Origin: Bryobacterales bacterium | GTDB lineage: Bacteria > Acidobacteriota > Terriglobia > Bryobacterales > UBA6623 | NCBI GenBank assembly: GCA_965217195.1 | Contig: CBDCHL010000003.1 | Coordinates: forward strand, 1,437,260 to 1,501,259 | Direction: 5' to 3' | DNA: 64,000 nt | Shown here: positions 1 through 64,000 of the stretch, one piece after another | Layout of the letters: each line of letters starts with the position of its first letter | How positions within the stretch are numbered: position 1 is the first letter of the stretch | The notes under the pieces: model-generated | Seen by the model: the letters and a program-made list of their open reading frames with translations, nothing else | The model's database searches: none | What the model was told of the DNA's origin: nothing | Program-made: the position numbers and the translations under genes

Positions 1-127
1 GTGTTGCTTGGGCAACAGGGCGGTAGCGAAGGTCGTCACAGTTCCACCCTGACAACGCAACGCCGGCCGCAAGCGCAAGAGCCACGAGCCTAATCCGCCG
101 CAACGTTTCCTGGGTAAGTGGAATCAT
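1..127 (-). CDS. hypothetical exported protein, N-terminal 42 codons only (gene runs off the left edge)
   Basis: ATG at 127 (minus) opens a frame that is still open at base 1: MIPLTQETLRRIRLVALALAAGVALSGWNCDD. The charged n-region plus hydrophobic core looks like a signal peptide. Too short to appear in the ORF track. Confidence 0.3.
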   Translation of the reverse strand, partial: MIPLTQETLRRIRLVALALAAGVALSGWNCDDLRYRPVAQAT

Positions 128-545
128 TCCCTGCGGCACCGCCGCTTCAGCCCGTACCACGGGTTCGCCTTTCCCGGAAACCCCTTTCCGATGATTTTCC
201 CCGTTATTCATATCCACCCTGGGAGAACGTGGTCACAATATAGCGCTAACGGCTTTCTTCATGGAAGCGCCGCGGGTGTAGGCGTGGCGGTGGAGCGCCG
301 CGAACCGCCGGGCGCGGCGACAATGGCTCCTCGATTGAGGGCATCACACGATGCCCCGCGGAGATGTCGCCACGAGTGGCGACACCCCACGCAGAGAGCA
401 GCGTAGACCATGGCTCGAAGAGACCTGCGGCTTGTCGCCGGTCCGCGAACTTGTCGGGCGCTCTCGACTAGTCTCACGGCCCACAGCCAACGCCTCCCTG
501 CTCACGGCTTCCGATTTTCGGCAATGCGTCGCCGAATCAATGCCG

Positions 546-896
546 GCCCGGGGCGCAAGCCCCATAAGCGCTAACGTAAGGACGACAAACTTTCTACCCA
601 TGGGTGGTGTCAGCGAACGGATTTTCCCCCGCGCCGGCCCTGGCCGGCGTCAGCCCCCGGGAGGGGGCGCGGGATAGTAGCCCCGGGTGAAGCGAAGCGA
701 AACCCGGGGTCGCATCCCCAACTAATGAAAAGCCCCGGATGGGGCGTAGGAAAGATCGTCCGATTCGACTGAGCCCCGGATTCATTTCCACGGTCGTCAG
801 TTTGCGGCACCCGGGGTGCATGATCTTAGCTGAAAATCCACGCACAAAAAGCTGAGCAATCCTTAAGTTAGCGATTATGGGGCGCAAGCCCCGGGC
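546..896. repeat. 35-bp inverted-repeat pair, each arm carrying a GGGGC-GCAA-GCCCC hairpin
   Basis: 546-580 gcccggggcgcaagccccataagcgctaacgtaag matches the reverse complement of 862-896 (cttaagttagcgattatggggcgcaagccccgggc) apart from the loop. A third partial copy (atagcgctaacgg) lies at 243-256. Confidence 0.6.
681..709. repeat. conserved hairpin motif CCCCGGGT-GAAGCGAAGCGAA-ACCCGGGG (copy 1)
   Basis: 8-bp stem with a 13-nt loop. A related copy at 20653-20681 has changed stem bases. Confidence 0.5.
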
Positions 897-1184
897 AGCT
901 CCCACAACCCCTCTACAAACTCTTCCTGAGGGTGACCGACCGTCAGAACGGTCGTTCGGGGCCCGGGGCGGGGCCAAGGAACCGGACGGCCGGCGGCCGG
1001 TTCCCCTCCCTCGGCCAACGTACCCCGGCGACACGTGAATCGGCGACACGGAAACCATCACGGCAACCCAAAATATATTTCTCCCCTAAATGCAGCAACT
1101 TACCGATTCCCCACCCCCGCTAAACCGGGGTACCGGCCGTATCCTACTACCGGGCAACCTGCCCGGAAATTGAGGTAAACATTC

Positions 1185-2033
1185 ATGGCAACCAATGCAC
1201 AAATCAATGCAAATCGCGAAAACGCAAAAAAATCTACCGGACCGCGTACACCCCAGGGCAAGGAGCGTTCATCCAAAAACGCTCTCAAGCACGGCCTGCT
1301 CGCCCTAGACTCCGTCATCCCCGGCGAAGACCCCGCCGATTTCGACCGGCACCTCACTCTTTACGAGGACACCTACAACCCCGCAAACTGCGTCGAAAGA
1401 GAACTCGTCCTCCAAATCGCCGACTCGGCGTGGAGAATGCGACGCCTCTCCCGTATCGAAGCCAGCGTCATGACCGCCGGGATCGAAAGGACCCGCGTTC
1501 ATCAACAAACATACCGCCCGGAGCGCATGCGGGAAGGACACGAAGGCAAGCTCCAACTGCTCGGCGCATCGATGTACGGCGGGACGAAATTCCTCAACGA
1601 CCTCGCCCGCTACGACGGCCACCTCAACCGCCGCCTCCACCGCGCCCTCGAGCTGATGATGAAAATCCGCAAGGAAGACCGAAAACTCCGCGAAGCGGAA
1701 AACAAAGATTCAACCAACAGAGACCGAGGCGTGGGCGGAAGTCCGCGCTCCTCCGGCGAGCCGGCTTGGGACGAAGTCATCGAAGATTACGGCCCGCGGG
1801 AAGACTACGGCCCGGTCAATCAGGCACAACCCACGCCAATCGCCGGGCGCAAAGGCCCCGCATCCGTGTCGAAGAGCGCTAGCGACCCCCGCCACGTCGC
1901 CCTGCGCGAAAAGCTACTGAACGAAGCCAATGCTTTAGTAAAGGCCTTGAAGAATAAGGAGTTCCCGGAGCCGGCCGACGAGAGCATCAGGCGCAAAGTA
2001 GAAGAAGGCCTGTCCTCAATCCCAAGCCGCTAG
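1185..2033 (+). CDS. conserved hypothetical protein (282 aa)
   Basis: GAGG RBS 9 nt upstream of the ATG. N-terminus MATNAQINANRENAKKSTGPRTPQGKERSSKNALKHGL resembles a widespread uncharacterised family in Acidobacteria and Planctomycetes (from memory). Coding-like codon usage. Confidence 0.7.
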   Translation: MATNAQINANRENAKKSTGPRTPQGKERSSKNALKHGLLALDSVIPGEDPADFDRHLTLYEDTYNPANCVERELVLQIADSAWRMRRLSRIEASVMTAGIERTRVHQQTYRPERMREGHEGKLQLLGASMYGGTKFLNDLARYDGHLNRRLHRALELMMKIRKEDRKLREAENKDSTNRDRGVGGSPRSSGEPAWDEVIEDYGPREDYGPVNQAQPTPIAGRKGPASVSKSASDPRHVALREKLLNEANALVKALKNKEFPEPADESIRRKVEEGLSSIPSR

Positions 2034-2376
2034 CCGGTCGGGTCTCACCAAACTGCCAAAGAAAGGAACCAACACCAACCGAAACCCGAACCAACTCCAG
2101 CCAAGCCTCACAAGAACCCAATCCTCGGCCAACCCCCCAAAACGCCGAGCCCAAAGTCCATCTCAAGGCCCGCCCGAATCTCATTCCGACAGCCCTCGAA
2201 AACAACACGACGCCGGAATCTCCACTATCCCAACCATGACGCCGCGAACGTTGCGGCGCCCCTCGGTCTCCTGGATGCCCGGTTCGTCTTGCCGCGACAG
2301 GGAAGCCAATGATGGAGAATAGACTCAGCCGGCAAACTTCCGGCAAACACCCCGTCGCAAAGGAGCCCTGACCATC

Positions 2377-3702
2377 GTGAAAACTGCGCCTGCAGGCACG
2401 CCGGACCAACTGTCCCGCGTTCGGATAGGTATCGTTTGTCTGATGTTCGGTCTGAGTGTCATCAGCTACTTTGACCGAACCATCATGTCGATTGCCGGCC
2501 CCGGGATCATGAAGGAATTTCAGCTCTCAGAAACCGGGATGGGGACGGTTTACTCGGCTTTCACCTTGGGCTATGCGTTGCTGATGATTCCCGGCGGGCG
2601 TTTCGCGGATCGCTTCGGCCCGCGTCGGGTGCTCACCTGGATGGCTCTAGGTTCCGCTCTATTCACTGCACTCACTCCACTGGGAGGCCGACCCGGGCTT
2701 GGCGCGTATTGGGGAGTTATCCCCTCGCTTATCATCATGCGTCTGGGGTTTGGATTCAGCACCGCTCCGCTTTATCCAACTTGCGGCAGGATGAACTTAA
2801 ACTGGATACCCCTGCAGCAGCGGGGTCGCGTCCAGGGCGTGGTGAACGCCGGATCCGGTTTCGGCGGCGCCGTCGCGCCGGTGCTGTTTGCCTGGATGAT
2901 CGCGTCCATTGGATGGCGCATTTCTTTCCTCGCGGCGGCGGCGGTGACGGCCGCGTTGGGGGCCACTTGGTTCTTCTATGCGCGCGACCGGCCTGGCGAG
3001 CATCCTTCAATAGGAGAGTCATTGGATGTCCCGCTTCCCGCAGTGGCCGATCGCGTCGAAACGCACAAGCCCACCCCCTGGAGAGCATTGCTGACCGACA
3101 AGAACTTAATCCTTCTCACGCTGGGATATTTCGCGGTTGGGTACTTCCAGTACATCTTTTTTTATTGGATGTATTATTATTTGGGCGAAATTCGCGGCCT
3201 GGAGTCGAGTGAAAGCGCGGTCTATACCACCACGCTGTTCCTGACGTTTGGAATCATGATGTCGATCGGCGGCTGGGTCTGCGACCGCATGGCGGCCCGC
3301 TTTGGACGTAAATTGGGCTTGCGGTTGGTCGGGGTAGCCGGGCTCGGCCTGAGCGCAGTTCTTCTGTACGCGGGCGCCAACACGAATGACACCCTGACAG
3401 CGGTCGCACTGATGTCTCTGGCGCTTGGGTGCTCCGGAGTTTCCGACGTCACATTCTGGGCTGCCACGATCGATGTCGCGGGTGAAGAAGTCGGGGCTGC
3501 GTGCGGCATCCTGAACGCCGGCGGAAATATCGGGGGTCTCATCGCGCCTGTCTCGACGCCCTATATCGCGGCACAAGCCGGATGGTCTTGGGGTTTGTAT
3601 TTCGGGAGCGCCGTGGCACTGTTGGGGTCTCTCACCTGGCTTGGCGTCGACTGCACCCGGACCATTGACGTGCCTGGAAAGGCCGGCGACAAACAAGGGT
3701 AG
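2377..3702 (+). CDS. MFS transporter (ACS/hexuronate-like subfamily)
   Basis: 441 aa with about 12 hydrophobic segments. MFS signature GGRFADRFGPRRV after TM2. GTG start preceded by aaaggag. Confidence 0.9.
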   Translation: MKTAPAGTPDQLSRVRIGIVCLMFGLSVISYFDRTIMSIAGPGIMKEFQLSETGMGTVYSAFTLGYALLMIPGGRFADRFGPRRVLTWMALGSALFTALTPLGGRPGLGAYWGVIPSLIIMRLGFGFSTAPLYPTCGRMNLNWIPLQQRGRVQGVVNAGSGFGGAVAPVLFAWMIASIGWRISFLAAAAVTAALGATWFFYARDRPGEHPSIGESLDVPLPAVADRVETHKPTPWRALLTDKNLILLTLGYFAVGYFQYIFFYWMYYYLGEIRGLESSESAVYTTTLFLTFGIMMSIGGWVCDRMAARFGRKLGLRLVGVAGLGLSAVLLYAGANTNDTLTAVALMSLALGCSGVSDVTFWAATIDVAGEEVGAACGILNAGGNIGGLIAPVSTPYIAAQAGWSWGLYFGSAVALLGSLTWLGVDCTRTIDVPGKAGDKQG

Positions 3703-3713
3703 AGATGGGGTGG

Positions 3714-3898
3714 TTAGCCCGCTTTTCTCACCACCTGCCGGTCGAAGCACGTGATAGGCCCGTCATTACTTCGTTACGGTTGCCTGCCGTGCTCACTGTA
3801 CTGTTCAAGTACACCTCCGCGCGCCAGGGCGGCCCGTGCCTCGTACTGACAGCCCTCTCACGCACTTCGCCTCGCCACGTGGTGAGAAAAGCGGGCTA
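3714..3898. repeat. 185-nt extended imperfect palindrome (MITE-like or hairpin RNA)
   Basis: Terminal 20-bp arms tagcccgcttttctcaccac (3715-3734) and gtggtgagaaaagcgggcta (3879-3898). The inner arms are about 70% complementary. Apex is gtact-gttca-agtac. Confidence 0.6.
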
Positions 3899-4128
3899 GA
3901 ACTTCGAGCTCACCGTCAGAGGGCGAAATAAATCTTAAACCCGGACATCTATAATTCCTCCCAGAGAAGGTAGCCATACGCCGAAGCCTTTATCTGTCGT
4001 TCATCGTTGCGTCCGCGGTTGCAGCGACTCTTGCAAGCGGGCACGACGTCGATTGGCAAGATTTCAAGTAGCCACATCCTTCACGCCGGCTAGGATATAC
4101 TGACTTCCCGCTTAAGGAGGAGGCTCCC

Positions 4129-5115
4129 ATGAAACGACGCGACTTCCTAAGAACGACTGTGCTGCCGGCCCTGGGCGCCTCGGGGCTGAGCAGCTCCCAG
4201 CTGGAGCAAGCCGCCGCGCAAGGCCGCAAGTTGCGCGCCATCCCGCCGGTTGAGGCGCCCGCGACCAAGCGCATCATCGACATGCACGTTCATGCCTGGT
4301 TCCAAGACGACAAACCCGACGAGCCCCGCTTTGCTCCCGTACTCAACAACAGCCGGCCGGATGCCACCTATCAAATCAACGCCGGCTGGGAACAGTTTCA
4401 ACACGACCTCGACGTGGTCCACAAAGGCTGTCTGCTGCATATAGCCCTCGGAGATTCGGGCAAGAAAGGCAACGATCGGATCGCCAAAATCACGAAGCGA
4501 TGGCCGGAGAAGCTGATCCCTTTCGGGTCAGTCAACCCGCTCTTCGCCGACGCCCTGGATGAGTTCAAGCGCGCGGTTGAGGTCCTCGGCATGAAGGGTT
4601 TTAAGCTAAGCCCGATCTACCAGGGCTTCCGTCCGATGGATCCCCGTGCTGTACGGATTTACGCGAAAGCCCAGGAATGGGGTATCCCGCTCATCTTTCA
4701 CACGGCCACGGCTCAAGCGGCGAACATCCCTTTGAAGTGGGCCGATCCGATACTGTTTGACGATGTCGCCCACGCCTTCCCGGAATTGAAAATCATCATG
4801 GCCCATCTTGGACACCCCTGGCAAAAGGAGTGCTTCGTCATGGCGCGCAAGCACCCCAACGTCTACCTGGAGCTATCGGGGAACTTCTACCGCTCGTGGA
4901 ACTTCTACCAGGCGATGTTGTTCGCCGTGGAATGGGGCCAAACCTACAAGATCCTGTTCGGCAGCGACTGGCCGATCACGACGCCGCGTGAGACGATCGA
5001 GGGCTTGAACAACGTGAATCAATTCGCCCAAGCAGGCCTGCCGAAAATCCCACAAGCAGTGATCGACAGCATCATCTACCGTGACTCCCTGGCGCTGCTG
5101 AATATTGAGACCTAA
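4129..5115 (+). CDS. amidohydrolase-family protein (PF04909-like) with Tat signal
   Basis: AGGAGG RBS. MKRRDFLRTTVLPALG twin-arginine leader. HVHAW metal motif near the N-terminus and an HxGHPW motif. Confidence 0.85.
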   Translation: MKRRDFLRTTVLPALGASGLSSSQLEQAAAQGRKLRAIPPVEAPATKRIIDMHVHAWFQDDKPDEPRFAPVLNNSRPDATYQINAGWEQFQHDLDVVHKGCLLHIALGDSGKKGNDRIAKITKRWPEKLIPFGSVNPLFADALDEFKRAVEVLGMKGFKLSPIYQGFRPMDPRAVRIYAKAQEWGIPLIFHTATAQAANIPLKWADPILFDDVAHAFPELKIIMAHLGHPWQKECFVMARKHPNVYLELSGNFYRSWNFYQAMLFAVEWGQTYKILFGSDWPITTPRETIEGLNNVNQFAQAGLPKIPQAVIDSIIYRDSLALLNIET

Positions 5116-5194
5116 GTGCATGCCGACCCTGAGTGGGTTGGTGCGACCACGACGCGTCGAGCAGTGCAAGGAACTCGTGAGGACAGGGTCTGGT

Positions 5195-6049
5195 CTATTC
5201 CGGCGGGCCGGCGCGGGAACCGGCTCGGCCGCTGAAGCGCCGGCGCATCTCTTGCATTTCCCCTTGATCGATGAAGCCATCGTTGTCGGCGTCCATCATC
5301 GGGAAGCGCTGTTGCATCCTCTCGGGGAGTTCGTCTTTGGCGATTTTGCCGTCTTCGTTGGCGTCGAAACGTTCGAAGAAGCCTCCAGGGCCGCCCGGGC
5401 CGCGAGCAAAACGTCCGGGGCGACGACGGCCGTCGTTTTGCTCGGCCGGCGGTGCGGCGCCGGCTTCGTCGATCTTGGTGGCTTGAATGTTGATCGAGAT
5501 ATCCACATCGTCGCCTAGGACCAAGCCACCGCCGTCGAGGGCACGATTCCAAACGATGCCGTAATGTTTCCGGTCGAGGGACACCGAGGCCTCGAAGCCC
5601 ACCTTGTGATTACCACGGTTATCGGTGATGGCCCCCAAAAAACCTACGGGGAGAGTGATCTCCTTTGAGACACCGTGCATGCGGAAGGTCCCCTTGATGT
5701 CGTAGGCGTTGTCGCCGGTCTTGACGACCGCGGAGCTTTCGAAGGTGATCTCGGGATACGTTTCCACTTCAAAAAAGCTGTCGCTGCGGAGATCCTCGTC
5801 GCGTTTGTCGTGATTGGTGTCAATGCTTGCGGCTTGGATGGACACGTTGACCGAGGAGGCCTCGGGCTTGTCGGGGTCGAAACGAATGAGTCCCTCGAAG
5901 TCGGAGAAGCCGCCGCGGACTTTCGTAAGCAAATGTCGGATCTCAAAGCTGACGACCGAGTGGACCTTGTCAATCTCGTACGTTTCGGCCGAAAGGGGAA
6001 GCAGAGCGAGCAGCGCGGAGAGCAGGAAAGGGGTGCACCTTCTCTTCAT
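5195..6049 (-). CDS. YceI-like periplasmic protein fused to a C-terminal EF-hand pair
   Basis: Start moved to ATG 6049 (AAGGAG RBS; MKRRCTPFLLSALLALLPLSA signal peptide). YceI-like core: YEIDKVHSVVSFEIRHLLTKVRGGF. Two canonical Ca loops: DANEDGKIAKDE and DADNDGFIDQGE. Confidence 0.85.
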   Translation of the reverse strand: MKRRCTPFLLSALLALLPLSAETYEIDKVHSVVSFEIRHLLTKVRGGFSDFEGLIRFDPDKPEASSVNVSIQAASIDTNHDKRDEDLRSDSFFEVETYPEITFESSAVVKTGDNAYDIKGTFRMHGVSKEITLPVGFLGAITDNRGNHKVGFEASVSLDRKHYGIVWNRALDGGGLVLGDDVDISINIQATKIDEAGAAPPAEQNDGRRRPGRFARGPGGPGGFFERFDANEDGKIAKDELPERMQQRFPMMDADNDGFIDQGEMQEMRRRFSGRAGSRAGPPE

Positions 6050-6374
6050 GACGGACTCCTTAGCGAGTGAGGCCGGATGGAGCCGACCACGTAGGCATTT
6101 TCGCATGCCCGCCAAGAACAGGTGGTGGGACGGCGGCGAACCGGGCCAAGTCTCCGTCTGCTTACCAACATACGAGGGCCGGTCTGTTCGCAATCCGAGC
6201 TCGGTCAACCGACGGCGAACCGGGCTGATTGTGGACTTCCGTCCACGCCTCGGTCTCGACGGCTCGCATTGCGGGAGGGACTCCCACGTTTATGGCGCGC
6301 GCCCGAGTCGTGCTGACGCCTTATACGGCTGTGCCATATTGAATTGACGGGCCGAGCCCCGCTCCCGATTCCTT

Positions 6375-7361
6375 ATGGACGAAGCCCTTGCACCTCCAGT
6401 TGAAAAGGCGGCCGACGGCATTTGGCTGATTCGGCTGCCGTTGCCTTGGCCGCTTGCGATTGTCAATGTTTACCTGCTTAAGCGGGATGACGGCTATGTG
6501 CTGATCGACACGGGCCTGAAGACCGAGGATTCGTTACAGGCGCTTGAAGAAGCATTGGGGCAGTTGGGGCTTGGGTGGGGGTCGATTCGGGAGATTGTGA
6601 TTAGTCACATGCACCCGGACCACGTTGGAGCGGCGGCGGAAATCCGACGGCGTTCGGGAGCCCCGGTTCGGATGCATCCGGTGGAAGCGGCGCTTGTGGC
6701 GCCGCGAAACGAGGGGGATTTTTTCGTAGCAGCCGAAACGTACCTAAGCACAAACGGTGTCCCGGAGGAGCACATCGCTGCGATGAAAAAGGGCGCCCGG
6801 GCCGCCTCGAACGATATGGAACGCTTTGTTCCGAATCTGGAAATCGCCGATGGCGACACAATCTCCTATCAGGGTGGGAGGTTTGACGTTCTTGTTACTC
6901 CGGGACACTCCCCGGCGTTGCTGAGTTTCTACAACTCCGACGCGAAGCTGCTGATTTCGACCGATGCTTTGTTGGAACGGATCACGCCGCACATCGGTAT
7001 CCACCCTTTTTACGGAGGAGACCCGTTATCGGAGTACCTGGAGTCGCTTAGGCGGCTGGGCGAGCTGGAAGTCGATCGAGTCTTACCTTCGCATGGCGAC
7101 CCTTTCGAGGCACACGCCGAACGCGTCGAAGCGGTAGAACAACACCACGAGCGGCGGCTCGACAAGATTCACGGCGTAGTGGACGGAAGCCGGTTGCACG
7201 CCTACGCGGTGGCGGGAGTCGTTTGGGGCGAGGAGCGGTCGCTGATTGATCGACGATTCGCTATGGCCGAGGCGCTTTCTCACCTGGAACACTTAAGGCG
7301 TCTGGGGCGAGTTGAACGCTTCGAACCTGACGGCGTCGCATACTGGTCGGCGAAATCGTAA
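6375..7361 (+). CDS. MBL-fold metallo-hydrolase
   Basis: HxHxDH motif SHMHPDHVG. 328 aa. Confidence 0.85.
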   Translation: MDEALAPPVEKAADGIWLIRLPLPWPLAIVNVYLLKRDDGYVLIDTGLKTEDSLQALEEALGQLGLGWGSIREIVISHMHPDHVGAAAEIRRRSGAPVRMHPVEAALVAPRNEGDFFVAAETYLSTNGVPEEHIAAMKKGARAASNDMERFVPNLEIADGDTISYQGGRFDVLVTPGHSPALLSFYNSDAKLLISTDALLERITPHIGIHPFYGGDPLSEYLESLRRLGELEVDRVLPSHGDPFEAHAERVEAVEQHHERRLDKIHGVVDGSRLHAYAVAGVVWGEERSLIDRRFAMAEALSHLEHLRRLGRVERFEPDGVAYWSAKS

Positions 7362-7443
7362 GAGGCGGTAGGCGGGGCAGGGCGATTGAGGATCAGCAAA
7401 GCGCCGGGATAAAGTCGTTCTACCTTTCGAGTAGGGGGAGGGC

Positions 7444-8244
7444 ATGCCTGATTTCAACCATTATGAGGTTTACGCTATTCGCTACGCCGAGGCGGCTGAG
7501 CGCACGCGCGGCGATTCCTTCATCTTTGACACGACCCACGATGTCCCCTACCCGTTGGACTATTTCATCTGGGTTGTCAGGAACGAGGAGCGGACGGTTC
7601 TGGTGGACACCGGATTCGACGCCGGCGAAGGAGCACGGCGAGATCGGCCGATCTTTTTGGAACCGGCCGAAGCGTTGGCCGAGATCGGCATTTCGCCCGA
7701 GAGCGTGGATCAGACTATCATCACGCACCTCCATTACGACCACGCGGGAGGCCTCGATCAATTTCCGAATGCCCGCTTCCATCTGCAAGAGGCGGAGATG
7801 ATCTACGCGACGGGTCCCTGCATGTGCCACGATCGGCTGCAGAAGCCTTTTACCGCGGAGCATGTCTGCCAAATGGTGCGGCGGGTTTATCAGGGCAAGG
7901 TGGTCTTTCATGACGGCGACGCGGAGATTGCGCCGGGCGTGAGCATCCATAAAGCGGGCGGGCATAGCCGGGGATTGCAGGTCGTTCGAGTGGAAACGGC
8001 CCATGGCCCGTTGGTTCTTGCATCGGACGCGGCGCATTTCTACGAGAACTATGAGGCTCGCAATCCGTTTCCGCTGGTCGTGGATGTGGAAGACATGCTC
8101 AAGGGGTACGATCTGCTGACGAAACTGGCGGGGGAGCGGCGGTTGGTGATTCCGGGGCATGATCCGCTGGTGAGGCAGCGGTTTCCGGCGGCCTTTGAGC
8201 AAGCCGGGGCGGATGTACGGCGGTTGGATTTGGGCGTGGTGTAG
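7444..8244 (+). CDS. MBL-fold hydrolase, N-acyl-homoserine-lactonase-like family
   Basis: GGGGAGGG RBS. ITHLHYDHAGG motif. N-terminus YEVYAIRYA is typical of the AttM/AiiB-like group (from memory). Confidence 0.8.
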   Translation: MPDFNHYEVYAIRYAEAAERTRGDSFIFDTTHDVPYPLDYFIWVVRNEERTVLVDTGFDAGEGARRDRPIFLEPAEALAEIGISPESVDQTIITHLHYDHAGGLDQFPNARFHLQEAEMIYATGPCMCHDRLQKPFTAEHVCQMVRRVYQGKVVFHDGDAEIAPGVSIHKAGGHSRGLQVVRVETAHGPLVLASDAAHFYENYEARNPFPLVVDVEDMLKGYDLLTKLAGERRLVIPGHDPLVRQRFPAAFEQAGADVRRLDLGVV

Positions 8245-8411
8245 CGTTTTGCCCCGGCGGCGGGCAAGGGATTTGTAGGCGAACGGCGGTGTCGGAGAAA
8301 GCCGCGGCTTCTTCGAGCCCCACCCTACGCAGCCGGCGACCGCGGTTATGGTCAACGGACACCTGCAACGAAATCCTTGACTCAAATGTTCCGGTGGTTT
8401 ATAAAGCGAGC

Positions 8412-10631
8412 ATGCCGGACATCAAAATATCCGATAACATTTCACTGCCCATCGACGTCAAACCGAACGGTTCTCTTTCGAAATACCTCAAAAATCCTCT
8501 ATCGCTTCTCACCGCGTTTTCCCTGGATACGCCGCTTCTGAAAACTCCGCTGAAGTCTTTGCGCGGCGGCCTCAAGCTGAAAAAGAGCGTCGATCTGCTC
8601 GATCAGGGCGCGTCGAAGGCGGAGTTAAAGCTGAAGGCTTCGGTGGAACAAAGCGTCGGCCTGCGGTTGTTCAAGGCCGGCGATAATGTCTTTGACGACC
8701 ATTTCGGGGGACCGGCGGTATTGCGGGGCTCGGCGGCGAAGGATTTGTCGCCGCTGAAGGTTCCCCAGGGCAAGGCCGTTCTGGCTTTCGACCTGCGGCC
8801 GGAGGTTCAGGTGGGCGTCGAGGGTAAAGCGGGACCGTTGAGCTTTGGGGCGGCCAAGAGCAAGACACTGACGTTCGCCAATTACAGAGAGTTCGATGTC
8901 ACGGACACAACTCCCTCGGTCGGGAAAGCGATTTCCGAGACGGTGAAGGAGTTTGTGATTCCGTCAAAACTTGCGGACCTGAAGAAGATCCCCGGAGCAA
9001 CGACGGTCACGGTGGATTCCGCCGGCGAACTGAAGTTTGAAGGGGGACTCAGCTTCTCGGGGGCTCCGAAGCCTTTCGCGAGCCTTAACGTCCCGCGGTT
9101 ACCGGATCCCATCGAAGTGAAGGTGGGGGCCAAGGTAGGAGTCAGTGGGAAGTTTCGGCTCTTCAGTGAGTATCAACTACGCATTTGGAGAGACGAGAGG
9201 AGCCACAAAATACGGCTGGGCTATTACAAGATGAAGGGCCGCGAAACCACGGTCACGGTGACGGCCGAAGCGGCTCTGAAGGTCGGGACGGGGAACCGGA
9301 GCGCGACGGTTGAATTGTTGCGGCTGGCGGGCGGCAAGAAGGCCGTGAACGAGAAGCAACTCACGGACGCCGGGCTGCGGCCGGCGCGGATTAAGGAGAT
9401 TGCCAAAGTTGTCGAGAGCGGGATGAGCCGCAAAGTGGAGGCGAGTCTCGCCGCTTCGTTCCGGAGGCTGAAGAAAGGCTCGGCCGCGTTCCTGTTCGAG
9501 ATCGACCTGGAAGCGTTGGACTCGGCCGGCAAGCAGGCCGTGCGGCGAGCGCTTCGGAAGGACATCTCCGGGCTCGGGGACGGCGACCGCGTCAAGTCGC
9601 CGAACGGAGTCAAGGTTCTACGGAGCATTTTCCGAGAGGTCAGCGAAGAGGAAAGGTCGGTAAGGATCAATCTGTTCGGGATCTTCAACTACATCTCGGT
9701 GAGCAAGCTTCTCAAAGACAGCCAAATTGTGAATACTCCGGGCGGCGAGTTTGCGATTGTCGACAAAGTAACCTCGACGCAAACCAAAGCCAACTTGAAC
9801 AACCTCAAGAAAGGCGACAAGGCGCTACGTCACTTGATGGACGAGGCGATGCTGGTGACGGCGATTTATCGAGGCGCGCGCCATGCGGTCGGGGCACCGG
9901 ACTTGGACTCCAGTTACACGTATTTCGAGCTGCATCGCAAGACGGGCCGGCAGCGGATGAAGGACAACCTGGACGTGGCAGCGGCTCTGGGTCTGATCAC
10001 CAAGCCGAAGCAGCGGGAACTGCTGGGCGAGGAGAAGAACTTCGGAGTCTCGACGTTCTATATAGAGAGAACCTTCAACGACAGCGAATTTCGGTCTATG
10101 TTTGTCAGCGAGGGTGTGGGCAACAACGGCAAGACGAGAACGGCGTCGCAGTTCGACAAGGCCGGTCTACGGGCTCTCGGGGCCTTGTACGCGGGAGACG
10201 AGAATAACGAGGATCGTTGGCGCGTGATGAATAAGAACTGGCTCGCACTCAAGACGGCCCCGGCATTGGGGGCCGTGGAGGCAGTGGGGAGACGCAAAGG
10301 CCTCAGCGAAACCCAAAGCAAGCTGATGGGGGTGGAGGTGAGCAAAGTCATCACGTGGCGAGAGGCCATGCTCGATCTTGCAAAGGTTCTGCAGGAGGCC
10401 GAACCGTACTTTCAAGAGGGCGCCAAAGACCCCGACGAGGAAGAGTTCAAGAAACTCCAAGGGAGCCTAAGAAAGAAGGTCGGGGAAGTGGCGAAAGAGG
10501 CTCGCGCGCAATGGGGTGATCCCTGGGGAATCGTGGCCTTTCATTTCCTGGCGGGCGGGAAGGGTTTCAAGAAAGTCAAGGTCACGGGCGACAAGTTGGA
10601 GCTTGGGGTCAGTAAGGAGCGGGCAGCGTAA
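8412..10631 (+). CDS. hypothetical protein, 739 aa, Lys-rich, no recognisable domain
   Basis: Long uninterrupted frame. I place the start at ATG 8412 (MPDIKISDN) because the upstream 41 codons (SEKAAASSSPTLRSRRPRLW) look non-coding. No signal peptide. The N-terminal half has alternating beta-like patterns and the C-terminal half looks helical. Confidence 0.7.
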   Translation: MPDIKISDNISLPIDVKPNGSLSKYLKNPLSLLTAFSLDTPLLKTPLKSLRGGLKLKKSVDLLDQGASKAELKLKASVEQSVGLRLFKAGDNVFDDHFGGPAVLRGSAAKDLSPLKVPQGKAVLAFDLRPEVQVGVEGKAGPLSFGAAKSKTLTFANYREFDVTDTTPSVGKAISETVKEFVIPSKLADLKKIPGATTVTVDSAGELKFEGGLSFSGAPKPFASLNVPRLPDPIEVKVGAKVGVSGKFRLFSEYQLRIWRDERSHKIRLGYYKMKGRETTVTVTAEAALKVGTGNRSATVELLRLAGGKKAVNEKQLTDAGLRPARIKEIAKVVESGMSRKVEASLAASFRRLKKGSAAFLFEIDLEALDSAGKQAVRRALRKDISGLGDGDRVKSPNGVKVLRSIFREVSEEERSVRINLFGIFNYISVSKLLKDSQIVNTPGGEFAIVDKVTSTQTKANLNNLKKGDKALRHLMDEAMLVTAIYRGARHAVGAPDLDSSYTYFELHRKTGRQRMKDNLDVAAALGLITKPKQRELLGEEKNFGVSTFYIERTFNDSEFRSMFVSEGVGNNGKTRTASQFDKAGLRALGALYAGDENNEDRWRVMNKNWLALKTAPALGAVEAVGRRKGLSETQSKLMGVEVSKVITWREAMLDLAKVLQEAEPYFQEGAKDPDEEEFKKLQGSLRKKVGEVAKEARAQWGDPWGIVAFHFLAGGKGFKKVKVTGDKLELGVSKERAA

Positions 10632-10707
10632 GTCCAATCTGAGTGCTCGGTTAGGGAGCGTTCTCGGGCACGTCCTCCGCTCGGGTTATGGGTGAAACGG
10701 CGACCGG

Positions 10708-11727
10708 CTACCCGCAGCCGCCCATATTGCCGAATTGGTCACGGTCCTTGCTCCAGCCCAAGGCTCCATCTTGCGTCCTGACCTGGCCCCACCAAACTCC
10801 CCAAAGGGCTTCCGGAGTCGGAACGGGACGGAGATACTCGCCCCAGCAGCGCTTGTCGGGAAACGGGCAATGCTCGTGAATGTCGCCCGAGACGCTTAAT
10901 TCGAACACCTTTCCCTTGACCCAAACTCGCCCGATGCCTTCCCCGAGACGGTCCAGAAGGAAAACGATGGAACCCGCTTTGATCTCGGAATACCCGGGCG
11001 GGTGGCGAACAACCACGGGAATGGGTCTGATGTGTACTTCGCCGGTGAGTCCTTCGACTTTTTCCCCTTTGCGAATGTGTCCAACGACGGTTTGACTGTT
11101 GGGTTTGTCGAAAAGCACGGTATCGGCGAGGACGTCCCAGGTGCGAAACAGACAGCATTCGAACGGACAAGCGTCCTTGGCAATGTACCGTGATGGAGGT
11201 TTCCGGTTGGAGGGCATGCCGTCGAGCTGTTGTTGAAACTGTTGTTTTCGCTCAGCCAGGCGGGTCCGGTCATCGGCGAGGGTTTTCGCGAGCGCGGACT
11301 GTCGGAACGTTGGAGTCTTGGTCAGCGGGTGAAGGGCGTTCCCCTCGGTGCGAAGCCGCCGATCGATTTCGTTGTTCTTTTTGTCGTAGAGATATTCCAG
11401 GATCGCGACGGCCTCGGTGTTGCTGCCGATTTCCACGTAGAACTCGGCCAAGTAAAACCACAAATGGCGGCTTCGGCATTGGCGCCGAATCATCTCTTTG
11501 CGGACGGCGATGACGCCGTCATGATCGCCCGCCTTCATGGCATCATCGTTTCGGCGGTTGAGCGCGCGCTGGGCGGCCATGAAACCGGGGGTGAGTTGAG
11601 TGCGGACTTGGCAGGGACCGCCGATGAGTTTCTGTTCCAGGCTAAGGTGCGCGGGCTGGGCAGGAAGGGAAGGCGCGGTCGCGATGAGTAGGGCGGCGGA
11701 GGGGAGGATTCCGGAAGGCTTGAGCAT
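10708..11727 (-). CDS. hypothetical secreted protein (339 aa, Cys-containing C-terminal beta domain)
   Basis: Signal peptide MLKPSGILPSAALLIATAPSLPAQP, a TPR-like helical middle, and conserved Cys clusters CPFECC and HCPFPDKRCW. Confidence 0.75.
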   Translation of the reverse strand: MLKPSGILPSAALLIATAPSLPAQPAHLSLEQKLIGGPCQVRTQLTPGFMAAQRALNRRNDDAMKAGDHDGVIAVRKEMIRRQCRSRHLWFYLAEFYVEIGSNTEAVAILEYLYDKKNNEIDRRLRTEGNALHPLTKTPTFRQSALAKTLADDRTRLAERKQQFQQQLDGMPSNRKPPSRYIAKDACPFECCLFRTWDVLADTVLFDKPNSQTVVGHIRKGEKVEGLTGEVHIRPIPVVVRHPPGYSEIKAGSIVFLLDRLGEGIGRVWVKGKVFELSVSGDIHEHCPFPDKRCWGEYLRPVPTPEALWGVWWGQVRTQDGALGWSKDRDQFGNMGGCG

Positions 11728-11800
11728 GACGCAGCTTTAGACGCATATTCCGGAAGATGCGTTTCCGGTCGGCTGTGGGGAATTTCTTAGCGTGGGGTTT

Positions 11801-11828
11801 GGCCCGTCGCTTGCGCTCAGGTGCCCTG
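11801..11828. repeat. REP family 2, diverged single arm
   Basis: ggcccgtcgcttgcgctcaggtgccctg compared with the consensus ggcccgtcgcttgcgctctgggctctg. Confidence 0.5.
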
Positions 11829-11954
11829 TGGCCGCTTGCTGTGATCGCAGCGGTTGGATGGCATCCAGGAGGTCAGCGTCAAGGCGACCGCCTATCAAGC
11901 CGAGTGCGGGCGCGTGCCGGGAGCTCGAGTCTTATGAGCTAGTGATCAGAGGAT

Positions 11955-11994
11955 GTGAAAAGACACGTTTCCCCGATCTTGTTGGGAAGGCGTC
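11955..11994. repeat. repeat family 3, 40-nt module (copy A)
   Basis: gtgaaaagacacgtttccccgatcttgttgggaaggcgtc. It differs at 2 of 40 positions (38/40 identical) from 54668-54707. Confidence 0.7.
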
Positions 11995-12129
11995 CAACCG
12001 GAACTGCTCCAGGGCATCATCGGCCGCGCTTGAGTCCTCTCGCTCGCCCGAGCTTCGCTTGGCCGAGTCGAAAATGGTACTCCGCCCGATTCGGATCCTT
12101 GTCCAGCGCCTTCTCCTATTCCGCGATCA

Positions 12130-12232
12130 CTAGTGCCACGACCGCTTGCAAAAGTTTGTTTGGCGGCAAAGCACTATTCTTGAGTGACCGCATCGCGTGG
12201 CGATGCGGCTCTGTTTGGCAAGTGGTTTCCTC
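12130..12232. repeat. repeat family 3, 103-nt module (copy A)
   Basis: 100/103 identical to the reverse complement of 54722-54824. Contains a perfect 9-bp hairpin ccgcatcgc-gtg-gcgatgcgg. Confidence 0.85.
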
Positions 12233-12302
12233 CGCGATGGCGTAAAGAACAACTCGAATCATACATCGGCGGCGTTTCAGGCCGGGGCTCTCGGACCGCG
12301 AG

Positions 12303-13493
12303 CTACTCGGTGCCGTGCGGGGACGGTTTCCATGCCGCGGCCACGGCCGCGGCTACTCTCGCCGCCACGCGACGGTCGAGCGGGTCACTGAGGACGTGCT
12401 CGGCATCGGGGTTTTCCACTGCTCCCGCGAGAGCGCGGGCGGCGGCGGCTTTCATTTCTTCCGTCACCGATGTTGCGCCGGCGTCGAGCGCGCCTCGAAA
12501 GATCCCCGGGAACGCCAGGACGTTGTTGACCTGATTGGGGAAATCGCTGCGGCCTGTTGCAATGACGGCGGCTCCACCTTTTCGAGCTTCGTGCGGCATG
12601 ATTTCGGGAATTGGGTTGGCCATGGCCATGACAATGCAGTCGTCAGCCATCGAGGCCGCATCCTCGGCCGTGAGGAGGTTTCCCTTGCTGACACCGATGA
12701 ATACATTGGCCCCGACGAGCACGTCTTTGAGCGAGCCGTCGCGATTGTGGCGGTTAGAGTGGGCGAGCAGCTCTCGTTTGTAAGGGTTGAGGTCGTCGCG
12801 CCCGCTGTGGATCGCTCCCTTGCTGTCGCAGACGATGACGTCAGCTACGGGCTCGCACACGTTTGGATCAAGTCCCACGCACTGGAGTAGCCGTGCGATT
12901 GCCGCACCGGCGGCGCCGGCCCCGCTGATCACGACCGTCAGCTGAGTCAGTTCGCGGCCGGTGACCTTAGCGGCATTCATCAATGCGGCGAGGACGACGA
13001 TGGCAGTTCCGTGTTGATCGTCGTGAAAAACGGGGATGCCGAGGTTTTGGAGGCCGCGTTCTATCTCAAAGCATCGCGGCGCGGAAATGTCCTCCAGGTT
13101 GATGCCGCCAAAGACCGGCGCGATTGCGCGGACGGTGGCGATGATCTGGTCGACGTCTTGGGTGTCGACGCAAATCGGCCAAGCGTCGATCTGAGCGAAC
13201 TCGCGGAACAGCAGGGCTTTGCCCTCCATGACCGGAATCGCGGCATGGGGGCCAATGTTTCCGAGACCCAGCACGGCCGAACCGTCGCTGACGACGGCAA
13301 CGGAGTTTCCTTTGATCGTGAGATCGCGGGCGCGGGAGACGTCCTTGGCGATCGCCTCGCAGGGCGCGGCGACTCCGGGTGTATAGGCGATCGAAAGGTC
13401 ATCGCGATTTCGGAGGGGCAATTTTCCGGTGACGGCGAGTTTGCCACCTATTTGCTCGTGGACGATCAAGCTGCGTTCGAAGTAGTCGGTCAT
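12303..13493 (-). CDS. NAD(P)-dependent malic enzyme (short, 396 aa form)
   Basis: [34 protein letters not shown] and [15 protein letters not shown] (Rossmann GxGxxG) are hallmarks of the malic enzyme family. Confidence 0.92.
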
Positions 13494-13622
13494 GGATGGG
13501 TTTGCGGTTGACGTCCCGAGCGTAGCCGAGGCGCCGGCCGCAACGCAAGGTTGACTTCCCGGCCAAGTGCGTTTAGGTGCGAAGGTTGATCAACCGGAAA
13601 GTGTTTGCGGCGAGCGGAGCGG

Positions 13623-14342
13623 TCAGCCGGGCTTACGAGCTGCGAAACCGGTCAGGCCTGTCGGGAACGGCTTCTCACCGTAACGAGAGAGGTAGCGGGT
13701 GCGGAAGCCAACCTCCCGGAGCTCGACGGCGACTTCGGCGGGCGGATAAAGGTCGAGTTCGTGAACCTCCTTGCTGCGTCGATAGGTCTCGCCGATTTTT
13801 CGAAAGATCGTGATGTCGCGTGTCAGAATTCTGCTGTTCGCGGACGCCTTATAGTCGACCAGCAGCGCCCAGTCGTCGCCGGAAAAATGTCGCTGCGCGG
13901 GGGTTTTCGGTCGGGTGGGTGTGGCGATGTCGAAGATGAAAAGCCCTCGTGGTCGAAGCGCCCGGTAGATCCGCTTGAACAGCTCGGGTAAGAGGGATCG
14001 ACCTCGCCGGTCGAACCGATAGTTCAGGCATTCGCCAAGCGCCGTTAGGGCGACACACGAGGGGAGCGCTGTTGTGTAGGCGGAGCCGTGCTTGAAGCGC
14101 GCAGTGGGGACGCGTTTGTGGGCGATCTCGAGCATGGAGGCCGATAGGTCGATCCCGAGCACGTCGTAGCCCGCCCGGCACAGTGCTTGGGCCCAGATGC
14201 CGCTGCCGCATCCCAGGTCGATGACCCTGCCGTCGGTGATTCCCGCTTCTTCCAGAGTCTTGAGCAAGCCCGAGGAGGCATCGCGGGCGAACTCGCCGAA
14301 GCCGACGTCGTGGATGTATGCAAGATCGCGTTGGTAGGACAT
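13623..14342 (-). CDS. class I SAM-dependent methyltransferase
   Basis: Motif I VIDLGCGSGIWAQAL. 239 aa. Confidence 0.85.
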   Translation of the reverse strand: MSYQRDLAYIHDVGFGEFARDASSGLLKTLEEAGITDGRVIDLGCGSGIWAQALCRAGYDVLGIDLSASMLEIAHKRVPTARFKHGSAYTTALPSCVALTALGECLNYRFDRRGRSLLPELFKRIYRALRPRGLFIFDIATPTRPKTPAQRHFSGDDWALLVDYKASANSRILTRDITIFRKIGETYRRSKEVHELDLYPPAEVAVELREVGFRTRYLSRYGEKPFPTGLTGFAARKPG

Positions 14343-14357
14343 GAGTACTCTCGGAGG

Positions 14358-14801
14358 TTAGTACGTGCCTGGCCACACTCCCGGCGTGACGAGCTCCAGT
14401 GAATGGTCGTCGGGGTCTCGAAAGTAGACGCTGCGTCCGGATCTGTTTGGAATGTGCCCTTCCCACGGCACTCTGGCCCAATCCACGCGGCTTTCAATGG
14501 CGACATCGTGCTCGCGGAGGTGATCCTCCCATAGGTCGAGTTCCTCCTCGGCCACGCTAAAGGCGATATGCATCCGCCCATCGGCACCGTCGGGCGGGAT
14601 CGTCCCGCCAGGTGTCTCGATCGGTTCTCGGGATCCCCCCTTTCGGAACAGCAGCAGAACATGGCTGGAGTTGACGCTCATCGCCACGATTCTGGGATCT
14701 CTTCCGATCGGATCGAGGCCGAGGACTCGCCGGTAAAACTTTTCCGACTCGATCGGGTCTTCAACGTAGAGTGCGGTTTCGATCACGGTTTCGATTTTCA
14801 T
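14358..14801 (-). CDS. VOC (glyoxalase/bleomycin-resistance/dioxygenase) family protein
   Basis: 147 aa. Typical VOC N-terminus ALYVEDPIESEKFYRRVLGL and C-terminus YFRDPDDHSLEL. Confidence 0.85.
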   Translation of the reverse strand: MKIETVIETALYVEDPIESEKFYRRVLGLDPIGRDPRIVAMSVNSSHVLLLFRKGGSREPIETPGGTIPPDGADGRMHIAFSVAEEELDLWEDHLREHDVAIESRVDWARVPWEGHIPNRSGRSVYFRDPDDHSLELVTPGVWPGTY

Positions 14802-15029
14802 AGGCGTGGTACTCGGTACGCGGCGCTCCCCAGGACATTACATGCCCCATAATGCCAACCGGCGGTTAGTAGACCACCGGCGGGCCGATTTCCGAAACGA
14901 TGATATCGTTTCCAGCGGAGGATTTGCCGGGGGGAACGGAGGCGCATGACGTGCGACAATACCTTGGAGGAAACTTAACTGTGTTGTTAGCTATCTTGAG
15001 CACGGTTGTGTCGATTCGAGGAGGGGAAC

Positions 15030-15797
15030 ATGTCCAATCACAAAGTTGTTTCGGCTGACGAATGGCTGGATGCGCGGAGGGCGCTACTTGCGAAAGAGAA
15101 GGAGTTTACGCGTCTGCGGGATGAGCTGAGCCATGAACGGCGGGAGCTTCCCTGGGAGAAGGTCGGGAAGGAGTATTCCTTCGATGGGCCGAACGGGAAG
15201 GAAACTCTGCCGGACCTATTTGACGGCCGGAGTCAGCTGATCGTCTACCACTTTATGTTCGATCCGGAGTGGGACGAAGGCTGCAAGTCGTGTTCGCTGT
15301 TGGGGGATCACTACAACCCGGCGATCATTCACCTCGAACAGCGTGACGTGACGATGGTGACGGTGTCGCGGGCACCCTTGGCGAAGCTCGAAGCTTTCAA
15401 GAAACGCATGGGGTGGAGCTTCAAGTGGGTGTCGTCGTTCGAAAGCGACTTCAACTGGGACTTCGACGTGTCGTTCACGCCGGAGCAGCTTGCCGAGAAG
15501 AAGATGTATTACAACTACCGCGAGGGATTCTTTCCGTCGTCGGAGGGGCCGGGCATCAGCGTTTTCTCGCGGGACGCGGACGGCAACATTTTTCACACCT
15601 ATTCGTCGTTCGCTCGGGGGCTGGATATGTTTCTCGGTGTGTACAACCTGCTCGATATCGCTCCCAAAGGCCGCGACGAGCAAGATCTGCCCTACGGGAT
15701 GTTCTGGGTGCGGCACCGCGACAAGTACGATGATGCGTCGGCCAAGGACCCTTATGTAGAGCTGCTGCCGGCACCGAAGGCGGCAGAGGGCGACTGA
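15030..15797 (+). CDS. DUF899 thioredoxin-like protein
   Basis: Start at ATG 15030 after GAGGAGGGG. EWLDARRALLAKEKEFTRLRDEL and LIVYHFMFDPEWDEGCKSCS match DUF899 as I remember it. Confidence 0.85.
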   Translation: MSNHKVVSADEWLDARRALLAKEKEFTRLRDELSHERRELPWEKVGKEYSFDGPNGKETLPDLFDGRSQLIVYHFMFDPEWDEGCKSCSLLGDHYNPAIIHLEQRDVTMVTVSRAPLAKLEAFKKRMGWSFKWVSSFESDFNWDFDVSFTPEQLAEKKMYYNYREGFFPSSEGPGISVFSRDADGNIFHTYSSFARGLDMFLGVYNLLDIAPKGRDEQDLPYGMFWVRHRDKYDDASAKDPYVELLPAPKAAEGD

Positions 15798-16155
15798 GTC
15801 GATCGGGTTCGCGCGAGTTTCCCATTGGGGCGTCGGTAGGCCTCGGGGGACCGCGGTGGTTACGCGCAACCCATCCATGTCGCCGAATTGTAGTCGTCTT
15901 TGACCCCGGCAACGGTACCGTCGCCGGTTCCTACTTTGCCCACCACGTTCCCGATCGGTCCGCGTCGCCGGCCGAGGCTTTCCAAACGTGGAAGCGGGCG
16001 GCTACGCTTAGGGGAAAGTCGTGATCCCTTAGAAGCCGTGCGGAAGTATCGAATCGCCAAGGCTGCGTCGACCGGGGGCGCTGGTTGCGGACCTTTCATT
16101 CGCAGCTCCGAGAAGGCCGCGTCCCAAGGTCTTTGAGGTTGAGAAGAAAAGTGTA

Positions 16156-17736
16156 ATGAAGCAAGTTTCGTTGTCTATCTTGTTGTTCTCGACGGCGGCG
16201 CTACCGTGCTTTGCCGGTGACTGGCCTACCTTCGCTTACGATCAGCGGCGTAGCGGCTGGGCGCGCAGTGAGGTGATTCTGAATCGTGACAACGTCACCA
16301 ACTTGACCCTGAAGTGGAAAAAGAAGGTGGAGAACACGACGAAATCGCTGACGGCGCTCACAGCCCCGATCGTGATTACAGATGTGCGCGTCGGGACTGA
16401 TCAGAAGGATCTGGTCTACATCGCCGGCAGCGGCGACGTCTTCTACGCGATCGACGCGGCGAACGGCGAGATCGTTTGGGAAAAGAAATTCCCGAGCCAA
16501 ATCGCCGCGAAATCCGACGGCATGTGGCTGTGCCCGAAGGGTCTTAACGCAACACCCACGGTCGATGTCGGCAAGAACACGATTTACGTCATTGCGACCG
16601 ACGGTAAGTTCTACGCCCTGGACCTGGCGACGGGCAAGGAAAAGTATCGTGCCCAACAATTTGTTCCGGCGTTTGCCAAGACCTGGAGCCTGAATCGCAT
16701 CGGGGATACGATCTATACGCCGATTTCGCAGAACTGCGGTGACACACCGTCGGGTGTGGCGTCGATTGATGTCAGTGACCCGGGGGCGATCGTGATCCGA
16801 AACTGGCGAGCGACAACTCGTTTCGGCGCCGGCGTCTGGGGTCGCGCCGGTGTTGCGATTGGGAAAGACGGATCGATCTATGCGGGTACGGGTGACAGTC
16901 CGTTCAACGCGGTCAAGGGTGTTTACGGCAACACGATGTTTCGGCTCAACCCGGAGACGCTCAAGCTCGAGGACTATTTCACGCCGGCCAACTGGGATTA
17001 CGTTTATAAGCGCGATTTCGATATCACGGTGTCGGCAACGGTTTTTGAGTACCGCGATTACGAATTGATGGTCATAGGGGGCAAGGAGGGCGTTGTTTAC
17101 CTAATCGATACCAACAACATGGGCGGTGCGACGCATCACAAGAACCTGTATACGACGCCTTTGCTCTCGAATGACGAGGAGTGGTTCGAGGCCAAGGGGC
17201 TGTGGGGCGCGTTCACCCACTACGTTGACGATCAGGGGCGCAACTGGATTTATGTTCCGGCCTGGGGGCCGGTCTCGAATCGAGCGCCCGATTTTCCGAT
17301 GACCAACGGGCCGAACCCGAACGGTTCGGTCATGGCATTCACCGTCGCCGATCATCCCGACAACGGTAAACCGTATCTCAAAGCGGCGTGGGTTAGCGGT
17401 GATTTCGCCGTTCCAGAGCCGGTCGTGGTCGCGAACGATGTCGTTTTTGCTCTATCGAACGGCGAGAACGCCAGGCAGTCGATCAACGCCGGCATTATGC
17501 CTTTTGGGAAATTCGACTCGGACGAACTGCTCGAGGACTCGACCCGCGCGGATAACAAGAAGACTGCTGAACTGCGCGCTCTCGACGCGCTGACCGGCAA
17601 GACATTGTACGACTCGGGCCCAAGCGTTTTTAACTCCTGGGCGCACTTCAGCGGCATCGCGGTGGCCGACGGGCAGGTGTACGCTGTTGACTTTTCATCG
17701 ACGCTCTACTGCTTCGGTTTGAAGGAAGAAGAATAG
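16156..17736 (+). CDS. PQQ-like beta-propeller repeat protein, secreted
   Basis: Signal peptide MKQVSLSILLFSTAALPCFA. Repeated motifs: YIAGSGDVFYAIDAANGEIVWE, VIATDGKFYALDLATGKEKY and YAVDFSSTLYCF. Confidence 0.85.
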   Translation: MKQVSLSILLFSTAALPCFAGDWPTFAYDQRRSGWARSEVILNRDNVTNLTLKWKKKVENTTKSLTALTAPIVITDVRVGTDQKDLVYIAGSGDVFYAIDAANGEIVWEKKFPSQIAAKSDGMWLCPKGLNATPTVDVGKNTIYVIATDGKFYALDLATGKEKYRAQQFVPAFAKTWSLNRIGDTIYTPISQNCGDTPSGVASIDVSDPGAIVIRNWRATTRFGAGVWGRAGVAIGKDGSIYAGTGDSPFNAVKGVYGNTMFRLNPETLKLEDYFTPANWDYVYKRDFDITVSATVFEYRDYELMVIGGKEGVVYLIDTNNMGGATHHKNLYTTPLLSNDEEWFEAKGLWGAFTHYVDDQGRNWIYVPAWGPVSNRAPDFPMTNGPNPNGSVMAFTVADHPDNGKPYLKAAWVSGDFAVPEPVVVANDVVFALSNGENARQSINAGIMPFGKFDSDELLEDSTRADNKKTAELRALDALTGKTLYDSGPSVFNSWAHFSGIAVADGQVYAVDFSSTLYCFGLKEEE

Positions 17737-17799
17737 AGGAGACCCGGCCCGGGGGTGGAACCCTAGGTAACCGGCAACCCTCGCCGAGACTGGGGGGAA

Positions 17800-19545
17800 G
17801 TGATGCGGATGCGCGGGCGTTCCAGATCGCCTTTCGGCGGCGTGTTCGGAGGAGGACGGGTTGCGCTGTCTCTTTTGACGGCAGGGATCACGGCGCTCTT
17901 GGGGGTGACGTTGCCGGCCGCACCGCCCGCCGAGGACACGGCCTCCAAGGGCCGAGTGCCGGTGACATTTCGAGAAGTTCCTCCGCCGGAGAGCGGTATC
18001 ACTTGGGTACACGAGAACGCGATGTCCGAAGAGCGGCATCTGCCGGAAACCGTGGGAGCCGGATGCGCGTTCTTCGACCACGACAACGATGGATGGATGG
18101 ACATCTACCTGGTGAATAGCGGCCCGGCCGACTTCTACAAACCGCCAGACGAACTCCGCAATGCCCTCTATCGCAATAACCGTGACGGCACGTTCACGGA
18201 CGTGACAGCTAAGGCGGGGGTCGAGGGCGGGGAATTCGGAATGGGGGTGGCCGCGGCGGACTACGATGGCGACGGCGACACCGATCTCTACGTAACGAAC
18301 TACGGACGAAATCTTTTGTATCAGAATCGCGGAGACGGGACTTTCGAGGAGGTTGCTGAGTCGGCGGGGCTGGATGTTTCGGGATGGTTTACGCACGCGG
18401 TGTGGTTCGATTCCGACAATGATTCGGACTTGGACCTGTTCGTATCGAGCTTCGTGTCTTACAGCCTCGGCGAAGCCAAGTATTGCGGCGATAACAGCAT
18501 CGGGCGGCGGCACTACTGTATTCCGAGATCTTTCAAGCCGACGCCGAGCCGGTTGTTTCGAAACGAAGGAGCCGGGAAGTTCACCGACGTGAGCGCGGAG
18601 TCAGGAATCGCGTCGGTGGAAGGGAAAGCGTTCGGGGCGGTTGCGACCGATATCAACAACGACGGATTGCTGGATCTTTTTGTCGCCAATGATACCGTCG
18701 CGAATTTCTTGTTCGTTAATCAGGGGGACGGTGCGTTTGAAGAAGAAGGCCTCCTTTACGGCGTGGCGTACAGCGACGCCGGTAACGCACGCTCCGGCAT
18801 GGGCGTCGACGCCGTCGACTACGACGGTGACGGTTGGCAGGACCTATTTGTGGCGAACATCGATCAAGAGATGTTCAGCTTGTATCGCAATCTGGAAGGG
18901 GCGGACTTTCAGGATGCATCTCTCGAAGTGCGGCGCGAGACGCGGCTGCTGAGCGGTTGGGGGCTGAAGTTCTTTGACTACGATAACGACGGCGACCCCG
19001 ATTTGATCCTTTCGAACGGCCATCCCGACGACATGATCAACATCTTCAAGCCGCTGGTTACCTACAAGGAGCCGCTGGTGCTTTTTGAGAACCTCGGCGA
19101 AGATTACAAGAACGTAAGCGCACGTTCGGGCTCCGTTTTCAAGAAGAAATTCGCATCACGCGGCCTTGCGGCGGGCGACTACGACAACGACGGAGACCTG
19201 GATATCCTCGTGTCGAATAATGGCGAGGCACCTCTGCTGCTCGAAAACACCGGGGGAAGCGCGAATCATTGGATCGGGCTGATTCTCAAAGCCACCGAAA
19301 GCAATCCGGACGCCGTTGGAGCGATCATCACGTGGGAGGCAAGCGGCCGCAAACGTAGGCGCCTTAAAGCAGGCGGCGGGAGTTATCTCTCGTCGCATGA
19401 CCCCAGAGAGATCTTGGGGATCGGGACCGCGTTGTCGGTGGATGCGGTGAGGATCGAATGGCCCAGCGGTCAGGTGGACGAACTAACCGATGTTTCCATC
19501 GACAAGTACTCTGTCGTCGTCGAGGGCAAGGGGATCACTGAGTAG
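17800..19545 (+). CDS. CRTAC1-family protein (FG-GAP/VCBS repeats + ASPIC/UnbV C-terminal domain)
   Basis: Repeated DxDNDGxxD loops ([82 protein letters not shown]), followed by [12 protein letters not shown]. Confidence 0.88.
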
Positions 19546-19699
19546 ATAACGACATCGGCATTCAAAGAGGGACTGATCATAAACAGAAGACGGTATTCGG
19601 CCGTTTCGCTTCGAATCTCGCTCCACCGCTCTGCCGGTTGAGAGCGACGGTCATGAATGAAACAAGATGAAACACATCACCGCGCAGGTATCTTGTCAC

Positions 19700-20551
19700 C
19701 TAGCCTGCGGCTTTCCATCCGTCTCTAATGTGACGGATACCCATCACGGCGACGTCCTCTTCCTTCTCAAAGAACGGGCGCCATAGGTGCAAAGGCTGAA
19801 TGAGTCCGGGGACTTTCAGCCCGAACGACTCGATGGTCAGCCAGCGGTCATAGCCCGATTTGCGCAGGCTCTGAAACACGTCGGGCCGTACCGCTTGTCC
19901 CTGACCGGGGACGCCGCGATGGTTCTCGGAGATGTGGACGTGGAAGATGTGATCGGCAACCGCGGTCCAGGCGCGGCCGGTGCGGTTTTCTTCGATGTTC
20001 GAGTGATGCGTGTCCGCCAGTAGCCCTACGTTCGACATGTCCACGTCGCGGCAGAAGCGGGCGGCGGCGCGGACGGTGTTCGTCAGAAACATTTCGAAGC
20101 GGTTCAGGGGTTCCACAGCCAAATCGACGTGCATCGATGCGGCGTGCTCGGCGGCTTCACGAATCACTCCGACACCGCGCTGCCACTCGTCTTTTGTTGG
20201 ACCCGCCCCGGTAAAGCGCCCCAAACCCGCCTGAAAAGGTCCCACCAGGACGCGCGCTCCGAGATCGCGCGTCTTGTCGATGCTGCTCTTGATCAGATCG
20301 ACGGCGGCTTGGCGTAGCTTCGGGTCGGGGCTTAGAGGATCGGCTTGGTCGGCGCCGTAGGCCAGCAGGGTTGTGCGTCCAAGGCCGAGATTGTCCAAGA
20401 GCTTGGCGGAGTCACGGACTTCTTCATCACTCATCGCGATGACGGGATATTCCACGCCGTCGAATCCCCACCCTTTGATCCTCTCGACCAGCGGGGCGTC
20501 GTTGGCGGTCGGGTGATCAGTCCACAGTAAGAGATTGATTCCGATCTTCAT
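19700..20551 (-). CDS. sugar phosphate isomerase/epimerase (xylose-isomerase-like TIM barrel)
   Basis: Start at ATG 20551 (GGAGGAG RBS; MKIGINLLLW). The 9 upstream codons in the ORF track lack an RBS. Confidence 0.85.
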   Translation of the reverse strand: MKIGINLLLWTDHPTANDAPLVERIKGWGFDGVEYPVIAMSDEEVRDSAKLLDNLGLGRTTLLAYGADQADPLSPDPKLRQAAVDLIKSSIDKTRDLGARVLVGPFQAGLGRFTGAGPTKDEWQRGVGVIREAAEHAASMHVDLAVEPLNRFEMFLTNTVRAAARFCRDVDMSNVGLLADTHHSNIEENRTGRAWTAVADHIFHVHISENHRGVPGQGQAVRPDVFQSLRKSGYDRWLTIESFGLKVPGLIQPLHLWRPFFEKEEDVAVMGIRHIRDGWKAAG

Positions 20552-20652
20552 GATTCTCCTCCGAGAATAGCGTTTCAAGCGTACAGTGGACTACGGTGTA
20601 GCCCGAAAAATCGCCAACCACTGCAGCCGCGAAGCGGCGACAGGAGCCTTAG

Positions 20653-20681
20653 CCCAAGGTGGAGCCAAGCGAAACCCTGGG
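20653..20681. repeat. conserved hairpin motif (copy 2): CCCAAGGT-GGAGCCAAGCGAA-ACCCTGGG
   Basis: Same architecture and AAGCGAA loop core as 681-709. Confidence 0.45.
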
Positions 20682-22775
20682 TACCGAATCAAGCGAAATC
20701 GAGCCCTGCCAGGGCGAACGGAACGAGCCTGTCATCCGACCTGCCTCGTCACCGGCACCCATTTTCATGGCGGTCTTATGAATGCGGCGATGCATGGAAA
20801 CGGAACTCCTTCGATGGGTCCAAAAAATCGGTGCGTACCGGGGGCTATTGGCAGGATCCGCCGTCCGAGCTGATCGCGGCGGTCACAACGTTGCTGGGCA
20901 CGCTGTCGATTACAATCTGCACCTCGATCGAGCAACCAACAGATGCGTCGGAAGGGATTTCTGCGTTGGCCTGGTAGAGGTGCGGGGAGTCGGGGCTGAG
21001 TCCGACAAAGCTTGGGTTCACGGATTGTGATCCGATTCGAACCTGGGCATCGTTCGCAATGCGATTGACGCCGCTGGCGGCGAACCCATCCGCGACAGGG
21101 GTCTGAGTGGGGCCGAACCCCGTGCCGAAGATCGTGACGAATTGTCCCGGCATGGCGGGCGACTGGAAAGTGTTCGTCAGCACGGTACCGTCGCCGGCGA
21201 CGTTCTGAATGGCTCCCGGCCCCGTTCCGTCTTGCGATTGGGAGAACAGGACCGGGCGCACAGTGGTTACGCGGACGGTTTCGGCGGGACCGGTGAGACC
21301 ATTGGAAGTCACGACGACGTCAGCCGTGGGCCCTTCGACTGCTTGAGGCACGACAATGACGAGCGGGCTGGGACTTGACGAAAATTATCGGCGCAGGAAG
21401 GCCGCCAACTGTTACGGAGGTTCCGCCCAAAGAAAGCGGGAAGGGAACTGTAGAGACCGAGTCTTCGCCGGAGGCGAGGCTTTCCCCGAAAATCGAGACA
21501 AACATGCCGCCAGCCAGTTCGCCGCCGGGGCGGTCGTTGCCGGTAAAGTCGGCGGAATTGACGACGCCCTTGGAGAAGATCAGGGGTGTGCCCTCGACCA
21601 CGATGCTCATACGAACCGCGACGACAGTGGGAGGATCCGACGATCCGACGGTTTCGATCGTGACGGATCCCTCGTGCAGGCCCAGGCCGAGGCCGAGCGG
21701 GCTTATGGTCACAAGAATGACTGACGGCGTTTCCCCCGCGGTTTGAGAAAGCTGGAGCCACGGCACGTTGACCGAGGCCGTCCAATCGGTTTTCTCGCCG
21801 TCGGAGTTGACTTCGATCATCTGAGCGGGCGGGGGCGCCAAACCCGATACAGCGATGAAGGAGAGTGCGTCGGGTTCGATCAAGAGTTTCGAGGTGACCG
21901 CCGGAGTTGTTACGAGGTGAAAGTTGTCGAGCCCGGCGGTTTCGCGCCCCGGGGCCTCATCGGCACTGACTTCGATGCGTTGGACAGCTCCAAGGGTTTC
22001 CTCAAAAGAAAGCACACCGCCTAGGTTTTCCCATTCCAAGGGGTCGAGCGGTGCGGCGTAACGGGCCCAGCCGGTGGCCGGGAGCGGGCCGCGGAAGCGG
22101 TAGGCGGCTCCAAAGCCGACGATCCGTACCTCGATTTCCCGTTTTGCCGCTTGGTCAGACGAGTGGAGACGGTCGAATTCAAAGCGGGCTTCCGGACCCA
22201 GGTTCGCCAGATTGCCGAGGAACTTTCGCGGGGCTACAAAGAAATCGCGTTTTTCCTCGTCGAAGTCGAGAAGCTTGATATAGCCTCCCGGGTTGCCGCC
22301 TGGGCCGGCAGGGCCAAAGTTCTGGGAGGCCCGCACTTCGCCCAGCGTCGCCCCGGGAGTACGGGGAATCAAGAGGGGCGAACCCGGGAAGTTATGTTTC
22401 CATCCGTCGGTGGTCCCATCCTCGAAATCGGAGACAACCGGAAAGACCGGCACGGGCACTTCGCCCAGTAGAACGAAATTGTCGAGCGTAGTCTTACCAG
22501 GACCGCCGTCGAAGCTGCCGCGGATCTCAAACCGCTGCACTTCGGCAAGGACCTCTTCAAACGAGGCCTGCCCGCCGAGCCGCTGCCAGCCCGATTCTTC
22601 GAAGAGCGCGGAATAGGTTACAAAGTTTCGCTTGGGAATCAGGGCCCGCCAACCGAAGGCACTGTCGCGGCCTAACATTTTGACTTCAACGGCCGTCTTG
22701 GCGAAGCCGTCGTCGGGACGATGTTTCAGGTCGAATCTGAGGCGGCCGCGAGGACCCAACAAAGCTAAGTTGCCT

Positions 22776-23823
22776 CCTGCTTATACGGTTGTTTCAGCAA
22801 GCCCCAAGATGTTGGGGTGGAGGTCATCGCGTCTTGTCCAGGTCACGCGCGCGGCGGATGTGGGCGTAAGGCGTAGGAGCGTGTTGAGTTCCGAGACCAA
22901 GGAGGGTTTGGAAGGCTGCCATTGGGGTCTTGCGGCGGTTGTGTCGAAACACGAACTCATCGAGGTAAACCTGAAGCTGAGCGCGGCTCACGCCGTGGTA
23001 CGTTCCGGTCAGCCATTGCTGCAGGTTGCCAATGGCACGATCCGCCAGCGGCACCACCGACTTGGCGCCTTTCCGCAAGTCAGTCCGGTGAGGTTGCGGA
23101 CGAGAGACGTGTTTGTAGCCGGCCTCTTCGAGGGCGGTAAAGGTCTTCAGACCGTCTGTGTAGATGGTCGAGCCGGGAACAACGTTCTGGGCAAGAAACC
23201 TGTCGATCGTCACCTTCTTGAAGTCTGGAATAACGGACATGCGAACGCGCCCGGAGCGCTTCCCGCGTTTCTCAACAGCGACCATCACAAGGGCCGCACG
23301 GCGCCCCTTCAGTTGCCGGCTGCCTCGCAAACCTGCTTGCGGGCCGCCAATCCAGGTGTCATCGACCTCTACTTCTCCGTGCAAGGGCTCGCGAGCTGCG
23401 TTCACCATGGCCCGTCGCAGTTTGTGCAACATCATCCAGGCGGTTTCGTAGCGCGACAGGCCGAGCTGACGCTGCAGTAGCAGCGCCGACACACCTCGCT
23501 TATCAGTTGTCATCAGGTACGCAGCCCAAAACCAAACCGTCAGCGGGGTCTTCGTATTGTGGAGCACCGTTCCCGACGTCAACGAGACCTGGTGTCGACA
23601 CGCCGCGCACTGCCACCGTAGTTTCTGCTCGAGAATGTAGGCCTGCCGATGCCCACACTAGGACAAAGGAACCCGTCGGGCCAACGACAAGCAGCCAGGT
23701 ACTTCTGGCAAGCCTCCTCGGTCGCAAACTCCACCTGAAACTGACGCAGACTCTTCGGAAACGGCGGCCGGGCCACGCCCTACCCTACATCTTGGGGCTT
23801 GCTGAAACAACCGTATAAGCAAG
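22776..23823 (-). mobile_element. IS1595-family insertion sequence (1048 bp)
   Basis: 37-bp terminal IRs at 22776-22812 and 23787-23823 (36/37 match). 8-bp direct target duplication agttgcct at 22768-22775 and 23824-23831. Confidence 0.9.
22824..23776 (-). pseudogene. IS1595-family (ISXO2-like DDE) transposase, frameshifted in the N-terminal zinc ribbon
   Basis: ORFs 23579..23776 and 22824..23582 together. Reading ...RWPDGFLCP then shifting one base near 23655-23662 restores CGHRQAYILEQKLRWQCAACRHQVSLTSGTVLHNTKTPL (CPxCG...CxxC). The DDE core contains VEVDDTWIGG and IYTDG. Confidence 0.8.
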
Positions 23824-24631
23824 AGTTGCCTAGATATCTTGAAGGCGTGACGAACGCGTCCACTCCTCTCCCTTCGAGCACGAGGGCTCGCGACTCATCT
23901 CTATTGGGGGGTGTTACCGAAAGCACCGAGTCGGGGTCGCCAACGGTTCTGAGCCGGATTTCGGGTTCCGGCGCCGGGTAGTTGATGGTCCATCCATCTA
24001 TCCCGGATTCGAAGTCGGACCTAGCAAGCGTCGCGAGACCCGCAATGTCGTCGTTGCTGACTAGGGTTGCGACGATTGTGCCGGTGGCTGCTTGGTTTCC
24101 GTCAAGGCCCAACGTGGCGATGAAATAGGTTCCTTCTTCGAGGGGTGGGACGCTGCTGTCGTCAATGACGATTTGCTCGGTGCCGCCGGCGCCCGTGGAG
24201 CTGTGGTCGGTGAAAACGAACCCTTCCGGATTGATTTCGACGTCTTCGTCAAAGCGCGCGAACAGGTCCAACTCCGTTTCCGGCGGAGACGCCGCAAGGT
24301 CGATGACCAGCCGAGCGGTGTCCGGAGGAACGACGATTACGAGACTACTATCACCGTTGAAAAGAGTGGTCTCTTCAATCGCCGGATAATCAATGACGGC
24401 GGGTTCTCCGGGAACCAATTCAACCGGTTGCGACCACACCGGGAGCGCGGCGAAACCCGCAAGAAAAAGCAAGCGGCGGAAGATTGAGTCGGTCATAACC
24501 AAGAGGCGGTAACAGCGAGGTCCCCCGAATTGTATCCAATGTTGGGGCTCCGGGTAAATGTATCAACTGTACTAGCTGTACCAGTGAGCCCGACTTGGAC
24601 CGCGAGGATCTCCAGGCCGGCGATCTAACGC

Positions 24632-24789
24632 AGATACAGAGCCCAGAGCGAAAGCGACGGGCCGAGGGCACATCGGTTCGAGCAGCAGGCAGACTGTGAA
24701 ATGCGCACAAAGTTCGAGCAGACGCGGTGCCGAAGCGCCTTGCAGTTGCCTGCCCTTGGCCCGTCGCTTTCGCTCTGGGCTCTGTATCT
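24632..24789. repeat. REP family 2, inverted pair (37-bp arms, 84-bp spacer)
   Basis: 24632-24668 agatacagagcccagagcgaaagcgacgggccgaggg matches the reverse complement of 24753-24789 with 1 mismatch. Confidence 0.85.
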
Positions 24790-24829
24790 ATGCTGTGATT
24801 GCCGAATCCGGCCGATTGGGAGGCGAGCT

Positions 24830-26128
24830 TCACTCGAAGATCAATTCAACATCAACGGATTTGTCTTCTTCGTTGATGCTTGTTTTCGAGTCCGTCTTCG
24901 ATAGGTTGTCGAACATACCGCGTACTCGTTTGAGGAAGGCATTGGGGTAGCTCGCGTTAAAGGGGTCGCCCGATGCGAAGATCCAGCGCTTCTTGACCGC
25001 GGCCTCGCCTTCGATATCAAGCCCGGTGATCTTGAGTTTGCCAAAGCGATACAGCGCTCCGGGGCGAACCTCAATCACCACGTCGACCTGACGATCTTGC
25101 TCGCGAACCTTGCGGTCGTACCGTGAAAACACGCGCATGTATCCGACAGCCTTCATTCTTTGTTCGATGTCGGCCAGGGCTTTTTCGACCAGCGACATGT
25201 CGGCCGTTTCGCCACTGCGGAATCCAACCAGTCCGGCGAGTTCGTTGGTGTCCAACGACGAGTTCTCCGCGAAACCGATGCCGCCGAACTGGTAAACGGG
25301 TCCTTGTTCGACGTGAACCTTGACCAGGATGCCCGCGGTTTCCGGATCGGGTTCGGCGGTACAGGGGCAGAAGGCAACGCCGAGGCGTCCTTTGGCTTCA
25401 TAGAGCGGCCTGACGTTATAGCGAAGGAGCTCTTTGAGCCGGGGTTGAGAGAACGGAACACCCATTGCCGCTTGGTTGAAGCGTCGCTGCAAGTCGAGAG
25501 GGGAAAGGTCGCCCGCGTTATCGAATGTCACGAACGCAATCGTCTTGACGGCGGAAGGCGGTTGAAACACCAGGTCGAACTCCTCCTCGCTTTCGGCACG
25601 GGGGACGAGCCGACCAACGACCTTGCGTTCCTTCCCTTGCTGCACCCGGTGGTGTTCGAGGATGCTGCCGATGAGCCTGATCATCGGACCGTCGGGCGGC
25701 GCCTTGCCGGTGTAAAGAGGCACCTTTTCGCGCAGCACCTGATGCAGCTGTTCGTGGGGTTCATCCATGCCCTCGAAACGAACCGGGTAAAGCTCTTTCA
25801 CTTCCGTCACCTGGAAAGTGACCTGGTAGCCGTCCCCTTGGGCGCCGTATTGGAATTCGAGCGACTCGAAAACGCCGCTGTCGCCGAGCCGCTTCAAGCC
25901 TGTCTGGAGGTCGAGGGGTGTGACGGTTTGGCCGATTTCCAGCTCCGTCGCGGCGAGGACTTGTTCGTCGGAGAAGGTGTTGTTGCCGATAATGTGAACC
26001 GCGCGCAGCGGAAAGGAGTCGCTTGCCGGCTCACTTTGCTTGTCCGCGGCCGAGGCGATCCCGGTGAGGACGCTAAGGCACCCAACCGCCGCCGCTGAGA
26101 CGAGCAACGTTGCTGATCGGGCCCACAT
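24830..26128 (-). CDS. secreted POTRA-repeat protein (BamA/Omp85 N-terminal-like) with no room for a barrel domain
   Basis: Signal peptide. Segments such as LRAVHIIGNNTFSDEQVLAATELEIGQTVTPLDLQTGLKRL and YRFGKLKITGLDIEGEAAVKKRW resemble POTRA units. At 432 aa it is too short for POTRA repeats plus a 16-strand barrel. The function call is tentative. Confidence 0.65.
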   Translation of the reverse strand: MWARSATLLVSAAAVGCLSVLTGIASAADKQSEPASDSFPLRAVHIIGNNTFSDEQVLAATELEIGQTVTPLDLQTGLKRLGDSGVFESLEFQYGAQGDGYQVTFQVTEVKELYPVRFEGMDEPHEQLHQVLREKVPLYTGKAPPDGPMIRLIGSILEHHRVQQGKERKVVGRLVPRAESEEEFDLVFQPPSAVKTIAFVTFDNAGDLSPLDLQRRFNQAAMGVPFSQPRLKELLRYNVRPLYEAKGRLGVAFCPCTAEPDPETAGILVKVHVEQGPVYQFGGIGFAENSSLDTNELAGLVGFRSGETADMSLVEKALADIEQRMKAVGYMRVFSRYDRKVREQDRQVDVVIEVRPGALYRFGKLKITGLDIEGEAAVKKRWIFASGDPFNASYPNAFLKRVRGMFDNLSKTDSKTSINEEDKSVDVELIFE

Positions 26129-26406
26129 CGGTCTTCAGTATCTCAAGAACGGCCGGGGAACAAAGGCTCCAGCCCTCTCTCGTAGGACGTAGGTCGCGCG
26201 GTTGCGTTGCACCTACGAGTGCACCGCCACGGCGGATGCATGTCCGGTCGGATCGTCGCAAACCAGAACGTCGTCCCGCGACGATCTTCCGGGCGGGCCG
26301 GATAGGCCGGCAGCCGAACGGCGTCGTCGTCCGGCCGGGACGCCGTGGTGTGCTAGGATCGAAAACTGTCAGCGATCCTCCAATGCACCATTGACCGTAG
26401 AACAAC

Positions 26407-27858
26407 TTGCTATTCAATAGCATTGAATTTGCCGTCTTCCTGCCTATCGTAGTCGGCATCTACTACAGTCTCGAAACGCGACTCCAAAATTTCTTCCTCG
26501 TTGCCGCCGGATTTTTCTTTTACGGCTGGTGGGACTGGCGATTTTGCGGCCTGCTGGCCTTTTCGATTGTTCTGGACTACACCTGCGCCTTGCGCATGCG
26601 CGGTGAGCCGGAGCGCGCGAAAGTGTATCTTGGGCTGAGTCTGTGCGGCAATCTCGGTGTCCTGGGCTTTTTCAAGTACTTCGACTTCTTTGCCGCCTCA
26701 TGCGCGGAGTTGCTCGCCTCGCTCGGGTTGGGGGGAGAACTGCCGCTGCTGGGCGTGATCCTGCCGGTTGGCATCTCGTTCTATACGTTCCAGACGCTGG
26801 CTTACACGATTGACGTCTATCGCGGGAAGATCGAGCCGAGCCGCGATTTGCTCACCGTGGCGCTCTATGTGAGCTTTTTCCCGCAGCTCGTCGCCGGGCC
26901 GATCGAGCGCCCGGCACGGCTGTTGGGCCAATTCGAGCGGCCGCGCCGGGTCGACGCCTCCAAGATCGCGAGCGGAGCGTTCTTGATCTTATTAGGGCTC
27001 TTCAAGAAGATGGCGATCGCCGACGCGGTAGCGCATCGGGTGAATGTGGTTTTCAGCGGCGCGGCCGACGCGTCGTGGGTGGTGCTGCTCGAAGGGGCTT
27101 GGCTGTTCTCGTTTCAAATCTATTGCGACTTTTCCGGGTACAGCGATATCGCGCGAGGGGCAGCGCGGCTGTTCGGCATCGAGTTGATGCGCAACTTCAA
27201 TCAACCTTACCTGGCCGCCAACATTACCGATTTTTGGCGCCGTTGGCACATCTCCCTGTCCAGCTGGCTGCGCGACTATCTGTACATTCCGCTTGGAGGC
27301 AATCGTAAGGGTATCGTCACGACGTATCGGAACTTGCTGTTGACGATGATCCTGGGCGGCTTGTGGCACGGCGCGAATTGGACTTTTGTGGTGTGGGGCG
27401 CGCTGCACGGGGTCTATCTTTCCGTACACAAGCTGATACTCGAAGGGTGGGGTAGGGTTTCGACGGCCGAGCCGACCGAGGAGATCTCTGCAGCTCGCCT
27501 GGCCTTGAAAAGGCTGGTGACCTTTCATCTCGTTACGGCGGCCTTGATAGTCTTTCGCGCTTCGACAGCGGCTTCGGCTTTGCAGTATCTCGCCGGGATT
27601 GCTTCTTTTCGTGGCGGTGTCGGAGCCGTGTTACGAGATCCATACGGGACTTTGTCGCTGTTGCGCCGAACCGCGACCGTGGCGTTCTACGGATTGCTTG
27701 TGCTGGCCGTGGATCTTCCTCAGCATCGCAGCGGCCGGCACGAAGCCATCCGCGCTTGGCGGCGACCGATTCGCGGGGCTGCGTATGCGGGGATGGTGTT
27801 ACTGATGATTTTGCTTCAGCCCGACAATGAAACTCCGTTTATCTATTTTCAGTTTTGA
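26407..27858 (+). CDS. MBOAT-family O-acyltransferase (AlgI/DltB-like)
   Basis: TTG start giving (M)LFNSIEFAVFLPIVV. Conserved ISFYTFQ, DFWRRWHISLSSWLRDYLYIPLGGNR and LWHGANW (catalytic His). Confidence 0.9.
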   Translation: MLFNSIEFAVFLPIVVGIYYSLETRLQNFFLVAAGFFFYGWWDWRFCGLLAFSIVLDYTCALRMRGEPERAKVYLGLSLCGNLGVLGFFKYFDFFAASCAELLASLGLGGELPLLGVILPVGISFYTFQTLAYTIDVYRGKIEPSRDLLTVALYVSFFPQLVAGPIERPARLLGQFERPRRVDASKIASGAFLILLGLFKKMAIADAVAHRVNVVFSGAADASWVVLLEGAWLFSFQIYCDFSGYSDIARGAARLFGIELMRNFNQPYLAANITDFWRRWHISLSSWLRDYLYIPLGGNRKGIVTTYRNLLLTMILGGLWHGANWTFVVWGALHGVYLSVHKLILEGWGRVSTAEPTEEISAARLALKRLVTFHLVTAALIVFRASTAASALQYLAGIASFRGGVGAVLRDPYGTLSLLRRTATVAFYGLLVLAVDLPQHRSGRHEAIRAWRRPIRGAAYAGMVLLMILLQPDNETPFIYFQF

Positions 27859-28807
27859 GACGCTGGCCGAGAGGCCTCGGGTGTCCCGGACGGTCGCGAT
27901 TGCCATCATCCTGCTGGCGGGTCTTGAAATCGGCGTCCGGGTTGGTATTACTCGAGGTTTGATTGAGCCGGACTATTCACTTCATCGGCTGACGGAAGAG
28001 TACTTGGACCGGCTGGACCGAGAGCGTCCGGAGATCTGGCTGGTCGGCAATTCCGTTGTCGGCCGCGGCATCGACGCGGGGATTATCTCGCGGGGCGGCG
28101 CCGGCAAGGCGGTCGCGCTGGCGCACGGCTCGGCGTCGCCGGCCGGGTCGGAGGCTATGATGCACTTCTACCTCGATCGAGCCCCGCACCCGCGCGAGGT
28201 CGTCTCCCTGTTCAGTAAGGACGATTTCAACCGCAACGGGCAACGAGCCGGCTTTTCCCGACGCTACTTGGAATGGGCCGAGAGCGGCCCGCCGTTCGAC
28301 ATCGATAGGTGGTTGGCGCTTAGCGCGGCGCGCGGTGCGATCGTCAATCGCGCGCAACTGGGCTTGGCTCGTCTTCTGCTGCCTTTCAGCGATCCGGCGC
28401 ACAAGAGTCGTGCCGCCTGGTATGACGGCAAGCCGATCCGTCTGGATCACGCGGCGTTCCTCGATACGGCGAGAGACTACGAAATGGATTTAGATGTGGT
28501 GCGGCGGCTGGCCACGTTTCGACGGCGCAGTGGAATAGCCGTCAGGGTGATCCTGATGCCGGTGACCGACCGCTATGTGGAATTTCACGACGCGTTGTTC
28601 CCGTCACTACCGTACCAAGCAATACGAACCCGCCTGGCCACGTCGTGCGGCGCGCATGATATCCCGTTCTTCGACCACGGAGACCCCACTGATCAATATC
28701 ACTTGTTCAGCGACCCCTACCATTTGAACGATGTGGGGAAGCAGGAGGTCAGTGAATTCCTTGCGCGAGAGATATTTGGCGCCCCCGATCAGCGGGCGGG
28801 GATGTAA
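27827..28807 (+). CDS. MBOAT partner protein, DltD/AlgJ/AlgX-like (SGNH-like) single-pass membrane protein
   Basis: Overlaps the MBOAT stop. TM helix VAIAIILLAGLEIGV. C-terminal SDPYHLN (Asp-x-x-His). The start is uncertain: ATG 27827 or GTG 27881, the latter preceded by GAGAGG. Confidence 0.65.
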   Translation: MKLRLSIFSFETLAERPRVSRTVAIAIILLAGLEIGVRVGITRGLIEPDYSLHRLTEEYLDRLDRERPEIWLVGNSVVGRGIDAGIISRGGAGKAVALAHGSASPAGSEAMMHFYLDRAPHPREVVSLFSKDDFNRNGQRAGFSRRYLEWAESGPPFDIDRWLALSAARGAIVNRAQLGLARLLLPFSDPAHKSRAAWYDGKPIRLDHAAFLDTARDYEMDLDVVRRLATFRRRSGIAVRVILMPVTDRYVEFHDALFPSLPYQAIRTRLATSCGAHDIPFFDHGDPTDQYHLFSDPYHLNDVGKQEVSEFLAREIFGAPDQRAGM

Positions 28808-29120
28808 CGCCTCCCTTGTCGTCGATCGAATACTCGTCTTGAATGAGCGTGATGTCGGTTCGGCGCAGCACACGCGTCTTGCCGACGAGGGCCGCCTGTT
28901 TCCAGAGTTCGTCGCGTTTCCGCGCGGTCAGCCACACGTTGATCTGCTCGAGGTGCTTGGCGCCGTCGTGGCACGAGACGGACTGTAGGTTGAGGCCCAT
29001 GAAGTGCTTGAAGAGATAGACCGTCATGTCGTCGGCCGTATCCTCGTGCATCGTAATCTGGCGGGCGTCGCCGCAGACCACCCACCGCACCAAGTACGAC
29101 GCCGGCCCGACGTCCCACAT
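28749..29120 (-). CDS. hypothetical protein, possibly frameshifted at its 5' end
   Basis: Frame with coding-like codons (MWDVGPASYLVRWVVCGDARQITMHEDTADDMTVYLFKHF...). A plausible N-terminus MSFAGGAPIAPAPLNYGVCDID starting at 29184 lies in another frame and abuts it at about 29120. The 3' end overlaps the convergent gene by 58 nt. Confidence 0.4.
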   Translation of the reverse strand: MWDVGPASYLVRWVVCGDARQITMHEDTADDMTVYLFKHFMGLNLQSVSCHDGAKHLEQINVWLTARKRDELWKQAALVGKTRVLRRTDITLIQDEYSIDDKGGVTSPPADRGRQISLAQGIH

Positions 29121-29228
29121 CTATGTCGCACACGCCGTAATTCAGTGGTGCCGGGGCAATTGGCGCTCCACCGGCAAAAGACATGTTGGCCGCCTTTCGA
29201 TAGAACGACCCTCTGGTAGAGTGTTTAC

Positions 29229-30140
29229 GTGTCGGGTCCGTCTCCATTGCTTGATCAGGCGTCGCTTGAGCGTCTCGAACGATTAGCGATTCGCTGGGAT
29301 CAATCCTTCAACGGCTTGCTGGGCGGTAACAATCTGTCGCGGTATGCCGGAGTCGGGCATGAGTTTCTCGATCATCGGCATTTCCAACCGGGCGACGACT
29401 TGCGGGCGGTGAATTGGCGCGCCTACCTGCGCTTGGAGCGCGTCTATTTGAAAATGTTTCGAACCGAACCGCGGACGCCGGTTCGCTTGCTGTTGGATTG
29501 CAGCGAATCGATGGCCTGCGGAGCCCCCGAAAAAGGGCCGGGAGAGGCGAAGTTCGCTTACGCGCGCCGCCTGACGGCAGCGCTTTGTTACGTGGGTCTA
29601 GTGCGGCTCGAAACCGTATTCGTACAGCCTTTCGGGGCGGATTTGCAAGAGAGCTTCCGCGCCGACGGGGGGCGACACCGCTACGCACGCGTGGCGGAGT
29701 TTCTCGAAGGATTGTCGACTTCCGGCCGGTCGGATTTCTTCGAAACGGTGCGACAGTTTCTCGCCCCCGCACCGTCGCCGGGTTTGACGATTATCCTGTC
29801 GGACTTTCTTGACGAAAACGGATGCGAAACGGCGTTGCAGCACCTCTCCGATTACGGGCATGAACTCTTGCTGTTGCACGTGGCCGGGCCCGACGACCGC
29901 ACGCCGTCGTGGCGGGGCGAATTGGAGTTTGTCGACGCCGAAAGCGGTGCGTTGCGACGTATGAACGTGGATCAGAAGACCGCCCGGGAATACACCGCGG
30001 CGTACGACGAGTATTGCCGTCGCTTAGAGTACACAGCCTTGCGCAGCCGCGGACGCTACATTCACTTAGGCACGGAAGTTCCGGTTGAGAACACGCTCTA
30101 CGGCTCCCTGACAAGAGCCGGCGCCGTCACCGTGCAGTAA
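29229..30140 (+). CDS. DUF58 domain protein
   Basis: GHEFLDHRHFQPGDDLRAVNWRAYLRLERVYLKMF followed by LLLDCSESM is the DUF58 signature. Confidence 0.88.
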   Translation: MSGPSPLLDQASLERLERLAIRWDQSFNGLLGGNNLSRYAGVGHEFLDHRHFQPGDDLRAVNWRAYLRLERVYLKMFRTEPRTPVRLLLDCSESMACGAPEKGPGEAKFAYARRLTAALCYVGLVRLETVFVQPFGADLQESFRADGGRHRYARVAEFLEGLSTSGRSDFFETVRQFLAPAPSPGLTIILSDFLDENGCETALQHLSDYGHELLLLHVAGPDDRTPSWRGELEFVDAESGALRRMNVDQKTAREYTAAYDEYCRRLEYTALRSRGRYIHLGTEVPVENTLYGSLTRAGAVTVQ

Positions 30141-30226
30141 AAGAACCGGCCGCCTTCGCGTCGTCGACCGGCCGTGGGTCCGGGAGTTGCGGGTCGAAAC
30201 GCAACAGCAACTTCGCCGCGTTGCCA

Positions 30227-32233
30227 ATGAGTTTTCTCAACCTCACTATCGTCGAGTTTCTTGCGATCCTGCTGCCCGTGAGTGCCGCCATCGTAGCGCT
30301 TTATTTCTACGACCGCTCACGACGGCGCCGGATCGTTTCCACACTGCGGTTTTGGCCCCAGCGCCCGGACCCTCCGATGGTAACGCGGCGGCGGAAGCTC
30401 CAGCAGCCTTTGTCGCTGTTGCTGCAATTGCTTGCACTACTGCTTCTGCTGTTGGCTATTGCCGACTTTCGCTGGGGCGAGCAGGCGGGGATGGTACGAC
30501 GGCACGTGGTCATCCTTGATACGTCAGCTTGGATGGGCACTGTGACGGCGGGCGGCCCACGGCTGATCGATTTGGCACGGCAGAGGGCGCGTGCCTATCT
30601 GAACGCCGTGCCGGCCTCGGAGCCGGTGATGTTGATTCGCGGGGACGCGAACCCCGCGCCCATAACCCCTTTCACAACAGACAGACAGGTGCTCGAAGAT
30701 GCCATCGCGGCCTCGGAGCCGAGCTGGACTTCGATTGACCTCAACGCGGCGTTCGAAGCGGCGCGCTCGGCCTTGGCCCTGCACGTGCCCGGCGGCGGCG
30801 AGTTGGCCGGTCATTCGGTTGTCGGTGAGGTCGCATACGTCGGCAGCGGTCGTGCCGCGGAGTCTCCCGGAGCGGCGTCGAGGCTCCCACGCGTGCGTTG
30901 GATCGAAGCAAGAGAGCGAATCGCCGATCTCGGCGTGTCGGAGCTTATCGCGCGGCGGCTTCCGGACGACCCGGAACGCTGGGAAGTGCGTGTCGAGCTC
31001 TTCCATGCAGGGGAACCTGAGCGGGAAATCGAGGCGGAATTCTTGTTTGCGGGCAAGATGCTCGGTACGAAAACGCTTCTGTTGCCGCCGAACGGGGCCA
31101 AAGATCTGACGTTTCGATTGCGGACAAGGCGAGCCGGTCGTCTCGAGGTACGGACGGGGTCGGCCGATCGTTTTGTTGCGAACGATAGCGCCGCGCTGGA
31201 TTTGCCGGCGTACCGCCGTCATCAAGTCGATGTCTACTCAGCCGCGTCAGGCGGGCTGCGAAGCTTACTCGGCGCCAATCCTAATCTGGACGCTCGTTTC
31301 CACACCCCACGGAATTACGAGGGAGCAGCGGGGATGGTAGCGGTGTTCGAAGGGTTTTCGCCGGCGCCGGGGCCGCAGTCGGACCTCGTCTATTTCAGCC
31401 CGCCGCGTGAGAGCTCGCCGGCGGTGATTGCGCGGATCGCTCGCCAACAGCGCATAACGCGCTGGAACGGGGATCACCCCTTGGCGCGGGGGTTGCGCAC
31501 TCGCGATGTCGTTCTTGAAGAGACGGCAGTGTTCGATCCGGAGCCCGACGACGTAACGATCGCGGAGTGCGCGGCGGGTCCGGTGGTCATCGCCCGGCTG
31601 GAGAACGGCCGCAAGCGAGTGTTCTTTGGTTTTAACTTGTCGGATCCGGGTTTGCGAGGTCGACCGGCGGCACCGCTCTTGTTTGCCAACACGATGGCGT
31701 GGATTTTCCCGGATAGCTTTCGGTCTTCCGAATTACGGGTACAGAGTCCGGGGCTGATTGAAATTGAGGTGGGCGAGGCGGCCGAGGAAGATATTTTTGT
31801 TCATTCAGAGCAAGACCCCGATTTGCCTTGGAGTTATCGCGACGGCAAGGTGCGGTTGTTCACGTCCACGCCCGGCAACGTCGATGTGCGTACGCCGACG
31901 ACGGAGACGCACCTCGCGCTGACGTTGCCGGACGTTGCGAGCGGGGAGTGGAGCCCTCCTGAAGACATCTTGCGTGGGGTCCCTCCGCGTTCGGCCGGCG
32001 GAGGTGAATCTCTTGTCTTTTGGCCTTGGCTCGCAGCATTCGCGATCATGTGCCTGTTTGTGGAGTGGAAATTTTTCGGACGGGAGTCGCGGGGTGGGCC
32101 GGCTACGAGTGTTGAGAGCGGTAGCTCGGAGCGTTTCGGACTTGGTTTGAGTGCCGTCGGGCCGGTATCAACGGTGGGACCCGGAGCGAGAGATCGTAAC
32201 ATTGCAGCGCGCGAAAAAGAGGCGGTGCGGTGA
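30227..32233 (+). CDS. BatA-N (aerotolerance regulator N-terminal) domain membrane protein
   Basis: MSFLNLTIVEFLAILLPVSAAIVALYFYDRSRRR matches the BatA_N pattern. C-terminal TM helix. ATG 30227 preferred over TTG 30221. Confidence 0.85.
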   Translation: MSFLNLTIVEFLAILLPVSAAIVALYFYDRSRRRRIVSTLRFWPQRPDPPMVTRRRKLQQPLSLLLQLLALLLLLLAIADFRWGEQAGMVRRHVVILDTSAWMGTVTAGGPRLIDLARQRARAYLNAVPASEPVMLIRGDANPAPITPFTTDRQVLEDAIAASEPSWTSIDLNAAFEAARSALALHVPGGGELAGHSVVGEVAYVGSGRAAESPGAASRLPRVRWIEARERIADLGVSELIARRLPDDPERWEVRVELFHAGEPEREIEAEFLFAGKMLGTKTLLLPPNGAKDLTFRLRTRRAGRLEVRTGSADRFVANDSAALDLPAYRRHQVDVYSAASGGLRSLLGANPNLDARFHTPRNYEGAAGMVAVFEGFSPAPGPQSDLVYFSPPRESSPAVIARIARQQRITRWNGDHPLARGLRTRDVVLEETAVFDPEPDDVTIAECAAGPVVIARLENGRKRVFFGFNLSDPGLRGRPAAPLLFANTMAWIFPDSFRSSELRVQSPGLIEIEVGEAAEEDIFVHSEQDPDLPWSYRDGKVRLFTSTPGNVDVRTPTTETHLALTLPDVASGEWSPPEDILRGVPPRSAGGGESLVFWPWLAAFAIMCLFVEWKFFGRESRGGPATSVESGSSERFGLGLSAVGPVSTVGPGARDRNIAAREKEAVR

Positions 32234-34710
32234 GCATCGCCAACCCTTGGATTCTAGGTCTGTTGCCCTTGGCCGTGGTGTGGGCGGCTTGGGAGTGGGG
32301 ACGCACGAGCCGCAGAGCCGGTGTCCTGCTCAAGGCTTTCGTATTCGCGTGCATCATCACGGCCCTCGCCGAGCCACGGGTGACGTTTTTCGAGACGAAG
32401 GTGGCAGTTGCCGTGCTGTCCGATACCTCGCAAAGTATTCCCGAGGAACAGCTGGAGCGGCAGCGGGAGATTCTGGACCGTATGGACGGAGCTCGGGGCC
32501 GTAATCAACTGCGGGTCTTTTCGTTTGACGGATCCACTCGGCCGGGCGCAGTCGCTCGGGATAGCTCGGCGGCCGGAACGAATATCGAGGCCGCATTGCG
32601 GGCCGGCCTTTCCGCGCTACCCGCGGATCTGGTTCCGAAGATCGTTTTGATCTCCGATGGCTGGGAAAACCAAGGAGCCGTTGAACGCGTGGTGGATCCG
32701 GTGCGCCGGCGCGGTGTTTCGGTCAGTACGATTCCTCTCGAGGGACGAAGGCGTCCTGAGCTGCGCTTGAAAGTCCTGAGCGCGCCGACGCAGGCGTTTC
32801 GCGGTGAACGTTTCTCGATCGATACGGTGATCGAGAGTCCGGCGGCTACCGCCGTCGAAGTTTCCCTCAAGGCGGAGGGGAAATCGATCGGGCAATCGAG
32901 CGCTCGGCTCGACGCCGGTGAGAACTTCCTGCGTCTTAACGCGCGACTCGATCTCGCCGGGTCGGCGCTCGTGAGCGGGGTGATCACGTCGGCGGAGTTG
33001 GGCGATTTGCGTTTCGAACACACCGTCTCTTTGGCGCAACCGCGGGTGTTACTGGTATCAGGCGACACCGAAGAGCGGGACTCCCACCTGCTCGGTGTGC
33101 TCGGCGCGGCCGGCTTCGAGATCGAGCGCACGCAGGATTTTTTCCCCGCGGACCTGAGTGATTTTCAAGTCGTCGTCGCCAACAACACCCATCTCGAAGG
33201 GCTACCTCGGAGGGCCAAGGAGCGTATCGAGGAGTTTATCCAGGGAGGCGGCGGCTTTCTGCAAATCGCCGGCGAGAATTCTCTCTATGTCGAGCAGGAG
33301 GCAGACGCGGACGATCCGTTGCGGCGAGCCCTGCCGGCCAATCCCGCTCCGCCTCGGACGCCTGAGGGGACGGCCGTCGTTTTGATTCTCGACAAGTCGT
33401 CTTCGATGGAAGGCCAGAAGATGGACCTGGCGCGGCAGTCGGCGCTGGGAGTCGTCGAGAATCTGCGGCTGATTGATCAAGTCGGAGTGCTGGTCTTCGA
33501 CAATTCCTTTGAGTGGGCGGCGACTTTACAAAGGAACGAGAATCCGAGTGCGACGAAGGACCTGATATCGAGCATCATTGCCGACGGCGGAACGCAGATT
33601 GCCCCGGCGCTGACTGAGGCCTTCGAAAAGATTCGAAGTTCCGAGGCGACGTATAAACATATTCTGCTGTTGACCGACGGCATTTCCGAAGAGGGAGACA
33701 GTATTGCGCTCGCCAAGCAAGCAGCGAAGCTGAAGATTACGATTTCAACGATCGGGCTGGGGCAGGACGTCAACCGTGCCTACCTCGAGCGCGTTGCCCG
33801 CACCGCGGAGGGTAAGCCGCATTTTCTCCTCGACGTCTCGGGTCTGACCCAGCTTGTTCTCAAGGACGTTATGGAGCACACGGGGTCGTCGGTGATGGAA
33901 AAGGACGTTCGGGCCAGGGTTGTGCGGCAGGTTGAGATTCTCGACGAAGCGCGGATCGGGGAAGCCGGAGCGTTGCGCGGTTGGGTGAAGTTCGATGCGA
34001 AGCCGGACGCCGAAACCATTCTGGAAATCGACGAGGTGGATGAGGAGAACAGCGAGGAAGACCCTCTGCTTGTGCGTTGGCAATATGGACTGGGGCGGGC
34101 CGCCGTCTTTACTTCCGATGCCAAGCAGGTGTGGGCCGCGAATTGGGTTGAGTGGGACGGGTTCGATGTGTTTTGGACGAATCTACTGCGCGATGTCTTG
34201 CCGCGCTCGCATCGGGTGGAGACGCAGGCGGAATTCGATGCCGCCGAGAGTGAGATCGTGGTGCGTTACGAATGGGCTGAGGCAAGCGGCAAGGAAGAGC
34301 CCGCAACCCTGCCGGAGCTTTATGTGCTTGGGCCGGACGGTTTTCAACACGCGGCGACGATCGAGCGCGTTTCAACCGGCTCTTATGAGGCCCGGGTTCC
34401 CGTTGATGATAGGCAGGGACTGTTTCGGATGCGGCCTTCCTCGGCACTCGACCTGTTCCCTGAGACTGCGTTCTATCGCGTCGAGGCCGAGGCCGCCGAC
34501 TTCGGCTCGAATCCGGGGTTACTGCGGAAGATTGCCGCTTGGACGGGTGGCGAATTTGATCCGGAGCCGGAGAGCGTGTTTAGGTCGGGGCAAGCAAGGC
34601 AGGCGATGATGGACTTGTGGCCGGGGTTTCTGGCTTTGGCGGTTTTTTTCAATTTGTTTGAGCTGGTGGCGCGCAAGGGTTGGATTCCTTGGTTGCGCCG
34701 CTGGGCGTAA
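32230..34710 (+). CDS. VWA-domain membrane protein (BatB-like, 826 aa)
   Basis: GTGA start/stop overlap with the upstream gene. N-terminal and C-terminal TM helices. VWA MIDAS motif VLILDKSSSM and a second degenerate VWA (VAVLSDTSQS). Confidence 0.88.
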   Translation: MSIANPWILGLLPLAVVWAAWEWGRTSRRAGVLLKAFVFACIITALAEPRVTFFETKVAVAVLSDTSQSIPEEQLERQREILDRMDGARGRNQLRVFSFDGSTRPGAVARDSSAAGTNIEAALRAGLSALPADLVPKIVLISDGWENQGAVERVVDPVRRRGVSVSTIPLEGRRRPELRLKVLSAPTQAFRGERFSIDTVIESPAATAVEVSLKAEGKSIGQSSARLDAGENFLRLNARLDLAGSALVSGVITSAELGDLRFEHTVSLAQPRVLLVSGDTEERDSHLLGVLGAAGFEIERTQDFFPADLSDFQVVVANNTHLEGLPRRAKERIEEFIQGGGGFLQIAGENSLYVEQEADADDPLRRALPANPAPPRTPEGTAVVLILDKSSSMEGQKMDLARQSALGVVENLRLIDQVGVLVFDNSFEWAATLQRNENPSATKDLISSIIADGGTQIAPALTEAFEKIRSSEATYKHILLLTDGISEEGDSIALAKQAAKLKITISTIGLGQDVNRAYLERVARTAEGKPHFLLDVSGLTQLVLKDVMEHTGSSVMEKDVRARVVRQVEILDEARIGEAGALRGWVKFDAKPDAETILEIDEVDEENSEEDPLLVRWQYGLGRAAVFTSDAKQVWAANWVEWDGFDVFWTNLLRDVLPRSHRVETQAEFDAAESEIVVRYEWAEASGKEEPATLPELYVLGPDGFQHAATIERVSTGSYEARVPVDDRQGLFRMRPSSALDLFPETAFYRVEAEAADFGSNPGLLRKIAAWTGGEFDPEPESVFRSGQARQAMMDLWPGFLALAVFFNLFELVARKGWIPWLRRWA

Positions 34711-34800
34711 CGCTCCCCCCGGGTACCGACCGGCCAACCGACCCCGCCATCTGCCGCCAAATCGCCCAGGGCCCAGCCAAGGCAACGCCCCGCCGGCCCC

Positions 34801-35102
34801 AAACCGAGCCGCGACCGTGAGGGAGCGGTGTCCGATGAAGTTGAATTGGGTGCTGGGAAGGTGGCGGGCCCCAGGGACGCGCCCCGGCCGTCCCCTCTTG
34901 TGTAACGGAACTCTCAAGCGTGCGCGCCGGGTCCGGATCTCCGGGGGGGGCCGGGGGATACTGATTGCGAGTATTGCGCCCTTGGGGTTGGGTTGCAGGC
35001 ATGGCGCTTCCTGGTTTGGCTGCGAGTATTGCGCTTCCGTCACGTTTCTTCGGGTTGACAGACTTCATCGGACACCGCTTCCTTACGGTCGCGGCTCGGT
35101 TT
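34801..35102. repeat. REP family 1: 302-bp element bounded by 40-bp inverted copies (MITE-like)
   Basis: 34801-34840 aaaccgagccgcgaccgtgagggagcggtgtccgatgaag matches the reverse complement of 35063-35102 (38/40). Internal direct repeat tgcgagtattgcgc at 34966-34979 and 35021-35034. Confidence 0.8.
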
Positions 35103-35134
35103 GCGAACAAAGGCCGGCGTTGGAAACTACGCGA

Positions 35135-36877
35135 TCAGACAGCGGGCCGGGGCCGCAGTTCGTTGTGGATGATGCGGGCGCATACCGCGCATACGACGAG
35201 CCAGGTGGCGGCGACGATTGTTTCGCCCAAAAGTAGTTTTCCGACGCCGAATAAGGCGCCGTAAATCAGTCCGCAGCCTGCCACCCAGTGGAGCAGGTCC
35301 CGGCCGGGTCCGTGCTGCGGGCGGGCGTCGCCCGCCGCCGCGGGGATTGGTCCCCAAAGCACGGGATAGGGACGGACGCGGTTGTAAAACGAGATGAGTT
35401 TGTCGCGGGGTTCCGGTCCGGTGAGATACGTAACTGCCACCCAGCTGACGGTCGTCAGCACGACAGTCCACAACATCACGATTGCGAAATCATTAGGGTC
35501 GTCGGTGTGGTATCCCATCCCCAACTGCAGGGAAATCGAGACGACGAACGCCGTGATCATGGCGGCGACCTCGCTCCAGGCATTCACCCGCCACCAGAAC
35601 CAGCGCAAGATCAAAACGCCGCCGGTTCCGGCTCCGGTGGCTAGCAGTAGTTTCCAAGCACCGGCGATGCTCTCCATGTAGAAGGTGATCCCGGCGGAAG
35701 CCAGTGCCAGTAGGACCGTCGCCGCGCGGCCGGCCGTGACCAATCGCTGCTCACCGGCTTGGGGGTTGACGAAGCGCCCGTAGAAATCGTTGATCAGATA
35801 ACTCGCGCCCCAATTGAGCATGGTGCTGATGGTCGACATGAACGCGGCGGCGAATCCGGCGAGCATCAGACCGCGCAAGGAGGGCGGCAGGTAGTCGACC
35901 ATCACCAGCACGTAACCGCTTTCCGCATCGGCTAGGTCGGGGTAGGCGACCAGCGAGACCAGCCCCACCAGAATCCACGGCCAAGGGCGTAGGGCGTAAT
36001 GCGCGATGTTGAACCAAAGTGTTGCGAGCAGCGAGTGTCTTTCGTCGCGTGTCGAGAACATGCGTTGGGCGATGAAGCCGCCGCCGCCTGGTTCCGCGCC
36101 CGGATACCAGGTCGCCCACCAGTTCACCGCGATGTAGACGAAGAAGGTCAGCATCGGCATCCAAGGCGAGTCAAAGTCGGGGAAGAATGCCAGCGCGCTT
36201 TCGCCGCGGATTTCCGTGACGCGCTTGGTAAGCTCGCCCATGCCGCCGACGCTGCCCACGGCAAAAACCGCCAGGGCGATTGCGAGGCCGATCATCAATA
36301 CGAATTGCGCCAGATCGGCGATGAGCACGCCGCGCAAGCCCGCCAGCGTCGAGACGACGCAAGTCAGCGCGGTCAGCCCCAGCACCGCGAGAATCGCGGT
36401 GGGTTTGTCGAAGCCCATCACGAGCATCAAGACCTTGACCATCGCCAGGTTCACCCACCCCATGACAATGCAATTGATCGGGACGGCCAAGTAGAGTGCA
36501 CGAAAGCCGCGCAGGAAAGCGGCGGGGCGTCCGCTATAGCGAAGCTCGGCGAATTCCACGTCGGTCACCACGCCCGCTCGTCGCCAAAGTCGGGCGTAAA
36601 GGAAGACCGTCAACATGCCGCTGAAAACAAAGTTCCACCACAGCCAATTGCCCGCGATGCCGCCGGTGGCGACCATCCCGGTGACGGCCAAGGGCGTATC
36701 GGCGGCGAAGGTCGTGGCGACCATCGAAGTGCCCGCCAACCACCAGGGCGCGGAACGGCCGGAGACAAAATATTCGTCAAGGCCGCCGCCGGCGCGACGA
36801 CGATAGTAGAGGCCGATAGCGAGGTTGAACAGGAAGTAGAGACCGACGATGAGCCCGTCGAGCCAGGTGAGCTTCAT
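35135..36877 (-). CDS. sodium:solute symporter (SSS) family transporter
   Basis: 580 aa with about 13 TM segments. N-terminus MKLTWLDGLIVGLYFLFNLAIGLYYRRR...DEYFVSGR is typical of SSS. Confidence 0.9.
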   Translation of the reverse strand: MKLTWLDGLIVGLYFLFNLAIGLYYRRRAGGGLDEYFVSGRSAPWWLAGTSMVATTFAADTPLAVTGMVATGGIAGNWLWWNFVFSGMLTVFLYARLWRRAGVVTDVEFAELRYSGRPAAFLRGFRALYLAVPINCIVMGWVNLAMVKVLMLVMGFDKPTAILAVLGLTALTCVVSTLAGLRGVLIADLAQFVLMIGLAIALAVFAVGSVGGMGELTKRVTEIRGESALAFFPDFDSPWMPMLTFFVYIAVNWWATWYPGAEPGGGGFIAQRMFSTRDERHSLLATLWFNIAHYALRPWPWILVGLVSLVAYPDLADAESGYVLVMVDYLPPSLRGLMLAGFAAAFMSTISTMLNWGASYLINDFYGRFVNPQAGEQRLVTAGRAATVLLALASAGITFYMESIAGAWKLLLATGAGTGGVLILRWFWWRVNAWSEVAAMITAFVVSISLQLGMGYHTDDPNDFAIVMLWTVVLTTVSWVAVTYLTGPEPRDKLISFYNRVRPYPVLWGPIPAAAGDARPQHGPGRDLLHWVAGCGLIYGALFGVGKLLLGETIVAATWLVVCAVCARIIHNELRPRPAV

Positions 36878-36988
36878 GCGCAGGCCATTATAGGCAACCC
36901 GTGCACCACCTCGGTAGCGACCGCTGTGTCGGTGCGTCCGGTTGGGGAGAAAGCGGCGTCGGCAGCACCGCGGCTCACCGGCAGCGCG

Positions 36989-37768
36989 TCAAAGGGCGTG
37001 AGGCCAGCGCGCGGTGGTCGTGTAGCCGCCGTCGGAAGCGATGACTTGGCCGGTGATGTATTCCGCCGCGGGGCCGGCCAAGAACGCCGCTAAGCCGGCG
37101 ATGTCTTCGGGAGTGCCGAGGCGGGGGTTCGATTGCACCCCTTTGATCCATTCGTGCATGTGCTCGGGTTGCCACATGTCCTGGTTCATGTCGGTGAGGA
37201 TGAATCCCGGCGCGATGCAATTGACCTGAATGTTGTACGGCGCCCACTCGACGGCCAGACCACGCGTCAGACCGGCCAGGGCGCTTTTGCTGATGGTGTA
37301 GATCGATAGATAGGGCAACCCCAAAGTCGATGTCAGGCTGCCGATATTGATGATCTTGCCGCCCTTGCCCTGCGCGATCATGTTACGGCCGACGTGCTTG
37401 GTGACTCGCGCGAGTCCGTGCAGGTTAACGGCCAAAATGCGGTCGTATTCCTCGTCGGTGTAGTCCTCGAATTTCTTGCGTAGATTGGTGCCCGCGACGT
37501 TGGCGAGAATCTCGATATCAGGGTGGGCGTCGGCCAACTCCGCGATGCCTTTCGGCTGCGTCACGTCAAGAAAAGCGGCTTCGGCTTGGAGCCCTTTCTC
37601 GCGCAGCGTAGCAGCCTCGACTTCGAGTTTTTCGATCGACCTTGAAGCGAGAATCGCATGGGCCCCGGCGCCCGCCAGGGCCTTGGCAATTGCCAGACCG
37701 ATCCCGCGGCTCGCACCGGCGACCAGGGCTTTCTTTCCGGCCAACGAAAACATGGACTCTAACAACAT
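36989..37768 (-). CDS. SDR-family oxidoreductase (gluconate 5-dehydrogenase/KduD-like)
   Basis: Start at ATG 37768 (GGAG RBS). ALVAGASRGIGLAIAKAL (TGxxxGIG-type) and the catalytic YTISKSAL (YxxxK). The 35 upstream codons in the ORF track translate a REP copy (HRFLTVAARFG). Confidence 0.9.
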   Translation of the reverse strand: MLLESMFSLAGKKALVAGASRGIGLAIAKALAGAGAHAILASRSIEKLEVEAATLREKGLQAEAAFLDVTQPKGIAELADAHPDIEILANVAGTNLRKKFEDYTDEEYDRILAVNLHGLARVTKHVGRNMIAQGKGGKIINIGSLTSTLGLPYLSIYTISKSALAGLTRGLAVEWAPYNIQVNCIAPGFILTDMNQDMWQPEHMHEWIKGVQSNPRLGTPEDIAGLAAFLAGPAAEYITGQVIASDGGYTTTARWPHAL

Positions 37769-37783
37769 GGTTTCTTCTTCTCC

Positions 37784-37823
37784 AAACCGAGCCGCGACCG
37801 TAAGGAAGCGGTGTGCGATGAAG
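37784..37823. repeat. REP family 1, single copy abutting the SDR gene RBS
   Basis: aaaccgagccgcgaccgtaaggaagcggtgtgcgatgaag. 39/40 identical to the reverse complement of 35063-35102. Confidence 0.8.
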
Positions 37824-37942
37824 CCCTGGGACAGCAACCCGAGTGGCGGATCCACCCTGCCCCGATAACCCACTCACAACAACCCGGAAAGCGTAAGAAA
37901 GCCCTATGCGATGAAATGCTACGCCGCAACCGGAAGCACCGC

Positions 37943-38209
37943 CTACAGCGACTGCAAATCTTTCCCGGGTTTAAAGCGAACGGCTTTGCCTGGCGGGATA
38001 ATTACTTCTTGGCCGGTGCGGGGATTGCGCCCTATGCCGGTCTTTCTGGGGCGGATGTTGAAGACGCCGAAACCGCGTAGCTCGATACGGTCGCCGCGTT
38101 CCATGGCGCGCTTCATCGTCTCAAAAACGGTCTCGACCGCAATCTCGGCTTTTGTCTTGCTTAGCCCGGTTCGGTTGACCACTTCGCTGACGATGTCGTG
38201 TTTTACCAT
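37943..38209 (-). CDS. HU/IHF-family DNA-binding protein
   Basis: MVKHDIVSEVVNRTGLSKTKAEIAVETVFETMKRAM...RIELRGFGVFNIRPRKTGIGRNPRTGQEVIIPPGKAVRFKPGK, which contains the classic beta-arm RNPRTG. ATG 38209 preferred over GTG 38230. Confidence 0.88.
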   Translation of the reverse strand: MVKHDIVSEVVNRTGLSKTKAEIAVETVFETMKRAMERGDRIELRGFGVFNIRPRKTGIGRNPRTGQEVIIPPGKAVRFKPGKDLQSL

Positions 38210-38361
38210 GTTAGTTGCCTGCCGCGGCACCAGGCCGGGTCACGAGATTATGCTATGCGAGGTTCGAAGGCTTTGTCAAGCAAAGACTTAGCGGTTTTTC
38301 GAAGATCGATCGCCGAACCTGAACCGCGACAACCCAGGCTGCATTTTGCCGGCTCCCCGCT

Positions 38362-38391
38362 CTTGACAAACACGCGTTCGTGGTACTATAC
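38362..38391 (+). promoter_or_regulatory. sigma70-like promoter upstream of infC
   Basis: TTGACA at 38362-38367. -10 candidates are TACTAT (38383-38388) or TATACA (38386-38391, 18-nt spacer). Confidence 0.45.
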
Positions 38392-38492
38392 AGATCGTAG
38401 ATGCAGGGGAACGGCACCCGTTTCCCAGAGATTTTGCTTGCTGGTTCGTTCGCATTCAAGAAACGCTCGCTGACGCCGGGATTGGGAGCCTC

Positions 38493-38519
38493 AAGGGTTC
38501 CGAATCCCTTTTTGCTTTT
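38493..38519 (+). terminator. small hairpin + U-run inside the infC leader (possible attenuator)
   Basis: AAGGG-ttccgaat-CCCTT followed by tttgctttt, located 75 nt upstream of the infC start. Confidence 0.35.
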
Positions 38520-38594
38520 AGGGCCACGCCGTTTCTTGTGATCAGCCGCGGTCAGGCGTGAGGCGCCGCGCGGCGGCGAACCGAGGAGGAAGTT

Positions 38595-39137
38595 ATTCGC
38601 AGACCGTTCCGACCCTTCCGACGGGCTCGTAAGACCAACGTCAACGAGTTCATCCGCGCGCGCGAAGTTCGGGTTGTTTTTCCCGACGGCCGAACAGAAG
38701 TGCTCTCCACCCACGAGGGCATTCGTCAGGCCAAGAGCTTGGGTCTTGATCTCGTCCTGGTTTCACCGACGGCCCACCCGCCGGTATGCAAAGTCATCGA
38801 CTACGGCGAGTACACCTATCAGGAAAAGAAAAAGAAATCCGAGGCGAAACGGAAACAGCATCGGATTGAGGTCAAGGAAGTGAAATTTCGGCCCAACACC
38901 GACCAGCACGACTACGACTTCAAGAAGAAACATGCCATCCGCTTCTTGGAAGAAGGCAACAAAGTCAAAGCGACCGTATTCTTCCGGGGCCGGGAAATCA
39001 CGCACGCCAATCTCGGCGAAAAGCTGATTCGCCGCCTGGCTACCGATGTCGAGGAGTTAGGTGAAGTCGAGGGCCGTCCCCGTCTCGAAGGCCGCATGAT
39101 GCACGTCATCATCGCGCCGCGCAAGAAAGCGTCGTAG
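38595..39137 (+). CDS. infC: translation initiation factor IF-3, ATT start codon
   Basis: The ORF track starts at GTG 38700, but the same frame upstream encodes the conserved IF-3 N-domain start ...NVNEFIRAREVRVVFPDGRTEVL. The frame opens after a TGA at 38559-38561. The only plausible initiator is ATT 38595, 4-5 nt after GAGGAGGAAG. AUU initiation is the classical infC autoregulatory feature. Confidence 0.85.
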   Translation: MRRPFRPFRRARKTNVNEFIRAREVRVVFPDGRTEVLSTHEGIRQAKSLGLDLVLVSPTAHPPVCKVIDYGEYTYQEKKKKSEAKRKQHRIEVKEVKFRPNTDQHDYDFKKKHAIRFLEEGNKVKATVFFRGREITHANLGEKLIRRLATDVEELGEVEGRPRLEGRMMHVIIAPRKKAS

Positions 39138-39214
39138 GCGGAAGGTTGGTCGTTTTCCGTAAAGCGGTGCAGTGCGCCTGCGTGCTTCCGCCAGAGTCGT
39201 GAGTTCAAAATTTA

Positions 39215-39243
39215 TTGACGCCCACCAGCAAGTCAGGTAGAAT
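39215..39243 (+). promoter_or_regulatory. near-consensus sigma70 promoter
   Basis: TTGACG (39215-39220), a 17-nt spacer, then TAGAAT (39238-39243). Confidence 0.6.
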
Positions 39244-39284
39244 ACGGTCATATCCGGTACGCTCGTAGGCGAGCACGTATTTTC

Positions 39285-39320
39285 AAAGCCCCTCGGGAAC
39301 CCCCGGGGGGCTTTGCATTT
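39285..39320 (+). terminator. intrinsic terminator (13-bp GC-rich stem, AACC loop, UUUGCAUUU)
   Basis: aaagcccctcggg-aacc-cccggggggcttt then gcattt. It lies about 40 nt after the predicted TSS and 11 nt before the NYN gene ATG. A weaker hairpin gctcg-tagg-cgagc plus TTTT sits at 39261-39283. Confidence 0.6.
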
Positions 39321-39330
39321 CCTCTTCCAA

Positions 39331-39930
39331 ATGAAGAGAATCGCTATCTTGATCGACGGCGGCTACCTCCGTGTCATCGCGAGACAGTCAGCGATCGATT
39401 TCAACCCGGACCTTATCGAAGCGTTTTCGCAAGGCTGCCGGGAAAGCAGGGAAGAAATCCACCGCGTCCTCTACTATGACTGCGCACCGTACAATGGCGA
39501 AGCCAACCGCCCGATTTCGGGTACCAAGCAGGTGTTTAGGGGATCGGATGACTGGCTTCAGCAATTGGCGAGGAAGGACCTGTTCGCTGTCCGGCGCGGG
39601 GTCCTCAAGTTCCGAGGTTACAAACCGAAACGCATCCCCATGCCCTCGCGGCCGGCCTTGAAAGATGAAGATTTCAAACCGGACTTCGAGCAAAAGGGAG
39701 TCGATATGAGAATTGGGCTCGACATTGCCTCATTCTCTGAAAAGCGTTCCGTTGAGCGGATCTTGCTCGTATCAGGGGACACTGACTGCGTTCCGGCGAT
39801 GAAGTACGCTCGCATTGCCGGACTTCAGGTCGTGCTGGCACACTTACCCGGTACGCGGCTGGCAGCCGAACTGCTTCATCACAGTGACTATGTGCGCACG
39901 GTGCCCTGGCCGGCTAGGGCCACGAGTTAG
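39331..39930 (+). CDS. NYN/LabA-like domain protein (predicted RNase fold)
   Basis: MKRIAILIDGGYL at the N-terminus, EQKGVDMRIGLDI and LVSGDTDCVPAM are the NYN (PF01936) acidic motifs. ATG 39331 preferred over TTG 39313. Confidence 0.85.
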   Translation: MKRIAILIDGGYLRVIARQSAIDFNPDLIEAFSQGCRESREEIHRVLYYDCAPYNGEANRPISGTKQVFRGSDDWLQQLARKDLFAVRRGVLKFRGYKPKRIPMPSRPALKDEDFKPDFEQKGVDMRIGLDIASFSEKRSVERILLVSGDTDCVPAMKYARIAGLQVVLAHLPGTRLAAELLHHSDYVRTVPWPARATS

Positions 39931-39993
39931 AATCGGCCTCCTGACCATCACCGATATTCGTGGTGACGGAGCCACCGACAGTTCCGGAACACG

Positions 39994-42615
39994 TTAACAC
40001 GCGGATGCCGCCGCCCTGACGGCCCGCTCCACCTCTTCCGCGGCCGCGCGATAGTCAGCCACATCGCCTAGATCGAGAGGCGCGCCAAATTTCACCCGCA
40101 CCGACCCGGGCTCGGGCCACTCATGATGTACGGAATAGATTTCGTGCAGCCCCTCCAGGAAAACCGGCACAACCGGAAGTTCCAGCTTCAGTGCCATCAA
40201 ACCGATACCGCTTTCGAAACGCTGTATTATGCCGTCCGGCGATCGGCGGCCCTCGGGAAACACTAAAGGACAGAACCCCTCGTCGGCCAACTCTCCCGTA
40301 TAGCGCAAGGCCCGACGTGTTCCGGTCATGCGCCGGGGCAGCGGATAGGCGTTCACCAGGAAACATGCAAGATAGTACTGGACGGTGCGCCTGAGTAGCT
40401 CGATCGGCTTGGTATGGCGCCAATCCCAGTAGGCTATGAAATAGTCCTGCGACATCGCGGGCGCCAACCGCCGACGTAACCGCGGCGGCAGCGCGGCCAG
40501 GATGGCAATGACGTCAAAGTGGCTGTTGTGATTGGCCGCAAACAGCACCGGTCCATCAACTCCCGCGAGATGCTCCAAGCCCTCCACGTGAAACCGAACC
40601 AGCATCTGCCGAAACATCGGTAACGCCAGACCACGAAGCGCCGCGTTCCGGAGCCATCGTACGAAGAACCCGCGGTTCCAGCGCGGCAGTCCCGGTTCGA
40701 ACGACGCGTCGACTTGCCGCTCCCGTCCCGGGCGATCCGGTTCGCCCCCATGAACGGTTAAACGCCGAGCCTGCTCGTCCACTCGCGACGAGGCGACCCT
40801 AGTTTCGTCGCGGGCCTGCCGCAACACGCTTTCAAGTTCCCCGATTGTCCGCGCGGAGGCAAAATCCGCCTCGTCGAGCTCGACCCCGGCCGGCTCTTCC
40901 AACTGCGACATCAGTTCAACTCGGTCCAAGGAAGAAAGGCCGAGGTCCTCGCCGAGCCGCGCGTCCACAGGTAGGTCCTCGGCTAAAGCCCCTTTTAAAC
41001 CCGCAATTGCGGATCGTACTCCGACAGCCTCGGCGGGCTGATCACCTTGCGGAACGGCTGCGCCCCCGGGTATGATCCGGCGCGCGATCTCAGCCCGCTT
41101 CAGCTTTCCTGTTGATGCCGTGCGAGGCAGCTCCGCGGCCCGCCAAAGCGACCAGCTCTGAATACGTTGGTGGGCTTCGAGCGCGCGGTTGGCCCGGCGC
41201 ACCACTTCCGCGACCTCGACCGCGGCGCCGGCCGGCAGCAACACGGCATGAACCTGCTCACCCCCTTCGGCCACCGCGGGCACGACGGCGCAGTCAACAA
41301 CTTCAGGAAGCTGATTGAGAACCCGCTCGACATCGTCGGGGTAGACGTTCATCCCCTCGGCGGTGACGATGACTTCCTTCATCCGCCCCTTGTAGAAAAT
41401 CCGCCCCTGTTCGTCGATCTCGCCGATATCGCCGGTATGCAGCCAACCGTTGTCGAGCCCGGCGCTCACCACCCGGCCGTGTTCGAAATACTCACTCACA
41501 ACGGCCTCGCCTCGCACCAGGATTTCCCCACCCGGCCCGATCTCGACCTGCTGCCCTCGGACTGCCTGTCCGATGGACCCGCGCCGCGCGCTGAAAGGGT
41601 GATTCAACGCCACGACGCTCGACGCTTCGGTCAACCCATAGCCCTGAACCACAGCTATCCCCAACCGGCCCCAGAACCTCTCGAGCCCTTCATCAAGCGC
41701 CGCGCCCCCAACCACCATGGCCCAAAACTTCCACCCGAGAGCCCGGTGAATATGCCGGTAGCGCCACCAAGCCTGCGCCGCGCCGGCGAGTCCACCTCCT
41801 CCCCGCGGATCATACGGGATATCGAAATGGCGGCAGGCCTCCGCACGGAGACTCCGCAAGACGGCCGGCACGGCGGCCAAGACCGCCACCCGCTCTCGCC
41901 GCAAGGTCTCGATCACGGCGCCGGGCCGCAACTGGGTGGTGAAAACCGCGGCGCCTTCAAGCAAGACCGGGATATAGACGCCAATCGCCTGTCCGAACAC
42001 ATGGCTCAGCGGCAGCAGATCCAGCACGCGGATCGGCCGCACCAGGCGTATCGGAGTTCGAAACCGGTCGATCTCCTTTTGAATCACGCCCAGGTTGGCG
42101 CATAGATTACGGTGACGGTGGATCACGCCTTTCGGCTCGCCCGTCGTGCCCGAGGTGAAAATGATTTCCACCACATCGTCGGGCGAAATTCCCGACGGCT
42201 CGAACTCCGCCCCGCCCGCCAGACGCGCAACCTCCCGGAGCGACAGCCGGTCTACGGCGAGGCTGCCCGGTGCGGTACGGTCCCCATGGACCACCAACCG
42301 CGCTCCGACCTGCTCTTGAATCCGCTCTACAAGCTGCGCCGACGAGTGGAAATCGATGGGGACGACTTCGACGCCCCGTGCCACGCAGGCCCAATACACT
42401 GCAACCCATTCGGGTCGGTTTTCACCCCATAGCAGAACGCGATCACCCTTGGTAATGGCCTTGCCATCGAGATAGGCTACGATAGCGGTCAGGCGCTCGT
42501 AGAGAGTGCGGTAGCTCCATTTCGCCGTGCGGTAGCCGTTGTGAAAGCGGACCGCCTCGCGCCTCCCCAGGGCACGAATCAGCGGCAGAAAATCGACCAG
42601 CGTCCGCACGATCAA
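39994..42615 (-). CDS. tri-domain acyl-AMP ligase / carrier (ACP-like) / lysophospholipid acyltransferase fusion (873 aa)
   Basis: AMP-binding motifs [20 protein letters not shown] and [21 protein letters not shown]. Carrier motif [17 protein letters not shown]. PlsC-type HX4[10 protein letters not shown] and FPEGRRS. TTG start. Confidence 0.88.
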
Positions 42616-42760
42616 CGTTCTCGGAGTCCGCCTCGGATCGGCCCGCGAAAAGTGCGCGAGACGGCGTGCCTCGGCGGCGCGGGCATCTCGCGCAACCGGA
42701 TCGCCGGCGGATTCATTCGTTTCGAGTGCAATTGTAGCGCCGGCCCGCTGTCATCGTTCA

Positions 42761-44749
<1,989 letters not shown>

Positions 44750-44761
44750 GTCCCGCCACTA

Positions 44762-44938
44762 TAGATTCAGAGCCCAGAGCGCAAGCGACGGGCCAAGCGC
44801 ACCGCAACCGCCACGCCTTCGAAACCACGTCACCCCGAGCAGTCACTTACTTAGGCACGCCTACGGGGCGGCGAGGGGCCGCGCACCGGCGAGGGGCCGT
44901 GCCCCGGCCCGTCGCTTGCGCTCTGGGCTCTGCATCTA
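44762..44938. repeat. REP family 2, inverted pair immediately upstream of the RAYT-like gene
   Basis: 44762-44794 tagattcagagcccagagcgcaagcgacgggcc matches the reverse complement of 44906-44938 with 1 mismatch. 111-bp spacer. Confidence 0.85.
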
Positions 44939-45419
44939 CAAACGATGTGAGTTGCTTGCTATCGTGAAATCAACGTGGGGGAAGCCTCCTTGCCCAGACG
45001 GCCCGGTGCCGGCCCCTGGGCGTATTTCATTACTTTCACCTGCCGCGGTGCACGACTTCACGGAGACGATAACGGTTCAGTCGACCGTTTTCATGACGCC
45101 TGGAGAACTCCCATGCTCGACCCGGATCCACGCCGGGCGGACTATGAGAGCCGTTTATCTCCAGGCGGCAAGGTAACGCTGAACACTCCACAACGACGAA
45201 CTGTTCTCCGATCGATTCGCCAACACACTGCCTATCGTGGATGGACTCTCCACCCCGCCCATGTGCGGACGAACCACGTTCATCTGGTCGTGGAGTCGGA
45301 GGAGGAGCCCGAGACCGTGCTCGCTCAAGTGAAAGCCTACGCAACGCGCGCACTCAACGAATTATTGAATCTCGCAAAATAAAGTGACACCTTTTTGGGG
45401 TACGTACGTCTTTGTATGT

Positions 45420-46435
45420 ATGGGAAATACAAAAGGCGTACGGCGGGATTTCGAGGCCCTGGAGAAGCGCCGTTTCAAAGCGATCCGGTTGGTCGAGCAA
45501 GGCTGTAGTCAGTCCGAGACAGCGAGGCGATTGAAGGTCGCGCGGCAAAGCGTCAGCGAGTGGCTGCGACGATACCGGCGTGACGGCGAAGCCGGGTTGC
45601 GCCAGGCCGGCCGCGCCGGCCGTAAGCCGCTGTTGGACGCCGCGCAGCTCGAACGCCTCGAGGCGTTGCTGCTGGAAGGCCCCGAGGCGCACGGCTTCCC
45701 GACGCCGCTGTGGAGCTGTCCGCGGGTCGCTCGTCTGATCGGAGACGAGTTCGGCGTGCGCTATCACGAGGGCCATGTCTGGAAGATCCTGCGGGCGCTC
45801 GGTTGGAGCCCGCAACGGCCCGTCGGCAAAGCGCGGGAGCGCAACGAAGAGGCCATCCGCGGCTGGCAGCGCAAGACTTGGCCGGCCATTAAAAAAAAGC
45901 CCGCAAAGAAGAACGTACGATCGTCTTCATCGACGAAAGCGGATTGAGTCAGAAGCCGCATCGTTGCCGCACCTGGGCGCCGCGCGGCGAGACACCGGTG
46001 TTGGAGTTCAACTTCAACTGGGACAAGCTGTCGGTGTCGGCCGGGCTGACGTTGCGCAACTTTTACTTCCGGCTCTATCCCGGCGCGATCGGCGAGCTGG
46101 AGGTCATCGACTTCCTGAAGGCTTTGGTGCGCCACATCGACGGCCCACTGCTGATCGTCTGGGACCGGCTGCCGGCGCACCGCAGCCGCCTGGTGCGGGA
46201 GTTCATCCAGCTCTCCGAGGATCACATCGCAACGGAGTACTTGCCGCCCTATGCGCCGGAGTTGAACCCGGTGGAATACATTTGGGCGTACTGGAAGCAG
46301 CACGAGTTGCCCAACGTCTGCCCGAAGGACTACTGGGAACTCGACGAGCGCGCCCGCAAAGCGCTGCGGCGAATGCGCCGCAAACCGCGCTTGATTACCG
46401 CTTTCTGGAAACAGTCTTCTCTTTGTCTCGATTGA
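45420..46435 (+). CDS. IS630-family DDE transposase, two frames joined by -1 frameshift
   Basis: ORF A has HTH domains (CSQSETARRLKVARQSVSEWL). ORF B has TIVFIDESG (first D), WDRLPAH and LPPYAPELNPVEYIW (DDE). The frames overlap at A_AAA_AAG. Confidence 0.85.
45893..45899 (+). promoter_or_regulatory. -1 frameshift slippery heptamer A_AAA_AAG
   Basis: Zero-frame codons are att aaa aaa aag. A slip of -1 continues as gcc cgc aaa gaa gaa cgt acg atc gtc ttc atc gac gaa (ARKEERTIVFIDE). Confidence 0.6.
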
Positions 46436-46612
46436 CAGTATATTATGCGAGACTCAGTAGGCCCCCGCCGTGAGCGCCGTTGGGCGCACCACGGCAGTAC
46501 CCGCTATCTGTGGAATCCGCATGAGGTGGATGCCGCCGTTCAGTACGTCCTCGAGCAGCAAGGCGTGCCGATGGCCATCTACCTAAACCCGAACCGTTGG
46601 CCCCCGAGATGA

Positions 46613-46792
46613 GATTCAGAGCCCAGAGCGCAAGCGACGGGTCGAGCGCACCGCAACCGCCATCCTGCAAAACCCACGTCACCCCGAGCAGTTGCTTGCT
46701 TAGGCATAGGCAGGGTCGCAGGCCGGCGCTGGGCCCTGTGCCGGGGTGTCCGCCAGCTCCGTTCCCGACGACTCGCTCACTCGTGGCTGAAC
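46613..46792. repeat. REP family 2 copy starting 1 nt after the RAYT stop, with a possible degenerate partner arm
   Basis: 46613-46641 gattcagagcccagagcgcaagcgacggg. The spacer is homologous to that of the 44762-44938 copy (gcgcaccgcaaccgcca...cacgtcaccccgagcag). The right arm near 46764-46792 is only weakly similar. Confidence 0.65.
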
Positions 46793-46882
46793 TACGAGTC
46801 GGGTCCACGCAAATGTCAGGGAACCCAACGGCCGTCGGCGGTGTCTGTTTCTAGTGAGGCCGCTCGTCCCCGGTTGAAGTAA

Positions 46883-48364
46883 ATGACGCGAGTTTTGTTG
46901 TTGCTGTGCGCGGCATCCTGCGTACTCGGGGCCGCGGAGCCTGAGATCATATACGGCACTTACGTTGGCGGCACCAGGAAAGAAGGGGCGTCGGCCATCG
47001 CGGTCGATGCGCGTGGCGAGGTTGTGATTGTCGGGTCAACCCCTTCTGAAGATTTCCCCGTAACCGCCGGCGCATTTCGTACAAAGAACCACGTTCGGAA
47101 CGATGACCACGTAGGTTTCGTCTCGCGACTCCGGCCGAACGGTAGCGCGCTGAGATATTCGACCCTCCTGGGAGGGAACTTCCGCACGGTGGCGCACGCC
47201 GTAGCCCTCGGTCGTGATGGTGAGGCTTACGTTGTAGGTAGCACGTGCTCGATCAACTTCCCTACAACATCAGACGCGCTGATCCCAAAGGCGCCCGGTT
47301 CGGAGTCCGCGGACAACTGCGACGGTTACTTGGCGGTCCTAGGTCGAGACGGCGCGGCGCTGCAGGCGAGTACCTTTTTTGGGGGTTCAAGTTCCGATAC
47401 GGTTTCCGCCCTGGCCCTCGGCCCGGCCGACGACGTCGTTGTCGCCGGCTCGACGGTTTCGATCGATCTGCCGGTAACGCCCGGCGCGCCTCAAAGCCGA
47501 GCTCCCGCCGGGGCCAACGGCTTTGTCGCCGTCGTAGACCGAGAAGCCCGCGCGCTTCGATTCGGGACCTACCTAGGTGGCACCGGAGATGAGTACGTCG
47601 TGGCAGTTCGGTCGGGCAGGGACGGGTGGATTTACGCTGCCGGCACAACCGACTCGCCCTCGTTCCCCGGTTTCCGTGAGCGCGTTCTCGGGCGGCCGCG
47701 CGAAACGCATCCGTTTATAGCGTGGTTGGACCCGCTTGGAAAGCGGCCGGCGACTGTCATCCGACTTGGCGGAAGCGGAGCCGATGCCGCGGAAGCATTT
47801 GACATAGATGAGGAAGGGGACCTGTATTTGGCGGGAACAACTTCGTCGTCCGACTTCTCGGTCACAACGACGGGTTCGCCCCGCTTGCGGGGTAGCAACG
47901 ATGGCTTCGTCGTGAAGATCTCCGCGGAGCTATTCGAGTCTGACCGCGATCCGGTTCTGTGGAGCCGATTCGTTGGCGGGTCGGAAGACGAAAATCTGTC
48001 CGCCATTTCGGCGGGAATGACGGGCTTTGTATTTGTGGGCGGGCGAAGCGGATCTCGGGACTTCCCGATTTCGATCGATGCGCTACGCAGCAGTCTTGAT
48101 AGAGCGAATGATGCGGTCCTGGTTCAGTTGCATTCGCAGAGCGGCGACCTGAAGTACTCCACCTTTATCGGTGCAGCGGACGCTCCCTCGGTGAGTTGGA
48201 TGAACGATCGAGTGACGGGAATCGCAGCGACTGATACCGGGGACGTTTACGTGACAGGCTGGAGTAAGAGCATTAGTCACCTCGTCAATGCCGGAGCGTT
48301 CCAGCCGAGCCCCCGGGGGAACACCGAGCCTATCGTGGTTCGACTGCGCTTTCGTCTGCGGTAG
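46883..48364 (+). CDS. SBBP (beta-propeller) repeat protein, secreted
   Basis: Signal peptide. Repeated units of the type GG..D.A.AIAVD..G...VVGST.S.DFPVT (for example YVGGTRKEGASAIAVDARGEVVIVGSTPSEDFPVT). Confidence 0.85.
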   Translation: MTRVLLLLCAASCVLGAAEPEIIYGTYVGGTRKEGASAIAVDARGEVVIVGSTPSEDFPVTAGAFRTKNHVRNDDHVGFVSRLRPNGSALRYSTLLGGNFRTVAHAVALGRDGEAYVVGSTCSINFPTTSDALIPKAPGSESADNCDGYLAVLGRDGAALQASTFFGGSSSDTVSALALGPADDVVVAGSTVSIDLPVTPGAPQSRAPAGANGFVAVVDREARALRFGTYLGGTGDEYVVAVRSGRDGWIYAAGTTDSPSFPGFRERVLGRPRETHPFIAWLDPLGKRPATVIRLGGSGADAAEAFDIDEEGDLYLAGTTSSSDFSVTTTGSPRLRGSNDGFVVKISAELFESDRDPVLWSRFVGGSEDENLSAISAGMTGFVFVGGRSGSRDFPISIDALRSSLDRANDAVLVQLHSQSGDLKYSTFIGAADAPSVSWMNDRVTGIAATDTGDVYVTGWSKSISHLVNAGAFQPSPRGNTEPIVVRLRFRLR

Positions 48365-48508
48365 GCGGGCCCCATTGGTGGATTCGGCGTCGTTTCGCGC
48401 GGCGAGTGGGCACCCCACTCCTCCCGCGTACGAATACCTACCGCAAGTTAACGTTCAACCTGGTAAAATATCGGCCAGCCGGACGCTTTCGTCCCGGAGG
48501 CACATCCC

Positions 48509-49384
48509 ATGCATCGATTCACCCCAATAAGCGCAGTCATGCTCCTGGCGGCACTCGTTGTCTTCGCCTCGGGCATCGCCCCCGCGCAGGAGGTCATCTC
48601 CGTTCGTGCCGGGTTCTTACACCACAGTGAAGGCGAGGTCTTCTTGGCCGACAAAGCGGTCAAGCACGATCCCGCTCGTAAGCTGCACGTCGAAATGAAC
48701 GAGCATCTACGCACCGGCAAAGGCCGCGCCGAGATGATGTTCGCCCTCGGAACAATGATTCGCCTCGACGAGAACTCCGAACTCGAGGTGATCGACGCCG
48801 GGATGACCAGCGCCTCGTTGCGGATGATTTCCGGTTCGGCGATCATTGACGCCGCTCACGTTTGGGATCCCGACTCTCTTTCGATTCTCTCCGACGAAAC
48901 CAAGATTGAATTCCCCGTGAACGGCTACTATCGCCTCGACGCTCGCTCCGACCAACCGATTACGCTCAAGGTTTTCGAGGGCAAAGCGGTCGTCTCACTC
49001 GCCGACCAGAAGAAGGACGTGAAAAAGAAACGGGCCATTACCATCGCCGGCAATCCCGCTGATTGGGCGGTTGCAAAATTCAAGCACAAGAAAAAGGACG
49101 ATGACGGGCTGGACCTATGGAGCAAGGATCGCGCCAAGGCAATTGAAGAGCGCGCAAGCACTCTGATGGCCTCCGGCGCCGTTGTGCAGCAGAACGATGC
49201 CTCGCAAGAGATGTACCGCATGTACATGCGAGCGCAACAAAACCGCAGCATGAACAGCATGAGCCGCAGCATGGGCGGCCGCGGCCCGGGCACGTCGCAA
49301 GGCGGCAGCGGCGGCGGAGCGCGCGGTGGCGCGGGCGGCGGCGGCGGTGGCGGCGGAGCGCGCGGTGGCGGCGGCGGCCGTTAA
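48509..49384 (+). CDS. FecR-domain protein with Gly/Arg-rich C-terminal tail
   Basis: Signal/TM at the N-terminus. FecR-like beta region: LRTGKGRAEMMFALGTMIRLDENSELEV. Tail: GGRGPGTSQGGSGGGARGGAGGGGGGGGARGGGGGR. Confidence 0.78.
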   Translation: MHRFTPISAVMLLAALVVFASGIAPAQEVISVRAGFLHHSEGEVFLADKAVKHDPARKLHVEMNEHLRTGKGRAEMMFALGTMIRLDENSELEVIDAGMTSASLRMISGSAIIDAAHVWDPDSLSILSDETKIEFPVNGYYRLDARSDQPITLKVFEGKAVVSLADQKKDVKKKRAITIAGNPADWAVAKFKHKKKDDDGLDLWSKDRAKAIEERASTLMASGAVVQQNDASQEMYRMYMRAQQNRSMNSMSRSMGGRGPGTSQGGSGGGARGGAGGGGGGGGARGGGGGR

Positions 49385-49499
49385 GCCCCCGAAATCCAGC
49401 CTTCGAAATTCATATGTAGAGTCCTGAGAGGGCGGGCGATATTTCCGTCCGCCGGCTCAGGGTTGGCATATCCCACCTAGGCGCGTTACTCTGACGCCG

Positions 49500-50384
49500 A
49501 TGGATCGGCTTCAACAATCGGCGCCCCACCGACTTTCCGGTCTCTTCCTGATTGCCGCCGGGTGGCTAGGCATCCTCGCGGCGGCCGATTTCCCCCATGC
49601 CGCCGAGGTCGTCGCAGTTGAGAAACTCACCCACAACGTCAAGCGTGTCAGCTTTCGGATCCGGACCGGCAGCGGGTTCTCTTTCGAACCCGGACAGTTT
49701 CTCCTATTGCAAATACCGGACGACTACGTGGCGCAATGGAACGAGCGCTATGGAACAAACCACAGCGAAGTAGCGCGACCGTATTCGCTTGCTTCCGCCC
49801 CGCATGGTCTGCCGCGGTTCGACTTGATCATCGGACACCAACGGGCGCCGCGCGGCAAGGACGTTCCCCCCGGGTTGGCGTCCACCTACGTGCATACCGC
49901 GCTACGGCCGGGCGACGTCGTTCGTTTCGGTAACCCGGCCGGGAATCTCTATCCGCGCGACTCCGCGGAAGCGTTGACGAGCGAGCCGATGATCCTCGTT
50001 GCCGGCGGAACCGGCGTCGCGCCGTTCGTGGGGGTCTTAGAGCACTGGTTCGCGAGCAAGCGCCGGCCCGAGCGCAAGATCTATCTCTATCTCGGCGTTC
50101 GTGCCGCAAGGGATCTGCTGCTTCACGAAAAACTTTCCCGGTGGGATCGGGAAAACGAGAGTTTTCGCTATGTTCCGGCGTTATCTCGACCGCGCGCCGA
50201 CGACTCTTGGACAGGCGAGACGGGGTATATCAATATCGTCCTCGACAGCCATTTCCCGGCCCCCCTCTCCGCCGACGTTTCGATCGCGGGGTCGCCGATT
50301 ATGATTCGGGAAACGATCAAGGTTCTGCGAGCCAAGGGGCTCGACGAGGCAAGGATTCGTCACGATCCCCCGCCCGAGCGCTGA
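49500..50384 (+). CDS. FNR-like FAD/NAD(P)-binding oxidoreductase with N-terminal membrane anchor
   Basis: RPYSLAS (RxYS FAD motif) and LVAGGTGVAPF (NAD(P) binding GGxGxxP). Confidence 0.85.
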   Translation: MDRLQQSAPHRLSGLFLIAAGWLGILAAADFPHAAEVVAVEKLTHNVKRVSFRIRTGSGFSFEPGQFLLLQIPDDYVAQWNERYGTNHSEVARPYSLASAPHGLPRFDLIIGHQRAPRGKDVPPGLASTYVHTALRPGDVVRFGNPAGNLYPRDSAEALTSEPMILVAGGTGVAPFVGVLEHWFASKRRPERKIYLYLGVRAARDLLLHEKLSRWDRENESFRYVPALSRPRADDSWTGETGYINIVLDSHFPAPLSADVSIAGSPIMIRETIKVLRAKGLDEARIRHDPPPER

Positions 50385-50389
50385 CCGAG

Positions 50390-50806
50390 TCAAGCGGCTT
50401 CCGTCGCGCCACTCGAACGCATCGCGGACCAGCTGCCAGCCAACGCCGCCAAGGAGACGAAAAACAGAATCATGAATTGTTCGAAGTGTTCCGGGCCGCT
50501 GAAGCGGTAGGAGGGCCGCGCGAGAGCCCACAGCAGCAAGGCCCAGACGGCAAGGTTCCAGGCAAACAGCATCGATCCGCCGGCCGTCCCCGGGCCGCTA
50601 AGCAGCAGGATCAGCGCGATGAAGCAGAAGGCACCGATTCCGATCAACAACAATGGCATCCATTCCGGCTCCACGCCGGGCACCAGCTCAAAATAGAGTT
50701 CCTTGCCGGTCACCGAACCAACGAACCCTATTGCGAAGAGAAACAGGCCCGCGGCAAGACTGAACAAATAACAAATGAGCCGAAGGACTAACCCAACCAC
50801 TTTCAT
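50390..50806 (-). CDS. small integral membrane protein (138 aa, 4 TM)
   Basis: Start at ATG 50806 (MKVVGLVLRLICYLFSLAAGLFLF). The upstream 63 codons in the ORF track are Arg/Ser-rich and look non-coding. Confidence 0.6.
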   Translation of the reverse strand: MKVVGLVLRLICYLFSLAAGLFLFAIGFVGSVTGKELYFELVPGVEPEWMPLLLIGIGAFCFIALILLLSGPGTAGGSMLFAWNLAVWALLLWALARPSYRFSGPEHFEQFMILFFVSLAALAGSWSAMRSSGATEAA

Positions 50807-51099
50807 CCCGAAACCTCTGGGGTGGAGAGTTTCCGCATTGTACAGCAAGGGGCAGCTTACTGACGGCATCCGGGCGGAACGGAACGGCCCAACCACGGCA
50901 TTTGTTGCTGCTGTGTTTCGACGGCTTCTTCCGCTCCCCTTGGGCCGGTCCTGCCGCGAGCCTGTTTTCAACGGGTTTCTCTCCCCCATCCCCACCGCTC
51001 ACGAAGTACGATTGGCCAACTAAACTAATATGCTTGTCCCGGAAGGCAGCATCAGAATCGCCCGGCCTATGGTGGGCGCAATGCTCCACGTCCCGATCC

Positions 51100-52476
51100 A
51101 TGCATAGCCGGCTTCTAACGATCCACAAGAATCTTATGCATTGGGCAGGGAGCGGCTTTTTACTAATTCTTGCGGTCGCTTTGCTCCCTGCGTCCGACAC
51201 GGAAACGCCGAAGGTCTACCTTGCTCGGCGTGAGATGCTGGCTCAGAAGCATGCCGACGGCCCGATCGTTGTGTTTGGGTACCGCGAACACGAGGCGCAG
51301 TCAAGCCGCTCGGGGTTCCGGCAACAAAACGACTTTTACTACCTGACGGGATGGAACGAGCCCGGCGCGACTCTGTTGATTCTGCCCCAGAAGCGCGCCC
51401 GGCGGTACCGCGAAATCCTTTTTCTCCCCAAGCGAAACGCTCATCGCGAGCAATGGACTGGATCGAGGCTCGGTCCCGGCGAACCGGGTGCGGGCGTTGC
51501 GGTGAGTGTGGACGATCTTCGCGACATCGAAGAGCTTTCTAAGGTTCTCGGCATGGAATTGCCGCGTCATCGACGGCTCTACAGCGTCTTGCCCTCCCGT
51601 AAGGGTTACGCCGAACAACCCCTCCCCGATCGCAGGGAGCGCCTTGGGAAGCTTGCTCCCGGGTTCGACCCCGTTGATGTGAGCAACACCTTGGCCTCAA
51701 TGCGAGCCGTTAAGTCCGCCGAAGAAATCGAGTACCTTCGAAAAGCCGCCGAAGCGACAATGGCCGCCCACCGTGCTGCCTGGCACCAAATTCGGCCGGG
51801 CATCGCGGAGCGGGAAATTGCGGGCCGCATGATCGCCACACTGATGGCCCACGGTTGTCAACGTCTCGCCTACACGCCGATCGTCGGCGCCGGGCGAAAC
51901 ACGACGATCCTCCATTACGACAAACTAGCCGGACGGCTTCGTGCCGGCGATTTGGTCTTGGTCGACGTTGGCGGGGAATACGAGCAGTACGCGGCCGACA
52001 TCGCGCGCACAGTACCTGTGAGCGGCCGCTTCACCTCTCGACAGCGCAAACTCTATGACATCGTGCTCGGCGCACAGCGGGCCGCCATCAAAGCCGTCAA
52101 GCCAGGCATGCGATTAGCGGGCGACGGAAAGAAGAGCCTACACCGCGTCGCTAAGCAATACTTCGACAAACAGACCTGGGAGGGCGAGACCGAGCTGAGC
52201 CGTTATTTCCCTCACGGACTCGGACATCACGTCGGGCTGGCCGTGCACGATCCGGCTGATGCCAAGACAGCGCTCGAGCCGGGCATGGTGATTACGATCG
52301 AGCCGGGGCTTTATCTGCCCGACGAAGGGCTCGGGATTCGCGTCGAAGACATGGTGCTGGTCACGGAGGACGGCGCGGAAGTTTTGACGAGCGCCCTGCC
52401 GAAAGAGGTCGACGAAATCGAAAAGATCATGCAGCATCGCAGCGCAGGCGCCCGCGTCGCCCGGCCGGTCCCCTGA
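51100..52476 (+). CDS. Xaa-Pro aminopeptidase (M24B, aminopeptidase P family), exported
   Basis: N-terminal AMP_N-like region (FRQQNDFYYLTGWNEPGA). M24 metal ligands in VLVDVGGEYEQYAADIART, HGLGHHVGLAVHD and ITIEPGLY...GIRVEDMVLVT. The start is ATG 51100 or 51136. Confidence 0.87.
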   Translation: MHSRLLTIHKNLMHWAGSGFLLILAVALLPASDTETPKVYLARREMLAQKHADGPIVVFGYREHEAQSSRSGFRQQNDFYYLTGWNEPGATLLILPQKRARRYREILFLPKRNAHREQWTGSRLGPGEPGAGVAVSVDDLRDIEELSKVLGMELPRHRRLYSVLPSRKGYAEQPLPDRRERLGKLAPGFDPVDVSNTLASMRAVKSAEEIEYLRKAAEATMAAHRAAWHQIRPGIAEREIAGRMIATLMAHGCQRLAYTPIVGAGRNTTILHYDKLAGRLRAGDLVLVDVGGEYEQYAADIARTVPVSGRFTSRQRKLYDIVLGAQRAAIKAVKPGMRLAGDGKKSLHRVAKQYFDKQTWEGETELSRYFPHGLGHHVGLAVHDPADAKTALEPGMVITIEPGLYLPDEGLGIRVEDMVLVTEDGAEVLTSALPKEVDEIEKIMQHRSAGARVARPVP

Positions 52477-52590
52477 CCCGCCCCATGCCCTACTGTTCCA
52501 TGACCTGCCACTTGACCTGTAGCGACGATCTTCAGGTCCGCGTCCCGGTTTTGAAGTTGGAGAATAATCGAGAGCTGATTTGGCCGTCAC

Positions 52591-53067
52591 TCAAAGGGAA
52601 AGCTTCAGAAAAACCGCATCAGGTGTCGGACTCGAGGAGTACGCCGCCACCTCCGAAAATCCGATTTGAGTGTACAGTCGCAAGGCCGACTTCATGGACT
52701 TCAACGTGTCGCCGTACATCTCTTCGTACCCTTCTTCACGTGCTTCTTGCACCAATCTGCCGAGAAGGGCTTTGCCGACGCCATTGCCTCGAATCTGGCG
52801 GCGAACATAGAGCCGTTTGGCTTCGCAGGAGCGGCCACGCAGAGGGCGTAACGCGGCGGTGCCCGCCGGGCGGCCGCGGATCAGGGCAAGCAATAGACGG
52901 CCCTTCGGCGGCGCGTAAGCGCCCGGAAGGGACTCGCGTTCTTCCGTGAAACTTTGAAAGTCGGCTGGAAGCTCCAGGGAATCCCAGTACTCGCTCCAGA
53001 GATCTTTGACGGCTTCGATCTCCTGAGAGGAAGCCGAAATGATGTCGGCTTCAGGGCGTTCGGGCAT
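52591..53067 (-). CDS. GNAT-family N-acetyltransferase
   Basis: Acetyl-CoA motif A: RRQIRGNGVGKALLGRLVQEAR. Confidence 0.85.
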   Translation of the reverse strand: MPERPEADIISASSQEIEAVKDLWSEYWDSLELPADFQSFTEERESLPGAYAPPKGRLLLALIRGRPAGTAALRPLRGRSCEAKRLYVRRQIRGNGVGKALLGRLVQEAREEGYEEMYGDTLKSMKSALRLYTQIGFSEVAAYSSSPTPDAVFLKLSL

Positions 53068-53226
53068 GGAATCAGCCTAACACCTACAGCTTTCCATGCA
53101 TTTCGCCTCGACACTTGGTGAAATATCCGGGTAGCCTGGGTTAGGCTAGGCCGGCCGCCGTCAAATGGCAAGAACGGCAGGACGGGTCCAGAGGATTCCC
53201 AATCGCAAACCGGCACAGCCATCTCC

Positions 53227-54531
53227 ATGAAACAAGCCATCGAACGCTACTTCGAATTCGGCAAGCTGGGGACCGGCTTCCGCACGGAAATCCTCGCGGG
53301 TGTGACGACGTTTCTGACGATGTCGTACATCATCTTCGTCAACCCGGCGATTCTGCGCGAGGCCGGCATGCCTCCGGCGGCAGTCGCGGCGGCAACCTGC
53401 TTGGCGGCGGCGCTGGGAAGCATCCTGATGGGCGTCTACGCTCGCTACCCCATCGCCTTGGCGCCGGGGATGGGGATCAACGCTTATTTCACCTACACCG
53501 TTGTGATCGGCATGGGCGTCCCATGGCAAACGGCGCTGGGAGCAGTGTTTCTGTCGGGCTTGGTCTTTTTGGGGCTCACGCTCGTGGGAGTGCAGCAGGC
53601 CATTGTGTCGGCGATCCCGAGAGATCTCTACGCCGCGGTGGGCGGCGGCATTGGATTGTTTCTCGCGCTGATCGGGCTACGGAACATCGGCCTGATCACG
53701 GCCCACCCGGCCACGCTGGTGACCCTGGGCGATCTCTCCAGCCCGGATACCTTACTCGGAATGTTCGGCTTGCTGCTGACAGCCGGTTTGCTGGCCTGGC
53801 GCGTGAAGGCGGCGATCGTAATCGGGATCGTAGCAACGACGGGCTTGGCGGCCCTATTCGGCCGTGTGCACAAGCAGACTTCCGCCGGGCTCGCGGAACT
53901 CGGCGCGGCCTGGGGGGAATTGGATATTGCCGCCGCGATGAGCCTGGGGTTGCTCGAAATCGTGTTCGTGTTTTGGTTCGTCGATCTGTTTGACAACATC
54001 GGGACGCTGGTCGCCGTCGGCAATCGGGCGCGTCTGTTTCCACAAAAGGGCGAGATCCCCCGCATCCGGCGCATCCTGCTTGCCGACGGGGCGGCAACTA
54101 CGTTTGGGGCCGTCTGTGGGACCTCGACCGTCGTGAGCTATATCGAAAGCGCGGCGGGCGTCGCCGCGGGCGGCCGCTCGGGGTTGTCGGCGGCCGTGGC
54201 GGGCCTGCTATTTGTCCTGTCGCTGTTCGCAGCGCCCTGGGTCGGCGTAATTCCCACCGCCGCAACTGCGCCCGCTTTGATCCTGGTCGGCTGCTTGATG
54301 ATGGCGACCGTCCGCGAGATCAATTGGGACGACATGGTTGTCGCCGTCCCGGCCTTTCTCACCATCGTGATGATTCCGCTCAGCTACAGTATCGCGAACG
54401 GGCTGGCAATCGGCTTCGTCAGTTTCACGGCACTGAAGGTTTTCCGCGGCCAAGGACGCTCGATTGGTTGGCTGGTCTACCTGTTGACCGCGCTGTTCAT
54501 CGCGAGGTTTCTGTATTTAGGGGCGGAGTAG
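53227..54531 (+). CDS. NCS2-family purine permease (AzgA-like adenine/guanine/hypoxanthine)
   Basis: MKQAIERYFEFGKLGTGFRTEILAGVTTFLTMSYIIFVNP is the characteristic AzgA N-terminus. 434 aa, polytopic. Confidence 0.92.
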   Translation: MKQAIERYFEFGKLGTGFRTEILAGVTTFLTMSYIIFVNPAILREAGMPPAAVAAATCLAAALGSILMGVYARYPIALAPGMGINAYFTYTVVIGMGVPWQTALGAVFLSGLVFLGLTLVGVQQAIVSAIPRDLYAAVGGGIGLFLALIGLRNIGLITAHPATLVTLGDLSSPDTLLGMFGLLLTAGLLAWRVKAAIVIGIVATTGLAALFGRVHKQTSAGLAELGAAWGELDIAAAMSLGLLEIVFVFWFVDLFDNIGTLVAVGNRARLFPQKGEIPRIRRILLADGAATTFGAVCGTSTVVSYIESAAGVAAGGRSGLSAAVAGLLFVLSLFAAPWVGVIPTAATAPALILVGCLMMATVREINWDDMVVAVPAFLTIVMIPLSYSIANGLAIGFVSFTALKVFRGQGRSIGWLVYLLTALFIARFLYLGAE

Positions 54532-54667
54532 GGTGGGCAGCGAGCCGTCGAGTTCCCAAACGGTCTCCGCGGGCGCAACAGCCTGCCCTGTTCCGAAGTC
54601 CCGATCAACGTCCTTTTGAGGCTCGCGTCCGAGCGTGGACTTCCGTCCACGCCTCTGTTTCGACCGC

Positions 54668-54707
54668 GTGAAAAGACACGTTTCCGCGACCTTGTTGGGA
54701 AGGCGTC
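54668..54707. repeat. repeat family 3, 40-nt module (copy B)
   Basis: gtgaaaagacacgtttccgcgaccttgttgggaaggcgtc. Confidence 0.7.
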
Positions 54708-54721
54708 GAGCTGCCGGCGCA

Positions 54722-54824
54722 GAGGAAACCACTTGCCAAACAGAGCCGCATCGCCACGCGATGCGGTCACTGAAGAATAGTGCTTTGCCGCCAAACAAAC
54801 TTTTTCAAGCGGTCGTGGTACTAG
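54722..54824. repeat. repeat family 3, 103-nt module (copy B; opposite orientation to copy A relative to the 40-nt module)
   Basis: gaggaaaccacttgccaaacagagccgcatcgccacgcgatgcggtcactgaag...ctag. Confidence 0.85.
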
Positions 54825-54857
54825 AAACCTGAACTCCTGTCCGGCTCCACTCCGGCA

Positions 54858-55490
54858 TCACTCTCGAGACCCTGAAGCGGCTTCGTTGGGTTGCCAGAGC
54901 ACCTCTTCGGCCCCCAGTTTGACGCAGGCCCAGCGGCTCCACACGAACAACGCGTCGCTAAGGCGGTTCAAATAGCGCAGCGCCGTGCCTGGAACCTCTT
55001 CCGCGCGGCTCAGGGCGACCAGGATCCTCTCGGCGCGCCGGCAAACCGTGCGGCAGACGTGCAATTCCGCATTGAGGCGGCAGCCGCCGGGCAGCACAAA
55101 CGACGGCAGCGAGGCCAATTCGACATTGGCGCGATCGATCTCGCGCTCGAGCTGCGCGACGTCGGCCTCGGCGATTTGGGGCTGCTGCGGGCGCACCTGC
55201 TCCGGCTCGGTGGCGAGAATCGAGCCGAGGTTGAAAAGCTCGTGCTGCACGCGGAGCAGAATGCGTGATAGGTGCTCCATCGGCTTGCAATCCGCCGCCG
55301 CTTCGTCGGCCGAAACGCGCGCGATACCGATGAAGGAATTCAACTCGTCAACGGTCCCGTAGGCTTCGATGCGGAGATGATCCTTCGGGACGCTCGTGCC
55401 GCCTACCAAACTGGTTTCTCCGCTGTCGCCGCGCTTGGTGTAGATCCGGCTGAGGTTGACGGCGGGGTCTTTGTAGGCGGGGTCGGACAT
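54858..55490 (-). CDS. PduO-type ATP:cob(I)alamin adenosyltransferase
   Basis: Start at ATG 55490. IYTKRGDSGETSL and AYGTVDELNSFIG are the family hallmarks. The 86 upstream codons in the ORF track are not supported. Confidence 0.88.
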   Translation of the reverse strand: MSDPAYKDPAVNLSRIYTKRGDSGETSLVGGTSVPKDHLRIEAYGTVDELNSFIGIARVSADEAAADCKPMEHLSRILLRVQHELFNLGSILATEPEQVRPQQPQIAEADVAQLEREIDRANVELASLPSFVLPGGCRLNAELHVCRTVCRRAERILVALSRAEEVPGTALRYLNRLSDALFVWSRWACVKLGAEEVLWQPNEAASGSRE

Positions 55491-55744
55491 GTTGGAAAAA
55501 GCCGCGCGTAACGCTTGGGGCCTTCTACGTAAACCCGACCGCCCCATCACAATTATACCGGCCGAAGGACACGCTTTCCGCGTGCCCAGGGCGCCATTCT
55601 TGGCGACGAAATCCAAAGCGAGCGCGGCGTTCCGGCTGCCGTCAAGCTGCGCACGGCAGGCTCGAAGAGCCCCGCAGCCTTGGCCGGCGCTCCAAGCTCT
55701 CTCGCCGGCGTTCGACAGCCTGCTTGGCGAGCGCCGCCCCGTCC

Positions 55745-56275
55745 TCACTGCCCCGTCAATCGCACGACCAACTCCGCCAGCACTTCGTCCACCCGCTGCT
55801 CAATCTCCTCCCGAGTCTGGTCTTGAATCGGGTGCCGCACAAAGACCGCCTCATAGTCAGCGCGCCCTAAAGCCGCCGCCTGCGCGCGAGCCGCCGACGC
55901 GAAAACGTCGGTCGCGATCGCTGCCGTGGGAATGCCGAGGTTTTCGAATGTCACCGCATCGTGCAAACTGCACGTTGTGCAAGACCCTCAATCAGCCAGC
56001 GCCTCGATGACAGCATCAACGCCTGCCTGCTTCAAGCGATTCACGACGTTCTCAGGCGCCGGTTTGGCGAAAGTCGGCTTGGCGTCGCGCACAACCCGTT
56101 TGACACCGTGATCGTCCACAAGCCGTTGCTCGAGCCGATCAAGAAAGACGCTCCCACCGGGCTTGCTGATATCGAGCAGCCCAACGGTCGCGCCGTCAAG
56201 GCGCGTCAACCGCGCGGCAGGCGAGCGGTTCGGCCGCGCGGTTTCATCCAGTGGACTCACCAAAATCGTCGGCAT
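55745..56275 (-). CDS. UGSC-motif selenoprotein candidate (176 aa, in-frame UGA at 55988-55990 read as Sec)
   Basis: ORFs 55988..56275 and 55745..55966 share one frame and are separated only by a TGA plus 7 sense codons: ...GVDAVIEALAD-U-GSCTTCSLHDAVTFENLGIPTAAIATDVF. The coding character continues on both sides of the TGA. Confidence 0.7.
55960..55974 (-). promoter_or_regulatory. candidate SECIS stem-loop
   Basis: The mRNA reads UGA GGGUCUUGCACAA CGUGCA-GUU-UGCACG: a perfect 6-bp stem starting 13 nt after the UGA. An overlapping alternative is UUGCAC-AAC-GUGCAG. Confidence 0.45.
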
Positions 56276-56332
56276 GATATTCCTCCCTAGTTCGGGCCCC
56301 GTTCCAAAGCCGCGGGAAATTTCATCACGTAG

Positions 56333-56362
56333 CTACAGAGCCCCGAGCGAAAGCGGCGGTCC
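56333..56362. repeat. REP family 2, diverged single arm
   Basis: ctacagagccccgagcgaaagcggcggtcc, located between the thioredoxin-fusion gene and the selenoprotein gene. Confidence 0.5.
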
Positions 56363-56460
56363 CGGCGGCCCGGCGCAACCGGGAAGGGCCGACCCCCATT
56401 CGGTTCTCTTCGTCCGGTCGGCAAAACCCGGGTGTCTGTCGCACCACGTCTCGGCCCTAT

Positions 56461-58074
56461 CTACCGCTGTCGAATCGGGTACGTCACCATTTGGCTCCCC
56501 CGCGGCCCCGCGGCCCACGAACCCAACACGGCCGAAAACTTCCCCGCGTCGCCGCCCGCAACCATGAGATGAATCGCCTCCGGGCGACCGAACTTCCGAT
56601 AGCACGGCTCTCCGTCGATCACGATCTCCTCGTAGCGGGCGGTTGCTTGCGTTCCCTCGCCGCCGTCGTCGTTGTTATACGACCGCAGCGGAACCCCCGT
56701 ATGGTCAAACAGAAATTCGCGCACATCTTGCTTGGATAACCCGTCCCGCGCAATGGTGGCCGCGTGCTCGAGCCCGACAATTACTAAGGCCTCGTGGCTT
56801 CCACACGCACGCAACGTCCACACCGTGGCCAACGTGTGGCAAATCGTGCGCAAAACGGCCCGGGCGTCGCGCGCCGTGTGCTCGCTGACCGACCGGGGCG
56901 GCTCGGCAGCGTACATCGTGACGGCACTTTCGTCCGGATCGATGCCGCGCTCGATGTGCAGCGGCTCCCAAGGACTGTTTTCTTCGTTCTCGGCGATACA
57001 GAAACTAAAGCGGCCCGGGGTGCCCAGCGTCGACATGTCGATTTCGCCGGGGCGCGCCCCCCCGATATGAGTCAGCACCAGCTGAAACGCGCGGCCCAGG
57101 CTGCTGTTGGCGTGCGCGGTATTGCTGAAAACGCCGCTCCCGGAGACAAATCCCAGCTCTCGCCGGACCGGTCCATTGATGATCATCAACGGTGCCGCGA
57201 TATGGGTGGTCCCTTGCACCCCGTGCAGGTTGAACCGCTCGTCGCACGCCGCCCGCAACGCACTCATCAAGACCGGCATCATCTCGGGGCGGCACCCTGC
57301 CATCACCGCATTAGCCGCAACCTTCTCGACCGTCGCGAAGCCGTAGTTTGGCGGAACCTGGGCGACCACCCGGGTCGGCGGGAGCCCCGCGGCTTCGATC
57401 ATTCTCTCGACACGCGCCATCGTCGGCGGAACAACCGGCAGCGGATCGCTAAAACCCGCTTGGACGCAGATATCGAATAGGTCCTGTCCCTCGCTCACCT
57501 CTATGCGCGACGCGGGCGGCCCGTCCAGCGCATACAGATCGAGCGCCGAAGCCGCCTCGCCCTCGGTCACCTCCTCGCGATGTCGCGATACGCAACCCGG
57601 CTTGTTTTGAGGAACACCGTCGAAGGGGTCAGCGATCTCGACGGCTTCTTTGCCGATCAGCCCGCCGAGCACGACTGCCCATTCATTAAACGCCGCCTTC
57701 TCGAATCCCGTGTGCTGCCGAACAATGCGACCCTCCGCATCCACCAGGAAAAGAGTCGGAACCGCAAGCGGGTCATAGAGACGCGAGACCGAAAGATCCG
57801 TGTCAAGTACAACCGAAAAATCCATGCCCAAGCGCGAGACGATCTCGCGCGTAGGCTCGACGGGGTCTTGAGAGATACCGACTACGGCTGCCCTGTCGCC
57901 GAGCCAATCGGCAAGCCGTTTGAAATAGGGAACCGAAAGCCGGCACGAAGGGCAGTCGGTTTCGAAGAAAAACAAGATACCGGGTCGACCCGCGGTTTCG
58001 TCCGTCAGATTCCACGCCGTCCCGTCCAAGCGGCGCAGGGAGAATGGAGGAGCCTTTGTATCCAGGGCCGGCAT
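56461..58074 (-). CDS. TlpA/AhpC-like thioredoxin-fold domain (CPSC) fused to an unassigned ~370-aa domain
   Basis: N-terminal KAPPFSLRRLDGTAWNL...ILFFFETDCPSCRLSVPYF...PTLFLVDAEGRIV is a TlpA-type fold. The remainder (PPNYGFATVEKVAANAVMAGCRPEMMPVLMSAL...HGVQGTTHIAAPLMIINGP...) is conserved-looking, but I cannot name it. Confidence 0.85.
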   Translation of the reverse strand: MPALDTKAPPFSLRRLDGTAWNLTDETAGRPGILFFFETDCPSCRLSVPYFKRLADWLGDRAAVVGISQDPVEPTREIVSRLGMDFSVVLDTDLSVSRLYDPLAVPTLFLVDAEGRIVRQHTGFEKAAFNEWAVVLGGLIGKEAVEIADPFDGVPQNKPGCVSRHREEVTEGEAASALDLYALDGPPASRIEVSEGQDLFDICVQAGFSDPLPVVPPTMARVERMIEAAGLPPTRVVAQVPPNYGFATVEKVAANAVMAGCRPEMMPVLMSALRAACDERFNLHGVQGTTHIAAPLMIINGPVRRELGFVSGSGVFSNTAHANSSLGRAFQLVLTHIGGARPGEIDMSTLGTPGRFSFCIAENEENSPWEPLHIERGIDPDESAVTMYAAEPPRSVSEHTARDARAVLRTICHTLATVWTLRACGSHEALVIVGLEHAATIARDGLSKQDVREFLFDHTGVPLRSYNNDDGGEGTQATARYEEIVIDGEPCYRKFGRPEAIHLMVAGGDAGKFSAVLGSWAAGPRGSQMVTYPIRQR

Positions 58075-59085
58075 CGCGCAACTGTATAGCCAGTTGCGTG
58101 CGATTATATCGCAGCCGAACCAAGTACCGATCGAAAGATGACTGTCGGCAACCGTATCGAGACAATCGGCGTGCGGCCTCTCATCCCGAACACGCAGCGA
58201 CAGGGTTCGAAAAAACCCGCTGCTCTAACCGCCCAGCAAGCCGGCGACAACACAACCTATCGCTCTTTGTACGACAAGCTAGGAATTTCCCTTCGTTAAT
58301 CCGCGAAGCGCCGGAAAAGTTTCCGAGAGGTCCCGCATCGGACGGCCGGCTGCTTCCGATATGGGGGATTGTCGGAAAGCACTGGCCTATGCAGGGGATC
58401 CGCACGGTGGAAGCTGAGCCTGGGACACCCGCTGCCGCGAACCGAGACTTGGCGGAAGTAATCGTAGACCCCCGTCGGTCGGACTCACATCCAAGAGCTT
58501 GTTGCTGACCGTGGTGAAGGGCCAGCCCCCCGCCTGCGTTGACACTGCGCCGTCAGGGAGGATCTAGTGCCATATGGGCAAACGGATGCTTGACGGGGTG
58601 GAGGCCTTCGTACTGCATGCCCACGCTAGAATGATGGGCGTCACCGTCGGATAGATGTTGAGAAATGATTTCCCGTCGAGCAATCAGCCGTCAGATCCGC
58701 CGCGACCAGGCCGCCGCAAGGGCCGAAAGTGAGTTCTCTCAGGCGGCTAGCGAGCGTCGGGGCCGATAGCGAGTGACATCGATTGTTATCGCCATCGATC
58801 CTCAAAGCGCTTCCGGTACCGGCATTAGGTCGGACCCGCTCTGGTCGGCGACCGGCATCTGGAAGCGAAATTGCCACGATTCCTGCAGGCGTGAGCACCG
58901 GCCGAGGTGAAAGCGCCCGAAAGGCCGATCCGGGCCTCGTACTCACCAAGCCGTCGTTTCCAGGGCTGTCGAAAAAGCAGAGCCGCTTCCGTGTCGCGAT
59001 GATCGATCCGAGCGTGGGATCACGGCGGACTGACTGGAAAAACCTAAGCACGGGACAGGGCCTGTGTTTCTAGTGGAGGCACCGC

Positions 59086-62000
59086 ATGACGAAATCTTCC
59101 GGAATCTCTTGGTTGCTCGGGATTGGGGCGCTGCTCGTCGCGGCTGAACATCCGCTCGCTCTGGCTCAAGAAGGGAACGAAGCAGAGCATGAAAACAGGG
59201 GCGTTCGCGGGGCTGAGCCCAAAGACGAGAAAGAAGGGCTGCCCCTAAAGCCCGAACGCAAGATCGAGTTTACGACCGACGAGGGCACGTGGATATCACT
59301 CGACGTCTCCCCCGCCGGCACAACCATTATTTTCGACCTGCTTGGAGATCTTTACAGCTTGCCGATTGAGGGAGGCGAGGCCGCGCTGGTCGCCGGGGGC
59401 ATGGCCTTTGAAAGTCAGCCCCGCTATTCGCCCGACGGTTCGAGAATCGCTTTCCTCAGTGATCGGGAGGGGGCCGAGAACGTCTGGATCGCCGACGCGG
59501 ATGGTTCCAATGCCAAGCGACTGAGTAACGATGACAGCAATCTTTTTACTTCACCCGGTTGGACCTCCGACGGCGACAATGTACTCGTCTCGCGCAGGAC
59601 GGAAAATGGCTTCGAGATTTGGATGTATCACGTCGGCGGAGGCGCCGGCATTCAGCTCGTCAAGGTCACTCCTCCGCCCGGCACGCCAGGCTACGCGACA
59701 CAGGGTGCCCTGGGCGCCATCGCCGGCCCCGGCGGGCGCTACGTCTACTATGCCAAAGGGGTTGGCAAACCGGCTTGGATGCCTGCCGGCAGTTTTGGGC
59801 GATGGCAGATCGCGCGGCGGGACTTGCTCACGGGCGTCGAGGAACTGATTACGGAGGCGCTCGGGAGCGCCATACGGCCGCGGCTGTCCCCCGATGGGAC
59901 GAAGTTAGTCTACGGTACGCGCTACGACGCCGCGACAGAGCTGCGCATCCGGGACTTTTCGACCGGGGAAGACCGCCGGCTGAAGTATGCGGTCCAGCGA
60001 GATGATCAGGAATCTCCCGCCGCACAAGACCTCCTTCCCGGCTACGCCTTTACCCCAGACGGGAAAGAGGTCGTTCTTAGTTACGGCGGCAAGATTCATC
60101 GGGTCGATATCGAAAGCGGGGACACGAAGACCATCCCGTTCGTGGCCAACGTCCGGCAAGACCTGGGTCCGTTACTCGACTTTCCTTCGCGCGTCGATGA
60201 CGGTCCGGTGCGGGTCCGCTTGATCCATGATCCCTCGCAGTCTCCGGACGGCAAGCGATTGGCATTCTCAGCACTGACCCATCTCTATTCGATGGAGATT
60301 CCGAGTGGAACGCCTCGGCGCGTTAACTCAGGAGACGATCGCGAATTTCATCCCGCGTGGTCGCCCGACGGGCAGTGGCTCGCCTACGTAACCTGGTCTG
60401 CCGACGGAGGAGACATCTGGAAGGCGCGGGTTGACGGCCAAGGTTCGCCGCGGAAACTGACGCAAGTTCCCGGATACTATCGACACCCGATCTGGACCCC
60501 CGACGGCGCCCGCATCGTGGCGCTCCGCGGACTTACCGGCGTGCGAGTCAAGCGGATCCGAGACTACGGCCCCTACACGGGGACGCCAAGCGGGGACGAC
60601 ATCGTATGGGTGCCCGCCGGAGGCGGCGAGGCCCGGCTCATCGTACCCGCTCGCGGTCTCGGGCGACTGCATTTCGGCGAAGAGAAGACCCGCATCTACG
60701 CAAGCTCGAAGGCGGATGGGCTGGTTTCGTTTCGCTTTGACGCGACGGAACGCCGGAGTCACCTCAAAGTTACTCGTAGCTTCGATAATGACACGCGACC
60801 GACAGGGGAGATCATTGTCAGTCCCAACGGCCGCTACGCCGCGGCTCGAATCCTCCAACAACTGTATGTGATGGTTGTTCCGCGCGTGGGAGGAGATGCC
60901 CCTACCGTGAACGTGAGCGCTCCCAGCGTGCCGGCAAAGATTGTTTCCGAGGTCGGGGCCGATTATATGGCGTGGGCGGATGACGGCTCCGTTTTAACGT
61001 GGGGGATGGGTTCCTCGTTCTTCCGTGCGCGAATCGATGACATCTTCGCCCACGGCGTAAAGCAATTGGAGACAGGCGCCGACACCGACGGGACCGTGGA
61101 GCACGACGCGCTGCCAATCGAGGAAATCGATGTGAAAATCGAACTGCCTCGCCATCGTCCGCGGGGGTCTATTGTACTTCGCGGAGCGAACGTTGTCACG
61201 ATGCGAGGCGAGGAAGTCATCGAGAACGCCGACATTGTCGTGAGCGACAACCGAATCACCTTCGTGGGCCGCCGCGGCGCCGCGGATATTCCCGATGGGG
61301 CGCGCGTCTTCGACGTGAGCGGCGCAACGATCATGCCCGGCATCATCGACGTTCACGCGCACTGGTTCGAGATTCGTCGAGGCTTGCTCGACATGCAAAA
61401 CTGGCCGTTTCTAGCGAATCTGGCCTATGGCGTAACGGCCGGTCGAGATCCGCAAACCTCGACGAACGACACGTTCGCTTATCAAGACCTGGTCGACGTT
61501 GGCGAAATCCCGGGTCCCAGGGCGTTTTCGACGGGGCCGGGAGTATTCGACATCCGGTCGGCATCTGAAGCCTCGAACGTGGTCACCAGATACAAAAAGT
61601 ACTACCGAGCGAAAACGATCAAGAACTACGCTGTCGGGAACCGCGAGAAGAGGCAGTGGTTTGTGCAGGCCGCGAAAGAGCACCGCATCATGCCGACGAC
61701 CGAAGCGTGGAATCTGAAGCTGCACATCACTCACGTGATTGACGGCTTCAGCGGGAACGAGCACAGCATTCCAGTCTTTCCGCTCTACCGGGACGTGGTC
61801 GAGTTGATCGCTCGCTCGGGACTGACCTACACGCCTACGCTACTCTTGGCGTATGGTGGCCCGCACGCCGAGAACGTATTCTATGTGAACGGCGAAGTCC
61901 ACGACGACCCCAAACTCAGACGCTTTATTCCTCACAATGTACTTGACTTGAAGACCAGGCGGGGACCGTGGTATCGGGAAGACGAGCATGTCTATCGCAA

Positions 62001-62382
62001 GCTTGCTCGGTCCGCCGCCAAGATTGTTCGCGCCGGCGGACGAGTCTGTGTCGGGGGGCATGGACAGTTGCAGGGAATCCAATGCCACTGGGAGATGTGG
62101 GCGCTCCAGAGTGGAGGCATGACGAACCTTGAGGTGCTCCGGGCGGCGACGCTGCACGGAGCTGAGGCGATCGGCTACGCGCAGGATCTCGGGAGCATTG
62201 AGGAGGGAAAGCTGGCCGACCTGATCGTCCTGAACAGAGACCCGCTGGAAGATATTCGGAACACCAATACGATCAGGTACGTGATGAAGAACGGAGAGTT
62301 GTTTGAAGGGGACACCCTCAACCAGGTCTGGCCGCAGCAAAAGGCCTTGCCGCCTCTGTGGTGGTGGAACGACGAGCCTTAG
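59086..62382 (+). CDS. secreted TolB-like (PD40 beta-propeller) + amidohydrolase fusion protein (1098 aa)
   Basis: Signal peptide. PD40-type repeats (PRYSPDGSRIAFLSDREGAENVWIADADGSNAKRLS, PAWSPDGQWLAYV). C-terminal metal-dependent hydrolase (IMPGIIDVHAHW ... GGHGQLQG ... GKLADLIVL). Confidence 0.9.
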   Translation: MTKSSGISWLLGIGALLVAAEHPLALAQEGNEAEHENRGVRGAEPKDEKEGLPLKPERKIEFTTDEGTWISLDVSPAGTTIIFDLLGDLYSLPIEGGEAALVAGGMAFESQPRYSPDGSRIAFLSDREGAENVWIADADGSNAKRLSNDDSNLFTSPGWTSDGDNVLVSRRTENGFEIWMYHVGGGAGIQLVKVTPPPGTPGYATQGALGAIAGPGGRYVYYAKGVGKPAWMPAGSFGRWQIARRDLLTGVEELITEALGSAIRPRLSPDGTKLVYGTRYDAATELRIRDFSTGEDRRLKYAVQRDDQESPAAQDLLPGYAFTPDGKEVVLSYGGKIHRVDIESGDTKTIPFVANVRQDLGPLLDFPSRVDDGPVRVRLIHDPSQSPDGKRLAFSALTHLYSMEIPSGTPRRVNSGDDREFHPAWSPDGQWLAYVTWSADGGDIWKARVDGQGSPRKLTQVPGYYRHPIWTPDGARIVALRGLTGVRVKRIRDYGPYTGTPSGDDIVWVPAGGGEARLIVPARGLGRLHFGEEKTRIYASSKADGLVSFRFDATERRSHLKVTRSFDNDTRPTGEIIVSPNGRYAAARILQQLYVMVVPRVGGDAPTVNVSAPSVPAKIVSEVGADYMAWADDGSVLTWGMGSSFFRARIDDIFAHGVKQLETGADTDGTVEHDALPIEEIDVKIELPRHRPRGSIVLRGANVVTMRGEEVIENADIVVSDNRITFVGRRGAADIPDGARVFDVSGATIMPGIIDVHAHWFEIRRGLLDMQNWPFLANLAYGVTAGRDPQTSTNDTFAYQDLVDVGEIPGPRAFSTGPGVFDIRSASEASNVVTRYKKYYRAKTIKNYAVGNREKRQWFVQAAKEHRIMPTTEAWNLKLHITHVIDGFSGNEHSIPVFPLYRDVVELIARSGLTYTPTLLLAYGGPHAENVFYVNGEVHDDPKLRRFIPHNVLDLKTRRGPWYREDEHVYRKLARSAAKIVRAGGRVCVGGHGQLQGIQCHWEMWALQSGGMTNLEVLRAATLHGAEAIGYAQDLGSIEEGKLADLIVLNRDPLEDIRNTNTIRYVMKNGELFEGDTLNQVWPQQKALPPLWWWNDEP

Positions 62383-62633
62383 CGAGTGCCCTTTAGATTC
62401 GGGCGAAGAAGCGGGAGCGAACGGCTCATTTCTCAGAGAAGTTTTCGGCAGTGAACAGGGCTAAGCCATTCAAAAAGAACCACATAGCCCTCGTCCGCGG
62501 ATTACTGTCGCGAAATCCGGTTCGCATGAACAATCCAGCGCCTGAGCGTGCTCAGCGCCCCCGACGGATCCAGAAACCGAGCCTACGCAACGGCCTGGGC
62601 GAAGAAAGTCTCTCTGTTTGTGACATGGCTTGG

Positions 62634-63516
62634 TAGGGTCGAGAACTGGCGCGGTGGCCCGTCAGGACGCCGGCTTGGCTGTATCCGGGGTTTCCCCCTT
62701 CGTGCCCGTTTAGCCGTGTCCGTAGCTCCGTCTCCAGCTCCCGCCACCTCGCACGCAGCGTGCGGATTTCCCGCACTACGCGCTCCTGCACACTTCGCGA
62801 CAAGATTTATGAGACCTATCCGGTTGGAGTTGCTTTCGACGATGGCCCTGGAGCCGTCACCCAGATTCAGGTGTCCGCTCCCACCATCGACTACTCCACC
62901 CCTTCCATCCGAAGCCTTGGCACGACGCCAAGGCCATTCAGCCTTCCTCTTGCCGTATAGTCCTGATCGCAGATCCTGCAGACTGCTGGACGCTTTTATC
63001 ATTCGTCCCTGCCTCACTGTTGTTGACCAAGACTTCACGTGCAGCAAGGTCCCATCGCTCCGCAGGCGTTACCCCGCTTCACCGCTACTACGAACCTAGC
63101 CGCCACCCTCTCGCCTTCCACCGACTTCCTGGTTGTCGCCAGTTATACGGCTTTCGTGCTCCGTCGATTTCGCGACGGGACGAGGAGGGCTTCTCCAGTT
63201 GCTTAGCATGCCCTTGTCACCGTGCTGTCCCTACCACCCCGCCGGAGTGACCTGGCGCCGCAGTCAGTTTGCGCCAAGTCATGCTGCCTTCGCCCGTGAT
63301 AAGGGGGCTCGGCCTCCGGGGTTTTAGCTTTTCGAGGCCACCTGTGGGTTCACTTCCGTTACGGCCCGGTGACTCGCTCACCATCCCAAGGATGGCTTTG
63401 TCGATTGGCTTCATCGGCTTCGTTTCCTCCACCGATGCAACTCAAGCTACGGGGCTCTGACTCTTACCCCGGTGGGACTGCCTCCCACTGAACATGCCAG
63501 CCTTCGCTGGACGCAC
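62634..63516 (-). mobile_element. group II intron, ORF-less/degenerate (RT gene almost entirely deleted); 3' boundary uncertain (62716 or about 62634)
   Basis: The minus strand starts GUGCG at 63516 (GTGCGTCCAGCGAAGGCTGGCATG...GGGTAAGAGTCAGAGCCCCG...). There is a remnant of an intron-encoded protein start (MIKASSSLQDLRSGLYGKRKAEWPWRRAKASDGRGGVVDG, compared with the usual SLQxLRxxIYxKAKAE...AKANxGAxGVDG). A domain-V-like hairpin GAGCGCGUA-GUGCGG-GAAAU-CCGCAC-(GC bulge)-UGCGUGC sits at about 62750-62785. Confidence 0.6.
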
Positions 63517-63636
63517 TTATCACCAGGTATCATCTGTCAGTACAAACCACGGCGTCTCGTTATTGAAACGCGCTCTCCGATGTTCACGGCGACGATGAGA
63601 ACAAAGAGCGTGGTGTCTTCGTGAGGCCCGGCCGGG

Positions 63637-63867
63637 ATGCCGGTCAGTCGGGCAGCGGATGTGACAGAGAGGAGGGGCCTACGGGGGCGCCATGCCGCCG
63701 GATCGCACCTGGGAATCCCTTATCGTTTGGCGACGGCGATGGCGGGCGAGGACGGCACGACCTCTTTCGGCTTTACCGTTCCGGATCAGAGCGAGTCCGA
63801 AGGAATAGTAAGCTTCGCGCATCGACGGAGCAAGACGGACGGCTTTCTCGAGAAGTTCCTCGGCTGA
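63637..63867 (+). CDS. possible small ORF (start 63637 or 63739), stop overlapping the next ATG (TGATG)
   Basis: By eye the codon third-position GC is higher than in the competing minus frame. Shows translational-coupling geometry. No similarity recognised. Confidence 0.3.
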   Translation: MPVSRAADVTERRGLRGRHAAGSHLGIPYRLATAMAGEDGTTSFGFTVPDQSESEGIVSFAHRRSKTDGFLEKFLG

Positions 63868-64000
63868 TGCATAGCGCTTTTCCGAGCGCTCGCTGGTCTT
63901 TCGCGGACAACATTCGAACGTCGCCGCAGTCTTTCCCGGGCCGCGAGGTGGAGATGTTCAACAACCTGGCCGTGAGCGACACGCATGTATTCAACCCCAC
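63867..64000 (+). CDS. hypothetical protein, N-terminal 44 codons (runs off the right edge)
   Basis: ATG 63867, frame open to the window end: MHSAFPSARWSFADNIRTSPQSFPGREVEMFNNLAVSDTHVFNP. About 77% G/C at third positions by hand count. Confidence 0.35.
   Translation, partial: MHSAFPSARWSFADNIRTSPQSFPGREVEMFNNLAVSDTHVFNP

Follow-up and report, generated by a model that had tools for sequence, protein, structure and literature searches.

A probable REPtron-like cassette of the class 3 TnpA_Y1 type, interrupted by an IS630-family element, in an acidobacterium

Introduction

Class 3 TnpA_Y1 proteins carry the motifs NHVH, W[TA], and YV[VI][AENY]EQ and are about 178 amino acids long (Quentin et al., 2018, BMC Genomics 19:475; PMC6006769). 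On either side of their genes are secondary structures that have a 5′ CnGA foot and occur repeatedly in the genome, and their hosts are Planctomycetes, Acidobacteria, and Proteobacteria (PMC6006769). The class is a little-studied group: the set available in 2018 comprised 24 proteins (PMC6006769). A second group that has to be considered is that of the TIRYTs, in which the Y1 gene lies between long terminal inverted repeats, not GTAG REPs, to form a TIRtron (Di Nocera et al., 2013; PMC3733652). The TIRYTs include a sharply defined acidobacterial group, and some of the TIRs belong to repeat families (PMC3733652). Quentin et al. equated TIRYTs mainly with their subclass 2.1 (PMC6006769).

Here, we analyze a locus within a 64-kb stretch of DNA, which we will term the window. 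A sequence-only reading had described it as a RAYT-like gene that is flanked by REP hairpins and split by an IS630 insertion. We think that the locus is very probably a REPtron-like cassette of class 3 TnpA_Y1, with an HUH-Y1 gene between two REP doublets, and that it was recently knocked out by IS630 in its Bryobacterales-type acidobacterial host. In that sense it is a tidy and ordinary case of a mobile element inside a mobile element, with both parts of known kinds.

Results

The interrupted gene and its intact alleles

The N-terminal part of the gene (44975..45364, + strand) encodes residues 1–130, including the HUH motif H101-V-H103, and the C-terminal part (46460..46612, + strand) encodes residues 131–180 and the stop codon, including W138, HGST, the catalytic Y159, and Q164; both parts were assigned from ORFs and alignment. 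In the window, the first part is read as the 135-aa ORF (44975–45382) that had drawn attention to the locus: HVHLVV is present, and the last 6 codons are insert sequence. The insert ends at 46457 and is bounded by the target dinucleotide TA on both sides (45363–45364, duplicated at 46458–46459). Joining 44975–45364 to 46460–46612, as had been proposed, does yield one ORF of 180 aa, which ends in IYLNPNRWPPR and a stop codon. The candidates for the start codon are GTG at 44975 and TTG at 44990, and gene callers chose an internal ATG at 45113. Also, a 55-aa ORF begins at an ATG in the right end of the IS (46445) and runs into the C-terminal fragment.

The comparison with strains that lack this IS630 copy confirms the repair, as sister strains (at least 99% identical) have an intact gene and a single TA. 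In L203–L212 and L222 (99–100% identical to the window), position 45364 is followed immediately by 46458, leaving one TA, and the L222 allele is 100% identical to the repaired ORF. (With L001, there are 12 empty-site loci that have one TA.) The IS is carried by L213–L217, and L214 is the same as the window at 100% over 6,270 nt. The IS630 insertion is polymorphic in the sampled populations. The gene had been called inactivated, which is correct for the IS-bearing allele: this allele is dead because the IS separates the HUH motif from the tyrosine, so that both motifs cannot occur in a single polypeptide. It is not correct for the gene generally, as intact alleles are present in the same samples.

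The repaired protein

The repaired 180-aa protein gave weak matches to Y1/HUH models when searched alone: Pfam Y1_Tnp (PF01797; E = 1.6e-3, 19 bits, under the 23-bit cutoff), NCBIfam REP_Tyr_transpos (E = 7e-6), and the NCBIfam IS200 model (19.8 bits, cutoff 55). Its assignment to the HUH-Y1 enzymes is supported by homologues, invariant motifs, and fold. We found 870 full-length homologues (about 164–190 aa) that extend across the IS site, a precomputed PF01797 match exists for most of them, and a profile search returned 711 cluster representatives at E ≤ 1e-30. The named homologues come from Acidobacteria, Deltaproteobacteria, and Planctomycetota. H101, H103, Y159, and Q164 are invariant in an alignment of 35 sequences (A1), all 35 of which match NCBIfam transpos_IS200, while 34/35 match REP_Tyr_transpos below its cutoff.

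The AlphaFold model of the repaired protein (pLDDT 85.9) places Y159 on helix 150–162, with Q164 just after it. In a Foldseek search of the PDB, the best match to this model was 4er8_A, which is E. coli TnpA_REP bound to a REP hairpin (E = 1.7e-5, TM 0.51/0.55), and the next matches were IS200, ISDra2, and IS608 transposases (2f4f, 2xm3, 2vjv, and others). When alignment A1 was used as a sequence profile against the PDB, no match was significant; the best Y1 protein was 2f4f (E = 0.45), which ranked below chance matches to SETD2. Once repaired, the gene is full length and belongs to a large family with a predicted TnpA_REP/IS200-like fold. The description as RAYT-like stands in that this is a HUH-Y1 enzyme with REP-type flanks, but the protein does not belong to the canonical GTAG-REP class of RAYTs and fits class 3 TnpA_Y1.

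The IS630 element

The insert (45365..46457, + strand) is an IS630-family insertion sequence of 1,093 nt, as identified from its sequence, HMM matches, and the empty sites. Its imperfect terminal inverted repeats, TTGAATCTCGCAAAATAA and CTGAGTCTCGCATAATAT, match at 14/18 positions. The transposase (45420..46435, + strand) is split into two frames, 45420–45947 and 45944–46435, and a −1 shift in the A8 run at 45891–45898 would give a protein of 338 aa. The two ORFs match NCBIfam transpos_IS630 (E = 3e-30 and 4e-27, with 105.5 bits for the N half, given a cutoff of 100, and 95.5 bits for the C half), covering positions 1–138 and 155–298 of 299 in the profile. They also match Pfam HTH_33/HTH_32 and DDE_3 (DDE_3 E = 1.2e-20). 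A related IS630 copy in L203 is likewise flanked by TA. This relative is 86% identical and keeps both the A8 run and the split ORFs, which suggests that the split reflects programmed frameshifting and not decay. An identical ORF1 protein is found on 153 contigs, a Bryobacterales MAG among them.

REP doublets in the window

The inverted repeat pair that had been noticed upstream of the gene (44762..44938) is a REP doublet with two inverted 33-nt arms, 44762–44794 on the + strand and 44906–44938 on the − strand, which are 97% complementary and are separated by a 111-nt spacer. The doublet folds with −65.3 kcal/mol (z = −8.0), and a single arm folds weakly alone (−4.6 kcal/mol, z about −1.7, nearest-neighbour DNA model). 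In the left arm, the REP unit can be read from the sequence at 44768..44792 (+ strand), with the foot CAGA (CnGA) at 44768–44771 and the hairpin CCC-A-GA-GC-GCAA-GC-GA-C-GGG. The CnGA foot is found in the remaining arms too. The true REP hairpin is a 20-nt stem-loop within each 33-nt arm, and the inverted pair as a whole (177 nt) forms a REPIN-like doublet. The spacer of this doublet includes two copies of an 18-nt tandem duplication, CGGCGAGGGGCCGCGCAC (44869..44904, + strand), which has three copies in the sister strain L204.

Downstream of the gene, a REP unit (46612..46706, + strand) consists of a left arm (46612–46644) and about 60 nt of spacer, and it is 86% identical to the upstream doublet over 95 nt. 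A copy of the repeat had been placed here, from 46613 to 46792. The copy is present, but its first base, 46612, is also the final base of the stop codon, and its homology extends only to about 46706. Its right arm is missing in the window's lineage, whereas L001 has a complete doublet there. In place of the right arm, the window has a lineage-specific 1.7-kb segment (46707..48426, + strand) with a 493-aa SBBP beta-propeller gene (46883–48364). This segment is absent from L001, L218, and L219–L221, and homology restarts at 48427 of the window.

We counted 7 arms of this repeat family (family A) in the 64-kb window. Five copies of a 30-nt arm were found at ≤3 mismatches (24632, 24789, 44763, 44937, and 46612), as compared to 0 in 100 shuffles, and there are weaker copies at 56331 and 11790. 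All of the copies in the window are intergenic. A second REP family (family B) occurs at 34800–35103 and 37783 with no gene nearby, and it is closer than family A to the family consensus. Because family B is also present in the window, the assignment of the enzyme to its repeat is not exclusive.

Hairpin architecture and repeats around homologues

The hairpin has a CnGA foot, a stem of 3–4 bp, a tandem G.A, 2 bp, and a GNRA-type loop. (The stem has four base pairs in the family consensus, and three plus an A.C mismatch in the window's arms.) Covariation across 135 REP units that flank homologues supports this hairpin: 92.1% of hairpin cells are paired, as compared to 76.6% after shuffling, and 88 cells show two-sided changes, as compared to 18.7 expected (for both measures, 0/500 shuffles reach the observed value). 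Slid controls are 33–48% paired. Columns 5–8 of alignment A2 are an invariant GAGC.

The repeat had been predicted to be enriched around such genes elsewhere, and it is: an inverted repeat between both flanks is present at 38/67 homologue loci, as compared to 0 when shuffled, and repeated GAGC-led hairpin units lie within 250 nt of the gene ends at 62/84 homologue loci. In the prevailing layout, the upstream units are "+" (54 units) and the downstream ones are "−" (67 units). A search of genome contigs with the repeat core found at least 113 stretches. Among the matches listed, a 22-nt core (AGCCCgGAGCGCAAGCGACGGG) is nearly invariant in over 100 stretches from Planctomycetota and Bryobacterales MAGs. 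(Matches in Kineosporiaceae and Jiangellales were discarded as chance matches in coding sequence.) When the enzyme was compared by tblastn to the 113 repeat-bearing loci, a single distant homologue was found (L070), as expected if the repeats far outnumber the genes.

Presence, absence, and probable movement of the cassette

We used the upstream flanking gene uvrB (42761..44749, + strand) as a yardstick of lineage divergence. In L218 and L219–L221, the uvrB-fecR spacer contains no cassette. L001, whose uvrB is 97.7% identical to that of L218, has a 913-nt cassette that replaces 14 nt of the spacer. This cassette is 98.5–98.9% identical to the window's (98.9% for the upstream doublet), although the flanks (uvrB) are 86% identical. 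Because the cassette is about 99% identical across lineages whose flanks are so much more diverged, and because it is absent from close relatives, we infer that it moved horizontally as a unit between lineages. The L001 lineage may have gained it after the split from its cassette-free relatives. Transfer by homologous recombination through the flanking genes was tested and found no support, as there are no window-type SNPs within 200 nt of either L001 junction. The right-hand junction in L001 (insert|CGTRCGAA) is the same as in the window's lineage despite the 14% divergence of the flanks; this shared junction, together with the lack of flanking DNA carried along, would imply site-directed integration by the Y1 enzyme. 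Elsewhere, L163 and L178 share a REP-gene-REP block of about 630 nt that is 92% identical and has unrelated flanks. In every genome seen of the window's lineage, there is one copy at one locus.

Relatives of the cassette are also inserted in frame within alaS, valS, hrpA, and addB, and in alaS the in-frame insert is a complete REP-gene-REP unit. These translated inserts retain the catalytic residues. No Hint domain was found in them (Pfam, E ≤ 1e-5). Their persistence in essential genes would resemble that of inteins, but the search revealed no splicing domain. (A protein search with the junction of the AlaRS insert returned mostly AlaRS fragments.)

Discussion

How the enzyme and the repeats might work together

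The association of the gene with its flanking repeats leads us to infer that the enzyme may mobilize the family A repeats. If it acts like E. coli TnpA_REP and IS608 TnpA, the enzyme would bind the REP hairpin as single-stranded DNA and would cleave beside the foot, via a 5′-phosphotyrosine on Y159 and with the metal held by H101, H103, and Q164. Rejoining of the strands would then copy or move family A REP doublets to new intergenic sites. The IS-bearing strains would have this activity only if a paralogue outside the window provided it.

The hairpins could instead be regulatory or structural elements of the host (terminators, mRNA stabilizers, or protein-binding sites) that are kept for this function and next to which the Y1 gene tends to insert. 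All of the copies in the window being intergenic would fit with this, as would the near-invariance of the 22-nt core, since such conservation is unusual for selfish repeats, and REPs in E. coli do bind IHF and gyrase and stabilize mRNA (PMC6006769). However, the repeats have no match in Rfam, either at the gathering threshold or at E ≤ 1, and our scan for terminators and promoters found no T-tract terminator signature at the repeats. Furthermore, the hairpin sequences vary by lineage while the pairing and the GAG foot are kept, and each variant flanks its own Y1 gene, which is the pattern that enzyme-substrate co-evolution predicts. We consider a host role as the whole explanation to be unlikely, but a host role for the hairpins and mobilization by the enzyme are mutually compatible. 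It is far less likely still that a DDE transposon, such as one of the IS630 family, gave rise to the repeats as ordinary MITEs and that they flank the Y1 gene by coincidence. In favor of this, the doublets resemble MITEs in their 33-nt terminal inverted repeats, a TA...TA flank can be read around the upstream copy, and IS630 elements are active in the window's lineage. But the arm sequence is unrelated to the ends of IS630, and there are no TA flanks at 24632–24789, at 46612, or at the right doublet of L001, so we rejected the doublets as IS630 MITEs. Also, arms lie within 40 nt of both ends of a 540-bp gene, which has a chance of about 1e-4 at the observed density, and the same flanking is seen for 62/84 homologues on unrelated contigs.

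A more serious alternative to a REPtron-like cassette is an autonomous, IS200/IS605-type insertion sequence that moves as a unit, as opposed to a fixed, domesticated RAYT serving repeats in trans only; the repeats would then be its own ends and the solo doublets its deletion derivatives (MITEs). Class 3 genes were said to "resemble both IS and REPtrons" (Quentin et al., PMC6006769), and much of what we report on movement suits an autonomous element: the empty uvrB-fecR spacers, the gain of 913 nt in L001 relative to so close a relative as L218, the high identity of the cassette between diverged flanks with no donor-type SNPs near the junctions, the shared block in unrelated flanks in L163 and L178, and the complete unit in alaS. 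On the other hand, the genomes seen of the window's lineage each have a single copy at a single locus. The cassette is without tnpB, its flanking hairpins are inverted whereas those of IS608 are direct, and no common target motif adjoins the seven arm ends that we examined. The interiors of the solo doublets are unrelated to each other (24632–24789 as compared to 44762–44938), unlike simple deletion derivatives, and chimeric metagenome assembly across repeats could imitate part of the identity contrast. We regard an autonomous insertion sequence as a real possibility, if somewhat doubtful. We are similarly tentative about the broader idea that the class 3 REP-gene-REP cassette is a compact self-moving element and not a domesticated, vertically kept RAYT.

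What the locus offers

The preferred reading, a REPtron-like cassette of class 3, bears on the question raised in 2018 of whether class 3 HUH-Y1 genes are insertion sequences or domesticated REPtrons. The presence or absence of the entire unit, its identity of about 99% across 14%-diverged flanks, and its sharp junctions at the repeat ends point toward mobility of the class 3 cassette at the level of the unit. The locus also offers a natural experiment. Among strains that occur together, some have the presumed REP-mobilizing enzyme and others have lost it to a clean knockout, so the dynamics of the REP population can be compared with and without it. Class 3 is far larger in environmental Acidobacteriota and Planctomycetota than the set known in 2018, and the covariation-supported hairpin architecture could guide biochemical work.

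Comparison with known systems

The inserted element is like other members of the IS630 family (Tc1/mariner superfamily) in its DDE_3 catalytic domain and N-terminal HTH domains, its short imperfect terminal inverted repeats, its size of about 1.1 kb, and its TA target duplication, which is proven here by the empty sites. It differs in that a −1 shift in the A8 run is predicted to be needed, as in a subset of the family.

The enzyme shares the HUH-Y1 fold, a Tyr followed by a Gln, and hairpin-bearing ends with the TnpA of IS200/IS605 elements (IS608 and ISDra2; PDB 2VJV and 2XM3), and there are hints of whole-unit movement as well. But the cassette here lacks tnpB and has inverted, not direct, ends, there is a single copy per genome, and many solo hairpins are dispersed in the genome. 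With the TIRYT/TIRtron systems, the cassette shares a Y1 gene that has long inverted repeats at its flanks.

The RAYTs, or TnpA_REP (class 2; PDB 4ER8), with their REPs, BIMEs, and REPINs, provide the best structural match to the repaired protein. As in those systems, a single gene lies between inverted copies of a dispersed palindromic repeat, inverted doublets occur, and the REP is a short conserved 5′ foot with an imperfect hairpin. In contrast, the foot is CnGA here and not GTAG (GT[AG]G), the tyrosine motif is Y----Q as in IS200 (YVLEQQ) and not YIxxNP, the score against REP_Tyr_transpos is 25.9 bits against a cutoff of 80, and the doublet spacers are long (80–111 nt) and variable. Finally, RAYTs have been reported as vertically inherited, whereas the cassette here appears to have moved horizontally.

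The 2018 description of class 3 TnpA_Y1 is without the hairpin architecture, the cassette-level presence and absence, and the in-frame insertions (PMC6006769). The copy in the window differs from that class in being interrupted by an IS and in its tyrosine motif, YVLEQQ, which is two positions off YV[VI][AENY]EQ. Otherwise the agreement is close: NHVH (here TNHVH), W followed by A or T (here RWA), the Y----Q spacing, a length of 180 aa, an extended conserved N-terminus, an acidobacterial host, and a CAGA foot that recurs in 7 arms in the window.

An IS630 insertion splits the HUH-Y1 gene

The sequence-only reading held that an IS630 element between two TAs had broken an ORF with an HUH motif, and coordinates and domain matches agree. 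The ORF that starts at 44975 reads through 130 residues of an HVHLVV-containing protein and then 6 codons of foreign sequence. The foreign sequence (45365-46457; 1,093 nt) has a TA at either side and terminal inverted repeats that match imperfectly, at 14 of the first 18 nt. Its two overlapping ORFs, which contain HTH_33, HTH_32, and DDE_3 domains, match positions 1-138 and 155-298 of the 299 positions in an IS630 transposase model. With a −1 shift in the A8 run (45891-45898), they would read as one 338-aa protein. Because a relative of the IS (86% identical) keeps both the A8 run and the split, programmed frameshifting seems more likely than decay of the transposase. The exact protein from the first ORF is recorded on 153 contigs.

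As the IS separates the HUH motif from the tyrosine, this allele is unable to make an active enzyme. An ATG within the right end of the IS opens a 55-aa ORF (46445-46612) that runs in frame into the C-terminal, tyrosine-bearing fragment; the output of gene callers includes it as protein P0143.

If the IS and one TA are deleted in silico, a single ORF of 180 codons results, as had been claimed. This repair does not depend on inference because empty-site alleles exist in public assemblies. We traced the locus in many such assemblies by exact-sequence look-ups. In L203-L212 and L222, which are 99-100% identical to the window in uvrB and downstream, 45364 is joined straight to 46458, with one TA, and L222 is 100% identical to the repaired ORF. 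The IS is present in L213-L217 (L214 matches the window at 100% over 6,270 nt). The insertion is a recent polymorphism, as IS-bearing and intact alleles were found together in samples ERZ25069191 and ERZ25068966.

The 86%-identical relative is a second IS630 element, which some sister strains (L203 and L205-L207, at about 4135-5234) carry between TAs at window position 47341. This site, which lies inside a 493-aa SBBP gene, is empty in the window. The second element has the same A8 run and split ORFs.

The enzyme is a class 3 protein

On its own, the repaired protein matched Y1 models below their cutoffs. Broader evidence is stronger. The protein has 870 homologues, each about 164-190 aa long, that extend across the insertion point, and the 35 that we aligned show no variation at H101, H103, W138, HGST (141-144), Y159, or Q164. 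The best structural match of its AlphaFold model (pLDDT 85.9) is E. coli TnpA_REP with a bound REP hairpin (4er8), followed by the IS200, ISDra2, and IS608 transposases. So, of the proposed RAYT-like Y1 transposase, the Y1/HUH identity stands, and the likeness to a canonical RAYT gives way to class 3: the evidence supports a class 3 TnpA_Y1 protein (Quentin et al., 2018) instead. The NHVH, W-A, and Y----Q motifs, the length, and the host phyla all agree with that class.

The secondary structures that bracket class 3 genes are atypical, have a CnGA foot, and number about 600 in Solibacter usitatus (PMC6006769). The group is far larger than in 2018, when it had 24 proteins (PMC6006769): a class 3 profile matched 711 of 1.84 billion cluster representatives at E ≤ 1e-30.

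The flanking repeats

If up to 3 mismatches are allowed, the window has five copies of the 33-nt arm (family A) where shuffles give 0; there are also two weaker copies. Inverted pairs of arms, or doublets, of 158-177 nt lie at 24632-24789 and 44762-44938, with interiors that are unrelated or only partly related, and a single left arm lies at 46612. Folding of the 44762-44938 doublet is strong (z = −8.0), and the doublets are REPIN-like. (In the spacer of the second doublet, at 44869-44904, an 18-nt tandem repeat has 2 copies in the window and 3 in the sister strain L204.) Within each arm is a smaller unit, a CAGA foot followed by CCC-A-GA-GC-GCAA-GC-GA-C-GGG. A second family, B, consists of an inverted pair, whose arms are separated by a 220-nt spacer, and a lone arm (34800-35103 and 37783-37823; CAAACCGAGCCGCGACCGTGAGGGAGCGGTG...), and it reads CCGA-GCC-GC-GA-CC-GTGA-GG-GA-GC-GG, with the same layout. 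This REP layout comprises an invariant GAG(C), a stem of 3-4 bp, usually tandem G.A, two further pairs, and a loop of four bases, usually G..A.

The alignment took in 135 distinct flanking units, all equally long; 12 more, whose loops differed in length or whose anchoring was wrong, were excluded. The six proposed pairs formed in 92.1% of cells (shuffles, 76.6%; slid controls, 33-48%), and both sides had changed in 88 cells, versus 18.7 expected. None of 500 shuffles was as high for pairing or for both-side changes. By this covariation, the flanking unit is structurally a genuine REP.

Is the repeat tied to the gene? Given the observed density, a single 540-bp gene would have an arm less than 40 nt from each of its ends about once in 10,000 by chance. 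The survey of homologues covered 80 loci from metagenomes, along with several long contigs. Repeated GAGC-led units lie no more than 250 nt from the gene ends in 62 of 84 homologue loci, mostly in '+' orientation upstream and '−' downstream, so the repeat enrichment around such genes elsewhere that the sequence-only reading required is borne out. Where both flanks were available, 38 of 67 loci had an inverted repeat between them (none after shuffling). Coincidental flanking is untenable because the pattern is family-wide. The link between gene and repeat is one of association only. Family B is closer than family A to the REP consensus of the class 3 family, and no Y1 gene lies near family B within the 64-kb window. 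A paralogue could lie elsewhere in the genome, which makes the pairing of enzyme and repeat family tentative.

Beside the class 3 genes of five loci (L128, L162, L167, L184, and L186), tandem half-REPs of 15-21 nt adjoin a full REP, as in the seven copies of TACTGAGCCGCGACC. Rounds of cleavage and rejoining may have left these arrays, or they may stem from slippage.

When one genome per species was scanned with the repeat core (AGCCCNGAGCGMAAGCGRCGG), at least 113 stretches matched. Among the matches listed, nearly all hosts are Planctomycetota (Planctomycetia, Phycisphaerae, Gemmataceae, and Kuenenia) or Bryobacterales, a 22-nt core (AGCCCgGAGCGCAAGCGACGGG) is almost invariant in over 100 stretches from MAGs of these two groups (L002-L114), and the core is frequently in tight palindromes with loops of 8-12 nt. 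In a Planctomycetia contig (L070), core units bracket a 33%-identical class 3-like gene. A constrained enzyme-substrate pair and cross-phylum transfer are both candidate explanations for the conservation. One stretch (L012) has 7 tandem copies of the core with a period of 83 nt.

The cassette as a possible moving unit

The REP-gene-REP cassette lies downstream of uvrB. In uvrB, the L001 contig is 86.4% identical to the window, 97.7% to L218 (a 6.92-Mb Bryobacterales MAG), and 94.9% to L219. The cassette is absent from L218 and from L219-L221, where uvrB is followed by about 97 nt and then a FecR-like gene. In L001, a 913-nt insert of doublet, gene, and doublet replaces 14 nt of this spacer and matches the window's cassette at 98.5-98.9%; no window-type SNPs were found within 200 nt on either side. 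Elsewhere, L163 and L178 have in common a REP-gene-REP block of about 630 nt (92% identical) within unrelated flanks.

The simplest reading of these alignments is that the cassette moved horizontally as a unit. A trivial alternative is that the L001 cassette is a chimeric metagenome assembly across the repeats, but 8 of its 543 coding positions differ from the window's, and its right doublet is complete, unlike that of the window lineage. (There, the downstream doublet has a 1.7-kb segment with the 493-aa SBBP beta-propeller gene, 46707-48426, in place of its right arm.) If the cassette did move as a unit, possible routes are transposition, maybe with a site preference, and replacement by recombination in the conserved arms. 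The right-hand junction (insert|CGTRCGAA) is common to the L001 and window lineages, and the left junctions are 11 nt apart. The 46707-48426 segment was seen only in the window lineage; relatives pass from the doublet, or from uvrB, directly to the FecR-like gene.

Other features of the window

The minus strand at 63354-63490 matches group II intron domains D1-D4 (RF02003, 120.7 bits, E 1.7e-26). What looks like another small insertion sequence (22774-23825) has 43-nt inverted repeats, 95% complementary, around a 252-aa ORF (22824-23582, minus strand). A further repeat family is an inverted pair of 112 nt (95%; 12130-12241 and 54713-54824, 42 kb apart), adjoined by direct repeats of 33-40 nt (11955/54668, 6231/54635, and also 1720). 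There are no tRNA genes within the 64-kb window. Finally, 39152-39950, which adjoins the IF3 gene region, is 96-98.5% identical to L001 (the lineages are otherwise about 86% identical); either recombination or strong conservation could account for this tract.

In-frame cassettes and comparison with known systems

Outside the window, among the best 150 of the 711 profile matches, 12 are long proteins. In five of them, identified by Pfam as alanyl-tRNA synthetases, the Y1 domain sits at one shared point (tRNA-synt_2c profile position 262/263); Pfam also identified two ValRS-type class I synthetases, one HrpA-type helicase, and one AddB (P0222, P0239, P0233, P0195, P0309, P0283, P0258, P0264, and P0286). 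In L223, a continuous alaS ORF (2001-5444) contains a complete class 3 REP-gene-REP cassette at about 2858-3466, read in the alaS frame, and its REPs translate as SRDRKGAV and PLPHGRGS. The Y1 parts of the AlaRS proteins are 55-70% identical to each other and the AlaRS parts 63-81%, and all of the inserts keep NHVH and Y..Q, which suggests that the insert is old and maintained by selection. The 2018 study dropped long proteins as fusions or errors (PMC6006769), and we found no description of class 3 in-frame inserts in the literature searched.

Overall, the sequence-only observation holds, and its interpretation is supported once class 3 takes the place of the canonical RAYT. The gene, the repeat, and the IS each belong to a known kind. 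Moderate interest comes from three sources: a knockout polymorphism in nature, evidence that the class 3 cassette moves as a unit, and in-frame inserts among its relatives. As inserts that are in frame within host proteins and retain their own catalytic residues, the latter resemble inteins; Pfam found no Hint or splicing domain in these proteins at E ≤ 1e-5. Class 3 itself has been said to resemble both insertion sequences and REPtrons (PMC6006769).

Follow-up and report, generated by a model that had tools for sequence, protein, structure and literature searches.

The minus-strand gene at positions 55745-56275 of the window (the whole 64-kb stretch of DNA that was analysed) encodes, as judged by profile and alignment, a selenocysteine (Sec) protein that belongs to UGSC, a family that is known but uncharacterised. 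Comparison of related loci shows that its constant partner is a domain of about 370 aa, here called domain X, which in the window forms the C-terminal part of the 537-aa protein encoded by the neighbouring gene. Both genes may encode one enzyme system, a thioredoxin-recycled, selenoprotein-B-like reductase, a proposal to which we give slightly less than an even chance.

Since 2005-2008, lists of the most abundant selenoproteins in ocean metagenomes have included UGSC-containing proteins, and in a 2026 review UGSC is still found among the selenoproteins with largely uncharacterised functions. The literature leaves the family biochemically uncharacterised (PMC13188914), and a literature search for selenium incorporation (75Se labelling, mass spectrometry) in UGSC members returned no report. 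The 2008 GOS paper noted a "UGSC/Unknown_1 fusion", and Unknown_1 may or may not be the same as domain X. With the possible exception of Unknown_1, the X-UGSC cassette and domain X are undescribed. What is added here is a near-obligate partner for UGSC, a thioredoxin module that is repeatedly built into the X-UGSC system, and a Sec subunit that is predicted not to adopt the thioredoxin fold and appears to have a relative in selenoprotein B, the catalytic subunit of Stickland reductases. Thereby, an orphan selenoprotein becomes a defined and testable enzyme system.

The UGSC gene and its in-frame TGA codon

The features of the UGSC gene are as follows.

55745..56275, minus strand: gene for the UGSC family selenoprotein, 176 codons with Sec96 among them, ending in the stop codon TGA at 55745-55747
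55988..55990, minus strand: in-frame TGA, predicted selenocysteine U96 (TGA column in relatives, Cys in full-length homologues)
55970..55990, minus strand: U-G-S-C-T-T-C redox motif (UxxCxxC; U96, C99, C102), from the alignment and the AF2 model of a homologue
55957..55977, minus strand: SECIS-like hairpin with the core CGUGCA-GUU-UGCACG (55960-55974), from pairing, covariation and codon bias
56282..56287, minus strand: ribosome-binding site GGGAGG, 6 nt 5' of the UGSC ATG, read directly from the sequence

The ORF at 55988..56275 encodes 95 aa plus the TGA and is in frame with the ORF that runs from 55966 to 55745, the TGA at 55988-55990 being the sole interruption between both; the geometry described in the first-pass annotation is thus confirmed from the sequence. 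The read-through product of 176 aa contains the stretch EALAD-U-GSCTTCSLHD. As a second TGA (55745-55747) terminates the same gene, TGA also serves as an ordinary stop here. With Cys in place of U, the read-through product scores 153.4 bits against the NCBIfam model NF041046 (curated cut-off 125) and 168.6 bits against the Pfam model PF24696 (cut-off 25), which bears out the earlier assignment to the UGSC family. In both cases the matched part of the profile spans the UGA, with coverage of positions 1-146 of 147 for NF041046 and 3-171 of 172 for PF24696.

The UGA column is occupied by TGA in 62/62 assessable related genome copies and in all of the approximately 118 metagenome loci from a UGSC motif scan that are readable at this position. 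Taken together, about 180 loci from many phyla keep the TGA while conservation of the protein continues past the codon. Full-length homologues with Cys at the same column were found as well (DCGSCTSC, DCGSCSSC, DCGSCTSW). The alignment of UGSC homologues shows the motif D-[U/C]-G-S-C-T-[ST]-[CW]; its U/C, G, S, C and T positions show no variation in the paired alignment, and the residues G, S, C, T, S, H and D that follow the codon are invariant or nearly so. The column was thus found to be Sec or Cys with conservation running on downstream, as the first-pass annotation had proposed. The third Cys of UxxCxxC is not universal in the UGSC family; it is replaced by Trp in the subfamily in which UGSC precedes X. 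No tRNA was found by a tRNA scan of the 64-kb window, and selA, selB and selD were not found among the 20 largest ORFs scanned. A heuristic search (TGA followed by a hairpin, with an open frame on both sides) revealed no other credible TGA-containing selenoprotein gene in the window.

The SECIS-like hairpin

As judged from the aligned loci, the evidence indicates that a conserved SECIS-like hairpin assists the insertion of Sec at the UGA. The core stem of this hairpin is formed by nucleotides 17-22 and 26-31, counted from the U of the UGA (55960-55974), with G23, U24 and U25 in the loop and two additional pairs in the copy of the window (14-34 and 15-33), which confirms the position 13 nt after the UGA that had been suggested. 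Two mutually exclusive hairpins were initially considered, of which CGUGCA-GUU-UGCACG is the conserved one, while UUGCAC-AAC-GUGCAG is not. Among 58 distinct genome sequences, each of the six core pairs can form in 54-58 (93-100%), and five of these 58 carry the compensatory change from C21-G27 to G21-C27. All six pairs are present in 97 of 114 metagenome sequences; among the 114, pair 21-27 is CG in 89 and GC in 22 cases. The loop bases G23 and U24 are retained in 62/62 genome and 110/114 metagenome sequences. The codons are constrained as well: Ser+7 is encoded by AGT in 61/61 cases (background 7.6%) and Cys+6 by TGC in 56/56, whereas Cys+3 is encoded by TGC in 40 and by TGT in 22 cases. Two Cys-form UGSC genes lack the hairpin. 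Covariation and constraint were seen in two sequence sets gathered by different routes.

Of the structure checks proposed earlier, the comparative one thus supports the element through conservation with compensatory changes, whereas the z-scores of single-sequence folding (-1.6 and -0.3) are unremarkable and Rfam yielded no match to a SECIS family, either at its gathering threshold or with the limit relaxed to E<=10. The Rfam result was not counted against a SECIS because the hairpin comprises only 15-21 nt, and chance is excluded by the comparison with related loci, not by the folding energy.

The Trx-X fusion protein and domain X

The neighbouring gene and the spacer comprise the following features.

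56461..58074, minus strand: Trx-X fusion protein gene, 537 aa (ORF)
57697..58059, minus strand: Redoxin/AhpC-TSA thioredoxin-fold domain, aa 6-126 (Pfam)
57943-57954, minus strand: C41-P-S-C44 within the Redoxin domain
57586..57600, minus strand: motif P-G-C161-V-S in the linker that joins the Trx domain to X (alignment)
56464..57567, minus strand: domain X, aa 170-537, unannotated family (conservation, AF2)
56276..56460, no strand: intergenic spacer of 185 bp with one copy of a 22-nt repeat (56334-56355)

The N-terminal domain matches PF00578 with 64.6 bits (cut-off 26) and PF08534 with 59.6 bits (cut-off 26.6), and these AhpC-TSA/Redoxin matches are limited to aa 6-126 of the 537-aa protein. 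It remains under the cut-off of every specific NCBIfam subfamily, for example ResA, DsbE and StoA (49 vs 170 bits for ResA). The first reading of the protein as a TlpA/AhpC-type thioredoxin fold followed by a C-terminal domain recognised by no library holds. The protein has 2,682 homologues, and the 120 listed all show the same architecture of approximately 530 aa; their sole names, "TlpA family" or "peroxiredoxin", refer to the N-terminal domain. Thousands of labels such as "TlpA family disulfide reductase" or "peroxiredoxin" on proteins of this length thus cover only a quarter of the protein. The earlier statement that the two genes are separated only by a REP copy was overstated, as one short repeat arm is indeed present but the spacer measures 185 bp; BLAST and fuzzy matching located at least six copies of the 22-nt repeat in the window (24635, 24765, 44766, 44913, 46615 and 56334).

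Domain X belongs to a family that is large and, by profile and structure searches, wholly unannotated, with 4,930 representatives of 50% clusters at E<=1e-3. Its conserved motifs include DxLPVVPPT (57421-57447), NAVMAGC261 (57292-57312), xANxxxGRA (57088-57114), C359-IAENEE (56980-57009), PEHA and VAGG; C261 and C359 are near-invariant cysteines and are accompanied by a set of invariant charged residues. Position 321 is His in the clade of the window and a near-invariant Arg in other X proteins. A Pfam/NCBIfam scan of 46 X members yielded, at E<=5, nothing beyond sporadic noise confined to single members, and PDB profile searches with X and with UGSC gave no match. The AF2 model of X is of high confidence (pLDDT 91.3, pTM 0.91) and places C261 in a short loop between two helices; a Foldseek search of the model against the PDB reached a best TM score of 0.27, with no match under E=1e-3.

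Linkage of domain X, UGSC and thioredoxin

The suggestion that the two genes act as a functional pair is supported by neighbourhood linkage measured from both sides and by gene fusions. Starting from X, UGSC was found in 62 of 80 genome loci, almost always on the same strand and within 200 bp, the gap usually being 3-200 bp. Starting from a DNA motif of UGSC only, X was directly adjacent in 48 of 52 informative metagenome loci; the co-occurrence that was to be examined is thus evident in both directions. Fusions with UGSC account for 37 of the best 150 X representatives, and both gene orders occur. One natural UGSC-X fusion (P0363) is modelled as a single compact body (pTM 0.93, pLDDT 93.3). 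In some fusions the UGSC domain no longer carries the motif (HCGASSSW, EIGGSLFG) and X is kept. About 20% of the X loci have no UGSC within 8 kb, among them the closest genomic orthologue of the window protein (84% identity), and a search for a divergent UGSC in 17 UGSC-less loci (16 X loci and L001) by HMM and six-frame translation with TGA read through found none. In every X-adjacent UGSC examined in MAGs and metagenomes the residue is Sec, not Cys.

No third gene family is present in more than ten loci within 5 kb on either side of the 62 pairs, and grdA, grdC, grdD, prdC and prdH do not recur near them. The pairs lie in catabolic islands that are inducible and encode transporters, LysR/IclR regulators, CoA-transferases and dehydrogenases, contexts which suggest a small organic acid or amine as substrate. 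Aerobic bacteria of soil and marine habitats make up most of the hosts, joined by haloarchaea.

A thioredoxin module, either a fused CPxC domain or trxB/trxA in the operon, is shown by gene architecture to accompany X-UGSC in many lineages. Of the 62 pairs, 38-39 have an X that is fused to a CPxC Trx domain, from Acidobacteriota to Gammaproteobacteria and Dehalococcoidia. The PGCxS linker is present in 38/39 of these Trx-fused X proteins and in 0/23 unfused ones; it is also found in the Cys-form cassettes L202 and L203. The remaining 23 of the 62 pairs lack Trx both as a fusion and in the vicinity, a search for a separate Trx ORF near unfused pairs found none, and TrxB is adjacent in one of the 62 (61 MAG loci and this window). 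Individual operons show the order trxB-trxA-X-UGSC (Arthrobacter) or X-UGSC-trxB (Roseovarius), while trxB lies within the cluster in Variovorax and a TrxB-like gene follows X in Haloterrigena. Cys-form cassettes, in many cases accompanied by trxB or trxA, are encoded by cultured Arthrobacter, Roseovarius, Variovorax and Paracoccus and by haloarchaea; the existence of such cassettes in cultured organisms makes experiments feasible.

Fold of UGSC and its relation to selenoprotein B

In the AF2 model of P0363 the UGSC part is flavodoxin-like, with five alternating beta-alpha units, (beta-alpha)5, and the motif links strand beta3 to the N-terminal end of helix alpha3; the Foldseek matches of this part are flavodoxin-like domains. 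A thioredoxin fold is claimed for UGSC in the literature, and the first-pass annotation had placed the motif where thioredoxin-like proteins carry CxxC. The model of this homologue does not show the beta-alpha-beta-alpha-beta-beta-alpha topology, and its motif follows beta3, so that UGSC is predicted to be flavodoxin-like and not thioredoxin-fold.

The detectable relatives of UGSC are, with weak similarity, the Sec regions of selenoprotein B (GrdB/GrdF/GrdH/PrdB). Among 15 aligned UGSC sequences, four of which are N-terminal fragments ending at the UGA, nine match the GrdB and seven the GrdF models around the Sec, with a best E-value of 2.4e-5 (GrdF). The scores against the selenoprotein B models TIGR01917, TIGR01918 and TIGR04483 are 17.4-23.1 bits, far under the cut-offs of 65-800, so the homology would cover only some 50-90 residues around the Sec and the UGSC of the window would be related to the selenoprotein B family without being a member of it.

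A proposed enzyme system and its alternatives

In the proposed reductase, X would be the substrate-binding catalytic subunit, contributing C261, C359 and the invariant charged residues, and UGSC would be a small flavodoxin-like subunit that docks on it. The selenol of U96 would attack the X-bound substrate or an X-substrate adduct in the reductive step, and C99 of the UxxC would resolve the adduct, yielding a selenenyl-sulfide. This could be reduced by the tethered CPSC Trx domain, perhaps via the linker Cys161, and the Trx domain would then be re-reduced by thioredoxin reductase and NADPH. An analogous chemistry is described for PrdA/PrdB, where Sec attacks a substrate held by the partner subunit (PMC11229817). 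The widespread pairing of UGSC and X, often with Trx, points to a widespread selenium-dependent reductase. The X loci devoid of UGSC, the pairs devoid of Trx, the single pair with an adjacent TrxB, the sub-cut-off selenoprotein B scores, the dissimilarity of X to GrdE/PrdA, the failure to find Sec-insertion genes in the window and the His at position 321 point against it. More tentatively, and with a chance that we put well short of even, the cassette could represent a new selenium-dependent enzyme class, in which an X of novel fold, a mini selenoprotein-B-like subunit and thioredoxin perform a Stickland-type reductive cleavage. Such an enzyme would act on some widespread small metabolite, for instance an osmolyte, an amine or an organic acid, in aerobic soil and ocean bacteria and, with the Cys form, in haloarchaea. 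If true, this would provide a function for a family that ranks, in marine metagenomes, among the most abundant orphan selenoproteins.

UGSC might instead act as an electron shuttle only, like thioredoxin or the glycine-reductase selenoprotein A, with electrons passing from the Trx domain via U96/C99 to a C261/C359 disulfide and with X alone acting on the substrate. We regard this as unlikely, although not implausible: two near-invariant cysteines are available in X, UGSC is small and carries its UxxC at a helix N-terminus as redox carriers do, the UGSC-less X loci suggest that X may use other reductants, and X is kept where a fused UGSC domain has lost its motif. However, catalytic selenoprotein B, and neither GrdA nor the thioredoxins, is the only detectable relative, a diffusible carrier would not usually be adjacent so nearly without exception or covalently fused so often, and the use of Sec over Cys in all adjacent MAG and metagenome copies suits a nucleophile more than a mere relay.

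A true pyruvoyl-type, Stickland-like reductase is improbable. X would here be the analogue of PrdA/GrdE, cleaving itself before a Cys (e.g., G260|C261), with the resulting pyruvoyl group binding an amine substrate that Sec96 cleaves reductively. The subunit logic is that of PrdA/PrdB, UGSC matches PrdB/GrdB models, X has a near-invariant A-G-C motif and invariant Arg, Glu and Asp that would suit an amino-acid-like substrate, and a thioredoxin system lies inside the operon as in grd operons. Yet the 46 X members show no similarity to Gly_reductase, PrdA or GrdE at E<=5, the C261 loop between two model helices is not an obvious strained cleavage site, a prdH-like maturase and grdA/C/D are not recurrent nearby, and the hosts are mostly aerobes.

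There is also a small chance that the genes form an antioxidant or repair pair (a peroxidase or a sulfoxide or disulfide reductase) with Sec as peroxidatic or reducing residue and X as scaffold or specificity domain. For most bacterial selenoproteins of unknown function a role as thiol oxidoreductase is assumed (PMC2398784), AhpC-TSA/Redoxin models match the N-terminal domain, and bacteria of oxic marine waters and soils carry the cassette in abundance. But a third of the cassettes do without the Redoxin domain, the neighbours are substrate-inducible catabolic genes, transporters and LysR/IclR regulators and not stress regulons, and a highly conserved X of 350 aa, with many invariant charged residues, exceeds what a scaffold needs.

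That the TGA is a genuine stop or nonsense mutation, leaving two small ORFs or a pseudogene and no selenoprotein, would agree with a window in which Sec machinery and tRNA-Sec were not found, with the missing Rfam match and with the unexceptional folding energy, but is refuted in practice by a TGA that is kept across phyla within a conserved protein, by Cys at its column in homologues, by a hairpin specific to the TGA forms with covariation and codon constraint, and by a curated family model that spans the codon.

Comparison with known systems

For the thioredoxin-recycled reductase that we favour, four known systems offer a comparison. The window protein is a member of the UGSC family (NF041046, PF24696; the "UGSC-containing protein" of Zhang and Gladyshev) and differs from it in nothing, motif column and length being identical; the additions concern the context and the fold. 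The hairpin resembles the SECIS of E. coli fdhF in its position shortly after the UGA, in G23/U24 of the apical loop at equal distance from the UGA and in the GCA/UGC top of the stem. These two loop bases are the known SelB contacts. In contrast to fdhF, the loop has 3 nt (GUN) instead of 4 nt (GGUC) and the copy of the window has no evident bulged U17; the binding of SelB is putative. The N-terminal 126 aa of the Trx-X protein match Redoxin/AhpC-TSA with CPSC at the expected site, as in TlpA, ResA and DsbE. Unlike in these proteins, the domain is fused to a cytoplasmic-looking domain of 370 aa and is missing from a third of the cassettes.

A further parallel is found in the selenoprotein B systems (GrdB/GrdF/GrdH/PrdB). 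The hosts differ, being amino-acid-fermenting anaerobes for selenoprotein B and mostly aerobes plus haloarchaea for X-UGSC, and X, unlike the pyruvoyl proprotein partners GrdE and PrdA, matches no glycine or proline reductase model. Both share the UxxCxxC motif (U96-G-S-C99-T-T-C102 in the window), and in both a small Sec subunit is encoded beside a larger partner, which is catalytic in the GrdB/PrdB systems and putatively so in X-UGSC. Thioredoxin-system genes lie in or near some X-UGSC operons as they do with selenoprotein B, and grd operons too carry trxB-trxA.

The UGSC Gene and Its In-Frame TGA

The genes considered here lie next to each other on the minus strand:

55988..56275, minus strand, upstream open reading frame of the UGSC gene, 95 aa, ending at the TGA at 55988-55990
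56461..58074, minus strand, gene of the 537-aa Trx-X protein, upstream of the UGSC gene
54858-55748, minus strand, PduO-type cob(I)alamin adenosyltransferase, after the UGSC gene

The first-pass annotation had described the open reading frames, the TGA and the upstream 537-aa gene, and inspection of the sequence recovered all of them as described. The frame of the upstream ORF runs on past the TGA to a stop at 55745-55747, giving a read-through product of 176 aa with the sequence ...EALAD-U96-G-S-C99-T-T-C102-SLHD..., and the ATG is preceded by a GGGAGG ribosome-binding site. As the gene's own terminator is also TGA, this codon is a normal stop in the Bryobacterales source organism. With U replaced by Cys, the product scores above the curated cut-offs of NCBIfam NF041046 'UGSC family (seleno)protein' (153.4 bits, cut-off 125) and Pfam PF24696 (168.6 bits, cut-off 25), both profiles being matched end to end, UGA included, and the family label proposed at first pass is thereby confirmed. 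Most hits in a search of 5.8 billion proteins were fragments of ~96-120 aa ending exactly at ...EALAD, which are gene calls truncated at the TGA; full-length homologues of ~170-180 aa carrying DCGSCTSC were found as well. The U column is TGA in 62/62 assessable genome copies, so that, with these homologues, the column proved to be Sec/Cys. Examples of complete MAGs with a TGA-form cassette are OY282457.1, OZ244620.1 and OZ247498.1. In the 64-kb window no tRNA was found, and no Sec machinery among its 20 largest ORFs. The listed PduO-type ORF overlaps the UGSC stop; its PduO-type domain begins only at residue 103 and the true start is therefore probably further downstream.

The UGSC family dates back to the Sargasso Sea and GOS selenoproteome surveys, with 255 Sec-form and 21 Cys-form sequences in GOS, and it is among the most abundant marine selenoproteins, with no assigned function (PMC2398784, PMC1976440, PMC9312934, PMC13188914). 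Hyphomonas neptunium is reported to have this selenoprotein (PMC1976440). The selenoprotein as such is therefore not new. In the papers searched that mention UGSC, we found neither the (Trx)-X + UGSC cassette, nor the size and anonymity of the X family, nor the flavodoxin-like UGSC fold and its relationship to selenoprotein B.

A Conserved Hairpin Downstream of the UGA

The first hairpin put forward in the first-pass annotation, CGUGCA-GUU-UGCACG, lies at nt 17-31 counted from the U of the UGA. Its single-sequence folding energy is unremarkable (z = -1.6 and -0.3) and it was therefore assessed comparatively, in 62 sequences (61 genome loci and the window; 58 distinct). Pairs 17-31 to 21-27 form in all sequences and pair 22-26 in 54/58. 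C21-G27 is replaced by G21-C27 in five sequences, where Trp TGG takes the place of Cys TGC and the opposite codon changes from GTG to GTC or ATC to match it, and G18-C30 becomes G-U in ten. When the 3' partner of a 9-bp version is slid by 1-3 columns, pairing drops from 78% to 7-54%. Ser +7 (codons counted from the UGA) is AGT in 61/61, AGT making up 7.6% of the Ser codons elsewhere in the same genes; Cys +6, within the stem, is TGC in 56/56, and Cys +3, outside it, is TGC in 40 and TGT in 22; Leu +8 is TTG in 28/29 (background 12.8%) and codon +5 is NCG in every case. This bias at +5, +6, +7 and +8 shows selection at the RNA level. A metagenome scan with a pattern leaving the 3' stem half unconstrained gave 114 distinct sequences, of which 97 form all six pairs and 110 carry loop G23 U24; pair 21-27 is C-G in 89 and G-C in 22. 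Covariation, codon bias and the metagenome set together identify this hairpin as the conserved, SECIS-like one of the two put forward. Two Cys-form genes with available DNA show neither hairpin nor codon bias. Rfam holds no model that detects the UGSC hairpin. In E. coli fdhF (sequence confirmed across 5,419 genomes) loop bases G23 and U24 lie at the same distance from the UGA; in fdhF these bases are SelB contacts.

The Trx-X Protein and Domain X

Residues 6-126 of the 537-aa protein match AhpC-TSA/Redoxin, with CPSC at 41-44, and score below the cut-offs of all specific NCBIfam subfamilies. For the C-terminal ~370 aa, domain X (aa 170-537), which the first reading could assign to no family, the searches were likewise empty: 46 diverse members match no Pfam or NCBIfam family at E<=5, PDB sequence search found no relative, and the source names of homologues are all 'hypothetical protein' or describe the Trx part alone. 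The family comprises 4,930 50%-identity cluster representatives at E<=1e-3 and 1,131 at E<=1e-30, occurring alone (~350 aa), Trx-fused (~530 aa), in tandem (~710-740 aa) and UGSC-fused. Five homologues of ~710-740 aa (P0269, P0273, P0304, P0327, P0350) contain two or three matched X stretches each; these tandem arrangements hint at X functioning as a dimer. Conserved in X are DGLPVVPPT, NAVMAGC (C261), RANATIGRA, C359-xAENEE-SPW-PLHVERG, PEHA and VAGG, with two near-invariant cysteines and many invariant charged residues. The linker motif P-G-C-x-S is found in 38/39 Trx-fused X proteins and in 0/23 unfused ones. At aa 321 the window protein and the two sequences nearest to it (P0001-P0003) carry His, against Arg in 104/114 motif-matched homologues, and they have CPSC where CPTC is usual. 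Residue 321 opens the following motif:

57088-57114, RANxxxGRA motif, aa 321-329 of the 537-aa protein

Linkage of X and UGSC

The first-pass annotation had suggested that the two genes act together, and their linkage was found from both sides. Scanned with X, a set limited to one genome per species gave at least 598 matching loci; the best 80, which were kept, come from Acidobacteriota, Vicinamibacteria, Methylomirabilota/Rokubacteria, Binatia, Chloroflexota, Poribacteria, Actinomycetes, Nitrospirales and Alpha-, Beta-, Gamma- and Deltaproteobacteria. Of these 80, 62 also carry UGSC, with few exceptions on the same strand as X and typically 3-200 bp past it. From the UGSC side, a DNA pattern encoding A-x-x-D-U-G-S-C-T-[ST] retrieved 120 metagenome stretches, 120/120 being true UGSC genes; among the 52 flanked by 600 bp or more on each side, X is directly adjacent on the same strand in 48 (38 upstream, 10 downstream), within 3.4 kb in two and absent in two. 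Of the 150 best X representatives, 37 are fused to UGSC: 24 start just past the Sec position and run into X, four consist of X and then a UGSC part ending at the Sec position, and nine are full-length Cys-type UGSC-X proteins. The neighbourhood linkage whose absence would, by the first-pass annotation, have counted as a refutation is clearly present, and X and UGSC constitute a conserved module.

UGSC was not found in 18 of the 80 loci, and in three of these the sequence following X is too short to judge. About a fifth of the X loci have no UGSC within 8 kb, also in an HMM scan reading through TGA:

X loci without UGSC within 8 kb: L016, L018, L019, L023, L029, L030, L033, L038, L040, L044, L049, L051, L067, L068, L072

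In these loci, which include Poribacteria, Vicinamibacterales, Rokubacteria and others, X may act with different partners. Around the genomic orthologue closest to the 537-aa protein (L001, 84% identity), no UGSC gene lies within 10 kb; its lineage may have lost the partner or carry it at another place:

10001-11620, ENA ERZ25766727 (6.9-Mb contig), orthologue of the 537-aa protein

Downstream of this gene lie an anti-sigma/STAS pair and mlaEFD. At 19724-20173 (minus strand) of L001, a 112-aa AhpC-TSA/Redoxin ORF is directly followed by a 36-aa ORF on the same strand; the two could be parts of one further selenoprotein that the gene caller cut at a TGA.

At 185 bp, the spacer between X and UGSC in the window is unusually long, and it holds one copy of a dispersed ~22-nt repeat, TACAGAGCCC[CA]GAGCG[AC]AAGCG, which has at least six copies in the window, two occurrences being inverted pairs ~110-130 bp apart, and looks MITE- or REP-like. 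A group II intron lies near the window end, and a strong hairpin (UAGCCUG-GGU-UAGGCUA), matched in a screen for TGA plus hairpin, is probably a terminator or leader structure and not a SECIS.

24635-24656, 24765-24786, 44766-44787, 44913-44934, 46615-46636, 56334-56355, copies of the ~22-nt repeat
53119-53165, plus strand, hairpin just upstream of a 434-aa permease gene (53227-54531)
63354-63490, minus strand, group II intron domains D1-D4 (Rfam RF02003, 120.7 bits, E=1.7e-26)

The Thioredoxin Module and Cys-Form Cassettes

Of the 62 pairs, 38-39, from distant phyla, have X fused to a CPxC Redoxin domain, and this architecture (Trx-PGCGS-X) recurs in the two Cys-form cassettes that were looked up individually. 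On megaplasmids of cultured organisms, Cys-form cassettes with unfused X were found, several with thioredoxin-system genes in the cluster.

Cys-form cassettes of cultured organisms
Arthrobacter sp. ERGS1:01: trxB-trxA-X-UGSC
Roseovarius sp. THAF8: LysR-X-UGSC-trxB
Variovorax sp. SRS16: trxB...SDR-X-UGSC
Haloterrigena turkmenica (L210): UGSC-X, then TrxB-like flavoprotein
Natrinema (L205): UGSC-X-DUF6282-NAD(P)-binding protein
Halalkalicoccus (L209): X-UGSC-X, X genes flanking UGSC on both sides

As the last three are haloarchaeal megaplasmids, the system crosses the boundary between bacteria and archaea. The association is not universal: in 23/62 pairs no Trx is fused or lies nearby, and trxB is adjacent in 1/62 (61 MAG loci and the window); a housekeeping thioredoxin presumably serves the Trx-less pairs.

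Fold and Relatives of UGSC

Outside its own family, the window UGSC protein matches only selenoprotein B models, namely GrdF (E=2.4e-5), TIGR01918, PrdB, GrdH and GrdB, all at the segment around the Sec of those models. GrdB is matched by 9 and GrdF by 7 of 15 aligned UGSC sequences, a set that includes four N-terminal fragments ending at the UGA. The scores are far below the cut-offs, so that UGSC is related to that family without belonging to it. In a model of a homologue, the natural UGSC-X fusion P0363 (pLDDT 93.3, pTM 0.93), the UGSC part has five alternating beta-alpha units, with the U-equivalent Cys between beta3 and the N-terminus of alpha3, and Foldseek returned flavodoxin-like domains (flavorubredoxin flavodoxin domain, azoreductases, lumazine synthase, REC domain). 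The thioredoxin-like fold assumed in the first-pass annotation, and also in the literature, is contradicted by this flavodoxin-like model.

Proposed Mechanism

The analyses show Sec decoding, the X-UGSC partnership and a recurrent thioredoxin module; the finding is real and its first interpretation was largely right. No third gene family recurs around the 62 X-UGSC loci, the commonest neighbours being luciferase-like monooxygenases (10), CaiB/BaiF CoA-transferases (8), SDRs (7), acyl-CoA dehydrogenases (6) and TauD-type dioxygenases (6). Transporters, LysR/IclR regulators, CoA-transferases and dehydrogenases near the cassettes suggest that the substrate is catabolic.

We infer a mechanism of four steps, modelled on PrdA/PrdB, in which a substrate bound to the large subunit is attacked by the small subunit's Sec, after which the oxidised enzyme is reduced again (PMC11229817). 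X would bind the substrate and U96 would act on it as nucleophile or reductant. The adduct would be resolved by C99 to give a Se-S bond, which the CPSC domain would re-reduce, possibly via C161 of the linker, NADPH being spent through thioredoxin reductase. The main rival explanation holds that UGSC only shuttles electrons, their acceptor being a disulfide of C261 and C359 in X. Less likely than this is a pyruvoyl-type X, an antioxidant role is less likely again, and the reading of the TGA as a plain stop codon is the least likely.

Follow-up and report, generated by a model that had tools for sequence, protein, structure and literature searches.

An ORF-less group II intron in a Bryobacterales contig and its relatives in Acidobacteriota

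In bacteria, group II introns that lack an ORF are rare, are usually accompanied by related introns that encode an RT/maturase (IEP), and are probably short-lived (Zimmerly & Semper, PMC4424553). The closest precedent for the element described here is the set of TeI3 introns of Thermosynechococcus elongatus, of which 17 are ORF-less, share one DIVb deletion, retain remnants of the N- and C-terminal parts of the ORF and show good EBS/IBS pairing (PMC2882425); mobilisation of these copies by the IEPs of related introns has been proven experimentally (Mohr, Ghanem & Lambowitz 2010, PMC2882425). The same design, in which the DIVb loop is taken out, DIVa is retained and the IEP comes in trans, underlies the engineered introns Ll.LtrB-deltaORF and TeI4h-deltaORF (PMC2882425, PMC3898094), which are laboratory constructs of other classes, whereas the deletion reported here is natural. 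ORF-less introns that share one protein are a bacterial model for the evolution of both a common splicing machinery and non-autonomous retroelements, and the worked example so far comes from a single cyanobacterial genome (PMC2882425).

We analyzed a stretch of 64,000 nucleotides from a Bryobacterales bacterium (hereafter, the window), the minus strand of which carries an 884-nt intron without its ORF. The natural delta-ORF, non-autonomous group II intron is a known kind of element, uncommon in bacteria, of which the window probably contains a new member, one from an endonuclease-less, IIB-like clade frequent among Acidobacteriota. As in TeI3, the family of the window copy has a DIVb deletion of ~1.1-1.5 kb flanked by N- and C-terminal ORF remnants, with identical breakpoints among copies; in both families, EBS/IBS pairing is good at several sites, the EBS have diverged into sub-families, and ORF-containing relatives are present in related genomes, here including one MAG that has both forms on the same contig. 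The TeI3 introns differ in that they belong to the CL/IIB1 class, have IEPs with an endonuclease domain, reside in one genome, go back to one deletion event and are mobilised in trans, as proven, whereas the window family is endonuclease-less, has a CGC triad in domain V and a long domain VI, occurs in several acidobacterial MAGs, appears to have lost the ORF at least twice at the same stem, and is known from sequence alone. The window adds a second, unrelated clade from another phylum, and its natural delta-ORF designs, together with the matched IEPs, are candidates for compact gene-targeting introns.

Three groups of described introns were considered in placing this clade. The endonuclease-less introns of 'class F' include So.us.I2 from Solibacter (Bryobacterales) and Ge.ur.I1 from Geobacter (PMC3552965). 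The window family resembles them in having an IEP with RT and X domains only (no D/En domain was found in the IEP of the full-length relative L059), a ribozyme of IIB-like size, a 7-bp EBS1 and overlapping hosts, with Bryobacterales and Geobacter MAGs among the relatives; in contrast, among solved structures, the L059 IEP is closest to IIC RTs (GsI-IIC). The window clade possibly falls within class F, a lead that comes from the overlapping host taxa alone. Likeness to IIC introns extends to the CGC triad in domain V, the endonuclease-less IEP and the position of several copies just downstream of a hairpin and a U-tract. However, IIC introns are much smaller, have an IBS1 of 3-4 bp and have no known EBS2, whereas the window ribozyme comprises ~760 nt without the ORF remnants, ~510 nt of the intron lie upstream of domain IV, the EBS1/IBS1 pairing spans 7 bp, and in some relatives an A-rich, EBS2-like loop pairs with a U-tract; membership in IIC was rejected on the basis of the 7-bp pairing and of the ~510 nt. 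Finally, B.c.I4-type introns, which are listed as having an 'altered 3' splice site' (PMC4424553), share with the window copy an unusually long sequence 3' of domain V. In the window copy, the basal helix of domain VI encloses the extra ~70 nt, CUAC is all that comes after this helix, and the bulged A is at the usual distance of 6 nt from the 3' splice site, which rules out a 3' extension of the B.c.I4 type. In B.c.I4, the extension comes after domain VI.

The intron reads GUGCG...CCCUAC, that is, it has the GUGYG and AY termini of group II introns at its 5' and 3' ends, respectively. The sequence that follows GUGCG at 63516, taken in an earlier note on this DNA for domain I, matches the Rfam model RF02003 end to end (model positions 1-138), far above the gathering score of 49, and this was the sole Rfam match at the gathering threshold in the whole 64-kb window. 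The two ends were located with the help of the contig L084, which shares the neighbouring amidohydrolase gene with the window at 100% identity and contains an unoccupied homologous site: both intron termini coincide with the break between the sequences of the window (...GGTGATAA|CAAGCCATG...) and of L084 (...GACGATAA|CAATCGATG...). When the 884 nt were cut out in silico, the window aligned to L084 straight through the junction at 83% identity, and the extent of the intron was fixed accordingly; the 3' end proposed earlier, 62634, was close but one base short. L084 cannot be regarded simply as an empty allele: its identity to the window is 100% up to 62526 and 83% from there through the insertion site, beyond which the two sequences are unrelated. 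The same boundaries are indicated by colinear copies of 883-885 nt in L004, L005, L035 and L066. For the window copy, the target site is GATACCTGGTGATAA|CAAGCCATG and the expected ligated-exon junction is ...GGUGAUAA|CAAGCC... All six ribozyme domains are present (Table 1).

Table 1 Features of the intron and its immediate surroundings, in window coordinates.
Feature	Position	Strand	Basis
Terminator-like hairpin outside the intron, 36 nt before the 5' splice site	63552..63571	-	Hairpin count not above shuffled expectation
IBS1 GUGAUAA, last 7 nt of the 5' exon	63517..63523	-	7/7 Watson-Crick pairs with EBS1
Complete group II intron without its ORF, 884 nt	62633..63516	-	RF02003; unoccupied site in L084; colinear copies
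Domain I core	63354..63490	-	RF02003 (group-II-D1D4-4), 120.7 bits, E = 1.7e-26
EBS1 UUAUCAC, terminal loop of domain I	63296..63302	-	Alignment column; loop position; complementarity to own exon
DIVa-like hairpin, former IEP start codon AUG (63002-63000) in the loop	62988..63009	-	Stem GGACG/CGUCC
Remnant of IEP codons 1-26	62925..63002	-	tblastn, 73% identity to L059 IEP
Deletion-junction hairpin GCCUUGGC-GUCGU-GCCAAGGC, breakpoint in the loop (62926-62922)	62914..62934	-	Arms complementary, 1119 nt apart in full-length relatives
Remnant of IEP codons ~398-413 (GFGWKRWS...), in another frame than the N-terminal one	62872..62919	-	tblastn; blastn to L001 4713-4745
Domain V, 33 nt; triad C62782-G62781-C62780, AC bulge 62761-62760, GAAAU loop	62751..62783	-	RF00029 alignment; RNAalifold; homology to full-length relatives
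Elongated domain VI, bulged branch-point A at 62639	62635..62745	-	Consensus fold; covariation at 5 pairs

The domain V model RF00029 had no match in the whole-window scan at the gathering threshold or in a scan of 2.5 kb (E <= 10), and aligned to 62785-62713 at 32.6 bits, against a gathering score of 40, when 62620-62800 (181 nt) was searched. We attribute this sub-threshold score to the atypical domain VI rather than to the absence of domain V. Covariance-model matches to group II domains, suggested earlier as a check, are thus provided by RF02003 and, below threshold, by RF00029. The hairpin previously read as domain V at about 62750-62785 stands, as do its 2-nt bulge and GAAA-containing loop, but the AGC triad assigned to it was 2 nt out of register; in the RF00029 alignment, G-AGC of the model is set against G-CGC of the window. 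Thirteen pairs were recovered in domain V by RNAalifold, with compensatory changes from A-U to C-G at the triad. Domain V, including the CGC triad, is identical in all acidobacterial copies, with or without the ORF; proteobacterial relatives mostly have an AGC triad with the compensating A-U pair.

The ~115 nt located 3' of domain V are structured, as previously noted, and represent domain VI with an internal elaboration that is common to the full-length relatives and supported by covariation, i.e. a trait of the whole clade and not a peculiarity of the window copy. The basal helix (GGCGGGAGCUGG/CCAGUUCUCG-A-CC) is invariant or covarying in 15 diverse relatives, and the bulged A is the seventh nucleotide from the intron 3' end, as expected of the branch point. 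The additional length is a variable distal elaboration inside the basal helix and is shorter in a Bradyrhizobium relative.

Full-length homologous introns, for which the earlier note had proposed to search, exist in other genomes. A blastn search against plasmids returned 42 records (Bradyrhizobium, Cupriavidus, Paraburkholderia, Caballeronia, Polymorphobacter) that match 63516-62925 (590 nt) at 74-77% identity and then run into annotated ltrA genes; segments 62916-62884, 62820-62729 and 62653-62632 match the plasmid introns ~1.1 kb further along. Relatives were also gathered from species-representative genomes with an exact 29-nt pattern from the intron 5' end, which yielded 76 stretches, mostly from Acidobacteriota MAGs (Bryobacterales, 'Ca. 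Marinacidobacterales', Vicinamibacteria), with some from Pseudomonadota, Geobacter and Polyangia. These include full-length introns of ~2005 nt with ORFs of 431-447 aa (L059, L064, L018, L045, L053, L014 and others). Some full-length relatives from Bryobacterales MAGs have intact ORFs that combine RVT_1 and GIIM without an endonuclease domain and could encode a helper protein; in the 435-aa L059 IEP, RVT_1 spans residues 95-309 and GIIM residues 332-405, and neither an HNH domain nor another endonuclease domain was detected. One 49-kb contig carries both the full-length L016 and the ORF-less L063, and the IEP ORF of L016 has a premature stop at codon 345. The full-length L049 also has an IEP ORF that stops early, after codon 62; these two disruptions could reflect either real decay or errors of low-coverage long-read assembly.

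Compared to 11 full-length introns, the window copy lacks 1117 nt of domain IV. When the L059 IEP was searched against the 64 kb with tblastn, residues 1-26 and residues 398-413 were found on the two sides of the deletion in different frames, and no further IEP sequence was detected anywhere in the window. The loss of the RT/maturase claimed in the earlier note is thereby substantiated, and the similarity to an RT N-terminus which it reported is genuine for the first 26 codons; by contrast, the downstream peptide AKASDGRGGVVDG is not motif RT-0 but a frame-shifted C-terminal remnant, given that the same DNA, read in the other frame, encodes ...QGFGWKRWS... of the full-length IEP. Thus, covariance models, full-length homologues and the comparison with the empty site all confirm the core of that reading, a minus-strand group II ribozyme scaffold that is without its RT/maturase and would require a protein in trans. 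Domain IV now consists only of a DIVa-like hairpin and the closing stem. The stem of the former, GGACG/CGUCC, is replaced by GGGUG/CACCC in a second set of ORF-less copies, i.e. by compensatory changes, and this hairpin is a putative IEP-binding site because DIVa has such a role in other introns (PMC2882425).

The deletion falls at a long-range stem of domain IV. In full-length introns, GUCUUGGCGC, the 10 nt preceding the deleted segment (codons 22-26), is complementary to GCGCCAAGGC, the 10 nt that follow it 1119 nt downstream (10/10 in six introns and 7-8/10 in five). In ORF-less copies, the two arms fold as a hairpin with a 5-nt loop, the ~1.1-kb loop that encoded the RT/maturase being gone exactly at the base of the 10-bp long-range stem. 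Since the arms of both ORF-less lineages are complementary in the full-length introns, both deletions took out the loop of a long-range domain IV stem.

Apart from the window, the first of these lineages comprises four copies of 883-885 nt (L004, L066, L005, L035; 89-91% identity) in two Bryobacterales MAGs. L004 and L005 match the window over the full length of the intron at 89-90% identity and are located in unrelated gene neighbourhoods; all four share with the window copy the junction ...CUUGGCG-UCRU-GCC... within different flanks, that is, a single breakpoint at different sites, as in TeI3. The second set consists of 8 copies of 898-902 nt, ~75% identical, in five 'Marinacidobacterales' MAGs. 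The ORF is gone at essentially one place in all ORF-less copies; the junction loops differ between the two sets (UCRU vs. CUUCUUGC), and the divergence is up to ~10% within an ORF-less lineage and ~25% between the two. A neighbor-joining tree of p-distances was computed from the aligned ribozyme parts alone. In this tree, full-length L016, L059 and L078 cluster with the ORF-less copies of Bryobacterales, the window copy among them (94/100 bootstraps), and full-length L049 and L053 cluster with the ORF-less copies of Marinacidobacterales (98/100 bootstraps); monophyly of all ORF-less copies was recovered in 0/100 bootstraps, and we therefore rejected their single origin. Because the two sets are each sister to different full-length introns and differ in the junction loop as well, the ORF appears to have been lost in at least two independent events, in each case at the base of this 10-bp long-range stem. 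This suggests that ORF loss can be recurrent and structure-predisposed.

The window copy is therefore not the lone, decaying 'remnant' that it had been taken for but one of an ORF-less lineage whose members share breakpoints, occupy several insertion sites and have matched EBS1/IBS1. Several sister copies have at least 100 nt of 5' flank in common, and therefore part of the rise in copy number may be due to duplication of a larger repeat rather than retrohoming. A scan of metagenome contigs with a junction-specific pattern gave only 2 matches, too few to call the junction abundant there. A more general proposition, which we put forward tentatively and as slightly short of an evenly balanced case, is that acidobacterial endonuclease-less introns recurrently give birth to SINE-like non-autonomous lineages, through stem-base deletion at least twice, followed by persistence, EBS1 retargeting and spread across orders; it is plausible, on a small sample and a simple phylogeny. 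Should such recurrent, persistent lineages be real, they would contradict the view of bacterial ORF-less derivatives as rare and short-lived.

Other deletion derivatives were encountered in the same intron clade: L031 (1131 nt) has a different breakpoint and retains ~250 nt more of domain IV, and L055 (769 nt), also with a different breakpoint, has lost more sequence. At L008, L026, L032, L051, L060, L065 and other 'Marinacidobacterales' loci, only the first 47-77 nt match, with nothing else found within 3 kb; such loci represent 5' fragments or else another intron family with a common 5' end.

The pairing with the exon is specific to each copy. The EBS1 of the window is unique among the copies and pairs at 7/7 positions with its own 5' exon; across the family, cognate EBS1/IBS1 pairing amounts to 6-7 of 7 in 24/25 copies, compared to a mean of 3.5 for non-cognate combinations, and L012 shows C/G covariation in EBS1/IBS1. 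In Marinacidobacterales copies, an A-rich EBS2-like loop pairs with the exon U-tract; no convincing EBS2-IBS2 pairing was found for the window copy. The window copy satisfies 213/217 consensus pairs (98.2%; RNAalifold), in the same range as ORF-containing copies. Double compensatory changes are present in 74 of these 217 pairs, and in the Bryobacterales ORF-less clade variable columns make up 10% of stems vs. 19% of unpaired regions. Among the substitutions in stems that are private to the window, 17/18 keep pairing. These counts, which lean slightly towards the window copy because the consensus structure was built from an alignment including it, indicate that this copy has kept its fold since its divergence.

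The principal alternative is that the copy is a dead relic, inserted once or inherited, which lost its ORF, neither splices nor moves, and looks intact only by virtue of its youth. Youth is difficult to reconcile with the ~10% divergence from the nearest ORF-less relatives, over which the private stem substitutions nevertheless kept their pairs, and a relic is not expected to show a unique EBS1 matched to its own exon, an intact domain V, domain VI branch A and both termini, or to belong to an ORF-less lineage present at several loci. We consider this explanation unlikely, even though it is favored by the absence of an IEP from the 64-kb window, the lack of a convincing EBS2/IBS2 pairing, the location in a rearranged intergenic region, where no gene needs splicing, and the rarity and short life attributed to bacterial ORF-less derivatives in reviews (PMC4424553).

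If the window copy is, as we favor, a non-autonomous delta-ORF intron, its own EBS1 would have guided its reverse splicing into the intergenic site, and it would be transcribed by read-through on the minus strand. Splicing and further mobility would rely on the 435-aa RT/maturase of a full-length relative elsewhere in the genome, which would bind the retained DIVa region; this dependence in trans on the IEP of a relative is what we infer from the sequence comparisons. Because the IEP has no endonuclease domain, priming would take place on replication-fork DNA. As for the deletions themselves, they are probably the result of a polymerase jump over the base of the domain IV stem, be it by RT copy-choice during retromobility or by replication slippage.

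Far less probable than a relic is protein-independent self-splicing in vivo, as proposed for C.te.I1, under which no IEP would be needed and mobility would have been lost. The complete ribozyme is conserved, and one bacterial ORF-less intron has no IEP at all in its genome (PMC4424553), but the retention of the DIVa-like hairpin and the old start codon with compensatory changes suggests continued protein binding, the retargeting of EBS1 across copies implies ongoing mobility, which needs an RT, and full-length relatives co-occur in related genomes. That the element is no intron but a chance likeness to group II motifs or a real small protein gene, as the many database 'homologues' of a 154-aa frame could be taken to mean, is hardly credible and is already refuted by the Rfam match (E = 1.7e-26), the colinearity with annotated introns, the consensus fold of domains V and VI and the unoccupied site in L084, the frame itself joining IEP remnants out of register and containing no Pfam domain.

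This 154-aa frame runs through the element and fuses the N- and C-terminal remnants. An exact-sequence look-up of the frame gave no match. It has 314 database matches, many of them of 110-200 aa and with 70-88% identity over most of its length. Such short 'proteins' are translations of the same RNA element, which accounts for a family of spurious 110-200-aa 'hypothetical proteins' in annotation. Database 'proteins' of ~190 aa that contain a GIIM domain (P0052, P0061-P0063 and others) show 70-75% identity over ~41% of the frame and are probably C-terminal IEP fragments of full-length relatives read on through domains V and VI.

Many relatives have a conserved target of ~35 nt in common, and in several of them a hairpin and a U-rich tract lie just upstream of the insertion site. 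The terminator-like hairpin upstream of the window copy was not retained as a signal, such hairpins being no more numerous than expected from shuffled sequence. Four full-length proteobacterial introns (L001-L003, L057) are nested in domain V of a further group II intron (e.g. ...GAGCCGUAUGAGGUGAGAGUCUCACGUACGGUU|GUGCG...) and are twintrons that home into domain V; in L001 and L002, a second annotated ltrA is located just upstream, and the 5' flank of L073 ends in a similar ...CACGGUU. The window copy is not a twintron but sits 107 nt from a ~20-nt vestige of a different intron. This vestige (62508-62527, minus strand) consists of AUGCGAACCGGAUUU and CGCGA, which resemble the initial 15 nt and the final 5 nt, respectively, of a group II intron other than the ORF-less one. 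A complete intron (RF02005 D1D4-6, 174 bits; a 521-aa RVT_1 protein; 3' end ...CCCUACCGCGAU) occupies the homologous position in L085 (~640-2600), and L084 reads GUGCG there. Judging from these sequences, the vestige would be what is left of a second intron, next to the ORF-less one, after an extreme internal deletion.

The surrounding region is rearranged, and the intron is flanked by a TPR-like ORF fragment and by a convergent gene for a 1098-aa amidohydrolase whose end is at 62382. Within a part of the window that is otherwise 99.96-100% identical to L084, a 202-nt insertion is present at 58785-58986 (insertion point ...GACATCGATT^TCCGTG); it is shared with L085 and has no second copy in the 64-kb window. 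The junction of this insertion, GACATCGATTGTTATCG, resembles the unoccupied target of the intron in L084 (CATCGATTG|TTATCG), and we regard the insertion as a possible small mobile element or repeated homing-site cassette. At 62527-62650, the window, L084 and L085, which are near-identical and come from the same population, pass from 100% identity (up to 62526) to 81-83% and then to unrelated sequence, a pattern indicative of intron homing sites that together form a hot spot of recombination or rearrangement.
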